Origin: a bacterium
GTDB taxonomy: Bacteria > Patescibacteriota > Minisyncoccia > Phycocordibacterales > GWA1-40-21
Direction of reading: 5' to 3'
Assembly: GCA_037131755.1 (NCBI GenBank)
Contig: JBAXQJ010000001.1
Coordinates: forward strand, 16,176-80,175
DNA length: 64,000 nt
Shown here: piece after piece, positions 1-64,000 of the stretch
How the letters are laid out: each line of letters starts with the position of its first letter
How positions within the stretch are numbered: the stretch's first letter is position 1
The notes under the pieces: model-generated
Databases searched by the model: none
The model's input: the letters and a program-made list of their open reading frames with translations, nothing else
What the model was told of the DNA's origin: nothing
Made by a program: the position numbers and the translations under genes

Positions 1-493
1 TTTAAGAATATTCTGAACTTTCACCATGGTGAAAGTTTTGGATAAAGGTTCGAGGCCGATTCTATCTGAAATACTTTGAAAATCTTTTTTGCTGGTTAGG
101 CGGGCCCAGCCGAATTTCCTCAGGTCATTGAAATATAAATGCGAACCATCGTCCAAGGTGAAAATAATTCTCGTGTGTCTGCCCGGAGCCTGGATATCAT
201 TTGCCGGATGTCCGCCAGAAATAATCTGGCCAGAACGCGGAACAAAAATTAATTGACCGGTCATTTTCAAATGAAAAATCAAATGACCATCCGAGGATAA
301 GTTGATTATGAGCATCTTGGCTCGGCGGTCTAAGCCCAATATTTTTTGGCCGGAAATTCTTTTTATAAATAAAGCGGGCGACAGGGGGAAAACCGTCTTG
401 GGCCACAAGATTTTAATCTCCTTTATGATCCGACCGGAGAGCGATTTTTCGAGCTCCCGGCGCAGGGTTTCAACTTCGGGTAATTCAGGCATG
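1..493 (-). CDS. mutM: Formamidopyrimidine-DNA glycosylase (Fpg/MutM), N-terminal part; gene runs off the window start
   Basis: Manual minus-strand translation from the ATG at 493-491 reads MPELPEVETLRRELEKSLSGRIIKEI...HLKMTGQLIF...LYFNDLRKFGW with no stop to position 1. N-terminal PELPEVE and the H2TH-region LxFxDxRKFG motif are characteristic of Fpg. The ORF track does not list it because it is partial. Confidence 0.75.
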
Positions 494-571
494 GGGAAAG
501 TGTAAGGCTTGGAGCGAAAAAAGTAAAACGGTTCAAGGTGTGACTTTGAGTTTTCGCCTTTAGAGTTTATA

Positions 572-1498
572 ATGGCGACAATGAACAAAATAAACAGCAT
601 CGCCGGTTTTCTCTGTTTTACCGCCATGATTATGGTTTTTTTGAATATGATGGTCGTTGCCCATGACCAATATGCTGCCGCTTTCTTTTCTAAGGGACTG
701 GCGGTCAATGATTTGGTGAAGAAATACGATAATACGCAAGAGACCGGGAAAATTAAGATCTTGATCGTTCCCGGCCATGAACCGGCTTATGGTGGCACTG
801 AGTATAACGGACTTGTTGAGAGGGACCTAAACGTCCAACTGGCCGACGAGCTCGGTAAAAAATTAAAAGCCAACCAGAATTTCGAGGTCATTTTTGCCCG
901 CGATAAGAAAAATTGGAACCCGCTGATAAGAAATTTTGTCGCAGACAATTTTACGGAGATTAAAAACTGGCGTGATGCTCAAGAGAAGGAAATGGGGGAC
1001 CTGACCGCCCAAGGGTTGATAAAATCAAATCAAGATTTGTCCCATAATTCTGTTCCAGGCACTTCGGCCATTATGCTTTACGGAATAAATAAATGGGCTG
1101 GTGACAATAAAGTGGACATCACCATCCACGTCCATTTCAACGATAATCCTAAGGTAAACGGCAAGCCAAAATATGAGGGCTTTGCCATATATGTCCCCGA
1201 AGCCCAATATTCCAACTCATCATCGAGTGTTGTTTTGGCTCAGGATTTAATGGCAGGCCTCAAGCAGGTTTCAAAAGTCAGCAATTTCAAAAAAGAAGCA
1301 GGTGGGGTAGTGGAAGACCAGGACCTGATTGCGATTGGGAGGTTTAATACGGCCGACTCCCTGGCTGCTCTTATCGAATATAAATATATCTATGAAAAGG
1401 TTTTGCAGGCCAAATCGAGCCGAGATTCATTCATAACCGCCGCCGCTTCGTCTACCGCCTCGGCGATTGTAAATTTTTTCACTTCTAGATCGATATAG
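572..1498 (+). CDS. N-acetylmuramoyl-L-alanine amidase-like (Amidase_3 type) with an N-terminal membrane anchor/signal
   Basis: 308-aa ORF with a hydrophobic N-terminus, then ILIVPGHEPAYGGTEYNGLVERDLNVQLADELGKKL and ITIHVHFND, which resemble the Zn-amidase fold. Divergent from mutM. Confidence 0.5.
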   Translation: MATMNKINSIAGFLCFTAMIMVFLNMMVVAHDQYAAAFFSKGLAVNDLVKKYDNTQETGKIKILIVPGHEPAYGGTEYNGLVERDLNVQLADELGKKLKANQNFEVIFARDKKNWNPLIRNFVADNFTEIKNWRDAQEKEMGDLTAQGLIKSNQDLSHNSVPGTSAIMLYGINKWAGDNKVDITIHVHFNDNPKVNGKPKYEGFAIYVPEAQYSNSSSSVVLAQDLMAGLKQVSKVSNFKKEAGGVVEDQDLIAIGRFNTADSLAALIEYKYIYEKVLQAKSSRDSFITAAASSTASAIVNFFTSRSI

Positions 1499-1506
1499 GA
1501 TTTAAT

Positions 1507-1553
1507 AAAACAACAAAGGCGGGTTCGCGTAGCGAACCCGCCTTTGTTGTTTT
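1507..1553. terminator. Bidirectional intrinsic terminator between convergent genes (22-bp perfect inverted repeat AAAACAACAAAGGCGGGTTCGC / GCGAACCCGCCTTTGTTGTTTT)
   Basis: Perfect palindrome with A/T tracts on both sides, lying between the amidase stop (1498) and the Mur ligase stop (1561). Confidence 0.75.
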
Positions 1554-1560
1554 ATGCTTC

Positions 1561-2841
1561 TTAGCGACTATCAGTTATAACCTTCTGTAGTTCTCCCTCT
1601 GCTACTTTGGCGTCGCTCCAAGGCTCTTTCAGGCCATCGGCCCGCATGATATATGGGTCGGTACCTTTACCGGTGATCAGAATCACATCATTGGCGTTTG
1701 CCTCTTTAATCGCCCGTCTGATCGCTTCCCGCCGGTCCATCACGATTTCCATTTTTTCCTTTCGGATATGCTTGGCCATATCATCGATGATCTCTCGCGG
1801 GTCATCATCATATGGATCTTCATCAGTCAGGATTATTTTGTCGCAATACTTATCGGCAATCTCAGCCATTTCTTTCCTTTTCCACTTGTCGCGTCCGCCA
1901 CCGCAATTGCCCAGGACACAGATTTTCTTTTTATTGGCAAAGGTTTCATACAAAGCTCTGAGCGAGTCGGGAGTATGGGCATAATCGACGATCACGTCAA
2001 AATCTTGCTTGTCCGAACCGATCAGTATTTTTTGTACCCGGCCTTTGATTTCTCTCACGCCCTCGAGGGCTTGTTTGATGGTTTCATCGGAAATGTTTTG
2101 CGTCCGAGCATAGGCGATGGCGGCCAACATGTTCAGAATATTGAACTGGCCGGGAATTTGCGTACGGATTTTTTCCAGGCCCAAGGCAAAACCCGAGCCA
2201 TCATCAGAAAGTTCAAACGGTTTGGCATTTTCGATGCTGTAAGAAACCTTTTTATCGGCAGCGATCGAAAGAAATTTCTGACCCTCCTTGTCATCAATGT
2301 TGGCGATAATGATCCGTTCCGACTTCGACGATTTTTCCAGGGCGTGAGCGATCTTTAATTTTGCCGCCACGTATTTCTCGTAAGAGCCGTGGGACTCAAT
2401 GTGTTCTTTGGCGAGATTGGTGAAGAGCAGGGCATCAAGCTCGATGAATTTGTGGCGGTATTGCTTGGCCGCCTCCGATGAGATCTCGATAATGGCGTAA
2501 TCGCACTTGGCGTCGACGGCTTGGCGCAGGAACTTTTGGGTGAAAAATCTTCCCGGCATGGTCATTTTGTATTTGTTGGGCGTCGATTGGTCGCCAATTT
2601 TGAAACGCAAGGTTCCGGCGAGCGCCGTCTTGTAGCCGGCGGTCTCCAGGATGGCGTTTAAGAATTCCACTGTTGAGGTCTTGCCTTTGGTTCCGGTCAC
2701 GGCGACGACTTTGATCTGGCGGGAAGGGAAGCGGTAAAACAAGGCGCCCAAAAGCGCGAGCTTCCAGTGATAGATCGGCTGAAAGAAAGCAAAAAGCTTC
2801 TTTGGAATAAATTTTTTTAGTAGTCTCAAGGCTTTGTTCAT
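1561..2841 (-). CDS. Mur ligase family protein (MurE/MurF-like UDP-N-acetylmuramoyl peptide ligase)
   Basis: 426 aa with the P-loop VAVTGTKGKTSTVEF and DVIVDYAHTPDSL (the DYAH motif of Mur ligases). It is shorter than canonical MurE and lacks the usual N-terminal domain. Confidence 0.7.
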   Translation of the reverse strand: MNKALRLLKKFIPKKLFAFFQPIYHWKLALLGALFYRFPSRQIKVVAVTGTKGKTSTVEFLNAILETAGYKTALAGTLRFKIGDQSTPNKYKMTMPGRFFTQKFLRQAVDAKCDYAIIEISSEAAKQYRHKFIELDALLFTNLAKEHIESHGSYEKYVAAKLKIAHALEKSSKSERIIIANIDDKEGQKFLSIAADKKVSYSIENAKPFELSDDGSGFALGLEKIRTQIPGQFNILNMLAAIAYARTQNISDETIKQALEGVREIKGRVQKILIGSDKQDFDVIVDYAHTPDSLRALYETFANKKKICVLGNCGGGRDKWKRKEMAEIADKYCDKIILTDEDPYDDDPREIIDDMAKHIRKEKMEIVMDRREAIRRAIKEANANDVILITGKGTDPYIMRADGLKEPWSDAKVAEGELQKVITDSR

Positions 2842-2870
2842 ATGTTGACTTTATCAGAAAAAAGCGTAAT

Positions 2871-3227
2871 TTGGAAGCAGGTTGTAACAACACGAAAGGG
2901 AGGATCTTTATGAGTAAGAAGGTTGGAAAAAAGTCCTGGTCGAAGAAGATTGAATGTAACGCAAGGGTTTGTGACCGGTGTGATTTGCTTGGTGCTTTGG
3001 CGTCGGGAGGCGGGGTCTACCTTGACGTTGTGAATCGGGGTGATTATCATACCGTTGGAGCAGAAATCCCGATTAACCTCGTGAAGCGTGTGCGGAATTC
3101 TATCCCGGACACCTCAGTTCATTGCTATTATTTTGAGGGCGACGATCATGGTATTGTGGAGTATCGTGGTCAATACGATTTTCTTCACGACAAGGGGTGG
3201 TTTCAGTGGCGGCATATTAATAAGTAA
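2871..3227 (+). CDS. Hypothetical small Cys-rich protein
   Basis: 118-aa ORF between the divergent Mur ligase and ruvA, containing CNARVCDRCD. No recognisable family; the start is uncertain (an internal Met lies at about 2910). Confidence 0.3.
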   Translation: MEAGCNNTKGRIFMSKKVGKKSWSKKIECNARVCDRCDLLGALASGGGVYLDVVNRGDYHTVGAEIPINLVKRVRNSIPDTSVHCYYFEGDDHGIVEYRGQYDFLHDKGWFQWRHINK

Positions 3228-3304
3228 CGGGATTTATCAGACCGAGCAGTGAATGCTCGGTTTTTCTTATACTATATACAATCTACAAGACACTATCTAC
3301 AATC

Positions 3305-3871
3305 TCATTTTCCCAAATGTTTCAAAGCCGCTTTGACCCGGCCGCTGGTCGTGGTGATAGTTTTGTCAATTTCCTGCAGAGCTTCTCTTGATTCCTTGTG
3401 AGAGTAACCCAGAGACTTAAGGGCTTCCAGAGCGTCGATTTCTTCCTTGAGGCCGAGATGGACCTCTTCATAAGCACCGAGTTTACCTTTAAGTTCCAAA
3501 ACAATCTTGTCGGCCATTTTTTTGCCGAGGCCGGAGACTTTAGTGAGATGGGCGGTCTCACCCGTCGAGATCGCTTTGCGCAGGGAGGGGACAGAAGCGA
3601 CATTTAGAATGCCAATCGCGGTTTTTGGTCCGACGCCGGAGATAGTGTTGAGTAGTTCGAAAAAGTCCAACTCGCTTTTGTCGGCAAAACCATAAAGGTC
3701 CATCGCGTTTTCCCGGACCGCCAAATATGTCCAGATTTTTGCCTGATCATTTTCCTTGGTTGCACTTAAAAGGTTGGTCGTGCCGTAGGCTTTGTAGCCG
3801 ACGCCGTTCACATCAATGACGATGAATTTGTCGGTCTTTAGGGTGATGGTACCGGTTAGGTGGGAAATCAT
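3305..3871 (-). CDS. ruvA: Holliday junction branch-migration protein RuvA
   Basis: MISHLTGTITLKTDKFIVIDVNGVGYKAY...LYGFADKSELDFFELLNTISGVGPKTAIGIL shows the RuvA OB-fold plus HhH motifs. The start is taken at the internal Met of the longer 199-aa track ORF. Confidence 0.85.
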   Translation of the reverse strand: MISHLTGTITLKTDKFIVIDVNGVGYKAYGTTNLLSATKENDQAKIWTYLAVRENAMDLYGFADKSELDFFELLNTISGVGPKTAIGILNVASVPSLRKAISTGETAHLTKVSGLGKKMADKIVLELKGKLGAYEEVHLGLKEEIDALEALKSLGYSHKESREALQEIDKTITTTSGRVKAALKHLGK

Positions 3872-3985
3872 AAAAACAATTATATCATAGAACAAAGAGG
3901 TCAAACCTTGCTTTTCCTAATAAGCTGTGGTAAGTTATGAGCACAAAAGTATTCAGTAATTAATCAATATTTTTTAATATAACAC

Positions 3986-4249
3986 ATGCCAATAACATCA
4001 TCAGCAAAAAAAGCACTCCGCGCCTCAAAAAATAAGAAGGTTTACAATACCCGACGAAAAGACGCAATGGGTGATACAATCAAGAATATCAAGAAATTAG
4101 TCGCCGAGAAGAAAGTCAAAGAAGCGGAGGCTATCATGTCCGCTGCCTACAAAGCCATCGACAAGGCTTCCAAGGCTCACGTGATCCACAAGAATACCGC
4201 TTCCCGAAAGAAAAGCCGATTGGCGAAACTGGTCAATAAAGCAAAATAA
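3986..4249 (+). CDS. rpsT: 30S ribosomal protein S20
   Basis: 87 aa, MPITSSAKKALRASKNKKVYNTRRKDAMGDTIKNIKK...SRKKSRLAKLVNKAK is typical bS20. Confidence 0.9.
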   Translation: MPITSSAKKALRASKNKKVYNTRRKDAMGDTIKNIKKLVAEKKVKEAEAIMSAAYKAIDKASKAHVIHKNTASRKKSRLAKLVNKAK

Positions 4250-4253
4250 TCAA

Positions 4254-4285
4254 AAACCACCTGCAAATTTGCAGGTGGTTTTTTG
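4254..4285 (+). terminator. Rho-independent terminator of rpsT
   Basis: ACCACCTGCAAATTTGCAGGTGGTTTTTTG hairpin plus T-tract immediately after the rpsT stop. Confidence 0.8.
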
Positions 4286-4410
4286 TTTTGGCAGGAGTAT
4301 CTCCCTCGCCTTAAAATTTCTCGTCAGAAATTTTAGGCTGGGCACCGGCTCACGGTTTTTTCTACTGAAAAAACATCGTTCCGCCGTTCGATTCCTGCAC
4401 GCAAGCAAAA

Positions 4411-4611
4411 TTGTTTGCTTGCTCAAGAGCACAAATTTTAAAAGCGCCACCTGGCGCTTTTAAAATTTGTGCCCATCGACCGAACGCCACTCGATTGTGG
4501 GAAATAATAACTGAAGCGGCAAAATGCCTAATTGTTCGGAATGATTTACCGGCTAATGATAGCACACCTGTATTAGAGATGCCGCGGGACCAAACGGGCT
4601 TGGCGGCATAA
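4411..4611 (+). CDS. Small upstream ORF (66 aa) of the HTH-XRE module; conserved at the protein level with small ORFs upstream of the two other XRE paralogs
   Basis: ...KICAHRPNATRLWEIITEAAKCLIVRNDLPANDSTPVLEMPRDQTGLAA aligns with CAHQRDAPRMLDLIISTMQDHLKKGPADS... (ORF 45220-45423, minus) and with an unlisted frame at about 46440-46570, minus. Substitutions between the latter two copies are mostly synonymous. Confidence 0.35.
   Translation: MFACSRAQILKAPPGAFKICAHRPNATRLWEIITEAAKCLIVRNDLPANDSTPVLEMPRDQTGLAA
4429..4472. promoter_or_regulatory. 44-nt perfect palindrome (21-bp arms, 2-nt spacer) GCACAAATTTTAAAAGCGCCA-CC-TGGCGCTTTTAAAATTTGTGC; candidate operator/hairpin of the XRE module
   Basis: Read directly from the sequence. 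A second copy with identical outer arms and a compensatorily changed inner stem is at 46565-46616. A smaller hairpin GCAAGCAAA-ATTG-TTTGCTTGC lies at 4401-4422. Confidence 0.5.
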
Positions 4612-4678
4612 ACTTGCCGCTTTCGGCAAGTCCGTCCACCTTTTGTTATTTTTACCAATCCCTTAATCTTTAATCATC

Positions 4679-4948
4679 ATGAACAATATCAAAAACAATT
4701 TGCGAGAATATCGCTTGAAAGCCGGACTTCGTCAGGTGGACGTCGCCAGTCTGATCGGCTTGGATTTTGCCGACCGTCTATCCCGCTGGGAAAATGGTCA
4801 GGCCATGCCGAATGTTGTCAACCTATTCCACCTTGCCGCGATCTATAAAGTTACGCCTAAAGATTTGTATCAGGATCTACGGCGAAATATTGATGAACAG
4901 GCTCAAGCTGCTCACTCAGATGCTCTTATACGACGAATGTCACACTGA
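4679..4948 (+). CDS. HTH-XRE family transcriptional regulator (paralog 1 of 3)
   Basis: MNNIKNNLREYRLKAGLRQVDVASLIGLDFADRLSRWENGQAMPNVVNLFHLAAIYKVTPKDLYQDL has the XRE/Cro-like HTH. Roughly 55-60% identical to the proteins at 44823-45149 and 46036-46293. Confidence 0.8.
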   Translation: MNNIKNNLREYRLKAGLRQVDVASLIGLDFADRLSRWENGQAMPNVVNLFHLAAIYKVTPKDLYQDLRRNIDEQAQAAHSDALIRRMSH

Positions 4949-4950
4949 AC

Positions 4951-5382
4951 CTAGCCCGAGTATCCCCATGCTGTCTTGAGTATTTGATATTCAGCGGTGT
5001 AACCGTGCTCAAGAAGGCATTGTAAGTACACATGTCGTGGCGGGATATTGCTATAATAAGGTGTCGGCCCAGTTGATAAACCTCCTCCAGGCCCTGTTGA
5101 TAGTCCTCCCCCTGGGCCAGTTGAAAGCCCACCGCCCGGTCCAGTAGAAAGCCCACCGCCTGGTCCAGTAGAAAGACCGCCCTCAGGACCGGTAGATAGT
5201 CCACCTCCAGGGCCAGTAGACAAGCCACCGCCTGGACCTGTTGACATCCCTCCACCAGGACCAGTTGATGCACCACCGCCCGGACCTGTTGAAAGACCGC
5301 CCCCAGGACCTGTGGATAATCCGCCTTCAGGGCCGGTTGAACTGTTTCGCGGCCATCCTCTGTGTAATTGGTTGTTATTCAT
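4951..5382 (-). CDS. Gly/Pro-rich tandem-repeat protein ((STGPGGGL)n, about 12 copies)
   Basis: 143-aa ORF in which about 95 aa consist of an 8-aa repeat STGP(G/E)GG(L/A/M), with a non-repetitive C-terminus ...TPYYSNIPPRHVYLQCLLEHGYTAEYQILKTAWGYSG. Convergent with the XRE gene. Confidence 0.45.
   Translation of the reverse strand: MNNNQLHRGWPRNSSTGPEGGLSTGPGGGLSTGPGGGASTGPGGGMSTGPGGGLSTGPGGGLSTGPEGGLSTGPGGGLSTGPGGGLSTGPGGGLSTGPGGGLSTGPTPYYSNIPPRHVYLQCLLEHGYTAEYQILKTAWGYSG
5058..5340. repeat. 24-nt tandem DNA repeat (about 12 units) encoding the STGPGGGL repeats
   Basis: Repeated ccaccgcc(t/c)gg(a/t)cc(a/t)gt(a/t)ga(a/c)ag units are visible at about 5090-5340. Confidence 0.6.
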
Positions 5383-5608
5383 GTTTTTGAGTATACCACA
5401 GTGATATCAAATGCATCAATTTGTGATATCTACACACCGTAAGTCTTTGCCTTAAAAGATGTTTTGAATTCTGATGGTGATGTGGTGCTCTAGCAGTGTC
5501 GCATAATAGTGGCTGGGTTGATTCCGCCCATGACTGGCTGGTTTTGAGTTCCCGCTGACAGGTGTCTCTCCGCATTGACCAGAAGTGAATTCAGTATAGA
5601 ATTTAGAA

Positions 5609-6049
5609 ATGAATTCAAGCACCGCATCGCCATTAGGAACAGACTTTGCGCAAGAGCTATTCCTCCACATGCAAGACGCAATTAGTGATGGAACAAAACA
5701 AGCCTGCCGAATGGTTTGGGACGTCATCCAGCAGTTTATGATGGAACACTGGTTCTTCCTGATTGTAGGGCTGGTGATTTTGTTCTGGATTGCCATCATT
5801 AGATGGATCTCAACCGGACGATGGGGTATGTTCGCCAGCCTGCTCTATCATTGCCTGTATTTTGGGACCCTACTTGTTGCCACGTTGATATTTGGCCCCG
5901 AAATCTTCGCCAGTGATTATACAAAGCTGTGGCTCTTTATCCTTTACCTAGTCTGCTTTGGGCTTGTTGGATGGTTCATACGAGCTACGGGTATTCTCGG
6001 CTGCTTATATCCTGACGGGAGAAGTAAGATCAGACGCCCGCGATTCTAG
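5609..6049 (+). CDS. Hypothetical integral membrane protein
   Basis: 146 aa with three or four hydrophobic helices (WFFLIVGLVILFWIAII..., LLVATLIFGPEIF..., LFILYLVCFGLVGWFI). No recognisable family. Confidence 0.4.
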   Translation: MNSSTASPLGTDFAQELFLHMQDAISDGTKQACRMVWDVIQQFMMEHWFFLIVGLVILFWIAIIRWISTGRWGMFASLLYHCLYFGTLLVATLIFGPEIFASDYTKLWLFILYLVCFGLVGWFIRATGILGCLYPDGRSKIRRPRF

Positions 6050-6116
6050 GCGCCGTAAAACACTGCACTGTTATGTTTCATGATCTGCCGGCACTGCGAC
6101 CGAAGGCAGAACAGAA

Positions 6117-7364
6117 CTAGGCGGTTTTCTTCCTATTCTTCTTGTCGAGACTCAAGTGGTATGAATGAAATTCATCGTCATCACGTTCATTATCCAGATG
6201 CATACAACCACACGCCCGCCCTCTTCTATAAGGGCCGAATAATCTGGCAAACTCACCCTGAAATCTGTGAAATGTGTGCCAGTCTTTGCCTACACCCGAA
6301 TCAAATCCGTTAAATTCTTTCTGCCGTGGTGTTCGCCCATACTCGTCAAAAGCAGCGGAGGTGCCGTCCTTATTGCCGATGATAATTTGTCCACCATAGT
6401 CGACACCTCTGGGATCTGGCATGCACAAGTAACCATGTCCATAATTAAACCAGTCCGACTTGCTGACGTATCTCTCGGGATATAACCATTCTTTTTTGGC
6501 AGCCGCTATGAATTTGTAAGCTCTGCTTTTGATTATGAAGTTAATCTCTCTCACTTCCTGTTCTGATAAATATCTCATGGTCTGAATGTCGGTGATCTTC
6601 ATTATCGCGTCACGAAAAAAAGTTGGGTTTGGCCTCATTTTTAGACCATCCTGATATGGGTGCCTTAACCATGATAGATTTGTGAGGATTAGGACCTTGT
6701 TTTTCGATAAAGGGAAGATGGTATGGCTCGAATGGAATCTAATATCTGGGTCATTGTACTCACGGCACCATTGGGATCGTGGACCGCAATGGCGGTTATA
6801 TATCGTTACCGGGTGATCAGAAATGATGAACTTTGTCGCTGAGTTACCTGCATCGGCTATCAGCCAAATGGACTCCATCCATATAGCGCCATAAAGCTGT
6901 TGCCATCGAGTCATTAATGCCAGCACGTGGTTCTTATCATTAATACCACGCATATTTGCCTGATCTCTCAGCCATGTTAGTCCCTTTGGGGTGCGCAGTT
7001 TTTGTGTGCTCATATAGATGAGCAACTCCTTTATTGAATTTGTGCCATCCCACGGATGTGAGAACCTCTCGCACCACTCAACGGCAGTCTTACCCCTGGC
7101 ATCAATGTCTCCAAAGAAAAGCTTTTCGATATCTTTAGATTCAGCACCATGAAAATTCGCGGTGTATAAATCATCTTCGGCAAAACAATGCCTGAAGCCT
7201 ATTTTACGCACAGTCTTTCCGACGTGACTTGTGCTCTTGGAATCAAAATACATTGGTGGTTTTAGATTCAGATAATACAACTCGCTATCCGTTGATGGAT
7301 TTAACGAAAACCGTCTTTGATACCATACCGGGACATAATGATTGTTTTTATACTCACCAGACAT
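6117..7364 (-). CDS. DUF4238-like protein (uncharacterised family often found in defense islands)
   Basis: 415 aa. The N-terminus NHYVPVWYQRRFS matches the HYVPxFYLxxF signature of DUF4238. There is no other motif support. Confidence 0.45.
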   Translation of the reverse strand: MSGEYKNNHYVPVWYQRRFSLNPSTDSELYYLNLKPPMYFDSKSTSHVGKTVRKIGFRHCFAEDDLYTANFHGAESKDIEKLFFGDIDARGKTAVEWCERFSHPWDGTNSIKELLIYMSTQKLRTPKGLTWLRDQANMRGINDKNHVLALMTRWQQLYGAIWMESIWLIADAGNSATKFIISDHPVTIYNRHCGPRSQWCREYNDPDIRFHSSHTIFPLSKNKVLILTNLSWLRHPYQDGLKMRPNPTFFRDAIMKITDIQTMRYLSEQEVREINFIIKSRAYKFIAAAKKEWLYPERYVSKSDWFNYGHGYLCMPDPRGVDYGGQIIIGNKDGTSAAFDEYGRTPRQKEFNGFDSGVGKDWHTFHRFQGEFARLFGPYRRGRACGCMHLDNERDDDEFHSYHLSLDKKNRKKTA

Positions 7365-7615
7365 AGTGACAGTTTATCATAACACGATTGAATTAGCCTC
7401 CAGATACTTCTCCAGACCAACTCAACCAGATTCGAACCTTATCTGGATCAACAAGGCCGTGTGGTGGATCAAAGGAACAGTATGGGATAACAAAGAAGAC
7501 CGGTTAGCTATGCAAACAGTGTCAAAATATTCTTGTTCCTCAACAAACTGAGGAGCTTGTTGAAATTCACTATTAGCGCTCACATAAATTGAGTCACTGT
7601 GATTATACATCTTGA

Positions 7616-9367
7616 TCAACCACTGATCTGCAAAGAGCGAATGGACTCTCGCCCAAACCATTTCACAAGGATATCCATCGCCTTAGTATTAATTTTCTGA
7701 GTAAACAGGACGGCAAGGCGTTTTTTGGGACGAGAACAGGCCACGTAGAAAAGATTACGATTTCGCTCAAAAGATTCTTTCTTATCGACCGGGATTTTAA
7801 CAGGTGTTCCTGCCCATTCCAGAAATTGGTTATCGTTGTAAATGTTCCACCCGCGCCCGCACACAACGAGTACATTTTCAAACTCGGCTCCTTTGACCCC
7901 ATGTTTCGTTGAGAAAGGTGTCTCGTCATTAATGAACCGCGCAAGGTTGATAACTTCCTGATATGAAATGTCTCTCAATTTGCGAAGGCGGTCAATTGAG
8001 GTTGTTTCCTCGGTAGCCTCCTTCACAATTTGTTGCGCCTCGGCTAGTTCACGTTCCTTTCGTTCTACCGCCTCAGGAAGTCTTGGTCGTTTCGTCCGCC
8101 TTAAATAGTCAAGTACTGCCCCGATGTTCCCTGACTTACGCAATATGGCTAAATCATCCATGTCCTTAGACCACGACACTTTATCCTGGTGTGTACCTAT
8201 GCGAGGTGTCCGACTGCCCAATAACGCAAACATTTCACCATACTTCTTTTCAGAATAGGCTATGCATACAGGTTCCAGTATGTCTATAAAGAAAGCAATG
8301 TGATCATCTTCTTTTTTAACGAAAGATTCTTTATGAGAAAATACTTGGGCTAATGAACTGTAACCTTGTTCGGCGGCAAGAACATTATGAGTCAACATGA
8401 GGATTTTGGTTGTACCTGCTGAAAAGTCCCATCCCTCGTTGGTGAGAAGTTCTTTTGCAGCCTCAAGGTGCGAATGTGCAGAATCAGCCGGTAAATCATC
8501 TGCCCAGTGCTGTCCAGTTCGGCGTGTGCCAACCCACTCATTAGTGTGGAATACTGCAACACTACCTTCCGCCGTTGGGTTTTCCACTTTTTGTGGTAAG
8601 TCTGGACGCATGCGATTAAGGCAATCAACAATAACCGGGGCAGAACGAAAATTAGCCTCTTTACCAATTGTTTCCAGTTTCGGATGGTCAATCAATCCGC
8701 ACCCATCCCCATAAATCTTCTGCCAGTGGTCACCAAAGAATCCTATCAGCGGCCCTTTCTCTGTATCCAAAAAATGTTTTATTAACGCTGCCGCGATCTT
8801 TTCATCGGTATCTTGATATTCGTCAATAAAAAGATAAGGGTAACGATCCGACACGAGATCTCGAAACTTAATTTCATTCAAGAGCTGAATTGTAAGGGCC
8901 AGCACATCGTTGTGATGAAGAGACACATGTTTGTCGTCTATCCCCGGATACCCCAGTTCATAGTTAATTGAACGATTCCCAACATCGCCAATATCCACAA
9001 GTCTTTCGGGCCAATTTTTAAGATTCGGTATCTGCTGACGTAAGAATGGCTGAAAGTCCTTGATTAGCGACCAACAAAAAGCATGAATAGTAGAACAATA
9101 AATCACCGGATGCCGGTCGGTCCGAGAATTGATTTCGTTAGTGGCTACATTAGTGAAGGTAATACATGCTACTTGCTGCTTTCTGCGCAACAGAGACTGC
9201 CCATGCTTTTCTATAATATATTTAAGGGATTTGATTAAAGAATAGGTTTTGCCGGCACCGGCCCCAGCTTCAAGACGAAAACTCTTCCCCTTATCAATGC
9301 AAGAGAAGACTCGATCAAGCGCTTCCTTGGAGGCAAGCTCTGCTGGGTTAGGTGTGATTTCAGACAT
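7616..9367 (-). CDS. gajB: UvrD/PcrA-like superfamily 1 helicase (Gabija GajB-like)
   Basis: Walker A LEAGAGAGKTYSLI, helicase motif II YLFIDEYQDTDEKI, and a C-terminal HGVKGAEFENVLVV...LFYVACSRPKKRL. It overlaps the upstream OLD-family gene by 8 nt, indicating an operon. Confidence 0.75.
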   Translation of the reverse strand: MSEITPNPAELASKEALDRVFSCIDKGKSFRLEAGAGAGKTYSLIKSLKYIIEKHGQSLLRRKQQVACITFTNVATNEINSRTDRHPVIYCSTIHAFCWSLIKDFQPFLRQQIPNLKNWPERLVDIGDVGNRSINYELGYPGIDDKHVSLHHNDVLALTIQLLNEIKFRDLVSDRYPYLFIDEYQDTDEKIAAALIKHFLDTEKGPLIGFFGDHWQKIYGDGCGLIDHPKLETIGKEANFRSAPVIVDCLNRMRPDLPQKVENPTAEGSVAVFHTNEWVGTRRTGQHWADDLPADSAHSHLEAAKELLTNEGWDFSAGTTKILMLTHNVLAAEQGYSSLAQVFSHKESFVKKEDDHIAFFIDILEPVCIAYSEKKYGEMFALLGSRTPRIGTHQDKVSWSKDMDDLAILRKSGNIGAVLDYLRRTKRPRLPEAVERKERELAEAQQIVKEATEETTSIDRLRKLRDISYQEVINLARFINDETPFSTKHGVKGAEFENVLVVCGRGWNIYNDNQFLEWAGTPVKIPVDKKESFERNRNLFYVACSRPKKRLAVLFTQKINTKAMDILVKWFGRESIRSLQISG

Positions 9368-11450
9368 TTGGTTTTGTCGATTCCGCTGGAGTGACTGGAG
9401 CTGATGGAGAAATCACAACAGGTTTTGAGGGTGGGGACAGATGGCGTGTTCCCTCAGCGAGCCAATTCAAACCCTCTGCTATATATCGTGGTACTATCCA
9501 TCCTGTCTGATTAACACCATATTCCAATGCGAAATCCGACTTTTTGGTAACACTTTCCGCTTCAGTATATGTCACATCCTCTATTGTGGCTAGCGGCTCC
9601 GTATCGAATTTGAATAATTTCAGGTTTGCCAAAATAAATGATTGCTCAAAACTTCGTCCGCATGGGTCGCCGACCTTTTCAGGCAATTCATAGGCTAAAC
9701 GAATGAAGTCATGAGTTTTCTCCGCATCTGTTTTTACTGCGAGTGCGCCTGGACTGATCGTCTTGTCATTGAACCAGTCTTTAATACAGGCATTACTCGT
9801 GTGAGTGCCTCCCGACACTTTACAAGCGATATATTTCTTTTTGTCATTCTGTATTGTCGAATCCAAATCTGTAATGACCAATGTTCGCAGTTCAAGAAAC
9901 TTAAGAAAATCAAAGAAAAGGTGGGCGTAAGCTCCCCCTACTTCCACCACCGAAATGTATTGGCTAGATAGGGGGCGCATAGTCGCAGACATTTTCGCAT
10001 CGACCTGCGGAATCATTAATGGCAGCAATATTCGTTCAGTGGTACCCTCGATAAAAATCGCCTTATCAGCAAACAGTAGGTCGCAGCGCGTCAGGGTCAT
10101 ATACTTATGGACAAATTCACGAGCCGCGGGCGCGGTAGAACTGAGTCCTTGTTGTAAATCTTTTATGACTGTGGAGCGGATGCTGGGCGAATGTTCATCC
10201 GATGTAGCCAAACAATAACGCATAGAATCAAATGGCGCCTTATTGGCGAGATGCGATGAGTGTGTCGTCACAACAAATTGAACAGGCCACGGAATTCCTT
10301 TGTTAAATGTGTCCGCAAAAACTTTGGCAATTTCTGCAAGTTTACAAATAAATACTTCCTGCATTTGCGGATGAAGGTGGGCTTCGGGTTCCTCAATAAA
10401 CACAAGATGTGTTACTGGCGCAGTTGGCAGAGTTTTAAAAGACTTAAAAAACTCCAGCAGTTTCAACAGAATATAGATTAGATTGCGTGCGCCCAAGCCA
10501 TTGTATGCTTCGGGCAGGTTGATCCCGTTTACGCCTGCATAATGCACTTTAGTGTGATCAGTTAGAAGGCGCTTAACATCTAATGTTGTTTCGGTAATTA
10601 AACCAGGATCGTTGAAACCTGGATATCCAAACAATGAAAATGCCGGAATCAAACCAGCAAGTTCAGTGTTAAAACCCTCGTCTATATTCTTTTGAATATC
10701 TTTTACTGCTGCCTCAAGTTTAAGAGCAATATCACGATCCTTCGAGTCGGCTGAGTCGGCTGTGGCATTTGCGAGAAGTCCTTCGAGGATTTTCCCCAAA
10801 ACATCCTTGTCACGGTGGCTAATATCATCCAAGCCGCGCTGCGCATTGATGAATCCACTTTGTATTAGAGCGCGGAGGGTAGACCAATCTACAGGCTTTT
10901 GGTTACTGGAATCATGAGGATCCTCAGCAAACACATTTGATGTGTAACACTTCGAGAGCCTTTCTTTAATACTTCGGAAAAAATCGATTTTGGTTAGTTT
11001 CTTGGCAGCAACTTCCCCAGTCGAAAGCTCCGCGAATAAAGAGTCAATTTCGCCAGATTTGAGCTCGTATCGGATAACGATGCAGGTATCTGTGCAATCG
11101 GGGTTCAAATCAATGATGAATTCCGAAAGCGGGCCAAAACTCGGGGTGCCTTTTTCATAGCGTACTGTTAGTCGAACTTCAATTACAGGGAGTGATGCGC
11201 GAATCTTGTCTTCGTCGACGCTAGTGGTCTTTAATATAAATGCCGTCCAGAAGTCCTCATGCGATGCAAGTGAGAAGTCCTCAAGTTGGAATGTGGGCGA
11301 TTTGTCCTGCAACAGACGTCGAAATAATTCAGTGAGCGAGGTCTTGCCACTATTGTTACGTCCTACAATGACAGTCGTTTGCTTTTCGAAGCAAAGCTGA
11401 ACTTTCCTCAATAATCGGAAGTTTTTGATTTCGACTTTATGAATATGCAT
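9360..11450 (-). CDS. gajA: OLD-family ATP-dependent endonuclease (ABC-type ATPase plus TOPRIM; Gabija GajA-like)
   Basis: N-terminal IKNFRLLRKVQLCFEKQTTVIVGRNNSGKTSL (AAA_21 P-loop) and VFIEEPEAHLHPQMQ (Walker B/D-loop), then a C-terminal TOPRIM with AIFIEGTTERILLP and LVITDLDS. A class 2 OLD protein followed by a UvrD helicase is the Gabija architecture. Confidence 0.75.
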   Translation of the reverse strand: MHIHKVEIKNFRLLRKVQLCFEKQTTVIVGRNNSGKTSLTELFRRLLQDKSPTFQLEDFSLASHEDFWTAFILKTTSVDEDKIRASLPVIEVRLTVRYEKGTPSFGPLSEFIIDLNPDCTDTCIVIRYELKSGEIDSLFAELSTGEVAAKKLTKIDFFRSIKERLSKCYTSNVFAEDPHDSSNQKPVDWSTLRALIQSGFINAQRGLDDISHRDKDVLGKILEGLLANATADSADSKDRDIALKLEAAVKDIQKNIDEGFNTELAGLIPAFSLFGYPGFNDPGLITETTLDVKRLLTDHTKVHYAGVNGINLPEAYNGLGARNLIYILLKLLEFFKSFKTLPTAPVTHLVFIEEPEAHLHPQMQEVFICKLAEIAKVFADTFNKGIPWPVQFVVTTHSSHLANKAPFDSMRYCLATSDEHSPSIRSTVIKDLQQGLSSTAPAAREFVHKYMTLTRCDLLFADKAIFIEGTTERILLPLMIPQVDAKMSATMRPLSSQYISVVEVGGAYAHLFFDFLKFLELRTLVITDLDSTIQNDKKKYIACKVSGGTHTSNACIKDWFNDKTISPGALAVKTDAEKTHDFIRLAYELPEKVGDPCGRSFEQSFILANLKLFKFDTEPLATIEDVTYTEAESVTKKSDFALEYGVNQTGWIVPRYIAEGLNWLAEGTRHLSPPSKPVVISPSAPVTPAESTKPNV

Positions 11451-11668
11451 GGTGTTTTGCTTTACTTTCTTTTAATAATAACCCGGCATTTGAATTGAGA
11501 CAAGCGATAGATGTCGGAGAGTTCAACCTTCCCTTGCTGAACTTGTTGCAGATGGAGGGGTGGCGTGACTACATTTCGACTAAGAAAGCGATTCGGTGGC
11601 GAGTTTACCAACATAGACGATAGATTTTGATAGGGATGATGAAAACAATCCTTTCGCCCTTTTAGACT

Positions 11669-14587
11669 TTGCCCTATACACCATTGCCGCGATTCAATAT
11701 CCTGAGGGGCATGTCATCTATTTCATGGAACGAGGTACGCGACAGGGCGCTTAAGTTCTCACGAAAGTGGGCTGAAGAAACCTCCGAAAGGGCGGAGGCC
11801 AAGACGTTTTGGGACCAGTTCTTCAACGTGTTTGGCGTTGAACGCCGTGCCGTTGCTAGTTTTGAGGAACCCGTCAGGAACCTGAAGGGGAAATACAACT
11901 ACATTGACCTTTTTTGGAAAGGGACGGTTCTGGCGGAGCACAAATCCCGTGGCAAGGATTTGGATAAGGCAGGCTCGCAAGCGTTCTCATACATCCAGGA
12001 CCTTGCCCGTGATGGCCGGATGGACGAAATCCCCCGCTATATCATCGTTTCAGATTTCGACAAGATTTACCTCCATGATTTGGACCCCGATGACCAGCGT
12101 GACCTTCAACTTTTCGACCAATGGCACGTCAAGACAACAGAAATCACTCTGAAGGACCTCCACAATCATGTCAGGGCGTTCGCGTTCATCAAGGGTGAAA
12201 AGGCTGTTCGTCTTGATCCTGAAGACCCGGCCAACCAGAAGGCAACCGACATCATGGGGGAACTGCATGACACCCTCAAGGATGGCGGCTATGAGGGACA
12301 CAATCTTGAACGGTTTTTGGTGCGGGTACTATTTTGCCTGTTTGCCGATGATACGGGACTGTTCGACCAGCCCCATTGTTTTCAATCGTACATAAAAAAC
12401 CACACCAGGGAAGACGGGTCGGACCTGGGAATGAACCTTGCACAGGTATTCGAGATACTGGATACCCACGAAGACAAGCGACAGAAGAATTTGGATGATG
12501 ATCTTACCGTCTTTCCCTATGTTAACGGCGGGTTGTTCCAAGAACGTCTTCCGTTTGTGCATTTCAACAGGGCTCAAAGGGAAGCCTTGCTTGCCTGCTG
12601 CGACTTCAATTGGTCGAAAATTTCCCCGGCCGTGTTCGGGTCTCTTTTTCAGTCGGTCATGGAACCTAAGGAAAGACGGCAATCTGGTGGGCACTACACC
12701 AGCGAGCGGGACATTATGAAGGTAATACGCTCATTGTTCCTTGATGACCTTCGGGCGGAATTCGGGCTGATTGAGCGCGATAAGTCAACCCGTAGGAATA
12801 CAAGGCTTGAGGAGTTTCATAGAAAACTTGCGAACCTTCGTTTCTTTGACCCCGCATGTGGTTGCGGGAACTTTTTGGTCATCACATACAGGGAATTACG
12901 CCTCCTTGAAATAGAAGTTCTCAAGGAACTGCACGATATTGAAGTGCCAAACGAACTGCACAAAAAAACCCAGTTGGTGACTGACATTCAGCATCTTTCT
13001 CTCTTGGATGTTGATCAGATGTATGGAATCGAAATCAGCGAATGGCCTGCCAGGATTGCCGAAGTAGCCATGTGGTTGCTTGACCACCAGATGAACCAGC
13101 TGTTAAGCGAAGCTTTCGGCCAGTATTACATCAAACTTCCATTAAGGGCTTCGCCGCACATTGTCTCCGAAAATGCCCTTCGTTTGGACTGGAAGAAAGT
13201 CCTGCCTCCCGAGAAATGTAGTTTCATCCTTGGCAACCCGCCGTTCGTCGGGAAACACCTGATGGACAAGGACCAGATGGCTGATATGGTTGCAGTATGG
13301 GGCGACGTTGATGGCTCTGGTATTCTTGATTACGTCACCGCATGGTACAGGAAGGCCGCCGAATACATCAAGGGTACGGACATACTTGTCGGGTTCGTCT
13401 CCACGAATTCGATATGCCAAGGGGAACAGGTTGGTATCCTTTGGAACACGTTGTTCCAGCGATATGGCCTTAAAATATTATTCGGACACCGTACGTTCAC
13501 TTGGGAAAGCGAAGCCAGGGGAAAGGCCCACGTCCACGTGGTCATTGTCGGCTTTTATAATTCCGCCAACCCATTAAAAATGACAAAAAGGATTTACGAA
13601 TACCACAAGTCCACGGACAAGATAACAGTTGAACATGTCAAAAACATCAGCCCGTATCTGATTGAGGGTTCAGACCTTGCCGTCATGGCTCAAACCAACC
13701 CAATATGCGAAGTCCCAGCCTGCGTATACGGCAACAAGCCAACCGATGGCGGCCATTTGATCATCGAAGAAGAAGACCGGGAGTCCTTCATCAGGGAAAA
13801 TCCTGACGCAAAGAAATACATTAAGAAATTGTTATGTGCTGAAGAATACCTACATTCTGTACCCAGGTGGTGCTTGTGGCTTGTCGGGGCCTCACCAGCC
13901 GACATCAAGAACATACCAGGATTGAGGAAACGAATTGAAGCGGTGAAGACTTTCCGCCTCAACAGCAAAAAGGTTCCCACGCAAAAGAAGGCCAGTGAGC
14001 CAACCCTGTTCGCGGAAATCCGTCAGCCGAAAGGCCGGTACATTGTCATTCCACAGCACTCATCGGAATCAAGGCCTTACATTCCTTTTGGCTATTTTGA
14101 CCCCGACGTGATTATTCATAACAGTTGCACCGCCGTTCCTGATGTGTCGTTGTTCCATTTTGGGGTGATGTCATCGGCAATCCATATGGCGTGGGTCAAG
14201 TTGGTATGCGGACGCATAAAATCCGATTACCGTTATTCGAACACTCTCGTTTATAACAACTTCCCTTGGCCAGAAAAAACAGCAGACAAGCAAAGGTCAG
14301 CCGTGGAAATTGCAGCACAGAAGGTGTTGGATGCCCGCAAGGCCTTTCCTGATTCGACACTTGCCGACCTGTATGACCCCGTGGCGATGCCGCCATTGCT
14401 GGCGAAGGCCCATGCGGAATTAGATAAAGCTGTAGACAGGTGTTACTGTCTAGAATCTTTCCCCACGGACCGGCACCGGGTGGAGTTTCTTTTTGCGATG
14501 TACGAGAAGATCGCTAACCCGCTGGCCATCGGGGGCAAGGAAAAGAAAGCTAAGAAGAAACCGAAAAGTCAGACTAATCATTCTTAA
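11669..14587 (+). CDS. MmeI-family Type IIL/IIG restriction-modification enzyme (fused nuclease, N6-adenine methyltransferase and target-recognition domain)
   Basis: N-terminal MmeI-like nuclease region TFWDQFFNVFGVERR...YIDLFWKGTVLAEHKSRGKDLDKA with an intact D...EHK motif. SAM motif I LRFFDPACGCGNFLV and motif IV ILGNPPFVG (gamma-class N6-A MTase). 972 aa, typical of the family. Confidence 0.75.
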   Translation: MPYTPLPRFNILRGMSSISWNEVRDRALKFSRKWAEETSERAEAKTFWDQFFNVFGVERRAVASFEEPVRNLKGKYNYIDLFWKGTVLAEHKSRGKDLDKAGSQAFSYIQDLARDGRMDEIPRYIIVSDFDKIYLHDLDPDDQRDLQLFDQWHVKTTEITLKDLHNHVRAFAFIKGEKAVRLDPEDPANQKATDIMGELHDTLKDGGYEGHNLERFLVRVLFCLFADDTGLFDQPHCFQSYIKNHTREDGSDLGMNLAQVFEILDTHEDKRQKNLDDDLTVFPYVNGGLFQERLPFVHFNRAQREALLACCDFNWSKISPAVFGSLFQSVMEPKERRQSGGHYTSERDIMKVIRSLFLDDLRAEFGLIERDKSTRRNTRLEEFHRKLANLRFFDPACGCGNFLVITYRELRLLEIEVLKELHDIEVPNELHKKTQLVTDIQHLSLLDVDQMYGIEISEWPARIAEVAMWLLDHQMNQLLSEAFGQYYIKLPLRASPHIVSENALRLDWKKVLPPEKCSFILGNPPFVGKHLMDKDQMADMVAVWGDVDGSGILDYVTAWYRKAAEYIKGTDILVGFVSTNSICQGEQVGILWNTLFQRYGLKILFGHRTFTWESEARGKAHVHVVIVGFYNSANPLKMTKRIYEYHKSTDKITVEHVKNISPYLIEGSDLAVMAQTNPICEVPACVYGNKPTDGGHLIIEEEDRESFIRENPDAKKYIKKLLCAEEYLHSVPRWCLWLVGASPADIKNIPGLRKRIEAVKTFRLNSKKVPTQKKASEPTLFAEIRQPKGRYIVIPQHSSESRPYIPFGYFDPDVIIHNSCTAVPDVSLFHFGVMSSAIHMAWVKLVCGRIKSDYRYSNTLVYNNFPWPEKTADKQRSAVEIAAQKVLDARKAFPDSTLADLYDPVAMPPLLAKAHAELDKAVDRCYCLESFPTDRHRVEFLFAMYEKIANPLAIGGKEKKAKKKPKSQTNHS

Positions 14588-15116
14588 AAATTTCGGTTTT
14601 GATCAATTCGGACACATCGCGCATCCTATCAACGTACAGTAACCCATTCAGGTGGTCAATTTCATGTGCAATTACTCTTGCCAAGAAGCCTTCGGCTTTG
14701 AGTGCTCGATTTGAACCAAAACGGTCTTGATATGAAATGCTAATTTTAGTTCTTCTTTCAACTTCGCCCGCATAATCAGGCAAGGACATACATGATTCCT
14801 TTTTTTTATCCTTTTTCCCGCTAGTTTCCAACACTTTTGGATTTACCAGAATTAACGTATCCTGCGATTTGTTTTTGTTTATATTTATAATCGTAAGCTT
14901 TAGTCGGATGCCAACCTGTGGTGCTGCTAAACCTATTGCGATTTTATGAGCTATAAAGGTCTCAACCAAATCATTAACTATCTCTTGAAATACCGGGCCA
15001 AAATCCAAGACCTCTTCACAGGCTACTCTAAGAGGCGGCTCTTTTGAACCGATTTCTTCAAGCTTGAGTTGTACTAGGGGTAAAATGCTCATGATAATGA
15101 TTAATTCATAATCCAC
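14574..15116 (-). CDS. def: Peptide deformylase
   Basis: GLAAPQVGIRLKL (motif 1), ESCMSLP (EGCLS-like motif 2) and HEIDHLNG (HEXXH motif 3). The 3' end is convergent with and overlaps MmeI by 14 nt. The real start may be the internal MSILPL (15092). Confidence 0.8.
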   Translation of the reverse strand: MDYELIIIMSILPLVQLKLEEIGSKEPPLRVACEEVLDFGPVFQEIVNDLVETFIAHKIAIGLAAPQVGIRLKLTIININKNKSQDTLILVNPKVLETSGKKDKKKESCMSLPDYAGEVERRTKISISYQDRFGSNRALKAEGFLARVIAHEIDHLNGLLYVDRMRDVSELIKTEIFKND

Positions 15117-15898
15117 TTTATTTCGTAGTGATATAGCAACTTAGGATTCGGAACAACCCATGATACTTCTCCATGCTTGTCCAAGGGTTTGGTGAACGAA
15201 TCCAGCGGCTTCCGCGATCCTATAGCGCTTGAAGTCTCACAAGTAACTTCTCTAACACCAAAACTTAATGGAAGTGATACATTAAGCTTAAGAGAATCTG
15301 TGGGTTCTTCCATCGTCGCTGAACAAAATGGAACAGCAACCTTCTCCAAGTCCTCAAGTTCCCATATAGCTTCGGTGTTGATACTTTCGCCCTTTTTTAA
15401 GGTTTTCTGTAGCCGAATTTCGTACGCATTCCAAATGTTTCGTTTCACAGTCTCAACTATATTATGTTCAGGAATACCACTTCTGAGAACTACTTTTCCT
15501 CTGCCTGTCCAGCGATATATATCTCTGTATACATCAAGACCGTTCTTTAAAGATTTAATGCATGTTCTCTTCTTATAACGCATATGAGTCTTGTCCACAT
15601 ACTCATAAGTTATTTCCCGTTCCAGAATTTTAAAGTCAAAGTCCAGTCGCGGAAAATTCGGACGGTGTCGGTCATGTTTCCTGTATATTGCCAACAATGC
15701 AAATGATATTGCAGTGCCAAACAGAATACCAATTTGGTATTTATACGGATCAAGAGATGTTATCTTGAGTGCGAGTATCTTCGAGCTCAACAAAGTTACA
15801 GCATATGCAAGAATGATCGCTAGACTATATTTAACAATATCATATAGCCCCTTCTTCAGAAAGTCCCGCCTTAATGACTCAATAAAATTATCGGCCAT
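15101..15898 (-). CDS. Hypothetical 2-TM membrane protein with a C-terminal soluble domain, overlapping and co-oriented with def
   Basis: 265 aa with two N-terminal TM helices (LAIILAYAVTLLSS..., IGILFGTAISFALLAIY) and then about 190 aa with no recognisable motif. Its stop overlaps the longest def start by 16 nt. Confidence 0.5.
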   Translation of the reverse strand: MADNFIESLRRDFLKKGLYDIVKYSLAIILAYAVTLLSSKILALKITSLDPYKYQIGILFGTAISFALLAIYRKHDRHRPNFPRLDFDFKILEREITYEYVDKTHMRYKKRTCIKSLKNGLDVYRDIYRWTGRGKVVLRSGIPEHNIVETVKRNIWNAYEIRLQKTLKKGESINTEAIWELEDLEKVAVPFCSATMEEPTDSLKLNVSLPLSFGVREVTCETSSAIGSRKPLDSFTKPLDKHGEVSWVVPNPKLLYHYEIKWIMN

Positions 15899-16154
15899 TT
15901 TTAACCTAATCTTTCTGTATCGACGGTACGTATAAAAATAAACAATCCCATCGTTTATTGTGACAAGTCACTACACGTAAGTGATCTTTTTATGATGAAT
16001 ATATACTTAACCCATATTTCAATAATATCAAAATAGATGATCAATGTCAAATACTAGACAAGAGTTTTGCGTTTACGAAACGCACGTATTATGGAGGATT
16101 TTATTGACTCCCTGACCGACTTACCCCACATAATACAGGCAAATGGAGGTGTTT

Positions 16155-16715
16155 ATGTTCAGCAAATCAAAACCTACGCAAGCCAACGTCCTCAGCCACT
16201 GGTACACTCCTGTTCCGAACTTCAGCATGTCCACCAAGGAATTCTACGACAAGGTGGAGAGAGAGCTTGGAACACAACAAGTGCCTGGCCTTAAAATATC
16301 CCGCCCTGAGCTTTCAGAAGGTGGGCTGTTTGCGGCCAAGCGTCAATATCTGCGCCTGAAACGGGATGACGTGTTGTTTGACATCTGTGCCTGTCCATTT
16401 GGTGTCAATTACTTCTTCTCCTGCCGTTTTGCAGCCACACCTCCTACTGGTCTCAAAGTATTGATTTCAAAGATCATCAACCTGATTCTGGAAAAGCTGA
16501 ATCTACGACTTGTCGATACATATCATAAGGAAGACACCCGTCTTATGTATATGACCGTGGTGGAAGGTGTCGTCAAGAAACTGGTGGAACAGGAAACAGC
16601 GGCCAAAGGCATTAAACTCTTGGATGAATACGAGCATGCTCCAATCCTGGGGGATCTGTATAAGTCGAAAAGAAAGATCTTAGACCAGAACCAAGTTGAG
16701 GTTATTGAGGCATAA
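16155..16715 (+). CDS. Hypothetical protein, first gene of a two-gene cassette with the large TraD/HerA-like ATPase
   Basis: About 186 aa (second ATG after a GGAGGTG Shine-Dalgarno). Its stop is 4 nt before the next start. No recognisable family (...CACPFGVNYFFSCRFAATPP...). Confidence 0.5.
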   Translation: MFSKSKPTQANVLSHWYTPVPNFSMSTKEFYDKVERELGTQQVPGLKISRPELSEGGLFAAKRQYLRLKRDDVLFDICACPFGVNYFFSCRFAATPPTGLKVLISKIINLILEKLNLRLVDTYHKEDTRLMYMTVVEGVVKKLVEQETAAKGIKLLDEYEHAPILGDLYKSKRKILDQNQVEVIEA

Positions 16716-16718
16716 CCA

Positions 16719-19700
16719 ATGGCCTCAATTGATGAGAAGTTCAGTGAGCAGTTCTATCACTGGGAACGGCGAGGGCGGGGCTGGCAGGTTTTTGATGAGC
16801 CAGTTTCACCTGAACCGCCTTTCCGTCCCTTCTATATATCCCCGGATGCCCCCATCATTGATGACGGGGCTCGACCGACTGTTCTGAGTGCCTGGGCGAA
16901 TCGATTGAAAGGTTTGGTTGGCGGAGGTGGACAATCGGTTGCTGTCACCAAAGCTTTACCCTCTGATATTGAAGAGCCCGAACCGCAATCACTGATCCGG
17001 GATGAATTGATTGAACTCCAAGTCGTCCTACCGGTGAATCTGAATATCCGGAGGGATGATTTCGAAGAATTCCTCTTGGCAATGTCGCTTTGTAATGAGC
17101 CGATTACCTTTGAAGTCCTCGGCCTATCCTCCCATATCTCCGTGCAATTGGTTGCACATCCCTCTGATGAGCAAATGGTCATTCAGAGATTGAAGGCCTT
17201 CTTCCCTGAAGCCAGTTTCTTGCCTCGGAAAAACGCACTGATTGATGCTTGGGTGAAAGAGCCAGACAGTTATACCGGGGTGGTTGAATTCGGTTTAGCC
17301 AGACCTTTTATGTTTCCTCTGGCAACTCGGCGAGTGGACCCCTTTGTCGGCATCATTGGGGCGTTGTCGGAACTGACAAATGATGAGTTGGGGTTATTCC
17401 AAGTCATCTTCCAGCCAGTGCAAGCTCCATGGGCAGAAAGCATGCTGGATGCCATTACAGACCATCAAGGCGGGGCTTTGTTTGTTAATGTCCCAGAATT
17501 AACAACAGCTGCCAAAGAAAAAGTATCCAGCCCCATCTATGCCGCCGTCGTGCGTATTGCTACGCAATCCCCATCAATTGAGCGGGCTTGGGAGATTGCC
17601 CGTAATCTATCAGGAGCCCTCACGGTCTTTGCTCATCCCCATGGTAATGAACTAATTCCGCTCCGTAATGATGACTATCCCTTTGATCTGCATATTGAAG
17701 ATGTCTTGCGGCGGCAATCTCGGCGTACCGGGATGCTCCTAAACAGCACGGAATTGGTCGGCTTCGTTCATTTACCATCGGTTGATGTTCGCTCGTCTAA
17801 ACTGGAACGATATACAGTTAAAACCAAACGGGCTCCGCAATCAGTCCGTAAGGATGAAGGGCTATATTTAGGGGACAATTTACATAATGGGGAGGCGGTG
17901 TCAGTCGCCCTGTCACCGGAGCAACGTGTCCGGCATACGCATGTGATTGGTGCTAGTGGTACCGGCAAGTCCACCCTGCTATTCAATCTCATTCGTCAAG
18001 ATATTGAGAATGGTGATGGGGTGGCGGTGCTAGACCCTCATGGCGATCTGGTGGACCAGCTTTTGGGTATTATCCCTGAAAATCGCATTAATGATGTCAT
18101 TTTGCTTGATCCCTCCGATGAGGAATACTCCATCGGCTTCAACATCCTATCCGCCCATTCAGAACTCGAAAAGAACCTGCTGGCCTCAGACTTGGTTTCC
18201 GTCTTCCAGCGCTTGTCCTCCAGTTGGGGTGATCAAATGGGGTCAGTGTTGAATAATGCGATATTGGCTTTCCTCGAAAGCAGCAAGGGTGGGACACTGG
18301 CGGATCTCCGTCGTTTCCTTTTAGAGTCAGATTTTCGGAATGCTTTCCTGGAAACGGTCAATGATCCTGAAGTGGTGTATTACTGGCGCAAGGTCTTCTC
18401 ACAACTGTCCGGTAACAAGTCCATCGGGCCAGTGTTGACTAGATTGGATACTTTTCTCGGGCGGAAACCAATTCGCTATATGGTCAGACAGTCCACCAAC
18501 CGGCTTGATTTCGGGAACATCCTCGATACCGGCAAAATCTTCTTGGCCAAGCTACCGCAAGGTATCGTTGGTCGGGAGAATTCATATTTGCTAGGTACGC
18601 TCCTTGTTTCCAAATTCCAGCAATTAGCAATGGCGCGGCAAAAGCAGGTGGCCGCCAGCCGTAAAGACTTCTGGCTCTATATTGATGAGTTCCATAATTT
18701 TATTACGCCGTCCATGGCTGAAATCTTATCTGGCGCTCGCAAATATCGACTTGGCCTAACTCTGGCCCATCAGGAATTGCGCCAATTACAAAGGGACTCT
18801 GAAGTGGCCAGTGCAGTCTTGTCAAATGCTGGCACACGGATTTGTTTCCGGGTTGGTGATGATGATGCTAAGAAATTAGCTGATGGTTTTTCGCTCTTTG
18901 AAGCTCAAGACTTGCGGAATCTGGACACTGGTAAAGCGGTCTGTCGAGTTGAGCGTAGTGATTATGACTTCAATCTGACCGTCCCTCTACCGGATCAGCT
19001 TGATGAGGAAGCCATGGAGGATCGCCGCCACTCCGTTATCCTGGCCTCTCGCTCCAAATATGCCACCTCTTGCTCAGAGCTTGAAAAAGCTTTCAAGGAG
19101 GCCGCAGAGACTAGACCGGTTATACCGGAACCAAAGAAAAAAGCTCCATTTGTAGTTGTAAAAAGCAAAGGACCGGAACCTACACCGTTACCGATAGAGA
19201 CTCCGCAACCAGTCATTCCACTTGAGAATATTCCGGCTCCTCGACAGACAACCGCCGATCTAGGCCGAGGGGGTGCCCAACATCAGGCGATACAGCAAAG
19301 ACTCAAGGTAGAAGCCGAAGCCGTCGGCTTTCGTGTCATTGTTGAGAAGCCAACCCCTGACGGCGGCAGCATTGATCTAGTCTTGAGTCGGGGCGGAATA
19401 TCCTTGGCTTGTGAAATTGAAGTGACTACTTCAATGGATCATAAGGTGAAGAATGTTTCTAAATGCCTCAAGGGTGGGTATCAGCAAGTCATTGTTATCA
19501 CCCAACAGGAAGGCGATTTGAAGAAACTGAAGATTGCGGTCGATAGCAGTTTGGGAGAAGAAAAGGCCCAGCCTGTCCTATACTTCCTTCCGGATCAGTT
19601 TATTGAATATATCCAGACGATACCGCAAGAGGTCGTGGTGCCGAAACCAGATCAACCGAAAATCCGGCGTGGTTTCAAAGTGCGAACCAACCACATTGCA

Positions 19701-19790
19701 TTATCTCCCCAGGAAATGCAGGCACGAGAGGGTGCGGCGATTGCTGCAATTGCCGAAGCGATGAAAAACGGTTCAACGCAATTTGCCTAA
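16719..19790 (+). CDS. Large P-loop NTPase of the TraD/VirD4/HerA (DUF87-like, FtsK-HerA superfamily) type, with an about 380-aa N-terminal unknown region and a C-terminal putative PD-(D/E)xK nuclease-like domain
   Basis: Walker A HTHVIGASGTGKSTLLFNLI followed by AVLDPHGDL (the coupling-protein/HerA signature). Walker B-like FWLYIDEFHNFITPS. C-terminus GFRVIVEKPTPDGGSIDLVLSRGGISLACEIEVTT resembles a restriction-endonuclease-like D...ExE core. 1023 aa. Confidence 0.55.
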   Translation: MASIDEKFSEQFYHWERRGRGWQVFDEPVSPEPPFRPFYISPDAPIIDDGARPTVLSAWANRLKGLVGGGGQSVAVTKALPSDIEEPEPQSLIRDELIELQVVLPVNLNIRRDDFEEFLLAMSLCNEPITFEVLGLSSHISVQLVAHPSDEQMVIQRLKAFFPEASFLPRKNALIDAWVKEPDSYTGVVEFGLARPFMFPLATRRVDPFVGIIGALSELTNDELGLFQVIFQPVQAPWAESMLDAITDHQGGALFVNVPELTTAAKEKVSSPIYAAVVRIATQSPSIERAWEIARNLSGALTVFAHPHGNELIPLRNDDYPFDLHIEDVLRRQSRRTGMLLNSTELVGFVHLPSVDVRSSKLERYTVKTKRAPQSVRKDEGLYLGDNLHNGEAVSVALSPEQRVRHTHVIGASGTGKSTLLFNLIRQDIENGDGVAVLDPHGDLVDQLLGIIPENRINDVILLDPSDEEYSIGFNILSAHSELEKNLLASDLVSVFQRLSSSWGDQMGSVLNNAILAFLESSKGGTLADLRRFLLESDFRNAFLETVNDPEVVYYWRKVFSQLSGNKSIGPVLTRLDTFLGRKPIRYMVRQSTNRLDFGNILDTGKIFLAKLPQGIVGRENSYLLGTLLVSKFQQLAMARQKQVAASRKDFWLYIDEFHNFITPSMAEILSGARKYRLGLTLAHQELRQLQRDSEVASAVLSNAGTRICFRVGDDDAKKLADGFSLFEAQDLRNLDTGKAVCRVERSDYDFNLTVPLPDQLDEEAMEDRRHSVILASRSKYATSCSELEKAFKEAAETRPVIPEPKKKAPFVVVKSKGPEPTPLPIETPQPVIPLENIPAPRQTTADLGRGGAQHQAIQQRLKVEAEAVGFRVIVEKPTPDGGSIDLVLSRGGISLACEIEVTTSMDHKVKNVSKCLKGGYQQVIVITQQEGDLKKLKIAVDSSLGEEKAQPVLYFLPDQFIEYIQTIPQEVVVPKPDQPKIRRGFKVRTNHIALSPQEMQAREGAAIAAIAEAMKNGSTQFA

Positions 19791-19857
19791 CATGACGAAC
19801 TGAGCAAAACAGGTATACACCCTGCAATTCTTATTAGGCGGATTAAGATTTACTGAC

Positions 19858-20127
19858 CTATACACGGCGGCATTGTCTTCTTATTGCCGCCTCAATCTCC
19901 GCTGGCACCTGCACACCATCACTCTCAATCTGGAAATTGCATACATTGCAACGCATCGCGGCACTTATACTTTCTTCCACGAGCCCCTGATGAACACTCC
20001 AGGTCACTTTAACAGAACCCTTGCATGTAGGACATTCGAACTGCTTCACCGGACTAAGAGTATTACGAATAATTTCTTGATTAAAAGCTGTCAGTATTTC
20101 ATTGGTGTTTTGCGGCATATTTACCAT
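19858..20127 (-). CDS. Small zinc-ribbon protein; candidate immunity protein for the upstream Rhs toxin
   Basis: About 89 aa from the internal Met MVNMPQNT (the long-ORF start at 20214 would overlap the Rhs gene by 94 nt). Contains CPTCKGS...CNVCNF (two CxxC pairs). Sits immediately 3' of the Rhs C-terminal toxin domain, the canonical immunity position. Confidence 0.45.
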   Translation of the reverse strand: MVNMPQNTNEILTAFNQEIIRNTLSPVKQFECPTCKGSVKVTWSVHQGLVEESISAAMRCNVCNFQIESDGVQVPAEIEAAIRRQCRRV

Positions 20128-23100
20128 CCTTTCTTCAAGTAATAACGAATCAAAACCTTCCTCATATATTCCTCCATAATCGGATGGTGCGGGGATGGAA
20201 TACCGCGTTTCCAAAAACGATGATGGAGCTCTTCATGCAATAAGGTCTCTCGAAGAGCCCCAAGAGACTTAAATGCCCGAGGTCCAATTTTTGAAAATGC
20301 ACCGATTTGCGAAAGCCCTAACTGACTAAGTGCCGGAGCAAATTCTGGTGGTTGCATAAACGACAATCCACTAAAGTCACTTTTGATAACTTCAGCAATA
20401 GTTGTCTGGCTTTCAACGAGTGGCACCCCATTATATGAGTTTCCTAACTTTGATTCTTCCTTTGACACATCTTTAAGTATTTCACGTGTGGCGCGTGTGG
20501 TACTTTGCGCAAGATTTCTTAAAGCTTCCTTGGTCGCTTGAATAGATCCGGCCAACGTTACGCCAGGGCTGTATGATGCCCCAACACCAGTACCCGTTAA
20601 CAATACCTGTCCGCCACCTATTAGAGCTCGCGATACGCGATCGATGTCTTTAAGTTTCTGTTGAGTAATTACATCATAACCAAACCCAGATTCATAAAGA
20701 TTAGCGATACCAGTCCAATTGACGATATTGAATGCTATTCCCTGGGAAACTGCCGCTGTCGAATCCCACACACCACCTCTTGCATCCATGCTACGAAGCA
20801 TTATAATCGATGTATTATCAACTGCCTGATTATAAGCGTTACCATTAAAAAGGTCTTTGACTCCTTGCTTGGCCCCGCTTCCCATCTCGATCAAAGATTC
20901 CCCGAGCGAAATGTCAAAGGCATCAGCCTCATCGCCTGAATAACCCTGCCCAAATATCCAAGACAAAGCTGATTCCCCAAGCGGATCAAATTTATTTATG
21001 GGATCGTTTTCACAAAAAGCAGTTAAGTTAATTCCTCCTTTTTCGGCCAGTGGATCACGAGTGATCCACTTGGCGATGGACGGATTGAAAAACCTATAAC
21101 CGAAATAATAGAGTTCTGTTTCGCTGTCATAATATTTGCTTTGGAACCGGAAGGGGCAAACATCACATCGTGAGCCCCATGACCCAACAAGTTTGCCGAA
21201 GGGCGCATAAAGGTAATTTGCCACAATCTTTTTTGTGGCGGCATCAACAACATGCACAATATTTCCGTTATGATCCGCCAGCGGCAGGTAAATATTTGTG
21301 GTTCCAGCATCTATTGCCTTGATTGCAACCAAAGCGCCAACTCCGCCTGACTGGTGATCAAATTTGCCATTTCGTTGACCTTTGAGATCCAGCCCCCATT
21401 GATAGTCACGGGTAGACGTTGTAGTGAGGGTATGGTCAGTAATTGTCTCGTGTATGAGATTCCAGCCATCATAGATAAAGGAATAGGTAAACGTCCCAAC
21501 CCAAGATCCTGGGGACCCGCTGTAGACCTTCTTGGTAGCCCGTCGGCCATCTTGGAAATAGGTATAAGTCTCCCTGATGTTTGGAGTGACACCAACGTTG
21601 ATTACCTCGCGTAATCGCCCTAAAGCATCATAAGAGAAGCGATAGCGGCTATCATTGGTAACTGAAGCACGCGCATCATAAATTGGGCTTTCGGAAGTTT
21701 GCGCGAGGTAAAGGGTTCCCGTTGTGTGGGCGATAACATCATTACTAGACACTGGGTCAAACCAAACTGCGGTGACAATGATATTGGTCGAGATTGCCGC
21801 CGAGGTGTTATCAATAACCAAAGTCGCACGGAACCATTCGCCATTGCGGTCAGTCGGCTGGTAATTGACGGTGATGTTCGCATTGGTGGCCGCGATGCCG
21901 ACAACCTCGACCTTGTTACTCCAAGCTCTGGTTATCTGCACATTCAGATTGTTCGGTGTAAATGTTGGAATAGGAGTCGAGGAGGCAGCTAATCGCCCAT
22001 AGGCGGTCGGATTTCCGATCGAGTCATATGTCGCGCCGAATTGCATGCCATAATACTCTGACCCATCGGCAAAATACCGGCGAGCGGAAATCAATTGCTT
22101 CCGGCTATCATATTGATAATCCCAGTGGGAACCGCTGATATCAATAATTTTGGATATCTGATCCGAGTTAGTGACATAGGAGTAAGCATAATTGGCAATA
22201 TTGCTGCCACTGACCGAAAAGGCAATGTTACTCATTCGGTCATTTGCCAGATCCCAGGTTAAATTTCGTGTGAGGATATCGACGCCCTGAACAGAGGTAA
22301 CAGCAGTAGCGCACAATAAACTGTTTGTGGCATAGATATACCTGACACAGACATCACCGTTACTGATAGAAGAGACCACTGACCGGAAATCATAACTCAG
22401 GGTGGTTTCATTCACGGCCCCGCCTATTACGAACTTTGAACCGTTGCGGTCGTAGTTCAGAGGATTATAAGAATAAGTCAATTCGGCTGGCGGCAAGGCA
22501 TCACCACTGACCGAATTTGTCAGCACCAAACCATCGAGGGAATAGTCAAAGGTATTTGTAGTCCCAGCATGTGTCGCCACAACTGGACGCCCGAGGCGAT
22601 CAATAACCGCTGCGGCCAGCGGACCAGTGGCATCAGAATATGTGATGCTAGCAAGGTCACCAGCCGAATTATAGTTGTGAGTTGCCACCACACTGTTTGC
22701 ATCGGTAAGAGTCAGCAATTGACCATTATCACGATAGGAATAAGTTTCAACGGGTAAACCGCTAATATTCTTTTGAGTAAGATAGCCGGTAGTGGCATCA
22801 TGTATCCATTGGGTATTTACAGCGGTTCCGGCCCGCAAAGTAATCATATTTGTCAGCCGTCCCTGAGAGTCGTACTGGTAAGTGACATCTAACGTGCCAG
22901 TATCGTATTTGCGCTTTAACAATCCACTTGTATAGTAATCATAACGAATTTCACGGCCATCACTGTGACGTACTTTGCTGATAAGTTCAGTACCTGGGTT
23001 GTATGTGAACTTAACAGGGAGTTTTGTCGGATCAGGCAGAATAATTTCGCTGATGCGCCGCTCTGTGTCGCGATTGATTATGGTTGTGCCTAACCGGGAA

Positions 23101-26100
23101 TGTTGAATACTCGACAAAGCCCCCAACCCATCATAGTTGAAAGTTTTTGTCTCCCACAAAATCCCGTCAGAGCCGTAATTCTTTTCCGTCTTAAGCTGCC
23201 ATTTCTCAAAAGCCTGAATAATTTTCGTGCCATCACTTTGGCAATTAGTCACAGAGTAAGAGCCACCAAAACTATAGCCTGAACGGCTGGCTTGATTAGT
23301 ACGGGAAACATCAATCGACAATACTCTTCTGTTATCCAATGAGACCTCCGAGCTCGCCAACATAAATGAGCTAGAGCTGTACATCTGGGGATAAGTGGTA
23401 TAGGCGCATTTAACACCTGATGCAGATACGCTTCGGTTGCGGGTAAGATATCGGTCACTACTGGCCGCCGTAAGTGCCTGATCACCGTTTTGATCTATCC
23501 CGGCGTCTGCCGGCTCATTTTTTCCATTGTAATTCATGACACTTACAATACTGGCTTCATCAACGTCGCCAGCGAAACGGGCCTGCGAGTCATATGACAT
23601 CGTAGCATCACTACTTGCACCTGAATGACGAGAACGGGCCGGTTGACCTAAAAGGTTTAAGTAGGTCTTCTCCCATTCGGTCGCAGCACTTCCGACTAAT
23701 CGAATTTCCTTGGCATAGAACTGTCCGGCTTCAATTCCGTATTCGAATTGCAAGTCAGCTTTGGCGCCTGAACCGGAGATTTCCTTCAGAGATCCATCCA
23801 AGTAATAGTCCTTAATGATCACGGCACCATTTGGTGCTGTTATTGTGCATCGGGTGCCGTATGACGGGTTCGCATAGGAGTAGACGGTAGAGCCGAGCAA
23901 ATCCGTTACCGTGATTGCCCGCCCTAACGCATCGAAAGAGGTGCTAACAGTGCGAGAGGCCCCATCTGCTCCGGATTCCGTTAGCTTGGTAATGTTCAAT
24001 AACGGATCATATTCAAACTGATTGGTAATTCCGGTTCCACCTCGCAAGACCGATTTCAAGGTGCCTTGAGAGTAATAGTCTAAAGTCATCAAGCTACCGT
24101 CAGCTTCAGAAATAGTGGCTGGGCCGAATAAGCTCAAGTTACTATTGGTCGTCGCTGTGCCATCGAGATCAGTTGAGACCAGAAGTCGACCGAATGGATC
24201 AACTGAGGAGATAATACTTTCAAACGTCACCCCGGAATCCGCATCCACTGTCATATTGGTTTCCATGACCCCGAAATTGTTTACCGTATTGGTTTTCGTT
24301 ATTCCGGTACTGATGACAGAACTGGCCGCCAGTCGCCCAAAGGATGTGAAAACGTTATTCGATGTGCCCAACACCTGGTAAGTCAAAACAGCGCTCTCGG
24401 CTGGATTTTTCGCAAAGATCAAAAGACCATTGGTAATACCACCACTTGCGAATACGTTGGTGCTTACAAGGTTCCCCGCACCATTCCAACTGCCACTGGA
24501 GTTAGTGCATTGCTGAATAATAGTCTGGGTTGATCCTGAGTAGGAATACAAGGTGAGACCGATCAACGTGGCATCATAAAGATTAGTGACTGCCCGTGGC
24601 CGCTCAATCATATTCGTTATGTTTGCAGTATCGCCAGAATTGGCTGGATATCCGTAACCGGTCGAACGTGTCGAACCATTACCGACAGGGGTCGCCTCCG
24701 TTACAATCCATCCGGTACTTGGGTCATAGGAGTAGTCAGTGTAAGTCCCGTCCGGGAAAGTAACTTTCTTGATTTTTGCTTGCTTAGGTAAGCCATTCGT
24801 ATAGCGCCCAACGGCTGTATCATATTCATTTGTAACCGCTTTGGAATCACCATTCACGGTTCGGGAATAAACGACTGGATGATTGTCGGCATTGAATGAG
24901 ATGCTTTCTGTCAAATTCCCGAAATCGTAATAACTAGAGGATAACGTCACGGTCCGCGCACTACCCGCGGGAGCGGTCTGGGTTCGGGTAACAGTACCCC
25001 AAGGATATGTAATGGTGTTGCCGGAAATAGAGGCATTGGATTTGTCGATACCGGTAATCCCGGATTTGGATATTCCAGAAAACATTTTGCTGGAATCTGA
25101 AGCTAATGTAGTGGTTATGGTTTGGCTTAAATCCTTGGAGGCATACGATACCTGGCTGACTAAGCCACTGGTCATGGTGAGAGTGACCTTGTAGCGAGCA
25201 CTATCCGCCGTGTTGGGGAAATTAATGGTTGAGCCAGGGATGGAGCTGGAAGTAACTTTCGACGAACTGCCAGCCATATTGGTGACGTTGGTAATGCCAC
25301 CATCAAATTGATGAATAACCCCCGACTCATAATACAGGTTGAATTTCAGGTCGGTATTATTCGTCGGTGTTAAGTCTCGAAGAATATAAGTTCTATTTGA
25401 GTTGATTCCGGTCGGATATCCGACAGGACTGAATGTTGAAGCGGCACTATCCCAAGGAAAGTCAAAGATTACCACATTTCCCCTTGGCCGAATTACCGCC
25501 GCCAACTTATTAGTTCGTGTATTTGATTTCACGGCACCGCTTTGCAAGATGCGAGTTCTTACACTCAAGGTTTGATAGGGTCCATCAGCATCCGTGGTGT
25601 ATGGTGTCAGATATTGAAAGGGCAGATTAGTTGTTCCACCTTGCGCTATATATGCATGGACTGGTAAACCAGCATACCACGCAGGCGTTGAGGCTAACGG
25701 GACAATTATTTGTGGTTGATCCCGGTCATCGTTGAATGTCGCTACTCCGGTATCATTGCCAAAGGCATTGAGATCAACTCCCGGATCAACCACATCATCC
25801 CGATCAGTGTCAGGCTCCTCAACACAGGGATGTATGGTCGGAGGAAGGTTAGTCGGGAAATAGTATTGGATTATAGTATTTACGTCGTAATCGTGCATGA
25901 CATATCCAGCAGTGTTTGAGCCAATCGGGATTGGTGCGGTATTAAAGACGCTGGCACCGATCGCCACTGAAGACGTAACGCCACCACTATAGGTTGTTGG
26001 CCCAGACAACCTATAGGAATTTGTATAGTAAAGGCCCGTGCCTAAATCTGAGAAATATACATTGGTAGACGACATGTAGGGCCATACACCGTAGTACCAA

Positions 26101-26858
26101 TCCACTTTATGCAGACGTCCGGTCCACATGCCCGTTGTGGCGAAATAATCCCATTGACGGACACCTGATATATCCCATCTATGTTGCGCGGAGTTCGTTG
26201 TTAAGGTTACTGTATTATAGAGGGGGTGGTAGACATTGGTTGTTGAAGCAGTCGACGGCCACATAGCGGCAAAGTTTGTAATTGCCTGAGCCATTGAAGG
26301 GCCATTCGTTGAAGCCGTACGATAATTGGCGGTATTGGAACTGGTAAAAGTAATACCACGAAGAGTGTGGGTAAGCAGATTAAGACAGGCCCAAACTTGA
26401 GTCTGTATCCCGTGGTCAACAGCCATCCATAAATGTATTGGTGCATTTGTCGCCCATTGTGAAAATCCAGCCGCCGCGTGCAGACTATTTGCTGTCCAGA
26501 AATTATCAGCAAAAACCATGTCAGGATGCGCTGTATAATATGGAGAAAAATCACCCGATGCGTCCGCGTGTGTGCTATCTACAAAATATCTTCCTAAGTA
26601 ATCTATCTTCATCGCGAGATTACTGTAGTCTTGATATGGATAGATGTATGTCGGCTGTTCGTTATAGCTGGATGATTTCCAAAACGCCATGCTCCTTTCA
26701 TTGTAGGCATCATAAGCCCTTTTGAGATCATTAGTTAAATCGACCCATTCTTGAGTCGCCGGCCAATTTGTATAATTTGTGGCAGCATGCACAGTACCAG
26801 CAGAAAACCAGCAAATCAAAGCGACCAATCCAACAAACAAACTAATATTTTTTCTCAT
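20121..26858 (-). CDS. Rhs/YD-repeat polymorphic toxin (2245 aa) with a signal peptide and a C-terminal variable toxin domain carrying an HExxH motif
   Basis: N-terminal signal MRKNISLFVGLVALICWFSAGTVHA. Many YD repeats (YDSQGRLTNM, YTYNPGTEL, YDYYTSGLLKRKYD, YSYRDNGQL...). RHS core end RFFNPSIAKWITRDPLAEKGGINLTAFCENDPINKFDPLGES (PxxxxDPxGL), then an about 370-aa tip ending ...LLHEELHHRFWKRGIPSPHHPIMEEY. Confidence 0.85.
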   Translation of the reverse strand: MRKNISLFVGLVALICWFSAGTVHAATNYTNWPATQEWVDLTNDLKRAYDAYNERSMAFWKSSSYNEQPTYIYPYQDYSNLAMKIDYLGRYFVDSTHADASGDFSPYYTAHPDMVFADNFWTANSLHAAAGFSQWATNAPIHLWMAVDHGIQTQVWACLNLLTHTLRGITFTSSNTANYRTASTNGPSMAQAITNFAAMWPSTASTTNVYHPLYNTVTLTTNSAQHRWDISGVRQWDYFATTGMWTGRLHKVDWYYGVWPYMSSTNVYFSDLGTGLYYTNSYRLSGPTTYSGGVTSSVAIGASVFNTAPIPIGSNTAGYVMHDYDVNTIIQYYFPTNLPPTIHPCVEEPDTDRDDVVDPGVDLNAFGNDTGVATFNDDRDQPQIIVPLASTPAWYAGLPVHAYIAQGGTTNLPFQYLTPYTTDADGPYQTLSVRTRILQSGAVKSNTRTNKLAAVIRPRGNVVIFDFPWDSAASTFSPVGYPTGINSNRTYILRDLTPTNNTDLKFNLYYESGVIHQFDGGITNVTNMAGSSSKVTSSSIPGSTINFPNTADSARYKVTLTMTSGLVSQVSYASKDLSQTITTTLASDSSKMFSGISKSGITGIDKSNASISGNTITYPWGTVTRTQTAPAGSARTVTLSSSYYDFGNLTESISFNADNHPVVYSRTVNGDSKAVTNEYDTAVGRYTNGLPKQAKIKKVTFPDGTYTDYSYDPSTGWIVTEATPVGNGSTRSTGYGYPANSGDTANITNMIERPRAVTNLYDATLIGLTLYSYSGSTQTIIQQCTNSSGSWNGAGNLVSTNVFASGGITNGLLIFAKNPAESAVLTYQVLGTSNNVFTSFGRLAASSVISTGITKTNTVNNFGVMETNMTVDADSGVTFESIISSVDPFGRLLVSTDLDGTATTNSNLSLFGPATISEADGSLMTLDYYSQGTLKSVLRGGTGITNQFEYDPLLNITKLTESGADGASRTVSTSFDALGRAITVTDLLGSTVYSYANPSYGTRCTITAPNGAVIIKDYYLDGSLKEISGSGAKADLQFEYGIEAGQFYAKEIRLVGSAATEWEKTYLNLLGQPARSRHSGASSDATMSYDSQARFAGDVDEASIVSVMNYNGKNEPADAGIDQNGDQALTAASSDRYLTRNRSVSASGVKCAYTTYPQMYSSSSFMLASSEVSLDNRRVLSIDVSRTNQASRSGYSFGGSYSVTNCQSDGTKIIQAFEKWQLKTEKNYGSDGILWETKTFNYDGLGALSSIQHSRLGTTIINRDTERRISEIILPDPTKLPVKFTYNPGTELISKVRHSDGREIRYDYYTSGLLKRKYDTGTLDVTYQYDSQGRLTNMITLRAGTAVNTQWIHDATTGYLTQKNISGLPVETYSYRDNGQLLTLTDANSVVATHNYNSAGDLASITYSDATGPLAAAVIDRLGRPVVATHAGTTNTFDYSLDGLVLTNSVSGDALPPAELTYSYNPLNYDRNGSKFVIGGAVNETTLSYDFRSVVSSISNGDVCVRYIYATNSLLCATAVTSVQGVDILTRNLTWDLANDRMSNIAFSVSGSNIANYAYSYVTNSDQISKIIDISGSHWDYQYDSRKQLISARRYFADGSEYYGMQFGATYDSIGNPTAYGRLAASSTPIPTFTPNNLNVQITRAWSNKVEVVGIAATNANITVNYQPTDRNGEWFRATLVIDNTSAAISTNIIVTAVWFDPVSSNDVIAHTTGTLYLAQTSESPIYDARASVTNDSRYRFSYDALGRLREVINVGVTPNIRETYTYFQDGRRATKKVYSGSPGSWVGTFTYSFIYDGWNLIHETITDHTLTTTSTRDYQWGLDLKGQRNGKFDHQSGGVGALVAIKAIDAGTTNIYLPLADHNGNIVHVVDAATKKIVANYLYAPFGKLVGSWGSRCDVCPFRFQSKYYDSETELYYFGYRFFNPSIAKWITRDPLAEKGGINLTAFCENDPINKFDPLGESALSWIFGQGYSGDEADAFDISLGESLIEMGSGAKQGVKDLFNGNAYNQAVDNTSIIMLRSMDARGGVWDSTAAVSQGIAFNIVNWTGIANLYESGFGYDVITQQKLKDIDRVSRALIGGGQVLLTGTGVGASYSPGVTLAGSIQATKEALRNLAQSTTRATREILKDVSKEESKLGNSYNGVPLVESQTTIAEVIKSDFSGLSFMQPPEFAPALSQLGLSQIGAFSKIGPRAFKSLGALRETLLHEELHHRFWKRGIPSPHHPIMEEYMRKVLIRYYLKKGW

Positions 26859-26910
26859 ATTATCTTCCGTTATTCGCTAATTTCAGAAAATTATTCCGCA
26901 AAGCATCCGT

Positions 26911-29900
26911 TCAACGCATAGGTGTGATTGTCTGAAGCCGCAGTACATTGTTTGTATCACTAACCGCTGACTTTGTGGGGTTGGCCCCAATCAAGTACTC
27001 CTGCAAATTGCTCAAGCCATCTCCATCAGCATTACCGCTAGCATTGTTCGTAAGGTTGCCGAAGTATCGCATTTCCCAAGCATCGGGTAGCCCATCGCCA
27101 TCGCTATCACCAAAAGCATCAAGAATATTGATGGTGAAAGAATCATTAGGAATACAAACCGCAGAGCCAATCAGTTGATCTAATTGCAATGTGACTGTTT
27201 TCGTTGGTTCGCGTAGATCGTTCGTCAGGATTAAAATTGAAACCAGCTGATTTGTCTGCCCTGGGGAAAATACAATGTTCTGGTTGGTGAAGGAATAATT
27301 CAGGCCGTTCACCGCCGTACCACCTATCATATAGAGACGCACCTGAATTGTATTGGTTGACGGCGGATAGATTCTAACGGGTATGTTAGTACTGGAGGCA
27401 GTCTCCATGACGGTAAGATCGTGGCTGGGGAAGAAGACGACAGGTGGCTTGGAGGCCGGATTTGTCGAATCTGTACCCAATCGGATTTCATCGGCATTGC
27501 TTACGCCGTCACCATCGAAGTCATCGCTCGGCAGGACATGTTCCACTTTTTCGATATTATCATTCGTATTGGCATTAACGATTTTCATTTCCTCATAATC
27601 CGGAAGGCCATCCCCATCGGTATCGGGATCGGTAAGTGTCACATTGATGCCAGTAACCCTCCCGGTAATAACAAGTAAACTGTTTGTATATGTCCCAGTT
27701 GCTTCCCAGGAATCATTTGAACCGTTACCGTTTGAATCGCGAAATGCTTTGACCCATCGTGCTGACGGCGGAATGTTCGGGATCTGATACGGCCCCTGCG
27801 CCAAACGAACCACCGACATATCCTTTTCCCAAGAAGTCGCATTGGTCGCCGCCAAAATTACAATCGGGCCAGTCTGCGCGCCCGAGTAAAGCACGTATCC
27901 TGAGACGCTGGGCGGATCTTGGGAATTTGTCGGCGAAGTATGGTTTTGAAATTCCCGCCAAGCAGACAGTCCATCTCCATCCGCATCCGCCCCAAGTTCA
28001 TAAGCCGCCATCACATCATTGATAGTCCATCCACCGCCACTTATCCGAATATCATCTATCATTCCGGAAAATACGTTGGTGACCGCCCCGCCTGACGTGG
28101 CACCGATCCGGAGTGAGTTTGTACTGTGCTCAATACCTCCAAGCGCCAGCCCAAATACATAATTAGTCGTCGCTACGCTTACTCCGTTGACATAAAGGTC
28201 ATGATTCCCACTAGCGTATGTACCCGTTATGTGCAGGGGTACGTCGGAAGTAAGGATGCAGGAGTATCTTAAAGTTTTTGCTCCACTGGCGCATATAGTG
28301 AAGGCAAGTCCACCATTCTCGTAGCCAAGACTATAACCAGTTGTGCCGTTTGGAATTCGCTTGCTGACGAACATCGCCGAACTGCCACTCATATAGAAGT
28401 GATCAGGCACAATCCACAGACTGATAGCAACGCTTTCCGTCTTCAGGTTGGCATTGTCGGCCACCTCAACATAGGAATTACTGCCATTAAATATTAGGGC
28501 GTTGCTGACAAGACCACTACACCAGCTATTGCTGGCAAAACCATATAGGGTGCCATTATTGGCGTTGCCGGACGAATCGAGCGCATTAGATCCGCTGTTT
28601 TCATCGAACTGCAACCACGCGGTCAAGCCATCTGCACCACCCCGAGTCGAATCCATGCCATAGAAAACTTCCCACCAATCGGATACGCTATCTCCATCAT
28701 TATCCGGGTCGACAAGAGTGACATTCCTGCCAGTGTGATTATCATCTAAGAAAATTGGATTTCCTGAATCGCTACCCCATGCCTCCCAAATTGTCGGCAG
28801 GTTATCGCCACTAGAGTCGCGCCAGGCGCGTATCCAGTAATCGGTATTTGGCGGTAAGTGTGTTATGACAAATGAACCGGTATTTGAAATAATATTGGCA
28901 TGAGCCCAAGACCAATCAACACCGTTGGTGCAAGCGACTACATAAAACACACCGGTTTGGGGACCAGTGTAGATCACGTTTCCTTCGATATTCCAGGGGT
29001 GACTCAAGCTGTTCGTGGGATTGGTATTCACATCATATTCTTCTTGATTAGTGTATTCATCACCATCGGAATCGACATTACTACTGGTATTCGTCGTGCT
29101 GCCGAAATACTGAATTTCCCACCAATCGGCCAAGCCATCGCTATCAAGGTCGGGATCAGTAAGATTGATAGCTTGTCCGGCAAGGCGGTTAGTGATGATT
29201 ATGGAGAGGTTAGTTAGGATTGCTTGGGCCTCAGCGGCATTATTGGTACTATTCCCGTTGGTATCGATCCAAGATTTGAGCCAATAATTTGTCTGTTCCA
29301 AATCACTGATTCGATAGGCCATGGGGAAATTACAAACGGCTGATGTGTAGCTATGCGCCGTTGACCAACTATTGGAACTGGTTACAGCAATAACCCAAAC
29401 GGTGCCGGTCTGGCGGCCTGAATAAGTTATTGTGCCAAGTACATTGGCAGGATCATTAGGATCAAGCGGATTATGTCCATGCGCGATTTCCCAGCCATCC
29501 CCACAACCATCATCATCCGTATCGAATTTATTGGCATCAGTACCTAAAGAGAGCTCGCCCAGAACGTAAGGACTTCCGTTTGTAGTGATGCCAGTCGGAT
29601 ATACATTTGTTGTCACAATTCCGCTATTTCCGTCAACCAGACCATCGCTATCACTGTCCATCGCATCAGGGTTACTTCGATAAATCAGAGTTTCGCGACC
29701 GTCATTAATTCCGTCACCGTCTGTATCCTCTGTACTGCCAACCGCATAGAACCGGACTGGAATATCTGCGCCGTTAGTGGCTGATGTATCGACCCACCAC
29801 AAACTATTAGTCCCGGCAGTAACCAGATTGGTGTTTAGAATGGTCCAACTATGGGTCATAAGATTGGATGAGGCGAACATTTCCAGCGGATAACTGAAGG

Positions 29901-30741
29901 AGGAGGGATAATCAACCCTAACGAGTTTTCCGGAAGTAACCAGGCTAATTTCCGAGATCACGATATTTGTATCGGCTGCTGGTAATCTCATCATGGACAT
30001 ACCGCCTGAAGACATGGATTTTGACAATGAAGAAGTTGTGGACTGGGATATAAAATCCCATAACGAGGCAGCGGCATTTTCGGCATAAATATCAATATAG
30101 CTGTCTGGAATCAGCGCTATATCGATTTCAACATGAGAAGGATCGAGCCAAGCCTCAATTTCGTCGCGCTTTTGTTCAGAACAGTCTTTCCTGTAAATTT
30201 CAGCGTGTATTTTCTTCGCTATCCAATACGGATCATAGTCACTTCGGGGTTTGAAGACATAGAAGACCTTGCCGTCCGCATCCAGTACTTGTATTTCGCG
30301 AGTTTCTTTAACTTCACGTACCTTTAGGTGATATATCGGACTGCCGTTTTTTATTTCATACACTAAACCCTTTGTAAATGACTCGGGGAAGGACTTGGGG
30401 TTGAAGGAATACAGGCCAGCCGAAAAAGATACCGGCTTAGTCATTCCAGGAACGAACAGCTGAATACAGCTTTCTTGGAATTCAAATAGCCGCTCAACTA
30501 AAAATGCGGGGCTATCGGCAAAATTAGTCGATAGTTCTTCACTGATTCTCGCTTGCCGTTCGTCAATGATCTTACGAGTTATTCCGGTTAAGGCCCAGAC
30601 CGTAACGCATGCCAGAAACAAACTGACAATAGCGGTGAATGAAATTGCGCGCATTCGAACTCTACCCGTTTTTCCTGTCCAAGGCATATTCAATCCTTTC
30701 TCTATTAATCCGCTCCGCGCCAAAAAAAGAGGCGCGGACAT
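26911..30741 (-). CDS. Large secreted/membrane-anchored surface protein with TSP3-like calcium-binding DxDxDG repeats and a LamG-like (concanavalin A-type lectin) domain
   Basis: N-terminal TM ISFTAIVSLFLACVTVWAL. Repeats DTDGDGINDGRE, DSDSDGLVDG, DTDDDGCGDGWE, DPDLDSDGLADWWE, DPDTDGDGLPDYEE, DSDGDGLPDAWE. LamG-like segment LQFDENSGSNALDSSGNANNGTLYG...ALIFNGSNSYVEVADNANL. 1276 aa, 52 nt upstream of the Rhs gene on the same strand. Confidence 0.65.
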   Translation of the reverse strand: MSAPLFLARSGLIEKGLNMPWTGKTGRVRMRAISFTAIVSLFLACVTVWALTGITRKIIDERQARISEELSTNFADSPAFLVERLFEFQESCIQLFVPGMTKPVSFSAGLYSFNPKSFPESFTKGLVYEIKNGSPIYHLKVREVKETREIQVLDADGKVFYVFKPRSDYDPYWIAKKIHAEIYRKDCSEQKRDEIEAWLDPSHVEIDIALIPDSYIDIYAENAAASLWDFISQSTTSSLSKSMSSGGMSMMRLPAADTNIVISEISLVTSGKLVRVDYPSSFSYPLEMFASSNLMTHSWTILNTNLVTAGTNSLWWVDTSATNGADIPVRFYAVGSTEDTDGDGINDGRETLIYRSNPDAMDSDSDGLVDGNSGIVTTNVYPTGITTNGSPYVLGELSLGTDANKFDTDDDGCGDGWEIAHGHNPLDPNDPANVLGTITYSGRQTGTVWVIAVTSSNSWSTAHSYTSAVCNFPMAYRISDLEQTNYWLKSWIDTNGNSTNNAAEAQAILTNLSIIITNRLAGQAINLTDPDLDSDGLADWWEIQYFGSTTNTSSNVDSDGDEYTNQEEYDVNTNPTNSLSHPWNIEGNVIYTGPQTGVFYVVACTNGVDWSWAHANIISNTGSFVITHLPPNTDYWIRAWRDSSGDNLPTIWEAWGSDSGNPIFLDDNHTGRNVTLVDPDNDGDSVSDWWEVFYGMDSTRGGADGLTAWLQFDENSGSNALDSSGNANNGTLYGFASNSWCSGLVSNALIFNGSNSYVEVADNANLKTESVAISLWIVPDHFYMSGSSAMFVSKRIPNGTTGYSLGYENGGLAFTICASGAKTLRYSCILTSDVPLHITGTYASGNHDLYVNGVSVATTNYVFGLALGGIEHSTNSLRIGATSGGAVTNVFSGMIDDIRISGGGWTINDVMAAYELGADADGDGLSAWREFQNHTSPTNSQDPPSVSGYVLYSGAQTGPIVILAATNATSWEKDMSVVRLAQGPYQIPNIPPSARWVKAFRDSNGNGSNDSWEATGTYTNSLLVITGRVTGINVTLTDPDTDGDGLPDYEEMKIVNANTNDNIEKVEHVLPSDDFDGDGVSNADEIRLGTDSTNPASKPPVVFFPSHDLTVMETASSTNIPVRIYPPSTNTIQVRLYMIGGTAVNGLNYSFTNQNIVFSPGQTNQLVSILILTNDLREPTKTVTLQLDQLIGSAVCIPNDSFTINILDAFGDSDGDGLPDAWEMRYFGNLTNNASGNADGDGLSNLQEYLIGANPTKSAVSDTNNVLRLQTITPMR

Positions 30742-32072
30742 CTGCCCATGCCCACCGGAGGGACTGGCATCCCTGTGAATGAACCTGGAACAGAAGCCGC
30801 GCCAATTGGCGCGCTTCCGCAGATTCGTCCATTCACATTGACACCCCTTTCAGAGCATCAACTAACTTGCCAGTTTTCCGGTGAACGATACTTGCGATAT
30901 CGCAAATCTATTTTGATCAATGTTTCGTTAATTCAATTGTGTCTCAATTACTAAAAAGCAAACGTCTCCGTTATCTTTAAATTCTTTATGTGCCTATTCC
31001 GCAATTTACATAAAAATTATTGGTCGAACCTTACTTATTTTCCATCCTAACGTCAACAAATCTCGGAGTTAGTGCGAATTCTTGAAGCTTATGGGGAGAG
31101 GGAGGTAAGCAGGATGTTTAGTGGGGTGACGTTAAGGTAATAAGCACAATTCTTTCAAAAAAATAGCTGACCATGTCGCCATGATCAGCTACCCTCCCAC
31201 TACAATTTTATTCATATTTGCTTCTTTTCGATCAATATGCGCACCTAACTTTTTTCAACATCAGCAGGAGCAATTCAAATGACTTGATGCCGATCTCTTT
31301 ATCACTAAGTTCTCCGACGAACAATAACCACCAGCGATCAACCGAATTTCCTCAATAGATATGAGATCTTCCTGATTGACCCTAACCCAATCTTCCCTGC
31401 AAATCACCGATTCGCGAGTTGAATGGGGACCTGAGGCCCTATCCGTTTTCATGGCTGCCCTCCCTTTCTAATAGTAGAGGAAAGCCACACAACCCATTGA
31501 CAATGAATAGCTTAGGTGTATTATGTCAGTGCTGGATGCATGGTTTCCTCGGTTTGTAACATCTGTGGCGGATTGAACCGTTCAGAATTATCGAGAAACA
31601 TGCGTCCAGTTTTTTATTACACCTATATCAACGCCCCTCCCTTCCGCGTGATCAACCAAAGTTCTTCCGCCCAAACCAATAACCTATAACTGTTAATAAC
31701 TTAACGATATTCGATTAGTAAATCAAGCTCGCTCTTCGTGCACTGCATTAAGGGCGTTTTATGTCCTTGAATAATCGGGAGTTATGACTTCAAAAAAAAA
31801 GAACCATTTTTCACCGAAGCCCAATTGCGGTGCCGATGAATGCTATTGCGGGGTATCAGCCAAGTGGATCAGGAAGATTACCAGGAAGAAATTCCTCCTC
31901 AACGCGGAGCGCTCGAAGGCCGGGTATGTCATTCACGACACGGAATGGGACAAGCTGAAAGCATTGTTCACGCGGTACGGCCTGGACACTGCAAGTGCCG
32001 AACCGCCACCACAAGGATTCTTGATGAACATAAAGAACCTACGGGTGAACTTACAAGTTCAACTACCTGTCA

Positions 32073-32942
32073 TCAGCCTTCTGTCGCTAATATCTTTTTT
32101 GACTCAACTATTAGTCTGCGCTTAATATCTGGGCGTGAAGTCCACAACAAACGGGCAAAGTTAAGATACTCGTCGGCTCCGTCTGGGCCGGACCAAGATA
32201 CGCCATATCCAGAACGATTCACTTCTGTTTCAGGGTGCGCAAGTAATTGAGGCACATGCTGATTCTGGCGCAAGGCTGCCTTCAAGGCCTGGAGGTATTC
32301 TTCATCAGGTGCGCCAACGGCATCCAAGAAAAACACTTTGCCGTATCGCCCATAACACCCGTTGCAATCCTCGTAATTCTCTGTAAGAAGATTGAATGCG
32401 GAGTATCGTCCTAACATCAAATATTCGACCGAAAGAAGCAGCCGTGCCCCCACATGGTCGCCTGAATCTAACTCGATCAGTGCTTCAAGATGCTGGATTG
32501 CCTCTTCATGGCAACCTAAGGCAATCAAGGTTCTGGCCACACCAATCCGTGAACGCATGTATGGCCTGGTGTGAACTAGACCATAGAAATATCCCTTCTC
32601 GCGTTTGAAAAATTCCTCGCCCCAATAGACTTCTGCAAGACGAGTTGCCCAACGATAAAGGAGGAGTTCTTCTCCTAAGTTCTCGGGTAGATACAATGCG
32701 AAAATATTGTAGGCATCCGAGCAATAGTCGGACTTATTTATTGCCTTGTAGGCGAGTGCCACTGTATCATCAATATCGCTGTCCCATGCGCTATAGCAAA
32801 GCTCTTGCGCCTCACGGTAACGCTCTTCATCTTCCTTTGATGGCGGCTTGAGGATTGCCCCTAGCGCTTTCTGAATAATGTCGATCTTATCTCGGTCTTT
32901 CATTGGTCCGATTCCTTCATTACTCAATAGGCGGAAGCACAA
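32073..32942 (-). CDS. Hypothetical protein (possibly helical/TPR-like), downstream partner of the putative HEPN-motif gene
   Basis: 289-aa ORF (the likely start is the internal MKDRDKID near 32903). No family recognised. Same strand as the 32990-33931 gene, 47 nt downstream of it. Confidence 0.4.
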   Translation of the reverse strand: MCFRLLSNEGIGPMKDRDKIDIIQKALGAILKPPSKEDEERYREAQELCYSAWDSDIDDTVALAYKAINKSDYCSDAYNIFALYLPENLGEELLLYRWATRLAEVYWGEEFFKREKGYFYGLVHTRPYMRSRIGVARTLIALGCHEEAIQHLEALIELDSGDHVGARLLLSVEYLMLGRYSAFNLLTENYEDCNGCYGRYGKVFFLDAVGAPDEEYLQALKAALRQNQHVPQLLAHPETEVNRSGYGVSWSGPDGADEYLNFARLLWTSRPDIKRRLIVESKKILATEG

Positions 32943-32989
32943 GGGGTGTGAAGAACGTCAATTTCTTCTCGCCTACACCACCCGGTCCA

Positions 32990-33931
32990 CTACTTTGTTT
33001 TAATTAGAGAACTTTCCTGGCCAGTTACAAAGCGACGCGAGAGATCCTTATTTACAACATTCCGCTTCTCCATATATTTGCGTCGTTCTATGAAGTCGAG
33101 AAATACATCGTGTTTCTCAGCAATGGTATAAGGTGGATTTGAACCCCCATAAATAATTGCGAGACCTACGGGCACATCATCGGAACTAATGCTCAGATGA
33201 TTCTTGAAATCATCTATAGCCTTACGCAGCGTTTGCTCCCATAGCAAGCAACCTGACGACAACTGGCTGCGAACCCCTGAGTGAATGCGCCACAAACATT
33301 CAATATATTCACGAACATATGGTTTTAGATCGAGACAGTTGGGTAGGGCTCGCAATTCATCCTTAACGGTAGCTTTGAATTGTGGGTCATTTTCCAAATC
33401 TTTACAAATCACCTGCGGTGTCACTGTACACGCAACACGACCATCATTACCCAAATCAGTTAATTGGTGCGAAATTGAATAGGAACTTGCGGCTAACCCC
33501 CGGTGCTGAACGAAATTCCTCATCGCCTCCATCAAGCGATAACTGAAGTGTTTGTCGTACTCAATGTTCGTCAGTTTCTCAATTGCATCGAACTCTGCAC
33601 CCTCTCCATAAATTGCTTTAATACTGTGTCTCAACTGGTCGAGATATAGTCTACAAGATGATAGAAGGTTTGTGATTCTACGATTGAGAGCGGTACGATC
33701 TTCATGCATTTGATGTGGAGTCATCTTTGCGAAAAGATTGTGCTCAACAGCCCTGTCAAGGATCTCTTTTTCAAATTCTACATAATTTGCCAGAACAATA
33801 TCAAATCGCTCCTCAATCTCTAGGGTACGGATCAAATTGGATTTATGCATCCGAATAAGAGCGAATTCTGCACATGTTATCTCTTTTCTGGCATTACACC
33901 CCATAGTGAGCTTCGCTAAGAAATATTTCAT
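32990..33931 (-). CDS. Hypothetical protein with an Rx4H (HEPN-like) motif; possible Abi/HEPN-type RNase
   Basis: 313 aa. LMEAMRNFVQHRGLAA matches the HEPN R-N-x3-H signature. No other support, so weak. Confidence 0.35.
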   Translation of the reverse strand: MKYFLAKLTMGCNARKEITCAEFALIRMHKSNLIRTLEIEERFDIVLANYVEFEKEILDRAVEHNLFAKMTPHQMHEDRTALNRRITNLLSSCRLYLDQLRHSIKAIYGEGAEFDAIEKLTNIEYDKHFSYRLMEAMRNFVQHRGLAASSYSISHQLTDLGNDGRVACTVTPQVICKDLENDPQFKATVKDELRALPNCLDLKPYVREYIECLWRIHSGVRSQLSSGCLLWEQTLRKAIDDFKNHLSISSDDVPVGLAIIYGGSNPPYTIAEKHDVFLDFIERRKYMEKRNVVNKDLSRRFVTGQESSLIKTK

Positions 33932-34318
33932 TGGCGAAGAATACTATGGATCATTCTCACCATCAAGAGTTGTGTCAATCTTAGGATCTTCTTGAAAGTG
34001 TATAAAGATAAACACCGGAACACGCCCTCCCCGCAAGGCTCGCGCCAACCGCCTCCAGCCCGAAACCGGGTGAATACCCGGTATCGGGCTTCCACTGTTT
34101 GTTACACCCCTTGCGGGGAGGGCGCGTACCGTGTTTCGGGACGGAGAACCGATACCAGTCTACCCCTGACAAAATATCAACTTGGCAAGGTCACGCCGAA
34201 CCGTAGCGTTTCAACACCATATAGGTGCCGTCTGTCTTGACTATGAGACATAACTCATGGCATAAGACATATATATCTTTGGTTGAAATGAGGGATCAGC
34301 GGGACTGGGGCGCAAATC

Positions 34319-35521
34319 TTGGCATCATATGAGGCATCACCCAACAGGCAAAGCATGACACAGAGCAATTCAACCTCAACTGCGCCCGGGCAACTTTTGG
34401 GGTACATATTGCAGTTTCCTCGGGCTCTTTGCCGCCTCCTTCAAGCCGGAGTGGGTGGTGCAGTTGGGATTGAGCTTATCGGCGATGTTACGGCATTTCT
34501 GGCCAACGGTGCCGTAATCAATGAGGAAGACAAATCGTCAACGACCACCAACCCTTTAACGGATCGCTCGACTGACCTTTGGAAAACCTTCTACAATTGG
34601 ATTAAACAGATTGATGATGGAGCCATTGACGTTACCAAAACGAGTTTTGTCCTGTATACAAACTGTTCTGGTCGTCCTGCGCTTGTTAATAAATTCAACG
34701 CAGCGAAAACACCCGCAGATGTGCATGCCGCGATTCAGGCGGCAATTACTGAACTGAAAGACACTTCACACTCCCATGATATTTGGGTTTACTACGATTT
34801 TGTGATTAATAAGAAACTGAACACTTTTGAGAAGTTGTTGCTAAATTTTGAATTATTGGTCGGTGTTGATGGTGCTCATGATGATGTCCGTCGAGAATTG
34901 AAGAGTAAGTTTATTCCTGACCACTCTATTCAGCTGGTTTCAGACAACATATGCGGATGGTTTCAAGAAATTGTTTCAAATAAATTAAAAGCGAAGATAC
35001 CAGCTGTTATCACGTTTGAAGAATTAGATCATCAGATTGCAGTCCTTTTGGAGCGATTGCGGCAGAAAGAACTCGTAGATTTTGCGGCTACGGAACTCGC
35101 TTTAGAGAACAAGATTGCACCCGCGCTACGGCAGCGGCCAGTATTTATCAAACAACTCGATCTGATCAAGTTATCAGACGAGATGAAAATTCAAGCAGTC
35201 TGCGATTATCTTCGCGCTGATTATAATCGCCACCGTTGGATCGAGAGCGAGATTCTTGACGAAACAACAGCCAAAGACTTTGAAAAACGTCTCTATTCCT
35301 TCTGGCAGACTGAACATAGGAAGACGGAATTACTTCATTTGAATTTAGCGGAAGAAACGCGCGGCGAGCTGCTTCTCGGCGAGTGTTCCTCGCGACAAGA
35401 GTTGATTCGGGGTGAGCCAACACCTGACCGAACCGTGGCTGGCACTTATCACGCCTTGGCCGAGTTAATGCAACTTGGTTGGCATCCTAAATGGTCAAGC
35501 CTTCTTCAGGAGAAGCTGTGA
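34319..35521 (+). CDS. Hypothetical protein (400 aa), unknown family
   Basis: Long ORF with moderate GC that is translationally coupled (GTGA overlap) to the next ORF. No recognisable motif. Confidence 0.45.
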   Translation: MASYEASPNRQSMTQSNSTSTAPGQLLGYILQFPRALCRLLQAGVGGAVGIELIGDVTAFLANGAVINEEDKSSTTTNPLTDRSTDLWKTFYNWIKQIDDGAIDVTKTSFVLYTNCSGRPALVNKFNAAKTPADVHAAIQAAITELKDTSHSHDIWVYYDFVINKKLNTFEKLLLNFELLVGVDGAHDDVRRELKSKFIPDHSIQLVSDNICGWFQEIVSNKLKAKIPAVITFEELDHQIAVLLERLRQKELVDFAATELALENKIAPALRQRPVFIKQLDLIKLSDEMKIQAVCDYLRADYNRHRWIESEILDETTAKDFEKRLYSFWQTEHRKTELLHLNLAEETRGELLLGECSSRQELIRGEPTPDRTVAGTYHALAELMQLGWHPKWSSLLQEKL

Positions 35522-35970
35522 GCAGCCTAGCGCAAGAAGTAAAAATTTGGAATACGCCTGTTCTAGGTGCGTATTTGCTCTGGCGTTTTACATGTGGGCA
35601 TTGTGCACATCATCCGCAAGGCGATGGCCCGGTGGTTCTGCTCCACTTCCTTGCTGCCGCAATTCTCACAAGCCCACCACTCTGCGATCCCATTAACAAT
35701 CATCGGGCTAATCTACAGTCTTACGTTCGCTCTTTTGATGAGAAGGGTTCGACCGATCTCTTGATGGGAATTCAGAAGAGGGTTGAACTGCGACGGCATT
35801 ACACACTTGATGCTATCGATATCGCAATTGCAAATGGCCTTTTAGTTTGGGATATACCACGCGCACGACTCTATTCTCGCAAGGTCACACAAAAGCTTAG
35901 TCGTGGTTGTGCTCTTGGCAGGAATCGAACCTGCATTTCTCCCTTCGCAGGGGAGTGTCCTATCCATTGA
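35491..35970 (+). CDS. Hypothetical protein (about 150 aa); its 3' end runs into a minus-strand tRNA-like gene, so the C-terminus is probably over-extended
   Basis: ORF overlapping the previous gene. A likely GTG start at about 35518 overlaps the upstream stop. The last about 60 nt coincide with the tRNA at 35910-35981. Confidence 0.35.
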   Translation: MVKPSSGEAVSSLAQEVKIWNTPVLGAYLLWRFTCGHCAHHPQGDGPVVLLHFLAAAILTSPPLCDPINNHRANLQSYVRSFDEKGSTDLLMGIQKRVELRRHYTLDAIDIAIANGLLVWDIPRARLYSRKVTQKLSRGCALGRNRTCISPFAGECPIH

Positions 35971-35981
35971 ACGACAAGGGC
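35910..35981 (-). tRNA. tRNA-Arg-like, anticodon GCG (unusual), 72 nt
   Basis: Manual cloverleaf on the minus strand: acceptor GCCCTTG/CAAGAGC (one C.A mismatch at 3:70); D-arm GTTC-AATGGATA-GGAC; anticodon stem CTCCC/GGGAG with loop CTGCGAA; T-arm GCAGG-TTCGATT-CCTGC; discriminator A; no encoded CCA. The D-arm is nearly identical to tRNA-Arg(TCT) at 43507. Confidence 0.6.
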
Positions 35982-36067
35982 ATGCACGGAAACACTAACA
36001 TAAAAAACAAATTTCATAAAGTGAAATTTGTTTTTTGTAAGCCATCAATTGAAACCCGACATTTATC

Positions 36068-36529
36068 CTAAAATCCCAAATAATCCATCACCTTATGCGC
36101 GACCGGTTCCTGGAGCTCTACCTCATCCAAATACTGTGAGAGAAAAGCGTGCACTTCGTCGGGATTTGCGCCGTTTAGAGGTATGGAAATGAGCGGTTGG
36201 AGTTTCTTTTTCGACTGGATAATCAAAGTCGGATTGCCATGGCGAAGCTCTACCCAAAAAGCCTCGAGTGTTTGATAGGGGTGCAATTCATTGCCGATGG
36301 TAATACCCATATTGGCCAAATCGTAGTCGACGAGACCCGGCTCGCGACGGACGAAATAAATCAGCATAAAAACCGAAAGTAAAATTAAAATTCCAAACAA
36401 GGAGTTCCCATACATGAAAGAAAGAATGACGATGCAGATCGTGATGATGCCAACCGCCCAAAACCAATCCACGCTTCTTTCGTAGTGATGATATTCCGGC
36501 GCCTGCCAATGCAAAGATTCATTACCCAT
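36068..36529 (-). CDS. Hypothetical membrane protein
   Basis: 153 aa with two TM helices (WFWAVGIITICIVILSFMYG, LFGILILLSVFMLIYFV) and a C-terminal soluble part. Confidence 0.5.
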   Translation of the reverse strand: MGNESLHWQAPEYHHYERSVDWFWAVGIITICIVILSFMYGNSLFGILILLSVFMLIYFVRREPGLVDYDLANMGITIGNELHPYQTLEAFWVELRHGNPTLIIQSKKKLQPLISIPLNGANPDEVHAFLSQYLDEVELQEPVAHKVMDYLGF

Positions 36530-36659
36530 GGAAGTATTATATCATAGTCGTAATAATTTAGAAGATAAAAACACATGCCATTTTTGTCGTGTGTTTTTCA
36601 GGGGCGGGGGATATGGGAAGACGTTGGATCGGCTATAGAAGATGTCCTAAATAAAGGGT

Positions 36660-36917
36660 TTACCGATTAGTTTTATTAGTTTGAATGTAATTTCTAATCA
36701 AATAAATAATTAAAGAGATTATAAAAATAAAAATACTTGGAACAAAAGCTTCTTTAATTGCAACTAAGGAGTGACTTGTTGTTCTTATGCCTGAGTCATC
36801 CATTGCCCCAGACCCAACTTCAGCGATATAACAAATAACAAAAAAGATAACCAATGAAATAATAAATGTTCGTAGTGCATTTAAAAAACTTTTTGTTATG
36901 TAGCCAAGGTTATTCAT
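36660..36917 (-). CDS. Hypothetical small membrane protein
   Basis: 85 aa with two hydrophobic helices, from an AT-rich region. Confidence 0.3.
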   Translation of the reverse strand: MNNLGYITKSFLNALRTFIISLVIFFVICYIAEVGSGAMDDSGIRTTSHSLVAIKEAFVPSIFIFIISLIIYLIRNYIQTNKTNR

Positions 36918-37135
36918 ACTTAGAAGTATAACATACTAGTTTTAGAAAATATATTTACGGAGGAGGTGAGAATTTCTCCTATTACATGGGCGGTACCCTT
37001 TTCTCATTTTTTCATAATATGAATTATTCAAAAATATGGGAGAAGGGCTTCGAATCTCACACGCAGGCAATTCAAATTGCCTGCTCTCCTCCGCGCAAGA
37101 AAAAAGGCTGCCGAAGCAGCTCATTTTTCAACGCG

Positions 37136-37220
37136 CGGAGGGGGCGAGATTCGAACTCGCGGTGCCTTGCGGCACACCGCATTTCAAGTGCGGCACGTTA
37201 GACCACTCTGACACCCCTCC
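37136..37220 (-). tRNA. tRNA-Ser (anticodon TGA), 85 nt, long variable arm
   Basis: Minus strand GGAGGGG-TG-TCAG...: acceptor GGAGGGG/CCCCTCC; anticodon stem CCGCA/TGCGG with loop CTTGAAA; variable arm TGTGCCGCAAGGCACC; T-arm GCGAG-TTCGAAT-CTCGC; discriminator G. Confidence 0.85.
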
Positions 37221-37692
37221 CTGTTTTTAACCAACTTTTTTCCAAATAATGATCTTCGAAATGACAATTTGGGCAGATCAGCTCCAAATTATTCAAATCA
37301 TTATTCTTGCGATCCCTATCTTTATGATGGATCTGCAATATCTCCCTTTTACTATAACCGCACCGTTCACATTTTCCACCCCTAGAAGAAAGTAAACTGA
37401 TTTTTATCAACTTAAATGTTTCAGCTTTGTCTCTCGGCTTTCCTTGCCGATACTTAATACCTTCTCTATTAATGTTCGAACATTCCCTGGAACAGGTAAT
37501 ACGATGCAAACCGGATAATATCAATTTCTTACATATTACGCAAGGCTTTTCCTTGTGACACGATAGCCCATAGCAGGTCTGACTACAGTAAAACTTTCCA
37601 CCATTTTTACTAAACTCAATTGGACGGCGGTAGATTCCTTTTTGGCAGATTGCGCATTTTGTATTAGGATTCCTTTTGTATGGCTCAGGCAT
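37198..37692 (-). CDS. HNH endonuclease with N-terminal Cys-rich (zinc-finger-like) region; paralog 1 of 3
   Basis: HNH core LQIHHKDRDRKNNDLNNLELICPNCHFEDH. N-terminal CxxC clusters (CAICQK, KFYCSQTCYG, CVICKK, CSREC). The last 23 nt including the stop overlap the 5' part of tRNA-Ser. Paralogous to 49813-50286 and 50283-50789 (shared SK(S/N)GK(Y/F)(F/Y)CS motif). Confidence 0.75.
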   Translation of the reverse strand: MPEPYKRNPNTKCAICQKGIYRRPIEFSKNGGKFYCSQTCYGLSCHKEKPCVICKKLILSGLHRITCSRECSNINREGIKYRQGKPRDKAETFKLIKISLLSSRGGKCERCGYSKREILQIHHKDRDRKNNDLNNLELICPNCHFEDHYLEKSWLKTGRGVRVV

Positions 37693-37779
37693 TAGTCCAG
37701 TATACCAGTTATTATGTAAATAGTAAAAATTTTTCCAACCAAAAACAGCCCTGGTGGGCTGTTTTTGCGTTAGAAAGTA

Positions 37780-37977
37780 TTATGCTCTCTGAACGTTGAC
37801 TGCGCTCATTCCTTTTGGACCATCTTCGGTTTCAAAAGAAACTGTATCGCCTTCGCGAAGTTCTGAGTATTGTACGCCAACGAGGGAATTTGAGTGAAAG
37901 AACAAATCTTTCGCCAAACCTGCGCCGGAGATAAAACCAAAACCTTTTTCAGTGAGCTTTTTTATTGTACCTGTCAT
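37780..37977 (-). CDS. cspA: Cold-shock protein (CspA family)
   Basis: 65 aa, GTIKKLTEKGFGFISGAGLAKDLFFHSNSL has the cold-shock domain RNP motifs. A hairpin terminator lies at about 37740-37766. Confidence 0.85.
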   Translation of the reverse strand: MTGTIKKLTEKGFGFISGAGLAKDLFFHSNSLVGVQYSELREGDTVSFETEDGPKGMSAVNVQRA

Positions 37978-38196
37978 TGATTTTTTATTAGATTACTAAA
38001 GACAAATGATTAAGTAATGTTTTTAGAAATCGACTCTTTTCGAACACAACATCTTTTGTACTGACAAGTATACTATACAATGATAATCCTGTCAATCTTT
38101 TTGCAAGATCGCTGGAAACTTGGCCAATATAGCCATATAAATAGGTAAATATGGGAATTGATGCTATCCTTTACTCAACTGATAAGAAGAAAAAAT

Positions 38197-38784
38197 ATGA
38201 CCACCAGCAACCAAACGAAAATAAGCTCGGCAGTGTTTATGCGAGGAATACGGGGAACCAATTCCATCCTGTACGATGGGGTGCCGCAGATCGCCTTTAT
38301 CGGCCGTTCGAATGTCGGCAAGTCCAGCATCATCAATGCGCTCACTAATCGGAAAGACCTGGTGAAGGTGAGCAATAAGCCGGGCAAGACGCGGGAAATA
38401 AATTTTTTCAAAATAAATAATCGTTTGTATTTTGTCGACCTGCCTGGTTATGGTTATGCCAAAGTCGATCCGGATGAAAAGGAGAGCCTGATGAAATTGA
38501 TCCTCTGGTATTTGGTTTACTCCGAAGTCAAACCGTTGAAAGTCATTTTGATTCTTGATGTGAAAGCCGGTTTTACCGAATTTGATCGGGAGATGGTCCG
38601 GGCGTTGCGGGAAAACAATCATGCTTACCTGATCGTCGCCAATAAAACAGACAAATTGAGCCAGAAAGAGCTGGCGGTCCAGCTTCAGAAAATCCGCGAG
38701 GAATCTAATGAAGAAGATATTATTTTGTGCTCGACAGTGGCGCGAGGGGGAATCGGGGAACTGCAGAAACAGATTTTTAACTGA
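38197..38784 (+). CDS. engB: Ribosome biogenesis GTP-binding protein EngB/YsxC/YihA
   Basis: G1 IAFIGRSNVGKSSIINAL, G3 VDLPGYGYAKV, G4 ANKTDKL. The start is taken at the MTTSNQ Met. Confidence 0.8.
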   Translation: MTTSNQTKISSAVFMRGIRGTNSILYDGVPQIAFIGRSNVGKSSIINALTNRKDLVKVSNKPGKTREINFFKINNRLYFVDLPGYGYAKVDPDEKESLMKLILWYLVYSEVKPLKVILILDVKAGFTEFDREMVRALRENNHAYLIVANKTDKLSQKELAVQLQKIREESNEEDIILCSTVARGGIGELQKQIFN

Positions 38785-38795
38785 ACATCTAAAAC

Positions 38796-38824
38796 AAAAA
38801 CAGCCCGATCGGGCTGTTTTTGTC
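38796..38824 (+). terminator. Rho-independent terminator after engB
   Basis: AAAACAGCCCGATCGGGCTGTTTTTG hairpin plus T-tract. Confidence 0.75.
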
Positions 38825-38859
38825 TTGGATTACGTAACTTTATCCTCCGCTGGCTGTAA

Positions 38860-39159
38860 TTATTGGTTGGTGGTCGGCAAGTTTTTTTCAGCGACGGCGA
38901 CTTGCTGTTTTTGATCGCGGTTCATCAAGAGATAGATGATTTCCAAAATACCAACGGTGTTTACGATCAATAGAATGACAAACCAAATCTTGTCGCCTTT
39001 GCGGGCAGCTTTCCAAAGGGCCAGACCTTTCCAAACGATAGTCCAAAGGGCCAGGACGATTATCAAGCCGAAACCGATGCCTAAAAACGGGGCAAATATA
39101 GCCAAGGCTTTCGGGTCGACGGTGCCAGTGCTGGTGGCGTTCAATGCAAAATTAATCAT
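38860..39159 (-). CDS. Hypothetical small membrane protein
   Basis: 99 aa with two TM helices (FAPFLGIGFGLIIVLALWTIVW, IWFVILLIVNTVGILEIIYLLM). Confidence 0.4.
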   Translation of the reverse strand: MINFALNATSTGTVDPKALAIFAPFLGIGFGLIIVLALWTIVWKGLALWKAARKGDKIWFVILLIVNTVGILEIIYLLMNRDQKQQVAVAEKNLPTTNQ

Positions 39160-39247
39160 GTGAATAATATTAAGCTAGTAAACTCCCTTAAGTATAGTTT
39201 TATTATTGGATTTTATCAAATGGCTAAAATAGTGTAAGATAGCGGGT

Positions 39248-39652
39248 ATGCCTAGATTACTTGGAATTGATTATGGAACAAAGCGGGTCGGGATCGCCGT
39301 TTCGGACGAAGCGGGCCAGATCGCCTTTCCAAAGGAGGTGCTGAAGAATGACAATCTGCTCCTTTCGAAAATCGGGGATATCTGTAAAAATGATAAAATA
39401 ACGACTGTGATTATCGGCGAGTCAAAGAACTTCAACGGCGAGGATAACCCGATCATGGAAGAAATTTATGATTTTATGAGGTATTTGGAGGAAGTCTTGA
39501 AGCTGGAGGTGATCCTTGAACCGGAATTCCTGAGCTCGCACCAGGCGGCGCGAGTGCAGGGCGAACACGGGAAGCTCGATGCTTCGGCTGCGGCGATTAT
39601 TTTGCAGAGCTACCTGGATAAAGGTAAATGCAAAACTAAAAATGAAAAATGA
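39248..39652 (+). CDS. ruvX: Putative pre-16S rRNA nuclease / Holliday junction resolvase-like YqgF (RuvX)
   Basis: LLGIDYGTKRVGIAVSD...TVIIGESKNFNGEDNPIMEE...LEPEFLSSHQA is the YqgF RNase H-like signature. Confidence 0.8.
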   Translation: MPRLLGIDYGTKRVGIAVSDEAGQIAFPKEVLKNDNLLLSKIGDICKNDKITTVIIGESKNFNGEDNPIMEEIYDFMRYLEEVLKLEVILEPEFLSSHQAARVQGEHGKLDASAAAIILQSYLDKGKCKTKNEK

Positions 39653-39718
39653 CAGTCCAAAATTTTAATTTCACATTGTTATTTTGAGTTTTGATTTTTA
39701 ATATTTAAATTTAATAAA

Positions 39719-40114
39719 ATGGAAGACAAAGACCAAATTATTGCGGAGGAGGAAGTCAAAACTGTAGTTGTTGAAACTCCCAAAATAAAATACGAAGACT
39801 TTAAAAAGGTGGAGATAAGGGTCGGAAAGATTTTAAGCGCTGAGAAAATCGAAAAGTCGGAGAAGCTTTTAAAACTCTCCGTTGATTTTGCCGAGGTGGC
39901 AGGTCCACGACAGATTGTTTCTGGGATTGCCAAGTATTTTCCTGATGAACAAGTGCTGGTAGGGAAGAAGTGCACTTTTGTCACTAATCTCGAACCACGC
40001 CCGCTTATGGGTCTGGAGAGCAATGGAATGCTGTTTGCTATTGGTGGCGGCGATGTGCCATTTTCTCTTTTTGAAGTTGGTGATGATATTCCCGCTGGGA
40101 CAAAAGCTAATTAA
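39719..40114 (+). CDS. tRNA-binding domain protein (CsaA/Trbp111/EMAP-II-like OB-fold)
   Basis: FKKVEIRVGKILSAEKIEKSEKLLKLSVDF...VSGIAKYFPDEQVLVGKKCTFVTNLEPRPLMGLESNGMLFA is the classic tRNA-binding OB domain. Confidence 0.75.
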   Translation: MEDKDQIIAEEEVKTVVVETPKIKYEDFKKVEIRVGKILSAEKIEKSEKLLKLSVDFAEVAGPRQIVSGIAKYFPDEQVLVGKKCTFVTNLEPRPLMGLESNGMLFAIGGGDVPFSLFEVGDDIPAGTKAN

Positions 40115-40167
40115 GTCCTAAAAATTGTATTAATAATCGCCTGACACCTAAAAACCAACACCTACCC

Positions 40168-40770
40168 ATGCATCTATTTGACGTTCAGTATCTAATTCAA
40201 TCGGTCGGTTTGTTGGGAATTTTTGCTATTGTTTTTGCTGAGTCCGGTCTGTTTTTCGCCTTCTTTTTGCCTGGCGACTCACTACTATTTACGGCGGGTT
40301 TTTTGGCCTCGCAAAATATGCTGCCAATATTTTGGTTAATCCTGGGTATTGCGATTTGCGCCGTTTTGGCCGGCTACGCCGGGTACTATTTCGGCCAATG
40401 GATCGGGCCAAAGATCTTTGTCAAAGAAGACTCTCTATTTTTCAGAAAGAAGTATTTGAATGAGGCGCACGCATTTTTTGAAAAGTATGGGAATAAGGCT
40501 GTGGTTTTGGCCAGGTTCATTCCTATCATCAGGACTTTTACACCAATTTTGGCCGGGGTAGGGCGGATGACTTTCGCGAATTTTTCCTTTTACAATATTT
40601 TTGGCGGTTCATTGTGGGCGGTTGGCATTACTTTGATTGGCTACTATTTAGGACATTTGATCCCTGGGGTACAGGATTATTTATTCCCAATCGCTCTTTT
40701 GATTATCTTTATTTCGGCCTTGCCGGGAGTGTATGAATATCTGTTGGAAAGGAAGAAAAGAAAGAGATAA
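40168..40770 (+). CDS. dedA: DedA/SNARE-associated family membrane protein
   Basis: FFLPGDSLLFTAGFLAS...KAVVLARFIPIIRTFTPILAGVGRM is the DedA signature. Confidence 0.8.
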   Translation: MHLFDVQYLIQSVGLLGIFAIVFAESGLFFAFFLPGDSLLFTAGFLASQNMLPIFWLILGIAICAVLAGYAGYYFGQWIGPKIFVKEDSLFFRKKYLNEAHAFFEKYGNKAVVLARFIPIIRTFTPILAGVGRMTFANFSFYNIFGGSLWAVGITLIGYYLGHLIPGVQDYLFPIALLIIFISALPGVYEYLLERKKRKR

Positions 40771-40814
40771 GGTTTGTCAAACAGATTACTTTTAAGTTTG
40801 TCTTTGAAACGAGT

Positions 40815-40902
40815 CACCGCCTTTTTAGAGACTAGCGAGCGCGACGGCGCGAGCTCGAGGAATTTTCTAGCAAGAAAATATCCGTGCTCTAAAAAGGCGG
40901 TG
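40815..40902 (+). ncRNA. Unclassified structured-RNA-like element, copy 1 (about 88 nt; 66-nt core identical to the copy at 47516-47605, closed by a different but still perfectly complementary outer stem)
   Basis: Core TTAGAGACTAGCGAGCGCGACGGCGCGAGCTCGAGGAATTTTCTAGCAAGAAAATATCCGTGCTCTAA. Outer stem CACCGCCTTTTTAGAG / CTCTAAAAAGGCGGTG. Intergenic between dedA and pilM. Confidence 0.45.
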
Positions 40903-40946
40903 GCGAGGGGTCTCTTTGTAAATAAACGTGACGGTATGGTATAATT

Positions 40947-42032
40947 ATGGGGAATAAAATTATGTCCCCCAAAAATAAGTATTCAAAATTTTTTGTACCG
41001 CCGGATTTTCTGGAAATGCCTTCCGTGGCAATTGAAATGTCTGAAAAAGGCGTCCGGTACTTGTCGGTAAAGAAAACAGATAAGGGTCTGTTGCCAGCCA
41101 AGACGGGTTTCATTCCGGTTTCTAAAGGGGTTATCCGTTTCGGTGAGGTTGTCAAAAAAAATGAGATAGTAAAAATCTTGGACAAGATAAAAAAAACCAC
41201 CGGCACGACTTTTGCCCGGGTTTCATTGCCGGAAGAAAAGACCTATATATTCAAGGTTCGTATCCCTAAGGTGGAAGAAAAGGAGATACGGCAGGTTTTG
41301 GAATTCAAGATCGAGGAAAATGTCCCACTTTCGGCGGCTGAGGCGATCTTTGATTACGAGATCATTTCTCACCAGAAAAAGAGCAGCCATATGGATCTTA
41401 TTGTCTCTGCCGTCTCAAGCAAGACGATCGATGAAATATCAGCCGTCTTGGCTGATGCTGGTTTGCAACCGGTCTGTTTCGGTCTGGATTCCAAAAATAC
41501 CGCCCGGTCGGTCGTGAAAGAAAATAACGAGCAGACTTTGGTTGTAGCGGACATAAAAGACAACCAGATTGTCTTGTCGCTGGTACTTGATGGATTAGTT
41601 TGGCAAACCTCGACTGTAAATTTTGGCGCTTCGACTTTTACCGATGCCTTGAAAAAATATTATGATATTTCCTTGGAAGAGGCAGAAAAGCTGAAGCAAG
41701 ACCGGTTATATACCGACAGCAAGGAAAGCATGGAGATTTTTTCTTATCTCATAAATACCGTCTCGGCCATTAAAGACGAGATATTCAAATTTATCACCTA
41801 TTGCAACGAAAGGGAGGACGTCAAAGACAAAGTCGATAAGGTAATCTTGTGCGGCAAGGATTCGGCTATCGTGGGCATGCAAAAATATCTGGAATTGAAC
41901 CTGAACCTGGATGTGGACATTGCCAACATCTGGATAAACAATTTTTCCCTGGCCGACTATGTCCCGACAATCGGGGCAGTGGAGTCTCTGGATTATGCCA
42001 ATGTTAACGGTCTTAACTTGTACGAATTATGA
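40947..42032 (+). CDS. pilM: Type IV pilus assembly protein PilM-like (actin-like ATPase fold)
   Basis: 361 aa. Followed by overlapping PilN- and PilO-like single-TM genes. Divergent but PilM-like in length and context; direct motif evidence is weak. Confidence 0.55.
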   Translation: MGNKIMSPKNKYSKFFVPPDFLEMPSVAIEMSEKGVRYLSVKKTDKGLLPAKTGFIPVSKGVIRFGEVVKKNEIVKILDKIKKTTGTTFARVSLPEEKTYIFKVRIPKVEEKEIRQVLEFKIEENVPLSAAEAIFDYEIISHQKKSSHMDLIVSAVSSKTIDEISAVLADAGLQPVCFGLDSKNTARSVVKENNEQTLVVADIKDNQIVLSLVLDGLVWQTSTVNFGASTFTDALKKYYDISLEEAEKLKQDRLYTDSKESMEIFSYLINTVSAIKDEIFKFITYCNEREDVKDKVDKVILCGKDSAIVGMQKYLELNLNLDVDIANIWINNFSLADYVPTIGAVESLDYANVNGLNLYEL

Positions 42033-42577
42033 GCGCAAATTTATTAACTGAAAAACAGAAAATTTTTGTCAAAAACGAATTCCGCCTGCGCCTAGCGGTG
42101 ACAGTGGTCTTTTTGGTGTTTTTGACTTCGGTCAACTATCTATCATACCTGATCCCTTATTATATTTCCGTCGTTAAAAAGGACCGGTTGGTAGCTGAAC
42201 AGTTTGCCGAAGTGATAACGGTGGAAAACAAGGAAAATAGCGGCAGCAGCATCACGCAAACTGTGAGGAGGACAAATGACATGATGAAATTGGTTGAAAT
42301 TTATGGCCAGCCGGCTTTGGTGATTTCGGAACAGATAGATAAAATCATCAGCAATAAGAATTCCGGAATCGTCATTAACAAGATATCCTCAAATTATCTC
42401 CAGCCGACAGACATGCAGATTAATATTTCCGGTCGGGCAAAAACCAGGGACAATCTGACCGTTTTTCTCCAGACGCTCAAAAGCAAGGCCGCCTTTTATG
42501 ATGTGAAATACCCAGTTTCCGATTTCTTGAAAAGCAACGATATTGATTTTACGATAAATATCCGGGCAAAAAAATAA
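42029..42577 (+). CDS. pilN: PilN-like fimbrial assembly protein (single N-terminal TM)
   Basis: 182 aa. The start overlaps the pilM stop by 4 nt. N-terminal TM LAVTVVFLVFLTSVNYLSYLI. Confidence 0.5.
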   Translation: MSANLLTEKQKIFVKNEFRLRLAVTVVFLVFLTSVNYLSYLIPYYISVVKKDRLVAEQFAEVITVENKENSGSSITQTVRRTNDMMKLVEIYGQPALVISEQIDKIISNKNSGIVINKISSNYLQPTDMQINISGRAKTRDNLTVFLQTLKSKAAFYDVKYPVSDFLKSNDIDFTINIRAKK

Positions 42578-42580
42578 GCT

Positions 42581-43141
42581 ATGAAAAAATACTCCACCAA
42601 AATAATATTTTCCGTTGCCGTCGCCATTCTTTCGATATCAGTCATCGGTAGTGCCGTATTTAGCTACTTGCTCGTCGATAAGATAAACAACATAAATGAC
42701 AAGATCAAGCAGATGGATCTTTCAACCCAAGAAAGGAACAAGCAGGGAGCGCAAAAGATGTCCGTCGTTGACACGGAAGCCGATCGGGCGAAATTAGAAA
42801 GCTATTTTGTTTCTGCCGACGGGGCGGTGGATTTCATCAAATACCTGGAGAATTTATCGGTCGAAGTCGGGGTTAAGGCCAACATTCAAAATATTAATTT
42901 TCAACCCTTGCGCGACACAGCTTATGCCAACACAGCCGAATATATCAGCTTGAATCTGTCAGTTGAAGGAACCTGGGCCAAGGTTTACCGTTATGTATTA
43001 CTACTGGAAAAGCTGCCTTTTGTGAGCGAGGTTGGCAATGTTGATATGACTGAAGTGACACAAACCGATGAGAAAAACAAAACCAAATCATTTTGGACAG
43101 CGACGATTTCCTTGAAGGTGATTAAGTTAAAAAATATTTAA
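42581..43141 (+). CDS. pilO: PilO-like pilus assembly protein (single N-terminal TM)
   Basis: 186 aa, N-terminal TM IIFSVAVAILSISVIGSAVFSYLLV, operonic with pilM/pilN. Confidence 0.45.
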   Translation: MKKYSTKIIFSVAVAILSISVIGSAVFSYLLVDKINNINDKIKQMDLSTQERNKQGAQKMSVVDTEADRAKLESYFVSADGAVDFIKYLENLSVEVGVKANIQNINFQPLRDTAYANTAEYISLNLSVEGTWAKVYRYVLLLEKLPFVSEVGNVDMTEVTQTDEKNKTKSFWTATISLKVIKLKNI

Positions 43142-43480
43142 ATGAAAAACTTAGATTTGAATAAAATACTCACTATGGATTTGTTTGGCAAAAAAAGCGT
43201 GAAGGCGGCCAAACCTTTTAGCCTCAGTAATTTTTGGCGAGTAACGATGATCACGTTTACTTTGGTGAACCTGGCTATTTCTGTCTTTGCCTGGCATGTT
43301 TATGTCGGCAATGACATTGGCGGTGGACTGGTCAGTCAGCCAGTGGTGGAAGGGGACACTTATGTGAAGGTGGTGGATAAAAACAAGCTCACCAAAGATC
43401 TAAAAATATATTCTGATGTAAGCAAAGCTTTTGATAATTTAAAAAATCAAGACATAAAGATCGTTGACCCGTCGCTGTAA
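43142..43480 (+). CDS. Hypothetical membrane-anchored protein (possible PilP-like), last gene of the pil operon
   Basis: 112 aa. Its start abuts the PilO-like stop. TM VTMITFTLVNLAISVFAWHVYV. Confidence 0.4.
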   Translation: MKNLDLNKILTMDLFGKKSVKAAKPFSLSNFWRVTMITFTLVNLAISVFAWHVYVGNDIGGGLVSQPVVEGDTYVKVVDKNKLTKDLKIYSDVSKAFDNLKNQDIKIVDPSL

Positions 43481-43506
43481 AACTGTTATAGTCTCACGGC
43501 TCATTT

Positions 43507-43578
43507 GCCCCCGTAGTTCAATGGATAGAACAGAGCTCTTCTAAGGCTTTGATGTAGGTTCGATTCCTACCGAGGGCA
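43507..43578 (+). tRNA. tRNA-Arg (anticodon TCT), 72 nt
   Basis: Acceptor GCCCCCG/CGAGGGC (one C.A mismatch at 5:68); D-arm GTTC-AATGGATA-GAAC; anticodon stem GAGCT/GGCTT (two G.U pairs) with loop CTTCTAA; T-arm GTAGG-TTCGATT-CCTAC; discriminator A. Confidence 0.75.
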
Positions 43579-43738
43579 CAAAATGGTGACTTCCCACAAG
43601 TCACACACCACGTTCAGAAATAGGGATATTTTGACACTGTCCGCATAGCCAAACAGCGTTTTTTATTGCTCTATATCTCTTTGCCAAAAGACGGCCTCAC
43701 TGAGCCAAATAATTGGTTCGAGTCTTGTGACCATGGTG

Positions 43739-44536
43739 TTATTTGGGGAAATTAGCAAAAGCCAAGTCATTTGAAAGATGCTCGATTGAAAAAGCATAAC
43801 CAATACCGACGTTTGCAGAACGAAGAATCTCTTCCCCCAATTTCTTCATCTGTATTTGACTACACATAAAGGCTGCTATCGGATCAACACCAGCCAATAC
43901 CACACCTCCTATGCTAGGTTTGACGGCTTCAATATTTTTATCAAACACCTCCATAAATTGGGTAAACAGCTTTGTAAGGCCAGTTGCTTTACGGGTGATG
44001 ATACCTAGAACATTACCAGTATCCGGATCTATCAATGGCCCACCAGAATTGCTCTGGTTGATACTCGCGTCGAGTTGAATTATTGAAACGGTTCCGGTTT
44101 TGTAGAAGGACGAGATCGTCCCTTTATGGCAAACAAGATTATTGTGTTCAAGTGGATAGCCAAGAAACAGAATGTCATCACCGACGGCTTTGTCTTTTGG
44201 GTTTCCGATCTCAAAGTTAAACCTGTTCATGGTCTTAATCACAGGAATATTGAACACCGCATAATCACAAGATTCTTCATAAGATCCAGTTACTAAATAC
44301 TTCATGAATTCGTCGTAGGAATACCTCAGTTCATCCTTTTTACTAGCAGGATCTTCATTGTCAAAACGAAGCAGGATATCTATGCCCGTTGAACCATATG
44401 GGACCTTGATTACGTGATTGCAGGTAATCAACAGCTGTTTGGAGAGGAACCCCGAACCCGAACCAATCTTTTCTTGGCCACGCATATAGTTAATATGAAC
44501 AATCCCAGATCTGACTTTTTTAATTATTTCTCGCAT
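43739..44536 (-). CDS. Trypsin-like (S1/Trypsin_2-type) serine protease, no signal peptide
   Basis: Catalytic triad context: LITCNHVI (His), CDYAVFNI (Asp), INQSNSGGPLID (Ser in GxSGGP). 265 aa. Downstream of, and co-oriented with, XRE paralog 2. Confidence 0.7.
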   Translation of the reverse strand: MREIIKKVRSGIVHINYMRGQEKIGSGSGFLSKQLLITCNHVIKVPYGSTGIDILLRFDNEDPASKKDELRYSYDEFMKYLVTGSYEESCDYAVFNIPVIKTMNRFNFEIGNPKDKAVGDDILFLGYPLEHNNLVCHKGTISSFYKTGTVSIIQLDASINQSNSGGPLIDPDTGNVLGIITRKATGLTKLFTQFMEVFDKNIEAVKPSIGGVVLAGVDPIAAFMCSQIQMKKLGEEILRSANVGIGYAFSIEHLSNDLAFANFPK

Positions 44537-44822
44537 ATATCTCCCCTTGAAGGTGGTGTCAGTATATCACACCTATCACTAAATAGTCAGTTTAAGCTCC
44601 CATGGCAACAGCACTGGATATTACTAATCCCTCTGTTTGTTATAAATTCCTGTGTGCTAACTTTAGGATATTATGAAAAACAAAACACCAACTCTAAGGG
44701 AGGTTTTTCAGACCTTTCGGATGAGAAATTAGAAGAAGTGGAAGAACGACTGGAAGAGCATGTGAGGGTGGCGATGGAGACTTACGAACGGATCAGTCAT
44801 GACCCGGTCGAATACAAAGGAT

Positions 44823-45149
44823 TCAAAGCTCTTCTGGTACAAGAGAAGGAACGGAAGCAATCGGCTTCACAGTACCATTGCCCGGATTGTCGGAAGCAGT
44901 TTGCTTTGTCCGGGTATTCTCTTCCAACTGAGACTCAATCATCTGCCACAACTCCGGGTACAGGTCCCGAGGCGACACCTTGTAAATGATCGCCAGACGA
45001 AACAGGTTGATAATATTCGGGACAGCATGACCGGCTTCCCATTTGGAGAGGCGGTCCGTGCAGTCGAGTTTCAAAGCTTCAGCCACTTCTCGTTGATATA
45101 GTCCGACGCGATTGCGATACAAGCGAAGGTTGTTTGTTGTTTTGTTCAT
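44823..45149 (-). CDS. HTH-XRE family transcriptional regulator (paralog 2 of 3)
   Basis: MNKTTNNLRLYRNRVGLYQREVAEALKLDCTDRLSKWEAGHAVPNIINLFRLAIIYKVSPRDLYPEL. The start is taken at the internal Met that matches the paralog N-termini. Confidence 0.75.
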   Translation of the reverse strand: MNKTTNNLRLYRNRVGLYQREVAEALKLDCTDRLSKWEAGHAVPNIINLFRLAIIYKVSPRDLYPELWQMIESQLEENTRTKQTASDNPGNGTVKPIASVPSLVPEEL

Positions 45150-45219
45150 GATGATTAGGTTAGCGCGATGGTTAAAAGTCACAAAGGAGGGCAAATGTGT
45201 CACAAGTGGCACGTCCCCA

Positions 45220-45423
45220 TTATGGCGCTTCAGTGGAGTGAGGCCGTGGTTTTTCTTGGGATGATATGTTAGAATTCACACATGCTGAATCAGCAGGACC
45301 CTTCTTTAGGTGATCCTGCATGGTGGAGATTATTAAATCTAACATTCGGGGTGCGTCCCGTTGATGGGCACAACATGTGGTCCACACCAAGCGATGAAGC
45401 CAGGCCGGCTCGGCTCCTTGCAT
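45220..45423 (-). CDS. Small upstream ORF of XRE paralog 2 (conserved with 4411-4611 and with an unlisted frame in the 46348-46640 leader)
   Basis: ...CAHQRDAPRMLDLIISTMQDHLKKGPADSACVNSNISSQEKPRPHSTEAP versus the paralog-3 leader translation CAHQRDTPRMLDMIISTLQDHLKKGSADSTHLNNNMSPQEKPQGWLDDAA. Most nucleotide differences between them are synonymous. Confidence 0.35.
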   Translation of the reverse strand: MQGAEPAWLHRLVWTTCCAHQRDAPRMLDLIISTMQDHLKKGPADSACVNSNISSQEKPRPHSTEAP

Positions 45424-45548
45424 GAAAAACGGTCTGGGTGTATATTACTGGTATGCCTGTGGGCGCAAGCCCCTTTTCGGCTAAGGATTACCTAAGCTGA
45501 AGGCAGGCATAACAAAACAGCCCTCCACTCGGAGAGCTTTTTTGTTGC

Positions 45549-46010
45549 CTAGAAATCCTCAATGCCATCGTCATAAAGCTTCTGATTGTTGAATTTCTTG
45601 TGCGGCATGACGCTCCAAAAGATGATCTTGCCGTCACCAACCCGTTTCAGGATCACGACGATCTTGCGCAGATAGTCTTGGCCGATGATGGCGTGGAAAC
45701 CCCAGTATTCAACATTCTTGGTTTTGAAGAAACCATCCTTGCCGACACTACCGGTTTTCTCAAGACTTTTCCGGTATTCCTGAAGAGTCCCGGCCTGCTT
45801 GATAACTTCCAGGGCTTTGGGTAGCAGGGTGAGCTTCAGAACTTGCTCATCCACGTTTCGTAGCATTCGGTTGCCTTTGTACTGAAGATGATTAAAGCCG
45901 TCAGAAGTCAAAATGATGTCACCTTGAAAATACGGGCAACGAATTTGTCCTTGAAGCGGATATGCTCGTTTTGCCTTTTCCAACGCTCTTTGTAATTTGT
46001 CTTGCTCCAT
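45549..46010 (-). CDS. Hypothetical protein (153 aa), downstream partner of XRE paralog 3
   Basis: 25 nt downstream of the XRE gene on the same strand. No recognisable motif. Confidence 0.45.
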   Translation of the reverse strand: MEQDKLQRALEKAKRAYPLQGQIRCPYFQGDIILTSDGFNHLQYKGNRMLRNVDEQVLKLTLLPKALEVIKQAGTLQEYRKSLEKTGSVGKDGFFKTKNVEYWGFHAIIGQDYLRKIVVILKRVGDGKIIFWSVMPHKKFNNQKLYDDGIEDF

Positions 46011-46035
46011 GAGAGTAGAGACATTCTACCATGAC

Positions 46036-46293
46036 TTATTCTTTCGGAGAAATTTGAGCGTTGGTAAGTTTTGATTCAATCGTCTGGCGCAAGTCTTGAT
46101 ACAGATCTTGAGGCGAAACTTTATAGATTGAAGCCAAGCGAAACAGATTGACCACGTTCGGCATGGCGACTCCATTTTCCCAACGAGATAAGCGATCAGC
46201 AAAATCCAGGCCGAGTTGCCGGGCTACATCTACCTGACGCAAACCAACTTTGAGACGATATGCTTTGAGGTTGTTGTGTGTAATATTGTTCAT
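46036..46293 (-). CDS. HTH-XRE family transcriptional regulator (paralog 3 of 3)
   Basis: MNNITHNNLKAYRLKVGLRQVDVARQLGLDFADRLSRWENGVAMPNVVNLFRLASIYKVSPQDLYQDL is near-identical in the HTH region to paralog 1. The start is at the internal Met. Confidence 0.8.
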   Translation of the reverse strand: MNNITHNNLKAYRLKVGLRQVDVARQLGLDFADRLSRWENGVAMPNVVNLFRLASIYKVSPQDLYQDLRQTIESKLTNAQISPKE

Positions 46294-46564
46294 AATAATA
46301 ATTTTATGAGAAATGATAAATGGTGCAAAGGCGGGTAAACGTATCACTTGCGATACACCACTATTAGATTAGAGCAATTGGTGAAAGTCACAAAGGAGGG
46401 CAAACGTGCCGGAAGAGGCACGTTCCCATTAGGCAGCATCATCAAGCCAACCCTGTGGTTTTTCTTGAGGTGACATGTTATTATTCAAATGAGTCGAATC
46501 AGCAGACCCCTTCTTCAGGTGATCCTGAAGCGTTGAGATTATCATATCCAACATTCGAGGTGTA

Positions 46565-46616
46565 TCCCGTTGATGGGCACAAATTTTAAAACACTTTCAA
46601 CAGGAAGTGTTTTAAA
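46565..46616. promoter_or_regulatory. 52-nt palindrome GGGCACAAATTTTAAAACACTT-(8 nt)-AAGTGTTTTAAAATTTGTGCCC; second copy of the XRE-module palindrome
   Basis: The outer 16-17 nt of each arm match the 4429-4472 palindrome. The inner arms differ (GCGCCA/TGGCGC versus CACTT/AAGTG) but remain complementary. Confidence 0.5.
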
Positions 46617-46699
46617 ATTTGTGCCCGAGAGTAAACAAATGATTCTGTTGGGATATTTAAATTGATTTTTTGCGATTTTAGTGTAGTATCTTCATATAA

Positions 46700-46772
46700 G
46701 GGCGGTTAGCTCAGTTGGTAGAGCGTTTCATTTACACTGAAAGGGTCACAGGTCCGAGTCCTGTACCGCCCA
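46700..46772 (+). tRNA. tRNA-Val (anticodon TAC), 73 nt
   Basis: Acceptor GGGCGGT/ACCGCCC; D-arm AGCTCAGTTGGTAGAGC; anticodon stem TTTCA/TGAAA with loop TTTACAC; T-arm with GGTCCGAGTCC; discriminator A. Confidence 0.85.
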
Positions 46773-46773
46773 C

Positions 46774-47487
46774 ATGGAAGTTCAAATTCTCTATGAAGAT
46801 AAAAACCTTTTGGTAATCAACAAGCCAGCCGGTCTTGTCGTGCATACGGACGGTCGGACATCTGAACCGACGGTCATCGACTGGATAAAAGAAAAATACC
46901 CCAAGAATGAGAAAGTGGGGGAACCTTTGAAAATTGTCACTGGCGAGACTATTAAGCGATACGGAGTAGTACACAGAATCGATCGCGAAACCTCGGGAGT
47001 CTTGCTGATCGCTAAAAATCAGGACGCCTACGATTTCTTAAAAAAACAATTCCTAAAGCGGGATATCGAAAAGACCTACCACGCAATCGTCTATGGCGAT
47101 TTGCGTTACGACGAGGGATTGATCAATCTGCCAATCGGCCGCCACAAAAACGACTTTAGACGCTGGTCAGCTGACAAAAAAATACGCGGGGAGGCGAGAG
47201 AAGCCCTGACTTATTATAAGGTACTGGGCCGGAAAAAAGACTATACTTTGGTTGAAGCCAACCCGCAGACTGGGCGGACTCACCAGCTGAGAGTCCATTT
47301 TAGCGCTCAAGGACACCCGATTGTCGGAGACAAGCTTTATGCTCCAGGAAAGAAAACGATTGAGGGCCTGGATAGGCTGGCTCTGCACGCTTATTCCATA
47401 GAATTTGAATCACCGGACAAAAAGATCCACAAGATTATCGCGCCGTACCCGGCTGATTTCAAGGAGGCGATTGGTATTTTTAGATAG
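46774..47487 (+). CDS. RluA-family pseudouridine synthase (RluD/RluC-like; no S4 domain)
   Basis: LLVINKPAGLVVHTD..., HRIDRETSGVLLIAKN (catalytic Asp in the HRLD motif) and ...THQLRVHFSAQGHPIVGDKLY. It starts 2 nt after tRNA-Val. Confidence 0.8.
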   Translation: MEVQILYEDKNLLVINKPAGLVVHTDGRTSEPTVIDWIKEKYPKNEKVGEPLKIVTGETIKRYGVVHRIDRETSGVLLIAKNQDAYDFLKKQFLKRDIEKTYHAIVYGDLRYDEGLINLPIGRHKNDFRRWSADKKIRGEAREALTYYKVLGRKKDYTLVEANPQTGRTHQLRVHFSAQGHPIVGDKLYAPGKKTIEGLDRLALHAYSIEFESPDKKIHKIIAPYPADFKEAIGIFR

Positions 47488-47515
47488 GACTTGAGTCATC
47501 TAAAGATAGAGCGAA

Positions 47516-47605
47516 CCTTTACTACTTTAGAGACTAGCGAGCGCGACGGCGCGAACTCGAGGAATTTTCTAGCAAGAAAATATCCGTGCTCTAAAGTAGT
47601 AAAGG
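47516..47605 (+). ncRNA. Unclassified structured-RNA-like element, copy 2 (same 66-nt core as 40815-40902 with one G>A change; different but self-complementary outer stem)
   Basis: Outer stem CCTTTACTACTTTAGAG / CTCTAAAGTAGTAAAGG. Intergenic between the rluA-family gene and rplS. Confidence 0.45.
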
Positions 47606-47670
47606 TGAGAGCTCGATTTGCCAAAAAAGGAGAGTTGTGCTAGATTAACTCGCATAATTGATTAAATAAT

Positions 47671-48066
47671 ATGAAGATTTCAACCGTAAACATCGAAGAG
47701 AGAAAGAACCTGGATTTGCGATCAAACGATACGATAAAGGTTCACCAGAAAATCAAGGAAGGCGATAAAACCAGAACCCAGGTTTTTGAAGGTTTGGTTA
47801 TTGCTGTAAAGCATGGCAAGGAAGCGGGAGGTACTTTTACCGTTCGAAAGGTTGTCGATGGCGTCGGGGTGGAAAGAATTTTCCCTCTTTATGCTCCATC
47901 TATCGAGAAAATTGAAATCGTGAGAAGAGCTCAGGCTCGACGGGCGAAATTGTATTACATCCGAGACAAAGCGGCCAAGGAAATCCGAAAGAAAATGCGA
48001 AAGATGATCTCGATCAAGAGTCCAGAGAAAGTCGAAGAAGCAAAAACCGAAGAGGTCAAAGCTTAA
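47671..48066 (+). CDS. rplS: 50S ribosomal protein L19
   Basis: [63 protein letters not shown] is typical bL19. Confidence 0.9.
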
Positions 48067-48077
48067 ATAAAAATTAA

Positions 48078-48120
48078 ATCAGCCGGGTTTCGCGAAGCGA
48101 AACCCGGCTGATTGTTTATT
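48078..48120 (+). terminator. Rho-independent terminator after rplS
   Basis: TCAGCCGGGTTTCGCGAAGCGAAACCCGGCTGATTGTTTATTT: 14-bp stem plus T-rich tail. Confidence 0.8.
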
Positions 48121-48162
48121 TGATTGAATTATTTGTCTTTTTAAGCTATATTCTATGCTAAT

Positions 48163-48246
48163 GCACGGGTGGCGAAATTGGTAGACGCACTACCTTGAGG
48201 TGGTAGCGCCCGCAAGGGCATGGGAGTTCAAATCTCCCCTCGTGCA
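48163..48246 (+). tRNA. tRNA-Leu (anticodon GAG), 84 nt, long variable arm
   Basis: Acceptor GCACGGG/CTCGTGC (one G.U); D-arm GCG-AAATTGGTAGA-CGC; anticodon stem CTACC/GGTAG with loop TTGAGGT; variable arm CGCCCGCAAGGGCAT; T-arm GGGAG-TTCAAAT-CTCCC; discriminator A. Confidence 0.85.
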
Positions 48247-48379
48247 CAGACAAAAATAAGTCCGATGCGAATACCTGAAGCATCGGGCTATTTTTGACGC
48301 ACAAAGGGAGACTTGAAAGCCGGAGTGCGACGGCACGAGGCGGGGTCGCGAGTTTTGTCAGTAGACAAAAACCGGTGAC

Positions 48380-48401
48380 CAAATCTCCCTTCGTGCACAA
48401 G
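48380..48401 (+). repeat. Direct repeat of the tRNA-Leu 3' end (CCAAATCTCCCTTCGTGCACA versus tRNA TCAAATCTCCCCTCGTGCACA), about 135 nt downstream of the tRNA
   Basis: Seen by eye. It has the look of an att-site remnant from an integration/excision event at the tRNA 3' end. Confidence 0.5.
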
Positions 48402-48412
48402 TGAGGATAAAG

Positions 48413-49141
48413 TTACTTAAAATTTAAATCAGACCTAAAGCCAAGTTCCGATCTGTCAAACTTGGTCGGTCGGTCAAGTCGACCCCAATAGGCAAACTGG
48501 CTTTTTCTCTGAAAGAAATTTTTCATCGGGTGAGAATGTCTCAGACTAAAACCGGGATCTAGTATTATTTTGTACCCGCTATTTATTGCCCAGGCTGCCC
48601 ATTCGCCATCTTCACCACCCATCTCATACCTTTCATCGAAAGGATGTTTTTCCCAAAGAGATTTCCTGAGGGCGCAATTGGTAGCGCTCATGATGCCTTT
48701 TGTATTGGAAACCAATCTTTTCCCAAATATTAATCCCTTTAAATACCAAAAGGAGTAAGTAATAAATTCAACTAAATGAGCTCCATTTCTTGGTAATTGA
48801 GTACCGTAAAAACCAGCAACATTTTTATCTTGAAAATTTTCTACCACTTTTTGTAGCCACTTGTCTGATACAGGTAGGGCATGGCCGACAGTCAGGACGA
48901 CATATTCGCCAGTGGTATTTTTGACCCCGAGGTTCATCGATTTCGGATACGAAAACTCGTTTCTTGGCAGGGTGATCACTTTGGCGCCAAAGTCCAGGGC
49001 CAACTCTTTTGTCCCGTCGGTCGATTCATTGTCTACCACGATAATTTCAAAAGGCTCGGAGCATTTTTGGCTACGAAGGGAGATCAGGAGCTTTTCTAGA
49101 CTAGCTCTTTCGTTTATTGTTCTTATCACAACCGATATCAT
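48413..49141 (-). CDS. Family 2 glycosyltransferase
   Basis: MISVVIRTINERASLEKLLISLRSQ...FEIIVVDNESTDGT...PKSMNLGVKNTTGEYVVL has the GT2 DXD/Rossmann signature. The start is taken at the internal Met (the 279-aa track ORF has an implausible N-terminus). Confidence 0.75.
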   Translation of the reverse strand: MISVVIRTINERASLEKLLISLRSQKCSEPFEIIVVDNESTDGTKELALDFGAKVITLPRNEFSYPKSMNLGVKNTTGEYVVLTVGHALPVSDKWLQKVVENFQDKNVAGFYGTQLPRNGAHLVEFITYSFWYLKGLIFGKRLVSNTKGIMSATNCALRKSLWEKHPFDERYEMGGEDGEWAAWAINSGYKIILDPGFSLRHSHPMKNFFQRKSQFAYWGRLDRPTKFDRSELGFRSDLNFK

Positions 49142-49188
49142 CCCCAAACTATATACTATCTCTAAAATACTGTATACTATTTTGTATG

Positions 49189-49746
49189 TTATACACCGGA
49201 AAAGGGGATGATGGTCAAACGACTTTGTTCCATTGCGAACAAAGGTTTTCAAAAAGCTCGATTGTGGCCGAAGCCCTCGGTTCTTTGGATGAACTCAACT
49301 CTTTTTTGGGTGTCGTAAAAGCAAAATTGGCCGAAAGAAATATTACTTTATATTCCGTGGGGCCGGAAAGAGCGGCTGATATCATACAGGAGATGCAGGA
49401 GAATTTATTTATCATCCAGGCGGAGGTGGCCGGAGTGGAAAAAACAGTTAGTGAAGAAAAAATAAAGGAAGTGGAGGACCTGATTGCCGGTATTGGAAAA
49501 GAAATTCCACCAATTAACTCTTTTGTTATCCCAGGAGTATCCATTGAATCGGCGGAAATAGATTTTGCTCGGACCTTGGCCCGTAAGGTGGAGAGGAGAG
49601 TGGTCGCTGTAAATACCGAGGGCTTTATTAAAGTTTCAGCCAACACCTTGGCTTATTTGAATCGTCTTTCGAGCTTACTATTTGCTCTGGCTAGACTTTC
49701 TGCCCATAAAAGTGGCATTCAAGAAAATAGTCCAAGTTATAAGTAG
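49189..49746 (+). CDS. ATP:cob(I)alamin adenosyltransferase, PduO/MMAB type
   Basis: MLYTGKGDDGQTTLF (the TGxGDxGxTSL motif) and helical-bundle conservation. The start is at the internal Met of the 209-aa ORF. Confidence 0.7.
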   Translation, partial: LYTGKGDDGQTTLFHCEQRFSKSSIVAEALGSLDELNSFLGVVKAKLAERNITLYSVGPERAADIIQEMQENLFIIQAEVAGVEKTVSEEKIKEVEDLIAGIGKEIPPINSFVIPGVSIESAEIDFARTLARKVERRVVAVNTEGFIKVSANTLAYLNRLSSLLFALARLSAHKSGIQENSPSYK

Positions 49747-49812
49747 GTACTATTTTAATTATCCACAGAATTGAGTATTTACATTACTTCCTCTTTTCCA
49801 TATAATTAGGGT

Positions 49813-50286
49813 ATGGAAGATATTATTTGTGAAATATGCGGTAAAAAGTCTAAGAGAAAAAGATCCCAAATAAAATTGGCGGCTAAGCATTATTGTTCTC
49901 GGTTTTGCTCAGAGAAAGGGCGGAAGAAAGGGAAAATAATTGAATGCTGTGTCTGTAAAAAACTTGTCTATAAAAAGTTAAAAGATTTAAACTTATCAAA
50001 AAGTGGCAAGTATTTTTGCAGCCATGTTTGCTGTAATATTTGGGTTGGTGAACAACAGAGAGCAGAAAATCATCCAAATTGGGCTAGTGGCAAGGCTTCG
50101 TATAAAAAACTCCTAATTCGGACAGATTCATTAAAAGAATGTGTTTTATGCAAGAAAAATGATATCAGGATACTCTGCGTCCACCATTTAGATAAGAATA
50201 GGGAGAATAATAAGATAAAAAATCTGATCTGGTTATGCCGGAACTGTCATTTTTTGGTTCATAATTATAAAAAAGAAATAAAATGA
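49813..50286 (+). CDS. HNH endonuclease with N-terminal Cys-rich region (paralog 2 of 3)
   Basis: LCVHHLDKNRENNKIKNLIWLCRNCHFLVHN, with N-terminal CEICGK, HYCSRFC, CCVCKK and KSGKYFCSHVCC. Confidence 0.75.
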   Translation: MEDIICEICGKKSKRKRSQIKLAAKHYCSRFCSEKGRKKGKIIECCVCKKLVYKKLKDLNLSKSGKYFCSHVCCNIWVGEQQRAENHPNWASGKASYKKLLIRTDSLKECVLCKKNDIRILCVHHLDKNRENNKIKNLIWLCRNCHFLVHNYKKEIK

Positions 50287-50789
50287 TCGTTTTTTGTAAA
50301 ATCTGCAGAACTAAATTTTCCCCCAGGCCGTCACACGTTAAAAAAGGATGGGGGATCTATTGCTCTAGGGATTGTAAGAATATTGGAACTCAGGTCAGGC
50401 AATGTGTTTTTTGTTTTATTTGTAAGAAGAAGTTATTAAAGACAGCTACACAAATTAATCATTCAAAAAGTGGCAAGTATTTTTGCAGTAAATCCTGTCA
50501 GACTAAATGGAGAAATACTGAATACATTGGCTCTAAACACACTAACTATAAGAACGGCAGCACCACTTATCGGGGTATACTAAAAAGATGCGGAATACCT
50601 GAAATCTGCGATCTTTGTGGTGAAAAGGATGCTAGAGTCTTGGTTATCCATCATGTCGACGAGAATCATAAAAATAATTGTGCCAGTAACTTAGCCTGGC
50701 TTTGTCATAATTGCCATTCACTGGTACATTATGCTAATGTAGAGAAGCAGAGGTTTCTTGCTAAGTACAATAAGAGACTCGGCAAATAA
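50283..50789 (+). CDS. HNH endonuclease with N-terminal Cys-rich region (paralog 3 of 3); start overlaps the previous stop by 4 nt
   Basis: LVIHHVDENHKNNCASNLAWLCHNCHSLVH, with N-terminal CKICRT, CVFCFICKK and KSGKYFCSKSC. Confidence 0.75.
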   Translation: MIVFCKICRTKFSPRPSHVKKGWGIYCSRDCKNIGTQVRQCVFCFICKKKLLKTATQINHSKSGKYFCSKSCQTKWRNTEYIGSKHTNYKNGSTTYRGILKRCGIPEICDLCGEKDARVLVIHHVDENHKNNCASNLAWLCHNCHSLVHYANVEKQRFLAKYNKRLGK

Positions 50790-50858
50790 ATGGTGGTTAT
50801 GGTGTAATAGCAGCACAAGGGTTTGTGGAACCCTTAGATCCGGAGCATAACCGGATAG

Positions 50859-50909
50859 CCACCCCAAATTGAAAAAACGGCGTTATGCCGTTTTTTCAAT
50901 TTGGGGTGG
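50859..50909. terminator. 51-nt near-perfect palindrome (23-bp arms) containing a canonical intrinsic-terminator core (AAAAAACGGC-GTTAT-GCCGTTTTTT), followed by a second 8-bp hairpin at 50913-50938
   Basis: CCACCCCAAATTGAAAAAACGGCGTTATGCCGTTTTTTCAATTTGGGGTGG lies immediately after the tandem HNH genes. Confidence 0.55.
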
Positions 50910-51302
50910 CTAAACGAGTGCTATTAAGCACTCGTGTTCGGGAGTTGAAGACCTTGAGTATATCGCATGGAGCGCAGCGAGTACGATACGAAAGGTGTAC
51001 TGTTCCTGTAAGGAAAAACTGCCCGATAGTCAGGATCTGGAGGTTTGGATTGTCTTTGTATCATAATGTAGACAACCATGATATAATGCTAGTACTATAT
51101 TCTGTCATCTATTTTGTGAGATTACATATATTTTAGGTCGAACCAATTTACCAAAAATAAATAAAGATAAAACCATAAATTAATTTACTACATACCCAAA
51201 GCGACAACCTATATCTTAGAGGCCTTAGAAGCTCAGACATATCTTGTCTGAGTACTTTTTATTAAAATAAATAATAAATACTAAAATGAAAAAATAAGTA
51301 TA

Positions 51303-52919
51303 TTGAGTTCACTCATCTCCTTTTTCATCCTAGGCTTAATCGGTCCAGTCGCCACATTTGCCGCTGGCCCAGCAACAGTTAATCTGTTATCAGCAGGTAA
51401 TTATGTAATTTTGGCAAAAACAGCAATCACAACAACTCCCGGAGTTGTGGACACCTCAATTATCGGTGATCTCGGAATCAGTCCGGCCGGAGCTGTCTCT
51501 ATGACTGGATTCGGACAAACCCTAGATGCTTCAAACACATTCTCGACATCAGCCTTAGTGACAGGAAAGATCTACGCGTCTAATTATACTGCTCCGACTC
51601 CAGCTACATTAACTACTGCCGTAAGTGCTATGGAAGCGGCTTATACAGATGCTGCCACACGAACACCTGGAACCGGCGCTACTAACCTTAACGTTGGTGC
51701 CGGAACTTTAAGTGGACAAAATTTTGCACCAGGAACTTATACTTGGAACGGACCAACCAGTAATGTGACCATAACAGGGGATATTACTCTCACTGGTTCA
51801 GCCTCAGATATTTGGATTTTCCAAATAGCTGGGACCTTGGATATTGCTTCGGGTAAGAAAATCATATTGGCCGGTGGTGCTCAGCCCCAGAACGTTTTCT
51901 GGCAGGTCGCTGGTGCAGTAACCCTTGTTACCGGCTCGCAATTTCAAGGAATTATATTGGCCCAGACAAACATTGCGATGCAAGATGGTGCTACTTTAAA
52001 TGGTAGAGCTTTGGCCCAGACCGCGGTCACTCTTATTGGAAACACTATTTTGATTTCCAATCCGGTTGTCGTGGCTCCGATTGTTAGCCACAGACTATCA
52101 ACACCAAGGCCAATCCCAGTCGTACCAATAATTGGTTTGTTAAAAATTCCTACCCCAACTTCTTTGCCGGCGGGACCAGGGAAAGTCACTTATAACTATT
52201 CGGTTTGGAATGTCGCAAAATTACAGCAATTAATTGACATTACCGTCGTCGATGATAAATGTAGCCCCGTAGTTTTGATTTCTGGAGACTTGAACAATAA
52301 TAGTAGAATTGATTTGGATGAAACTTGGAAATACAGCTGTTCGGCTACACTCGCTAGTACCACCACAAATACGGCTATCGCCACCGCCCATAGTACTGAT
52401 GGCTATTACAATACCGCCATCGCTACGGCCATTACTACTGTTGTTGTTGGTTCACCGATACAACCACCAATTATCCACGTTGTAAAAGTGCCTAGCCAAT
52501 TAACCCCATTACCATTTGGAGGCGGTGACATCACGTATTCATACACCGTAACAAATCCAGGACCTGTTGCAATGAAAAATGTTAATATTACAGATGACAA
52601 ATGCCCTAATGTTGTCGCTGTTTCTATTGACCAGAACAGCAATGGTTTACTTGATACAAACGAAACTTGGACATATACCTGCAGGACGAATGTTAAGGCC
52701 TCAACCGGCAGTGTTGTCACGGCTAAAGGTGATGCAAGCGGTCTAACCGCCGTAGCTTATGCCTTCACCAATGTTCTTGTCGCGTCTCCTAGTCTTCCCA
52801 ACACAGCTTTTGGACCTGACGGCCCGACCATTTCTTGGTTGGACATCATCCTTGCCCTTGGAGTGGTAATACTTTCTGTCCGTCTTGGTATGGTTATGAA
52901 GAAGGCAAAAATAAAATAA
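51303..52919 (+). CDS. Cell-surface protein: N-terminal DUF3494 (ice-binding-protein-like beta-solenoid) domain, two DUF11-like repeat domains, and a C-terminal LPNTA sortase sorting signal
   Basis: N-terminal signal, then NLLSAGNYVILAKTAITTTPGVVDTSIIGDLGISPAGAVSMTGF (DUF3494 signature). Repeats ...TYNYSVWNV...VVDDKCSPVV...DETWKYSC and ...ITYSYTVTNPGP...ITDDKCPNVV...NETWTYTC. C-terminal LPNTA plus a hydrophobic stretch plus KKAKIK. A TTG start is implied by the track. Confidence 0.6.
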   Translation: MSSLISFFILGLIGPVATFAAGPATVNLLSAGNYVILAKTAITTTPGVVDTSIIGDLGISPAGAVSMTGFGQTLDASNTFSTSALVTGKIYASNYTAPTPATLTTAVSAMEAAYTDAATRTPGTGATNLNVGAGTLSGQNFAPGTYTWNGPTSNVTITGDITLTGSASDIWIFQIAGTLDIASGKKIILAGGAQPQNVFWQVAGAVTLVTGSQFQGIILAQTNIAMQDGATLNGRALAQTAVTLIGNTILISNPVVVAPIVSHRLSTPRPIPVVPIIGLLKIPTPTSLPAGPGKVTYNYSVWNVAKLQQLIDITVVDDKCSPVVLISGDLNNNSRIDLDETWKYSCSATLASTTTNTAIATAHSTDGYYNTAIATAITTVVVGSPIQPPIIHVVKVPSQLTPLPFGGGDITYSYTVTNPGPVAMKNVNITDDKCPNVVAVSIDQNSNGLLDTNETWTYTCRTNVKASTGSVVTAKGDASGLTAVAYAFTNVLVASPSLPNTAFGPDGPTISWLDIILALGVVILSVRLGMVMKKAKIK

Positions 52920-52963
52920 AAATTTGGCATTGATTTTAGCTTCCCAGGTCTAAGTATTAAAAA

Positions 52964-53620
52964 ATGCGAGTAAAAATAATACCCAAAAGTTCTCTATATA
53001 TTATTGGTGTTTTGGTAATTATATTATTTGTAGTGATTACCTTTTTCCTGATACTAGTTATCTCAAATCCAATCCCAAATCTTGAACCAATACCCATTCC
53101 ACCTGTCGTTAGTCAAGCTTTGCCAAATTTGATTGATGTTAAAACTCAAGGGAATGTCTCTTCTGGCCAATCAGAATCAAATCTTCCTATTCGTTTACAA
53201 ATTCCAACTATCAAAGTCAATGCTGCAGTTGAGTCTTTGGGTGTTACACCCGAAGGAGCGATGGATGTGCCGAAAGGGCCAGATGACGTGGCCTGGTTTG
53301 ATCTCGGCCCGCGTCCAGGAGAAAAAGGTAGCGCTGTTATCGCCGGACATTATGGTTGGAAAAATAATATCCCCGCCGTATTTGATCGGTTATCTGAATT
53401 AAAAATCGGCGATAAAATATACACGATCGATGGTGCGGGAACGACAACTACTTTTGTGGTTAGCGAAATAGGAATATATGATCAAAATGGGGATGCTACA
53501 AATGTCTTTAGCTCAAATGACGGAAAAGCCCACCTGAATCTTATTACTTGTGAAGGGGTTTGGGATGTGGCCTCAAAAAGTCGCCCAAATCGACTGGTGA
53601 TATTTACTAACCGAGAATAA
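52964..53620 (+). CDS. srt: Sortase (class E/F-like transpeptidase)
   Basis: N-terminal TM, then AVIAGHYGW (His), LNLITCEGVW (the catalytic Cys in the TLxTC motif) and an Arg in NRLVIF. It lies immediately downstream of an LPNTA substrate. Confidence 0.8.
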   Translation: MRVKIIPKSSLYIIGVLVIILFVVITFFLILVISNPIPNLEPIPIPPVVSQALPNLIDVKTQGNVSSGQSESNLPIRLQIPTIKVNAAVESLGVTPEGAMDVPKGPDDVAWFDLGPRPGEKGSAVIAGHYGWKNNIPAVFDRLSELKIGDKIYTIDGAGTTTTFVVSEIGIYDQNGDATNVFSSNDGKAHLNLITCEGVWDVASKSRPNRLVIFTNRE

Positions 53621-53666
53621 ATTTGCTATCTACGCTTTATGCTATATAGCTCAAAAAAATAATATT

Positions 53667-53972
53667 ATGAAAAATAAAAAAATGGTTAAGAAAATGAAAG
53701 TAATTGCGAGTGGCGTAATGAAAAAGACCGGGGTCTTTGTCAAAAAAGCGGAAAAACAATCGGGCAAGATGGTGAAGGCATTAAAAAAAGAATGGAAAAG
53801 AGAGCGGCCACAGCGAGAAGAATATAAAAAGAAAATAGGAAAAGTTGTAAATAAGGCAAGAGTAAGAGGTATGGAGTTGCTCAAAGAGGGAGTAAAGAAT
53901 AGTATTAAAATAGGTGGAGATGTCGCCCACACCATTAAGAAAGACATAAAAGAAATTCGCGCTAATAAATAA
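53667..53972 (+). CDS. Hypothetical highly basic Lys-rich small protein
   Basis: 101 aa of K-rich low-complexity sequence. The opposite-strand ORF 53651-54082 is hydrophobic low-complexity and judged less likely. Confidence 0.3.
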   Translation: MKNKKMVKKMKVIASGVMKKTGVFVKKAEKQSGKMVKALKKEWKRERPQREEYKKKIGKVVNKARVRGMELLKEGVKNSIKIGGDVAHTIKKDIKEIRANK

Positions 53973-54264
53973 GACTTATTGTAACCAATAAGGCTACGAT
54001 AGTACCAATAGGAAAGCCTACGGATAAGTCCGTGCATTTCATTTTGATCTGCGCGGGCTTTTATTTTCCCTTTATGAACCAAGCTATAACGATCTGGTAG
54101 ATTGCTTTTATTGGCATAAATGTACCCCTTTACTGCTGGAAACTCGATTGATAGCTTTTTTGAAGCGATTAGTCGAGTCGCACTAACATGATTAATTTAA
54201 AAAAACGCATATGACATAAATAGGGAGTATTATCGGGTCGGAGGATTAGAGTTTAATAGAAGTA

Positions 54265-54474
54265 GTGGCTAACAAAAGACAAATGGAAAAATATAAAAAC
54301 AAGAAACACCTGCTTAGATTAAGAGATAGGTATCTGGATATCTTTGAATATAGGAATGGTGTTTATAACAACTGTCGACACACGCAAAAAGAAACTGGTA
54401 AGAAATTTGGAATTAGCGGGACTCGAGTTGGGCAGCTTGAAGCAAGAGTGCGATACGAGTTAGACCAAGTCTGA
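54265..54474 (+). CDS. Small putative DNA-binding protein (sigma-70 region-4-like HTH)
   Basis: 69 aa, ...ETGKKFGISGTRVGQLEARVRYEL resembles the region-4 HTH. Followed by a hairpin terminator at 54494-54522. Confidence 0.35.
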   Translation: MANKRQMEKYKNKKHLLRLRDRYLDIFEYRNGVYNNCRHTQKETGKKFGISGTRVGQLEARVRYELDQV

Positions 54475-54772
54475 TAGACAAATGAGGCCATATAAAAACC
54501 TGTGCATAACGCACAGGTTTTTGTGTTTACTGACTTTTGTAGCTAATTTTACTTATTTGTAAAAGTTTGCCAAATCTCCAGCCCTGAATGTCACTAGAAG
54601 TGCCTATTGTCCGCTAACTTTGACACCAGATAAGATTTAATATATGTTTTATCCAGAATAGATGCCTGACTATTTAGGATTGCATAACAGGAAACTGTAT
54701 TCATGCGGCCGGAAACCGCCTGAATGCCCGGAAGGCTGTGTGTTCAAGTAAAGGCAAAAGGAGTACGTTGAA

Positions 54773-55444
54773 ATGAATGCATTGGAGAATAGGTATGATG
54801 AGATGATCGAGTCGGTGAGTCCGGTGTTGATTGAAGGATATGAACGGACTAGTTTGATAGAAGGCCGAACTTTGATGGGATGTAACGAGGATCTCAAGAG
54901 AAATAATGTTCGGAGCCGGTTCTGGGATAAATTGTTACCGAAAGTGGCTGTCGGTAGTATCATTATTTTACCGCTCGTTTACTACATGATTACTTATGAT
55001 TGGCACAATATACCAGATACAAGATATGCTGTGTTAATTTTGTGCCCACTGGTAATTTTTACTGCCTTACTCCTCTTTTTGATGTCGTACGTTGACGGGA
55101 AGAAACTCGAGATTCTCTGCGCGATCAACAATTCTGTTGAGGCGCTCGATCGCTTTGGGCGAATGCTGGGCTTGTTTCCTCACCCTCCGGGAGTTTTGCT
55201 CTGTGAGTCACTGATTTATCGGGAGCTAGTCTTTATCGCTTCAGAGATTGTGAATGGCGAGTTGAAATTTGAGGCGTTGCGTCTCGATCGGAGTTGCGGT
55301 GATGAGACGGTGGTTCAAGTAGGATTGGAAATCCAACGCCGACGCCAGACGCTTGAAAACAAGCTGAAGGCAGCAGCAAGTTTCGGCTTGAAATATGATC
55401 GCAAGAAAATCTTTGCCGAAGCTAAAAAAATGCTTGGGCATTGA
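54773..55444 (+). CDS. Hypothetical membrane protein
   Basis: 223 aa with two central TM helices (VAVGSIIILPLVYYMITY, AVLILCPLVIFTALLLFLMSY). Confidence 0.45.
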   Translation: MNALENRYDEMIESVSPVLIEGYERTSLIEGRTLMGCNEDLKRNNVRSRFWDKLLPKVAVGSIIILPLVYYMITYDWHNIPDTRYAVLILCPLVIFTALLLFLMSYVDGKKLEILCAINNSVEALDRFGRMLGLFPHPPGVLLCESLIYRELVFIASEIVNGELKFEALRLDRSCGDETVVQVGLEIQRRRQTLENKLKAAASFGLKYDRKKIFAEAKKMLGH

Positions 55445-55484
55445 GGCAGTAGCCTCTATAGCACTCTTTAATCGGAGTGCTATT

Positions 55485-56234
55485 TTATTTAGACAAATTT
55501 CTCTTCCAATTATCCAGACAAATAGCGGTGGCAATCGCGACATTTAAAGACTCGGTCCGGCCATAAGCAGGAATGGTGATTTTTTTGGTGACAATTTTTT
55601 CAATCTCGCGGTTGATGCCGTTTGACTCGTTGCCCATTAGCAGTATTCCGTTTGCGGGGAAGGCAAGAGTATGAACATCTTCGCCGTCAAGAAAGGTACC
55701 GAGGATCGGGACTTTGGTTGTCGGCAGAAAAGTTTTTAGATCGACGTAGGACAACTCAACTCGAGTGAAGGAACCTTTGGTGGCACTTATTACTTTAGGA
55801 TTATAGAGATCAACAGTACCGATAGCGGCAATAATTTTTTTAATACCATACCAGTCGGCGATGCGGATAATCGTACCGAGGTTGCCCGGATCGCGGATTT
55901 CGTCGAGAGCGATGGTAATCTCATTTTTATCGATCGTGGGAATTGATACTGGTTTTTGTTTGGCGATAGCGATGGTGGCGCTGTTGCTTTCCATAGAGCT
56001 GACTTTTTCCAGCTCACCTTGTTCAACCGCTTCGGTCCGGATCTGTTTAGTGTTCAAAACTTGTCGATATTTACTGAGGAAATCCTTGGTTGCTAAAACT
56101 TCTGAGACTTGATAGTCGGAATTTATGAGTTCGACAACACTTTTTTCTCCCTCCACTAAAAAAAGACCAGTTTTCTGGCGGTACTTTTTATCATGAAGCT
56201 GTTTGATTGTACTAGCTCGGCCTTTAGTTAACAT
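55485..56234 (-). CDS. TrmH/SpoU-family RNA 2'-O-methyltransferase (RlmB-like)
   Basis: GLFLVEGEKSVVELINS..., IALDEIRDPGNLGTIIRIADWYGI and LLMGNESNGI are the SPOUT motifs. Confidence 0.8.
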   Translation of the reverse strand: MLTKGRASTIKQLHDKKYRQKTGLFLVEGEKSVVELINSDYQVSEVLATKDFLSKYRQVLNTKQIRTEAVEQGELEKVSSMESNSATIAIAKQKPVSIPTIDKNEITIALDEIRDPGNLGTIIRIADWYGIKKIIAAIGTVDLYNPKVISATKGSFTRVELSYVDLKTFLPTTKVPILGTFLDGEDVHTLAFPANGILLMGNESNGINREIEKIVTKKITIPAYGRTESLNVAIATAICLDNWKRNLSK

Positions 56235-56274
56235 GCGCCAATACTAGCACAAGCTGGCGCTTTTTTATAGCCTT

Positions 56275-56490
56275 CTACAGGCTCAAACCAGGAATATTAC
56301 CCAAATCAGCATTGAGGCCCCCGATTAATGAGGGAAGGAAAATTATACTGATAATCAATGGCAAGACGACAACAACTATGGTAATAATGAAAGTCCACTG
56401 GAAATATTTTCTCGTCTTTTCTACTGATTTATAAATAGCGTCAATTTTGACCTGCTGGTCCTCGATTTTTTTGATTAGTTCTTCGTTCAT
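56275..56490 (-). CDS. Hypothetical small membrane protein
   Basis: 71 aa with a single TM (WTFIITIVVVVLPLIISIIFLPSLIGGL). Confidence 0.35.
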   Translation of the reverse strand: MNEELIKKIEDQQVKIDAIYKSVEKTRKYFQWTFIITIVVVVLPLIISIIFLPSLIGGLNADLGNIPGLSL

Positions 56491-56535
56491 AAGATCTATT
56501 ATAGCATTTGGAGATTATTCTGCTATACTCAAATT

Positions 56536-56979
56536 ATGAAAATCTTATTTATCTCAATTGGCAAAAATCACGATTCTGACTTAGGGTCGCCAATCCTGGA
56601 TTACACCAAGAGGTTGGAAAAATATTTCAAAACCGAGTGGAAGATCATTCCTTCTTCAGATGTGAAAAAAGAAGGGGAGCAGATCTTGAAAAATATTGAT
56701 TCCGGGGATTATGTTTTGGCTTTGGATGAGAAAGGGAAGGAGGTCAGCACCCTTGAATTGGCCGGCCTGGTAGAAAAAAGAATGATTGCCGGCGACAAGA
56801 GGCTGGTTTTTGTGATCGGCGGGTCTTATGGCCTGGACCAGACGGTCTTGGAGAAGGCGAATTATATTTGGTCGCTATCGAAACTGACTTTTCCTCATCA
56901 GATCGTCCGACTTGTCTTGACCGAGGCCATCTATCGGGCAGTTTCGGTGATAAAAAATGAGCCTTATCACCATAGGTAA
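56536..56979 (+). CDS. rlmH: 23S rRNA (pseudouridine1915-N3)-methyltransferase RlmH
   Basis: 147 aa, ...VLALDEKGKEVSTLELAGLVEK...LVFVIGGSYGLDQTVLEKANYIWSLSKLTFPHQIVRLVLTEAIYRA is typical RlmH (SPOUT). Confidence 0.85.
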   Translation: MKILFISIGKNHDSDLGSPILDYTKRLEKYFKTEWKIIPSSDVKKEGEQILKNIDSGDYVLALDEKGKEVSTLELAGLVEKRMIAGDKRLVFVIGGSYGLDQTVLEKANYIWSLSKLTFPHQIVRLVLTEAIYRAVSVIKNEPYHHR

Positions 56980-57108
56980 AATACAAGACGACACAACTAT
57001 GGTCTGTCATCCTCGCGCAGGCGGGGATACAGTATTATAATAAGGACGAGATTCCTGTTTTCACAGGAATGACAGAAAGTAATATATTATTAAATTAAAT
57101 TTGATATC

Positions 57109-58257
57109 ATGGACGTCTACAAAAAATCATTAGCGCTTCATAAGAAGCATGCCGGCAAAATCGAGATCAAAGGCAAGGTGCAAGTCAAAAACCGAGCCGA
57201 TTTGTCTTTGGCTTATACGCCGGGAGTAGGGCAGGTTTGTCTGGAAATCGCCAAAGATCCAAAGAAGGTTTACGATTATACGATCAAGAAAAATATGGTG
57301 GCGGTGGTGTCCGACGGTTCGGCTGTGCTCGGACTTGGTAATCTCGGAGCGCTCGGAGCCATACCGGTCATGGAAGGCAAGGCCCTGCTCTTCAAGGAAT
57401 TTGGCGGAGTAGATGCCTTTCCGATCTGTCTCGACACTCAGGACACGGAAGAAATAATAAAAGCCGTCAAGCAGATTGCACCGGTTTTTGGCGGAATAAA
57501 CTTGGAAGACTTTTCGGCCCCAAGATGCTTTGAGATTGAGACCAGGTTGCGAGCGGAATTGTCCATACCGGTCATGCACGATGATCAGCATGGCACCGCG
57601 ACCGTCGTCTTAGCAGGCTTGATTAATGCGCTCAAGTTGCGAAAGTTAAAAAAAGAAGAAGCAAAAGTCCTGATCAATGGAGCTGGAGCAGCCGGCACAG
57701 CGATTACCAAAATGCTTGTCGGTTATGGCTTTAAAAATATTATTTTGGGCGATAGCAGGGGGATTGTGTCAGAAGATCGAGCAGATTTGAATGCCGAGAA
57801 AAAAGATTTGTTGAATCATATCAAGAATCAAACCGGTGCTTATGAGAAAATTTCCGGTGACCTGGCGATGGCGATCAAAGGTCGGGATATATTTATTGGT
57901 GTCAGCAAGGCGGGAGTGCTGTCGATGGAGATGGTCAAGACCATGAATGCCAAACCGCTGATTTTTGCTTTGGCCAATCCGGTGCCGGAAATCATGCCGG
58001 ATTTGGCGAAGAAGGCCGGAGCCTTTATCGTCGCGACGGGTCGTTCGGACTTTCCAAATCAGCTGAACAACGTCCTCGGTTTTCCTGGTATTTTCCGCGG
58101 CGCTTTGGACAACAAGATAAAACAGTTTGAACCGCGGATGTTTGTCAAAGCAGCTGAAGCCCTTGCTCGATGCGTGAAAAAACCGACCGTTGATTATATT
58201 CTGCCAAGGCCTTTTGATAAGGGCATAGTAAAAGCCGTGGCGAAAGTGATAAAATAA
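57109..58257 (+). CDS. NAD(P)-dependent malic enzyme (short bacterial type, malic-enzyme domain only)
   Basis: ADLSLAYTPGVGQVCLEI, VVSDGSAVLGLGNLG, GGINLEDFSAPRCFEIE and LINGAGAAGTAI. Confidence 0.8.
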   Translation: MDVYKKSLALHKKHAGKIEIKGKVQVKNRADLSLAYTPGVGQVCLEIAKDPKKVYDYTIKKNMVAVVSDGSAVLGLGNLGALGAIPVMEGKALLFKEFGGVDAFPICLDTQDTEEIIKAVKQIAPVFGGINLEDFSAPRCFEIETRLRAELSIPVMHDDQHGTATVVLAGLINALKLRKLKKEEAKVLINGAGAAGTAITKMLVGYGFKNIILGDSRGIVSEDRADLNAEKKDLLNHIKNQTGAYEKISGDLAMAIKGRDIFIGVSKAGVLSMEMVKTMNAKPLIFALANPVPEIMPDLAKKAGAFIVATGRSDFPNQLNNVLGFPGIFRGALDNKIKQFEPRMFVKAAEALARCVKKPTVDYILPRPFDKGIVKAVAKVIK

Positions 58258-58293
58258 GGACAACATTATTAACATAATTAATTCATAAACTAT

Positions 58294-58680
58294 ATGTCAA
58301 AAGGTTTTGTAAAAAATATTGAACAGGAGACATTGGGCAACGATAATTTTCGAAAAGTCTTGTACACCTCCCAGCACGGGCAAGTGGTGGTGATGAGCTT
58401 GAAACCATTGGAAGACATTGGCGCTGAGGTCCACGAGTATACCGATCAGTTTTTTCGTGTGGACAGCGGGGAAGGCAAGGTAGTGATTGACGGTGAGGAG
58501 TCAGTGATAACCGATGGTTTTGCTGTCGTCGTGCCGGCTGGTTCGCGCCACAATGTGATAAACACTTCGGCCGAGAAGCCGCTCAAGCTCTATACTATTT
58601 ATATGCCCCCGCACCATGTGGATGGGGTAGTGCATAAGACCAAAGAAGAAGCGGAGAATGACCTGACCGATCATTTGTGA
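58294..58680 (+). CDS. Cupin-domain protein
   Basis: HEYTDQFFRVDSGEGKVVIDGEESVITDGFAVVVPAGSRHNVIN is the cupin_2 two-motif pattern. A strong terminator lies at 58697-58735. Confidence 0.65.
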   Translation: MSKGFVKNIEQETLGNDNFRKVLYTSQHGQVVVMSLKPLEDIGAEVHEYTDQFFRVDSGEGKVVIDGEESVITDGFAVVVPAGSRHNVINTSAEKPLKLYTIYMPPHHVDGVVHKTKEEAENDLTDHL

Positions 58681-58696
58681 TAGGTGGTAGATTTTA

Positions 58697-58735
58697 AGCC
58701 GCCCGGACCGAAGGTCCGGGCGGCTTTTGCTTTTG
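58697..58735 (+). terminator. Rho-independent terminator after the cupin gene
   Basis: AGCCGCCCGGACCGAAGGTCCGGGCGGCTTTTGCTTTT. Confidence 0.8.
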
Positions 58736-58787
58736 GATCTGCGTTAGGAGTTGACAGTATACCCCTAGGGGGTATATACTGTTAGTC

Positions 58788-59048
58788 ATGAAAGACAAAC
58801 AAAAAATAGTTCGTCGTTTGCAAATTATTGAGGGTCAGGTGCGGGGCTTGAAAGAGATGCTGGAAAAAGGCGTTTATTGCATTGATGTCATCACCCAAAC
58901 ATCGGCGATCAAGCAGGCCCTGTCTGGCGTCGAGGATGCTTTATTGGAAAACCATCTGAAGACTTGCGTGATCGATCAGATCCAAAAAGGTAAGGAGAAC
59001 AAGGCGCAGGCGGAAATATTAAAAGTCTATCGCTTAAAACGAAGATAA
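58788..59048 (+). CDS. csoR: CsoR/RcnR-family metal-sensing transcriptional repressor
   Basis: [35 protein letters not shown]...HLKTCV has the CsoR fold with C-H-C ligands. Immediately upstream of copA. Confidence 0.8.
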
Positions 59049-59061
59049 AAACGGTAATTTT

Positions 59062-61344
59062 ATGCAAACACAAAAACTTAAAATCAAAGGCATGCATTGC
59101 GCTTCCTGCGCTTCGATCATCGAGCGCTCTTGCCGAAAAGTGGCCGGAGTAGAATCGGTCGAAGTGAATTACGGCTCCGAGACGGCAAAAGTTTCTTTCG
59201 ATGAGACTAAAGTTTCTCTGAATAATTTAGCTGAAAAAATCGAGCCACTCGGCTATTCATTTTCGCCGTTTGGTGCCAACCAGATGAATATGTCGGCTTC
59301 TGAGCACGCCGCACACCTTGGCCTGAACGAAAGCAAGAGAGAAAAACTGGCCGAGTTGAAAGCCTTAAAAGCTAAAGTTGTTTCTGTCATCCCTCTTGCC
59401 ATCATCAGCATTTTTGTCATGGCTTGGGATATTTCTTCCCAATTTAACTTAGTGTTGCCGATGACCGAAGTGTGGAAAGAATTCTTCCATCACTTGCTGC
59501 CGGTTTTTGCCACCTATGCCTTATTTGTAGTTGGCCAGCCTTATCTCGCTGGCGTCTACCGTTTTTTGCGACACGGCAAGGCGAACATGGATACTTTAAT
59601 CGGTATCGGCACCAGTGTCGCTTTTGTTTACAGCTTTATCGTCGGGGCGTTCGAAAACATTTTGAAACCATATTTGAATGTCGAAGCGATTTATTTTGAT
59701 GTGACAGTCGTGGTGATCGCTTTTATCACTCTTGGTAAGTATTTGGAAACTCGTTCCAAACTCAAGACCGGCAATGCTATTGAAAAACTTCTGGGCCTCC
59801 AAGCCAAGACGGCTCTCCTATGGCGGGATGGCCAGGAAACAGAGGTGCCGATAAGCGAGGTAAAAATTGGCGATATCGTGATCGTAAAGCCCGGTGGAAA
59901 AATTCCCGTTGACGGACAGATTATCGACGGGCAGTCGGCAATCGATGAATCGATGATCACTGGCGAGTCATTGCCGGTCGACAAGAAAATCGGCGATCAG
60001 GTGATCGGATCGACCATCAACAAGCAGGGAAGTTTTAAATTGCGAGCGAATAAAGTCGGATCGGAAACCATCCTCGCGCAAATTATAAAAATGGTGGAGG
60101 ATGCTCAGGGCTCGAAGGCGCCGATTCAAGCCTTGGCTGATAAGATTTCCGGGATTTTTGTGCCGATTGTTTTGGTCATCGCTTTTCTTTCTCTTTTGGC
60201 CTGGCTCTTGATCGGACCGAAATTTATGCCGTTTTCTCAGGCTTTGTCCATCGCCCTTACTTCCTTTGTCGGCATTTTGGTCATTGCTTGCCCATGCGCG
60301 CTAGGACTCGCGACGCCGACAGCAATCATTGTGGGGGTTGGCAAGGGGGCGGAGCATGGGATCCTGATAAAAAATGCCGAGAGTTTGGAAAAATTAAGCC
60401 AAGTAACAACCGTCGTCTTTGACAAGACCGGCACGATTACCAAGGGAGAATTGGCAGTGACTGAGGTGGTCACGCTTGATAAAAATATTGACGAAAAAAG
60501 TCTTATTCAAATCGCGGCCAGTCTGGAAAACCATTCCGGCCATCCGCTGGCGGAAGCGATTGTGAAAAGAGCTAGGACGGAAAAAATTAGTTTTCTCGAT
60601 GTCCAAAATTTCAAAGCCCTTGAGGGAGTCGGAGTCGAAGGAAATATCCTGAATGAAAAAATCGAAATCCACCGACCGCACAAAGACGATCAAAACATTC
60701 CCGCGATTACCAATTTGCAACAAGAGGGAAAGACGGTGGTGGTGATCAAGAAAAATAACCTGCAAATCGGTCTCATCGCCTTGGCCGATACTTTGAAAGC
60801 AGAAGCGGTGGAAGCGATAAAAAATCTCCACAAAAAAGGCTTGACGGTGGTGATGCTGACCGGAGACAATATGCTCGCTGCCAAGCATATCGGATCGCTC
60901 GCTGGAATAGACATGATCATTGCCGAAGTCTTGCCTCATGAAAAGGCAAATAAAATCAAAGCGCTTCAAGCGGAAGGAAATATCGTGGCGATGGCCGGCG
61001 ATGGCGTGAATGATGCGCCGGCTCTGGTCCAGGCGGATATCGGGATCGCGATGGCGACGGGGACGGACGTGGCGATGGAATCGGCCGGCATTACTTTATT
61101 GGGCGGTGACATAAGCAAGCTTTCCCAAGCCATAGATTTGGCCAAGGCGACAATGAAGACGGTCAGGCAAAATCTTTTTTGGGCTTTCATCTATAATATT
61201 GTCGGCATCCCGATTGCCGCTGGCGGCTTGTATCCTTTCTGGAAGATATTGCTGAACCCGATATTCGCGGGGTTGGCGATGGCTGGCAGCAGCGTGTCAG
61301 TAGTTTCCAATTCGCTTAGATTGAAGGTACTTAAGTTAAAATAA
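59062..61344 (+). CDS. copA: Copper-translocating P1B-type ATPase
   Basis: N-terminal [20 protein letters not shown] motif ([11 protein letters not shown]), DKTGTIT phosphorylation site, hinge [10 protein letters not shown] and HP motif. Confidence 0.9.
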
Positions 61345-61348
61345 AACC

Positions 61349-62380
61349 ATGGATAAAAAAGAAACAAAGAAATATATTTTTCATGTTCAAGGGATGCACT
61401 GCAAAGCTTGCGGTTTGTTAATCACGGACAAACTATCAGAAGCTTACGGTATTTTGTCTGTAAATGTTGATGAAAATAATCATACGGTTGAGATCGAGAG
61501 TGTCGCCGGGCCGACGAGGGAACAGTTCCTAGCGGAACTTAATAAAATAGTAGCTAAAGACGGCTACCATCTTTCGATTGAGAAGAAAGCCTTCCGGCCG
61601 AAGTGGCGGGAATTTGCTTATGCGGTGCCGGCAGTCGCGATATTTGTTGCTGTTTTTGTCTGGTTGCAAAAAGCCGGTCTGGCCAGTCTGATTTCCGCAG
61701 ATAAGGTCAGTTTGCCGGTCGCGTTTGGTGTCGGTCTCGTCGCCTCTGTTTCATCGTGCTTGGCGGTCGTGGGCGGATTACTGCTTTCGGTTTCGGCAAA
61801 CTATGCCAAAGACGGTGAAAAAAAACAGCCCCAGATATTGTTTCATTTCGGCCGCCTGATTTCCTTTTTTGTCTTTGGCGGGGTGATCGGTCTCGTCGGA
61901 TCGGCTTTTACCCTAAGCGGTACGATGACTGCTGTACTTGGTCTGTTTGTCGGTTTGGTGATGCTGTCGCTCGGAATAAATCTTTTGGATATTTTCCCTT
62001 GGGCCAAAAAGATCCAAATCCATCTGCCAAAGTTTTTCACATCTACAGCTAGTAGCGTAAAAAACATTCAACACGGGCTTGCGCCGTTTCTTATTGGTAT
62101 GAGCACTTTCTTCTTGCCTTGCGGTTTCACTCAGTCGATGCAGATATACAGCTTGTCGACTGGTTCCTTTGTCCTGGGGGCGCTCACGATGACCGCTTTT
62201 GCTCTGGGAACATTGCCAGTCTTGGCGCTTATCAGCTTTACCTCTGTCGAGCTTGGCAAGAGTCGCTGGTCCGGGGTATTCTTTAAGGGGGCAGGACTCC
62301 TGGTAATACTTTTTGCCCTGCTGAATATCATGAATAGTTTGGTTGTGGTCGGGGCAATAAGGCCGTTATTTAATTTTTAA
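61349..62380 (+). CDS. HMA-domain membrane protein (DsbD_2/TauE-like polytopic domain fused to an N-terminal heavy-metal-associated domain)
   Basis: N-terminal GMHCKACGLLITDKL (MxCxxC). Six or more TM helices with conserved Cys (VSSCLAVVGG, FFLPCGFTQSM). Confidence 0.55.
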   Translation: MDKKETKKYIFHVQGMHCKACGLLITDKLSEAYGILSVNVDENNHTVEIESVAGPTREQFLAELNKIVAKDGYHLSIEKKAFRPKWREFAYAVPAVAIFVAVFVWLQKAGLASLISADKVSLPVAFGVGLVASVSSCLAVVGGLLLSVSANYAKDGEKKQPQILFHFGRLISFFVFGGVIGLVGSAFTLSGTMTAVLGLFVGLVMLSLGINLLDIFPWAKKIQIHLPKFFTSTASSVKNIQHGLAPFLIGMSTFFLPCGFTQSMQIYSLSTGSFVLGALTMTAFALGTLPVLALISFTSVELGKSRWSGVFFKGAGLLVILFALLNIMNSLVVVGAIRPLFNF

Positions 62381-62384
62381 TCTT

Positions 62385-62813
62385 ATGGCTAAAACAAAAA
62401 TAATCATCGCGGTCATAATCGCTGGAACATTGATTGCCTTGGCACTAATCCTGTCTAAAGGAAATTCATCTCCGGTTGCGGACGGTAGCGTAGCACCGGT
62501 AAAAATTCAAGAGAAGCCGGAGTCTGTTGTGCCAAGAATCGAAGGCAACACGCAGATTATCGAAATGACGGCAAAGGGTGGTTTTACGCCCGAGACAATC
62601 GTCGCCAAGGCTGGCGTGAAGACTATCTTGCGGGTCATAACGAGAGCGACTTATGATTGCTCGTCCTCTGTGTCTATCCCGGATTTGAATTATCGAAAAA
62701 TATTGCCGGCCTCCGGCACGACGGATATTGAAATTCCGGCCCAATCTGCTGGAAAAGAAATTCAAGGTACTTGCGGTATGGGGATGTATCGATTTTCTGT
62801 GAGATTCGAGTAG
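62385..62813 (+). CDS. Hypothetical membrane-anchored small protein, possibly cupredoxin-like (copper-module context)
   Basis: N-terminal TM, C-terminal ...EIQGTCGMGMYRF (a Cys/Met cluster). The assignment is context-based and weak. Confidence 0.35.
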   Translation: MAKTKIIIAVIIAGTLIALALILSKGNSSPVADGSVAPVKIQEKPESVVPRIEGNTQIIEMTAKGGFTPETIVAKAGVKTILRVITRATYDCSSSVSIPDLNYRKILPASGTTDIEIPAQSAGKEIQGTCGMGMYRFSVRFE

Positions 62814-62874
62814 AAGCCAGGGATAGCTCTTGATGGTGAATTTGATTATGGTTTTTTAGTGATATAATTGAGGG

Positions 62875-63438
62875 ATGGAGACGGATAATATCGAAATAAT
62901 AAAAAATGGCGGGGTAGGAGTGATACCGACCGATACGGTGTACGGGTTGGCTTGTTCGGCTTTCAATGAATCGGCTCTCGAGAGGATGTTTGAAATAAAA
63001 GGGCGGGCGGAAAATAAACCGCCGGTTGTCCTGATTGCTGAAATGAAAGATTTGGAAAAATTTGGCGCCGAATTGTCCGACCGGGCCAAAATTTTGGTGA
63101 CAAAATTTTGGCCCGGTCCGGTCAGTATCATTCTACCGATTAAAAAAGAGCTAGCTTATCTGGATAAAGGCTTGGGCCTGGCCATCCGTCTGCCCGACAA
63201 TTCTCAATTGAGAGATTTTTTAAAGAAGACTGGACCACTGGCGACAACCAGTGCAAACTTGCAAGGCCAGCCGCCGGCCAAAAATATCGAAGAAGCCAGA
63301 AAGTATTTCGGCCGTCGCGTTGATTTTTACAAAGAAGGTTGTGACTTGTCCCAAACTGCTTCGACTCTAGTTAAAGTGAAAGGCGACAAGGTGGAGATTC
63401 TTCGACAGGGGACCTTGAGGATAGATAGCAATTTTTAA
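62875..63438 (+). CDS. tsaC: L-threonylcarbamoyladenylate synthase TsaC/YrdC
   Basis: GVIPTDTVYGLACSAFNESALERMFEIKGR, LIAEMKDLEKF and ...PLATTSANLQGQPPA are the YrdC/Sua5 signature. Confidence 0.8.
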   Translation: METDNIEIIKNGGVGVIPTDTVYGLACSAFNESALERMFEIKGRAENKPPVVLIAEMKDLEKFGAELSDRAKILVTKFWPGPVSIILPIKKELAYLDKGLGLAIRLPDNSQLRDFLKKTGPLATTSANLQGQPPAKNIEEARKYFGRRVDFYKEGCDLSQTASTLVKVKGDKVEILRQGTLRIDSNF

Positions 63439-63498
63439 TCAGTTTTTTTCGGCCGGTCGCCATTAGAGATTTTTCGGTATTTATGGTATCGTATTTTT

Positions 63499-64000
63499 AT
63501 GCAACAAACTATAACTCTAATCACTAAGCCGTCCAAGGATTACGAATTGATCGATTCTGGCGATGGGGAAAAGCTTGAGCGCTATGGCGCTTATGTTTTG
63601 CGCCGTCCGGATCCGCAAGCGCTTTGGAAGAAAAGTTTAACCGATGCCGAATGGAAAGCGGCCAATTATTCATTTATCCGTGAAGGTGACAGTGGGCGTT
63701 GGAAAACCAAAGAAGGTCTGCCGAAAGAATGGTCTATTGAAATGGATAAGTTGAAATTCTTGATCAAACCAACCGCTTTCAAGCATACGGGATTGTTTCC
63801 GGAAAATCAGCCAAATTGGAATTGGATTCAGGAGAAGATTTCTAAGAAGCTACAAGCTGATAAGTTACAAACTGTTAAAGTCTTGAATCTTTTCGGTTAT
63901 ACCGGCGGGGCAAGTCTCGCTGCTGCGAGTGCTGGAGCCGAAGTCGTGCACGTTGATGGTTCTAAAAGCGCAATCACTTGGGCAAAACAGAATGCTGAAG
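63499..64000 (+). CDS. Class I SAM-dependent rRNA methyltransferase (RlmI/YccW-like), N-terminal part; continues beyond the window
   Basis: MQQTITLITKPSKDYELIDSGDGEKLERYG... then KHTGLFPENQPNWNWI and VLNLFGYTGGASLAAASAGAEVVHVDGSK (SAM motif I region). Confidence 0.6.
   Translation, partial: MQQTITLITKPSKDYELIDSGDGEKLERYGAYVLRRPDPQALWKKSLTDAEWKAANYSFIREGDSGRWKTKEGLPKEWSIEMDKLKFLIKPTAFKHTGLFPENQPNWNWIQEKISKKLQADKLQTVKVLNLFGYTGGASLAAASAGAEVVHVDGSKSAITWAKQNAE

Follow-up and report, generated by a model that had tools for sequence, protein, structure and literature searches.

In proteobacteria, REP/REPIN elements are short, extragenic, hairpin-forming repeats that occur in many copies and carry no gene; gene 3' ends and the gaps between convergent genes are common sites for them, and they pass vertically down lineages over long times, with a copy gained or lost now and then. 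What is conserved in a REPIN is the stem, formed by the REP sequence and its GTAG/CGTC tag, whereas the loop varies freely. Other dispersed intergenic elements, of ~100 to 150 nt, include bcr1 of the Bacillus cereus group, BOX/RUP of pneumococcus, ERIC, and Correia/NEMIS. These are conserved over their full length, with terminal inverted repeats and target duplications (e.g., TA); compensatory changes back their RNA folds, and they influence mRNA ends or stability. The 64,000-nt stretch of DNA analyzed here (the window) holds three copies of an element that is dispersed through the intergenic regions of the very small genomes of Parcubacteria (CPR) and is a good new structured-RNA candidate.

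Copies in the window and their predicted fold

Two copies had been reported on the + strand, at 40815 to 40902 (copy 1, 88 nt) and 47516 to 47605 (copy 2, 90 nt), and both were confirmed by reading the sequence at each site. As claimed, their outer stems differ yet pair perfectly: the terminal arms are perfect reverse complements (16 nt in copy 1, 17 nt in copy 2), and the arm pairs of the two copies are unrelated in sequence except for a common TTTAGAG. Both are intergenic, copy 1 between open reading frames at 40168 to 40770 and 40947 to 42032 and copy 2 between those at 46774 to 47487 and 47671 to 48066; these boundaries, and the Pfam domains of the flanking genes in syntenic relatives (VTT/DedA, PilM_2, PseudoU_synth_2, and L19), agree with the earlier placement between dedA and pilM and between rluA and rplS. 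The longest common block is 70 nt (40824 to 40893 versus 47526 to 47595) with a sole mismatch, G40853 in copy 1 versus A47555 in copy 2 (69/70 identical); the core had been called identical over 66 nt, from a quoted string of 68 nt, and is near-identical. In a search of the window, core probes of 31 to 33 nt (n = 2) each matched only copies 1 and 2, with matches in 0 of 100 shuffles. A three-way junction fold is predicted for both copies (z = -6.1 and -7.0).

The element is a folded unit of ~100 to 130 nt, larger than the 88 to 90 nt first described. Read 5' to 3' on the + strand, it may begin with an outer helix (P0), which is optional; next come a basal internal loop in which sheared-type G·A mismatches stand in tandem (5' (A)GAGCGA, 3' GAGCG(R)), an 18-bp helix (P1) in which the outer ~11 bp are free in sequence and the junction-proximal 7 bp are conserved, and a three-way junction, highly conserved across the family, with hairpins A and B. 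P1 is exactly 18 bp long in 21 of the 28 copies that have GA/GA flanks. Hairpin A has the family form AGC-GA-GNNN-GAC(N)G-NNNC-GA-GCU (3 bp and 4 bp separated by a GA/GA loop, with GAC(N)G as the terminal loop); hairpin B has a 10-bp A/U-rich stem, an AGCA loop, and a bulged A. The hairpin B loop carries insertions of 30 to 58 nt in some homologues, and 1-nt loop insertions are also tolerated in the family; since loops accept insertions of both sizes, coding is ruled out.

In copies 1 and 2, P1 reaches two pairs beyond the first-described arms, to 18 bp, and then gives way to the tandem G·A motif. The full unit of copy 1 (basal G·A motif, P1, and three-way junction) lies at 40809 to 40908 on the + strand, where covariance model R2 scored 108.8 bits across 40808 to 40910. 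The 18-nt arms of its P1 (40813 to 40830 and 40887 to 40904) are flanked by 5' CGA (40810 to 40812) and 3' GAG (40905 to 40907), i.e., tandem G·A plus one C-G pair. Its hairpin A (AGC-GA-GCGC-GACG-GCGC-GA-GCU, with a tandem G·A internal loop and a GACG loop; 40834 to 40855) is supported by covariation and divergent copies, and its hairpin B (GGAAUUUUCU-AGCA-AGAAAAU(A)UCC, with the AGCA loop and bulged A; 40859 to 40883) by covariation. The full unit of copy 2, also on the + strand, spans 47506 to 47614 (R2, 102.9 bits), with P1 at 47515 to 47532 and 47589 to 47606, hairpin A at 47536 to 47557, hairpin B at 47561 to 47585, and a basal motif, found by tracing the flanks, of GAGCGA (47509 to 47514) and GAGAGCUC (47607 to 47614).

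The preliminary description had counted only these two copies; a third, divergent “type-2” family member is located at 48295 to 48401 on the + strand (R2, 33.8 bits, E = 2e-5, 1.27 Mb searched). Its P1 is GCACAAAGGGAGA/UCUCCCUUCGUGC, its hairpin A is GCC-GGA-GUGC-GACG-GCAC-GA-GGC, and its hairpin B is longer. It lies between tRNA-Leu(gag) (48163 to 48246, + strand) and the point where a converging gene stops, and the 3' end of the tRNA (48229 to 48248) recurs at 19 of 20 positions in the 3' arm of the copy (48380 to 48399). Type-2 copies follow tRNA genes and share their orientation; one is situated between tRNA-Val and tRNA-Arg, and the pattern strand there is therefore very likely transcribed. 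These tRNA-linked relatives, with a stem that copies the adjacent tRNA 3' end, may be a hint to the seeding of new copies.

Family range, covariation, and the folded strand

A search with the core pattern found more copies, with pairing maintained. The pattern occurs at 44 loci in 25 MAGs, all Patescibacteria and mostly of Parcubacteria-group lineages (Vogel-, Taylor-, and Kaiserbacteria and Paceibacterota), and at 38 loci in metagenomes; viral contigs, phages, and plasmids gave no match. The element is multicopy and strictly intergenic, with up to three copies in 12.9 kb (contig L057). Assemblies break or turn chimeric at the element. With Rfam 15 covariance models, only tRNAs passed the gathering threshold in the window, and even at E ≤ 10 there was no relevant match over any of the three copies, in line with the earlier statement that no known RNA family could be recognized. 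The copies are best read, from sequence comparison, as members of an undescribed multicopy structured-element family of the Parcubacteria group of Patescibacteria (CPR).

The covariation from which a functional RNA, not a MITE, had been concluded could not be shown from two copies alone: when stems are unrelated and cores almost identical, a mobile core fits equally well. Among 72 distinct copies and homologues, every helix covaries, and 0 of 500 shuffles reached the observed score. Double-sided changes were found at 20 of 20 pairs in P1, at 6 of 10 in hairpin B (with 99.4% of cells paired), and at 3 of 7 in hairpin A. The register first given for hairpin A, GAG-CGCG-ACGG-CGCG-AG-CUC, was wrong, as at four of its pairs 12 to 13 of the 72 homologues cannot pair; with AGC-GA-GCGC-GACG-GCGC-GA-GCU, pairing reaches 98.6% and three pairs show double-sided changes. 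This second register is settled because variants of the 4-bp helix such as GGGC/GCCC and GUUU/AAAU covary (the others being GCGC/GCGC, GGCC/GGCC, GGCU/AGCC, GCCU/AGGC, and GCUU/AAGC). The G>A change, rightly reported as the single core difference but placed in a bulge, breaks the C-G pair 40836/40853 (47538/47555 in copy 2) once the register is corrected. Such compensatory change shows that the predicted fold is kept by selection.

Read on the + (pattern) strand, P1 has 78 G·U versus 23 A·C cells (~3:1), 31 versus 9 when in-register copies are counted, and 14 versus 4 where the neighboring gene is on the opposite strand. The pattern strand is also the more stable in 58 of 64 copies (means of -46.5 versus -39.9 kcal/mol, 6.6 kcal/mol better), a comparison that is partly nonindependent across copies because the core is common to all. 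The excess of G·U over A·C, together with the better predicted folding, shows at the sequence level that the + strand is the folded strand; the conserved G·A motifs are a further strand-specific signal that fits. The earlier preference for a functional RNA over a MITE is thereby upheld in its compensatory fold, its strand signals, and its exclusion of a classical MITE, although not on the two copies from which it was drawn.

Gene context and candidate roles

A converging gene lies on the 3' side of 44 of 61 copies (72%), i.e., the copy is antisense to that gene, whose stop codon falls a median of ~10 to 11 nt past the 3' base of P1; the 5' side is variable (20 to 500 nt), with some spacers of just 18 to 37 nt. 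Orientation is mixed within 5- to 12-kb contigs (L057, L073, L092, and L037) and tracks the neighboring gene, not the replication strand. Most copies in other genomes are antisense to the neighboring gene, which excludes both a leader and a plain 3' UTR element. No recurrent neighbor gene was found among the 44 loci, no protein cluster being common to more than 3 of them; neighboring genes yielded no partner protein, and no transposase or integrase was seen near the copies.

Copies 1 and 2 are each placed between a stop codon and a promoter-like site: TTGTAA-18-TATAAT, TG-extended and with its -10 region conserved in relatives, lies 3' of copy 1 ahead of pilM (40916 to 40945, + strand), and TTGCCA-17-TAGATT lies 3' of copy 2 ahead of rplS (47618 to 47646, + strand). 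At the latter site, ATTTGCCAAAAAA is conserved in relatives and so marks the 3' edge of the extra DNA at copy 2. Upstream of the copies, sigma-70-like promoters at a fixed distance were not enriched, and a weak clustering of TANNNT was picked post hoc. Neither orientation shows a U-tract after the hairpin (mean of 2.3 T in the next 10 nt), tails after the hairpin were not enriched in T relative to the other side, and a terminator scan at copies 1 and 2 found none; from the missing U-tract and the empty scan, these copies are not canonical intrinsic terminators (a G+C-rich hairpin with an immediate U-tract). Many long perfect hairpins used as terminators occur elsewhere in the window.

The sites of copies 1 and 2 are empty in syntenic relatives (L19 there is 84% identical), with no hairpin left and ~115 to 130 nt missing. 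Gain and loss therefore occur, as with a dispersed repeat, and since these relatives seem to manage without a hairpin there, a given site can do without the element. Other sites are kept across genera with differing P1 sequences (loci L002 and L029, neighboring protein 69% identical; L008 and L021, 74%); at one orthologous gene end the element is present in L002 and L029 and a plain terminator hairpin in L038. Direct repeats flanking the copies did not exceed the control level, and the brief resemblances seen, GTCTTTG/GTCTCTTTG beside copy 1 and CTTTTA/CCTTTA at other places, were not consistent.

We assign a probability of roughly 0.45 to the reading in which the copies form a structured RNA family that is new, confined to the Parcubacteria group, and placed at transcription-unit boundaries. 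We infer that RNA is the active molecule and that the element acts at the ends of transcription units. The module would be rigid and strongly folded, with the junction cap and the G·A base held one 18-bp helix apart; both conserved ends would be recognized by a putative conserved factor that ends, processes, or protects transcripts made in the pattern direction. The opposite strand would be served as well, by the long hairpin on its own, and new sites would arise and vanish only occasionally. Against this reading, the commonest arrangement has both neighbors on the other strand and offers no obvious source of pattern-strand transcripts. A stronger version, in which the factor-recognized module is a Parcubacteria-specific transcript-boundary signal that partly replaces intrinsic terminators and spreads without terminal repeats or target duplications, is quite improbable; if true, minimal Parcubacteria genomes would use a dedicated three-way-junction module in partial place of canonical terminators.

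Somewhat unlikely, on balance, is a nonautonomous REPIN- or MITE-like mobile repeat whose single strand, as DNA or RNA, would fold into the substrate for a putative enzyme encoded elsewhere in the genome, its structure being kept for mobilization, not for a host function. The multicopy, strictly intergenic distribution (three copies within the 12.9 kb of L057), the empty window sites, the broken or chimeric assemblies, the 69/70 identity of window cores with unrelated P1 helices, and the direct repeat of the tRNA 3' end in copy 3, which resembles an integration scar, would all fit such a repeat. Yet no transposase, integrase, or other recurrent gene accompanies the copies, neither target-site duplications nor long direct repeats stood out above the control level around the main type, and a transposase normally recognizes ends, which here vary from copy to copy; different genera retain orthologous sites while the stems drift in a compensatory way, the element is missing from viral, phage, and plasmid collections, and the mixed orientation that tracks the neighboring gene argues against a lagging-strand single-stranded DNA mechanism (IS200/IS605, RAYT).

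Independently transcribed, trans-acting small RNAs (e.g., RNA components of an abundant RNP, or sponges for a protein), each tail-to-tail with a neighbor gene, would explain why the pattern strand is the folded one even where both neighbors are on the other strand, why 5' spacing is variable and 3' spacing tight, as expected with an upstream promoter, and why the core is about as conserved across candidate phyla as tRNA or rRNA segments. We consider this unlikely: the copies have no positioned upstream promoter or terminator U-tract, some 5' spacers measure just 18 to 37 nt, P1 sequences have no other match in the window, and tens of paralogues with a free P1 would be unusual for a housekeeping RNA.

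That ordinary palindromic terminators received a short repeat in their loops, so that the stems are preexisting host hairpins, is very improbable; the terminator hairpins of the window and the plain terminator that replaces the element at one orthologous gene end are consistent with it, but the hairpin-free empty sites largely refute it, and P1 is fixed at 18 bp, with its junction-proximal 7 bp and a strand-specific G·A motif outside it conserved. A riboswitch or cis-regulatory leader for the downstream gene, suggested by the aptamer-like three-way junction with conserved junction bases and a variable closing P1, is scarcely credible and is contradicted by gene context, with neighbors unrelated across loci (no protein cluster common to more than 3), a converging gene facing 72% of copies, and the window copies lying upstream of the next genes' promoters, not in leaders.

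Comparison with described elements

Several described systems do not match the element. MITEs have conserved terminal inverted repeats; here the arms differ completely and the center is conserved, and because the arms vary and the tip does not, the element is not a classical MITE. In integron attC sites the outer R''/R' boxes are conserved; here the center is conserved, the arms are free, and there are no cassette arrays. The insertion by replication direction of IS200/IS605-type single-stranded DNA elements (PATE) does not fit the mixed orientation within 5- to 12-kb contigs. In place of the hammerhead core strands CUGANGA and GAA, the element reads CUAGCGA...GAG, with no Rfam hammerhead match at E ≤ 10, and the likeness is confined to GA/GA flanking a stem. 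No ARAGORN or tRNA covariance model call overlaps any copy, which places the copies outside tRNA and tmRNA; copy 3 only borrows tRNA 3' end sequence.

The element resembles orphan structured RNA motifs of the Rfam type in its covariation, conserved junctions and loops, and variable-length loop insertions, and differs in being absent from Rfam 15, in its very high copy number, and in its mixed orientation to genes. Like intrinsic (bidirectional) terminators, it lies after stop codons and before the next promoter or between converging genes, and it is interchangeable with a plain terminator at one orthologous site; unlike them, it lacks a U-tract, its stem is far longer, and the canonical mechanism assigns no role to a conserved ~60-nt junction cap such as it carries. 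With bcr1, BOX/RUP, ERIC, and Correia it shares a dispersed, intergenic distribution and a fold with compensatory changes; unlike these, the present family lacks conserved terminal inverted repeats, shows no flanking direct repeats above the control level, and spans several candidate phyla with a near-invariant core. Like REP/REPIN, it is short, multicopy, extragenic, and hairpin-forming, without a gene of its own, and it shares with them a frequent position by gene 3' ends or convergent genes and a long vertical retention broken by occasional gains and losses. In contrast to REPINs, no RAYT was seen (64 kb of genome and the neighbors of the 44 loci), and orientation tracks the neighboring gene; there is no conserved 20- to 40-nt palindromic REP stem, the outer ~11 bp of P1 being free, and conservation falls instead on the tip, the stem keeping a fixed length but no fixed sequence. 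The tip itself is a three-way junction with covarying subhelices.

A covarying three-way junction selected on one strand

The two plus-strand copies claimed in the preliminary description were confirmed by direct reading of the sequence at 40815-40902 (copy 1, 88 nt) and 47516-47605 (copy 2, 90 nt), and the ORF map of the window bore out that both are intergenic. Copy 1 lies between the stop of ORF 40168-40770 (VTT/DedA) and a promoter-like site (40916-40945) followed by pilM, and copy 2 between ORF 46774-47487 (pseudouridine synthase) and a promoter-like site (47618-47646) followed by rplS. As had been claimed, the terminal arms pair perfectly (exact reverse complements of 16 nt in copy 1 and 17 nt in copy 2) and differ between the copies, being unrelated except for a junction-proximal TTTAGAG. 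The core, put at 66 nt, was in fact quoted as a string of 68 nt; the longest block common to both copies spans 70 nt (40824-40893 versus 47526-47595), with a single mismatch, G40853 versus A47555. Two core probes of 31-33 nt matched solely these two copies in the window, with 0 matches in 100 shuffles. Both copies were predicted to fold into a long stem with a three-way-junction cap (z-scores of -6.1 and -7.0), and a covariance model with the corrected structure (R2) scored them at 108.8 and 102.9 bits while recovering a third, divergent copy at 48295-48401 (33.8 bits, E=2e-5). Some homologues carry extensions of 30-58 nt in the loop of hairpin B, or one additional base in that of hairpin A, as is usual in structured RNAs. 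Because of these 1-nt and 30-58-nt indels, accompanied by compensatory stem changes, coding by the short overlapping ORFs 40774-40944 and 47491-47643 was excluded.

Pairing was counted on an alignment of 72 distinct copies. The closing helix (P1) showed double-sided changes at 20/20 pairs tested, and hairpin B was 99.4% paired, with 6 of its 10 pairs covarying; the covariation score of 0.554 compared with 0.160 in shuffles (0/500 as high) and 0.08-0.17 for slid registers. The register first proposed for hairpin A failed: four of its pairs could each not be formed in 12-13 of the 72 sequences. The corrected register, AGC-GA-GNNN-GAC(N)G-NNNC-GA-GCU, was 98.6% paired across these copies, with three covarying pairs, and places a symmetric tandem G·A loop inside hairpin A. 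Its observed stems were GCGC/GCGC, GGGC/GCCC, GGCC/GGCC, GGCU/AGCC, GCCU/AGGC, GCUU/AAGC, and GUUU/AAAU; more divergent copies kept the same register with GUCC/GGAC, GUGC/GCAC, and AGCU/AGCU, and had outer pairs UGC/GCA, CUC/GAG, GCC/GGC, and GAC/GUC. Under the corrected register, the G-to-A difference of copy 2 does not fall in a bulge, as had been thought, and instead disrupts a C-G pair.

The unit extends beyond the limits originally drawn, and P1 is exactly 18 bp long in 21 of the 28 copies with recognizable flanks. Its seven junction-proximal pairs (UUUUNNGAG/CUCNNAAAA) are conserved; the outer ~11 bp vary freely in sequence. Three classes differ in what adjoins P1: a further tandem G·A motif, with (A)GAGCGA on the 5' side and GAGCG(R) on the 3' side (class 1); GUUGA (5') and GAGAAA (3') together with an outer helix, P0 (class 2); and a perfect stem that simply runs on to 27-43 bp (class 3). 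A class-1 3' flank, GAGCG-N-CCTTTA(Y)T, recurs at many nonorthologous loci (e.g., L072, L082, L069, L087, L013, and L008), its TTA being the reverse complement of the TAA stop codon of the converging gene, and several class-1 copies have the 5' flank CTTTTA-GAGCGA. This recurrent flank may belong to the element itself, reflect a preferred target, or stem from the local base composition of gene ends.

The strand chosen in the preliminary description, that carrying the searched core pattern, is the one under structural selection, as follows from base-pair bias, conserved mismatches, and predicted stability. Within P1, G·U cells outnumbered A·C cells 78 to 23 (31 to 9 for in-register copies; 61 to 22 by distinct sequence context), and the bias persisted at 14 to 4 in copies whose neighboring gene lies on the other strand. 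The conserved G·A mismatches would become U·C/C·U on the complement. Predicted stability was better for the pattern strand in 58/64 copies (means of -46.5 versus -39.9 kcal/mol), a comparison that is partly nonindependent given the common core. RNA is the simplest reading of the folded molecule, with folded DNA as the alternative.

Distribution, gene context, and turnover

A 25-base core pattern, searched in one genome per GTDB species, identified 44 loci in 25 MAGs, several with multiple loci. All were Patescibacteria (Vogel-, Taylor-, and Kaiserbacteria, Paceibacterota, Parcubacteria, and generically labeled MAGs), of which Vogel- and Taylorbacteria are distinct candidate phyla inside NCBI's Parcubacteria group; conservation across several candidate phyla is at about the level of a tRNA segment. 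A second pattern (12 N rather than 11 N) gave 38 loci in metagenomes, a number that counts only variants whose hairpin A loop is 5 nt long and does not gauge the abundance of the commoner 4-nt-loop form; these variants help to fix the hairpin A register. At roughly one copy per 5-20 kb, the element occupies a measurable share of otherwise streamlined genomes. No core pattern was found in the viral contigs, phage records, and plasmids scanned.

The preliminary description recognized no known RNA family, and none emerged: at the gathering threshold, Rfam 15 found only tRNAs in the window, and at E<=10 it matched nothing over the copies. A match to a known repetitive element or terminator family, or loss of pairing in further copies, had been named as grounds for withdrawing that description; Rfam 15 was negative, and the covariation across the 72 copies showed that pairing was kept. 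We found no account of the element in published work on CPR/Parcubacteria RNA motifs and repeats. TIGR arrays were ruled out, there being no array and no Tas gene, as were tRNA group I introns, for which the element is too small.

The 3' neighbor converges on the element in 44 of the 61 copies with a callable 3' gene, its stop codon lying a median of ~11 nt past the P1 base, and the distance to the 5' neighbor ranges from about 20 to 500 nt. A U-tract after the hairpin was absent in both directions. The arrangement in the window, in sense between codirectional genes, is in the minority (8 same/same versus 22 opposite/opposite). Orientation is mixed inside single contigs of 5-12 kb, which argues against a replication-strand rule and makes a single-stranded DNA element oriented by replication unlikely.

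Copies 1 and 2 are present in all other assemblies of the window's species. Relatives with an 84%-identical L19 (contigs L045-L048) share the gene order of the window, yet their spacers measure 87 nt (dedA-pilM) and 67 nt (rluA-rplS) versus about 176 and 183 nt, and no hairpin occurs at either site; similarity to the window picks up again at the downstream promoters. The whole unit, not the core alone, is therefore the indel. Other sites, unlike those of the window, are old. In both L002 and L029 the element stands right behind genes that are orthologous (69% identity), although the P1 sequences differ and the cores have diverged; it likewise follows a pair of orthologues, 74% identical, in L008 (Taylorbacteria) and L021. 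At the position orthologous to that in L002 and L029, contig L038 has a plain terminator hairpin in place of the element.

The element also disrupts metagenome assembly. Two assemblies of the window's species break at copy 2, 170-265 nt upstream of rplS (the starts of contigs L052 and L053). L091 appears to be a chimera, since inside the common core it passes from the 5' arm found at locus L067 to the 3' arm found at locus L081. The element explains such contig breaks and chimeras among assemblies of Parcubacteria, and the covariance model built here can be used to annotate it.

Type-2 copies and other repeats

The divergent third copy (48295-48401) represents a second type. Its 3' arm (CAAATCTCCCTTCGTGCACA, 48380-48399) repeats, in direct orientation and at 19/20 positions, the 3' end of tRNA-Leu(gag) (48229-48248), 151 nt upstream, and its 5' arm is an inverted copy of the 3' arm; the stem thus mimics the acceptor/T-stem of the adjoining tRNA and resembles a scar left by integration or a minihelix of tRNA type. 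Relative to the window, where 48247-49300 holds about 940 nt extra (a terminator hairpin, the type-2 element, and a minus-strand glycosyltransferase gene), the relatives have the Cob_adeno_trans gene directly after tRNA-Leu (L045 10490-10580). L045 has its own type-2 element (8928-9016, minus strand) after tRNA-Val and a terminator-like hairpin. Another Paceibacterota MAG has one (L009 1600-1709, minus strand) that is flanked by tRNA-Val and tRNA-Arg and co-oriented with them, its 5' arm again complementary to the tRNA 3' end. A tRNA-like segment in L045 (8760-8900, minus strand; GGGTGGTGA...CCCTCACCGCCCAC), not called by ARAGORN, has a 7-bp acceptor stem, a tRNA-Val-like 3' end, and a hairpin-A-like motif, and may be a disrupted or intron-containing tRNA.

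Other repeats were observed. Segments ~80% identical (direct, 45154-45373 versus 46363-46582; inverted, 4673-4893 versus 46076-46296) form a separate family near small HTH genes, with perfect palindromes containing TTTTAAAATTTGTGCCC at 4406-4472 and 46575-46647, and may represent a mobile module that has been duplicated. Perfect hairpins of very great length (arms of 17-26 bp) stand at gene ends (1505-1555, 48077-48113, and 50856-50912); that at 48077-48113, flanked by A and T runs, scores as a bidirectional terminator after rplS. Ordinary terminators of this genome are unusually long. In several MAGs, tandem small hairpins (GGATYCC...GGRATGACAAT(G/A)CGGATT) cluster beside main-type copies (L011 ~1200-1260 and 4240-4310; downstream of main copies in L015, L020, L031, L035, and L042), and long intergenic regions (e.g., L011 3895-4402) are packed with them; they are a further uncharacterized repeat family.

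Candidate functions and relation to known elements

Any account must accommodate a covarying three-way junction, a helix of fixed length, structural selection on one strand, and many gene-end copies, kept long at some sites and gained and lost at others. Our leading but tentative reading, at a probability of roughly 45%, is of a candidate RNA module, recognized by a conserved factor, that would act on transcripts made in the pattern direction, at the boundaries of transcription units. Its 3' base would sit tight against DNA not to be transcribed, whether a converging gene or, as in the window, the next promoter; its 5' side could take any upstream sequence; and a plain terminator stands in for it at one orthologous site. 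The lack of a promoter, the lack of a U-tract, and the dispensability of individual sites weaken this proposal.

The main rival, less probable, is a selfish repeat of REPIN-like kind that would need its fold for mobilization: multiple copies, presence/absence differences between genomes, and assembly breaks at the element all suit it, but the ends are not conserved, no target duplications or att-like flanking direct repeats above the control level were found for the main type, no linked enzyme was seen, and orientation is tied to genes. An independent family of trans-acting small RNAs seems more doubtful still; positioned sigma-70-like promoters were not enriched over an opposite-orientation control, which left only a weak TANNNT cluster picked post hoc, and P1, considered as a guide to other sites, had no further match within the 64-kb window. 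It is improbable that the repeat sits inside ordinary terminators: insertion of the core into a preexisting terminator hairpin was rejected for the window sites, given the hairpin-free empty sites of the relatives and the strand-specific G·A motif outside P1. A riboswitch is the least likely, the search for a recurrent protein family near the copies having yielded none (largest cluster, 3 syntenic loci).

CPR/Patescibacteria make up a large part of bacterial diversity, have minimal genomes, and are almost uncultured; to our knowledge, very few lineage-specific RNAs are known from them. The share of streamlined genomes that the element takes up is a cost, which suggests that it is a selfish element built in an unusual way or else a general component of gene expression. 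If it marks transcript ends, it would aid operon annotation in thousands of MAGs and point to an RNA-binding factor not yet known. We rate it as a dispersed structured intergenic element, or orphan RNA motif, of unusual design and broad occurrence across CPR lineages. Its nearest known counterparts are REP/REPIN elements, MITE-like structured repeats (bcr1, BOX, ERIC, and Correia), and bidirectional terminators, but it departs from each of these groups in at least one defining feature. Compared with all of them its conservation is inverted: the tip is conserved, and the stem is free in sequence but fixed in length.
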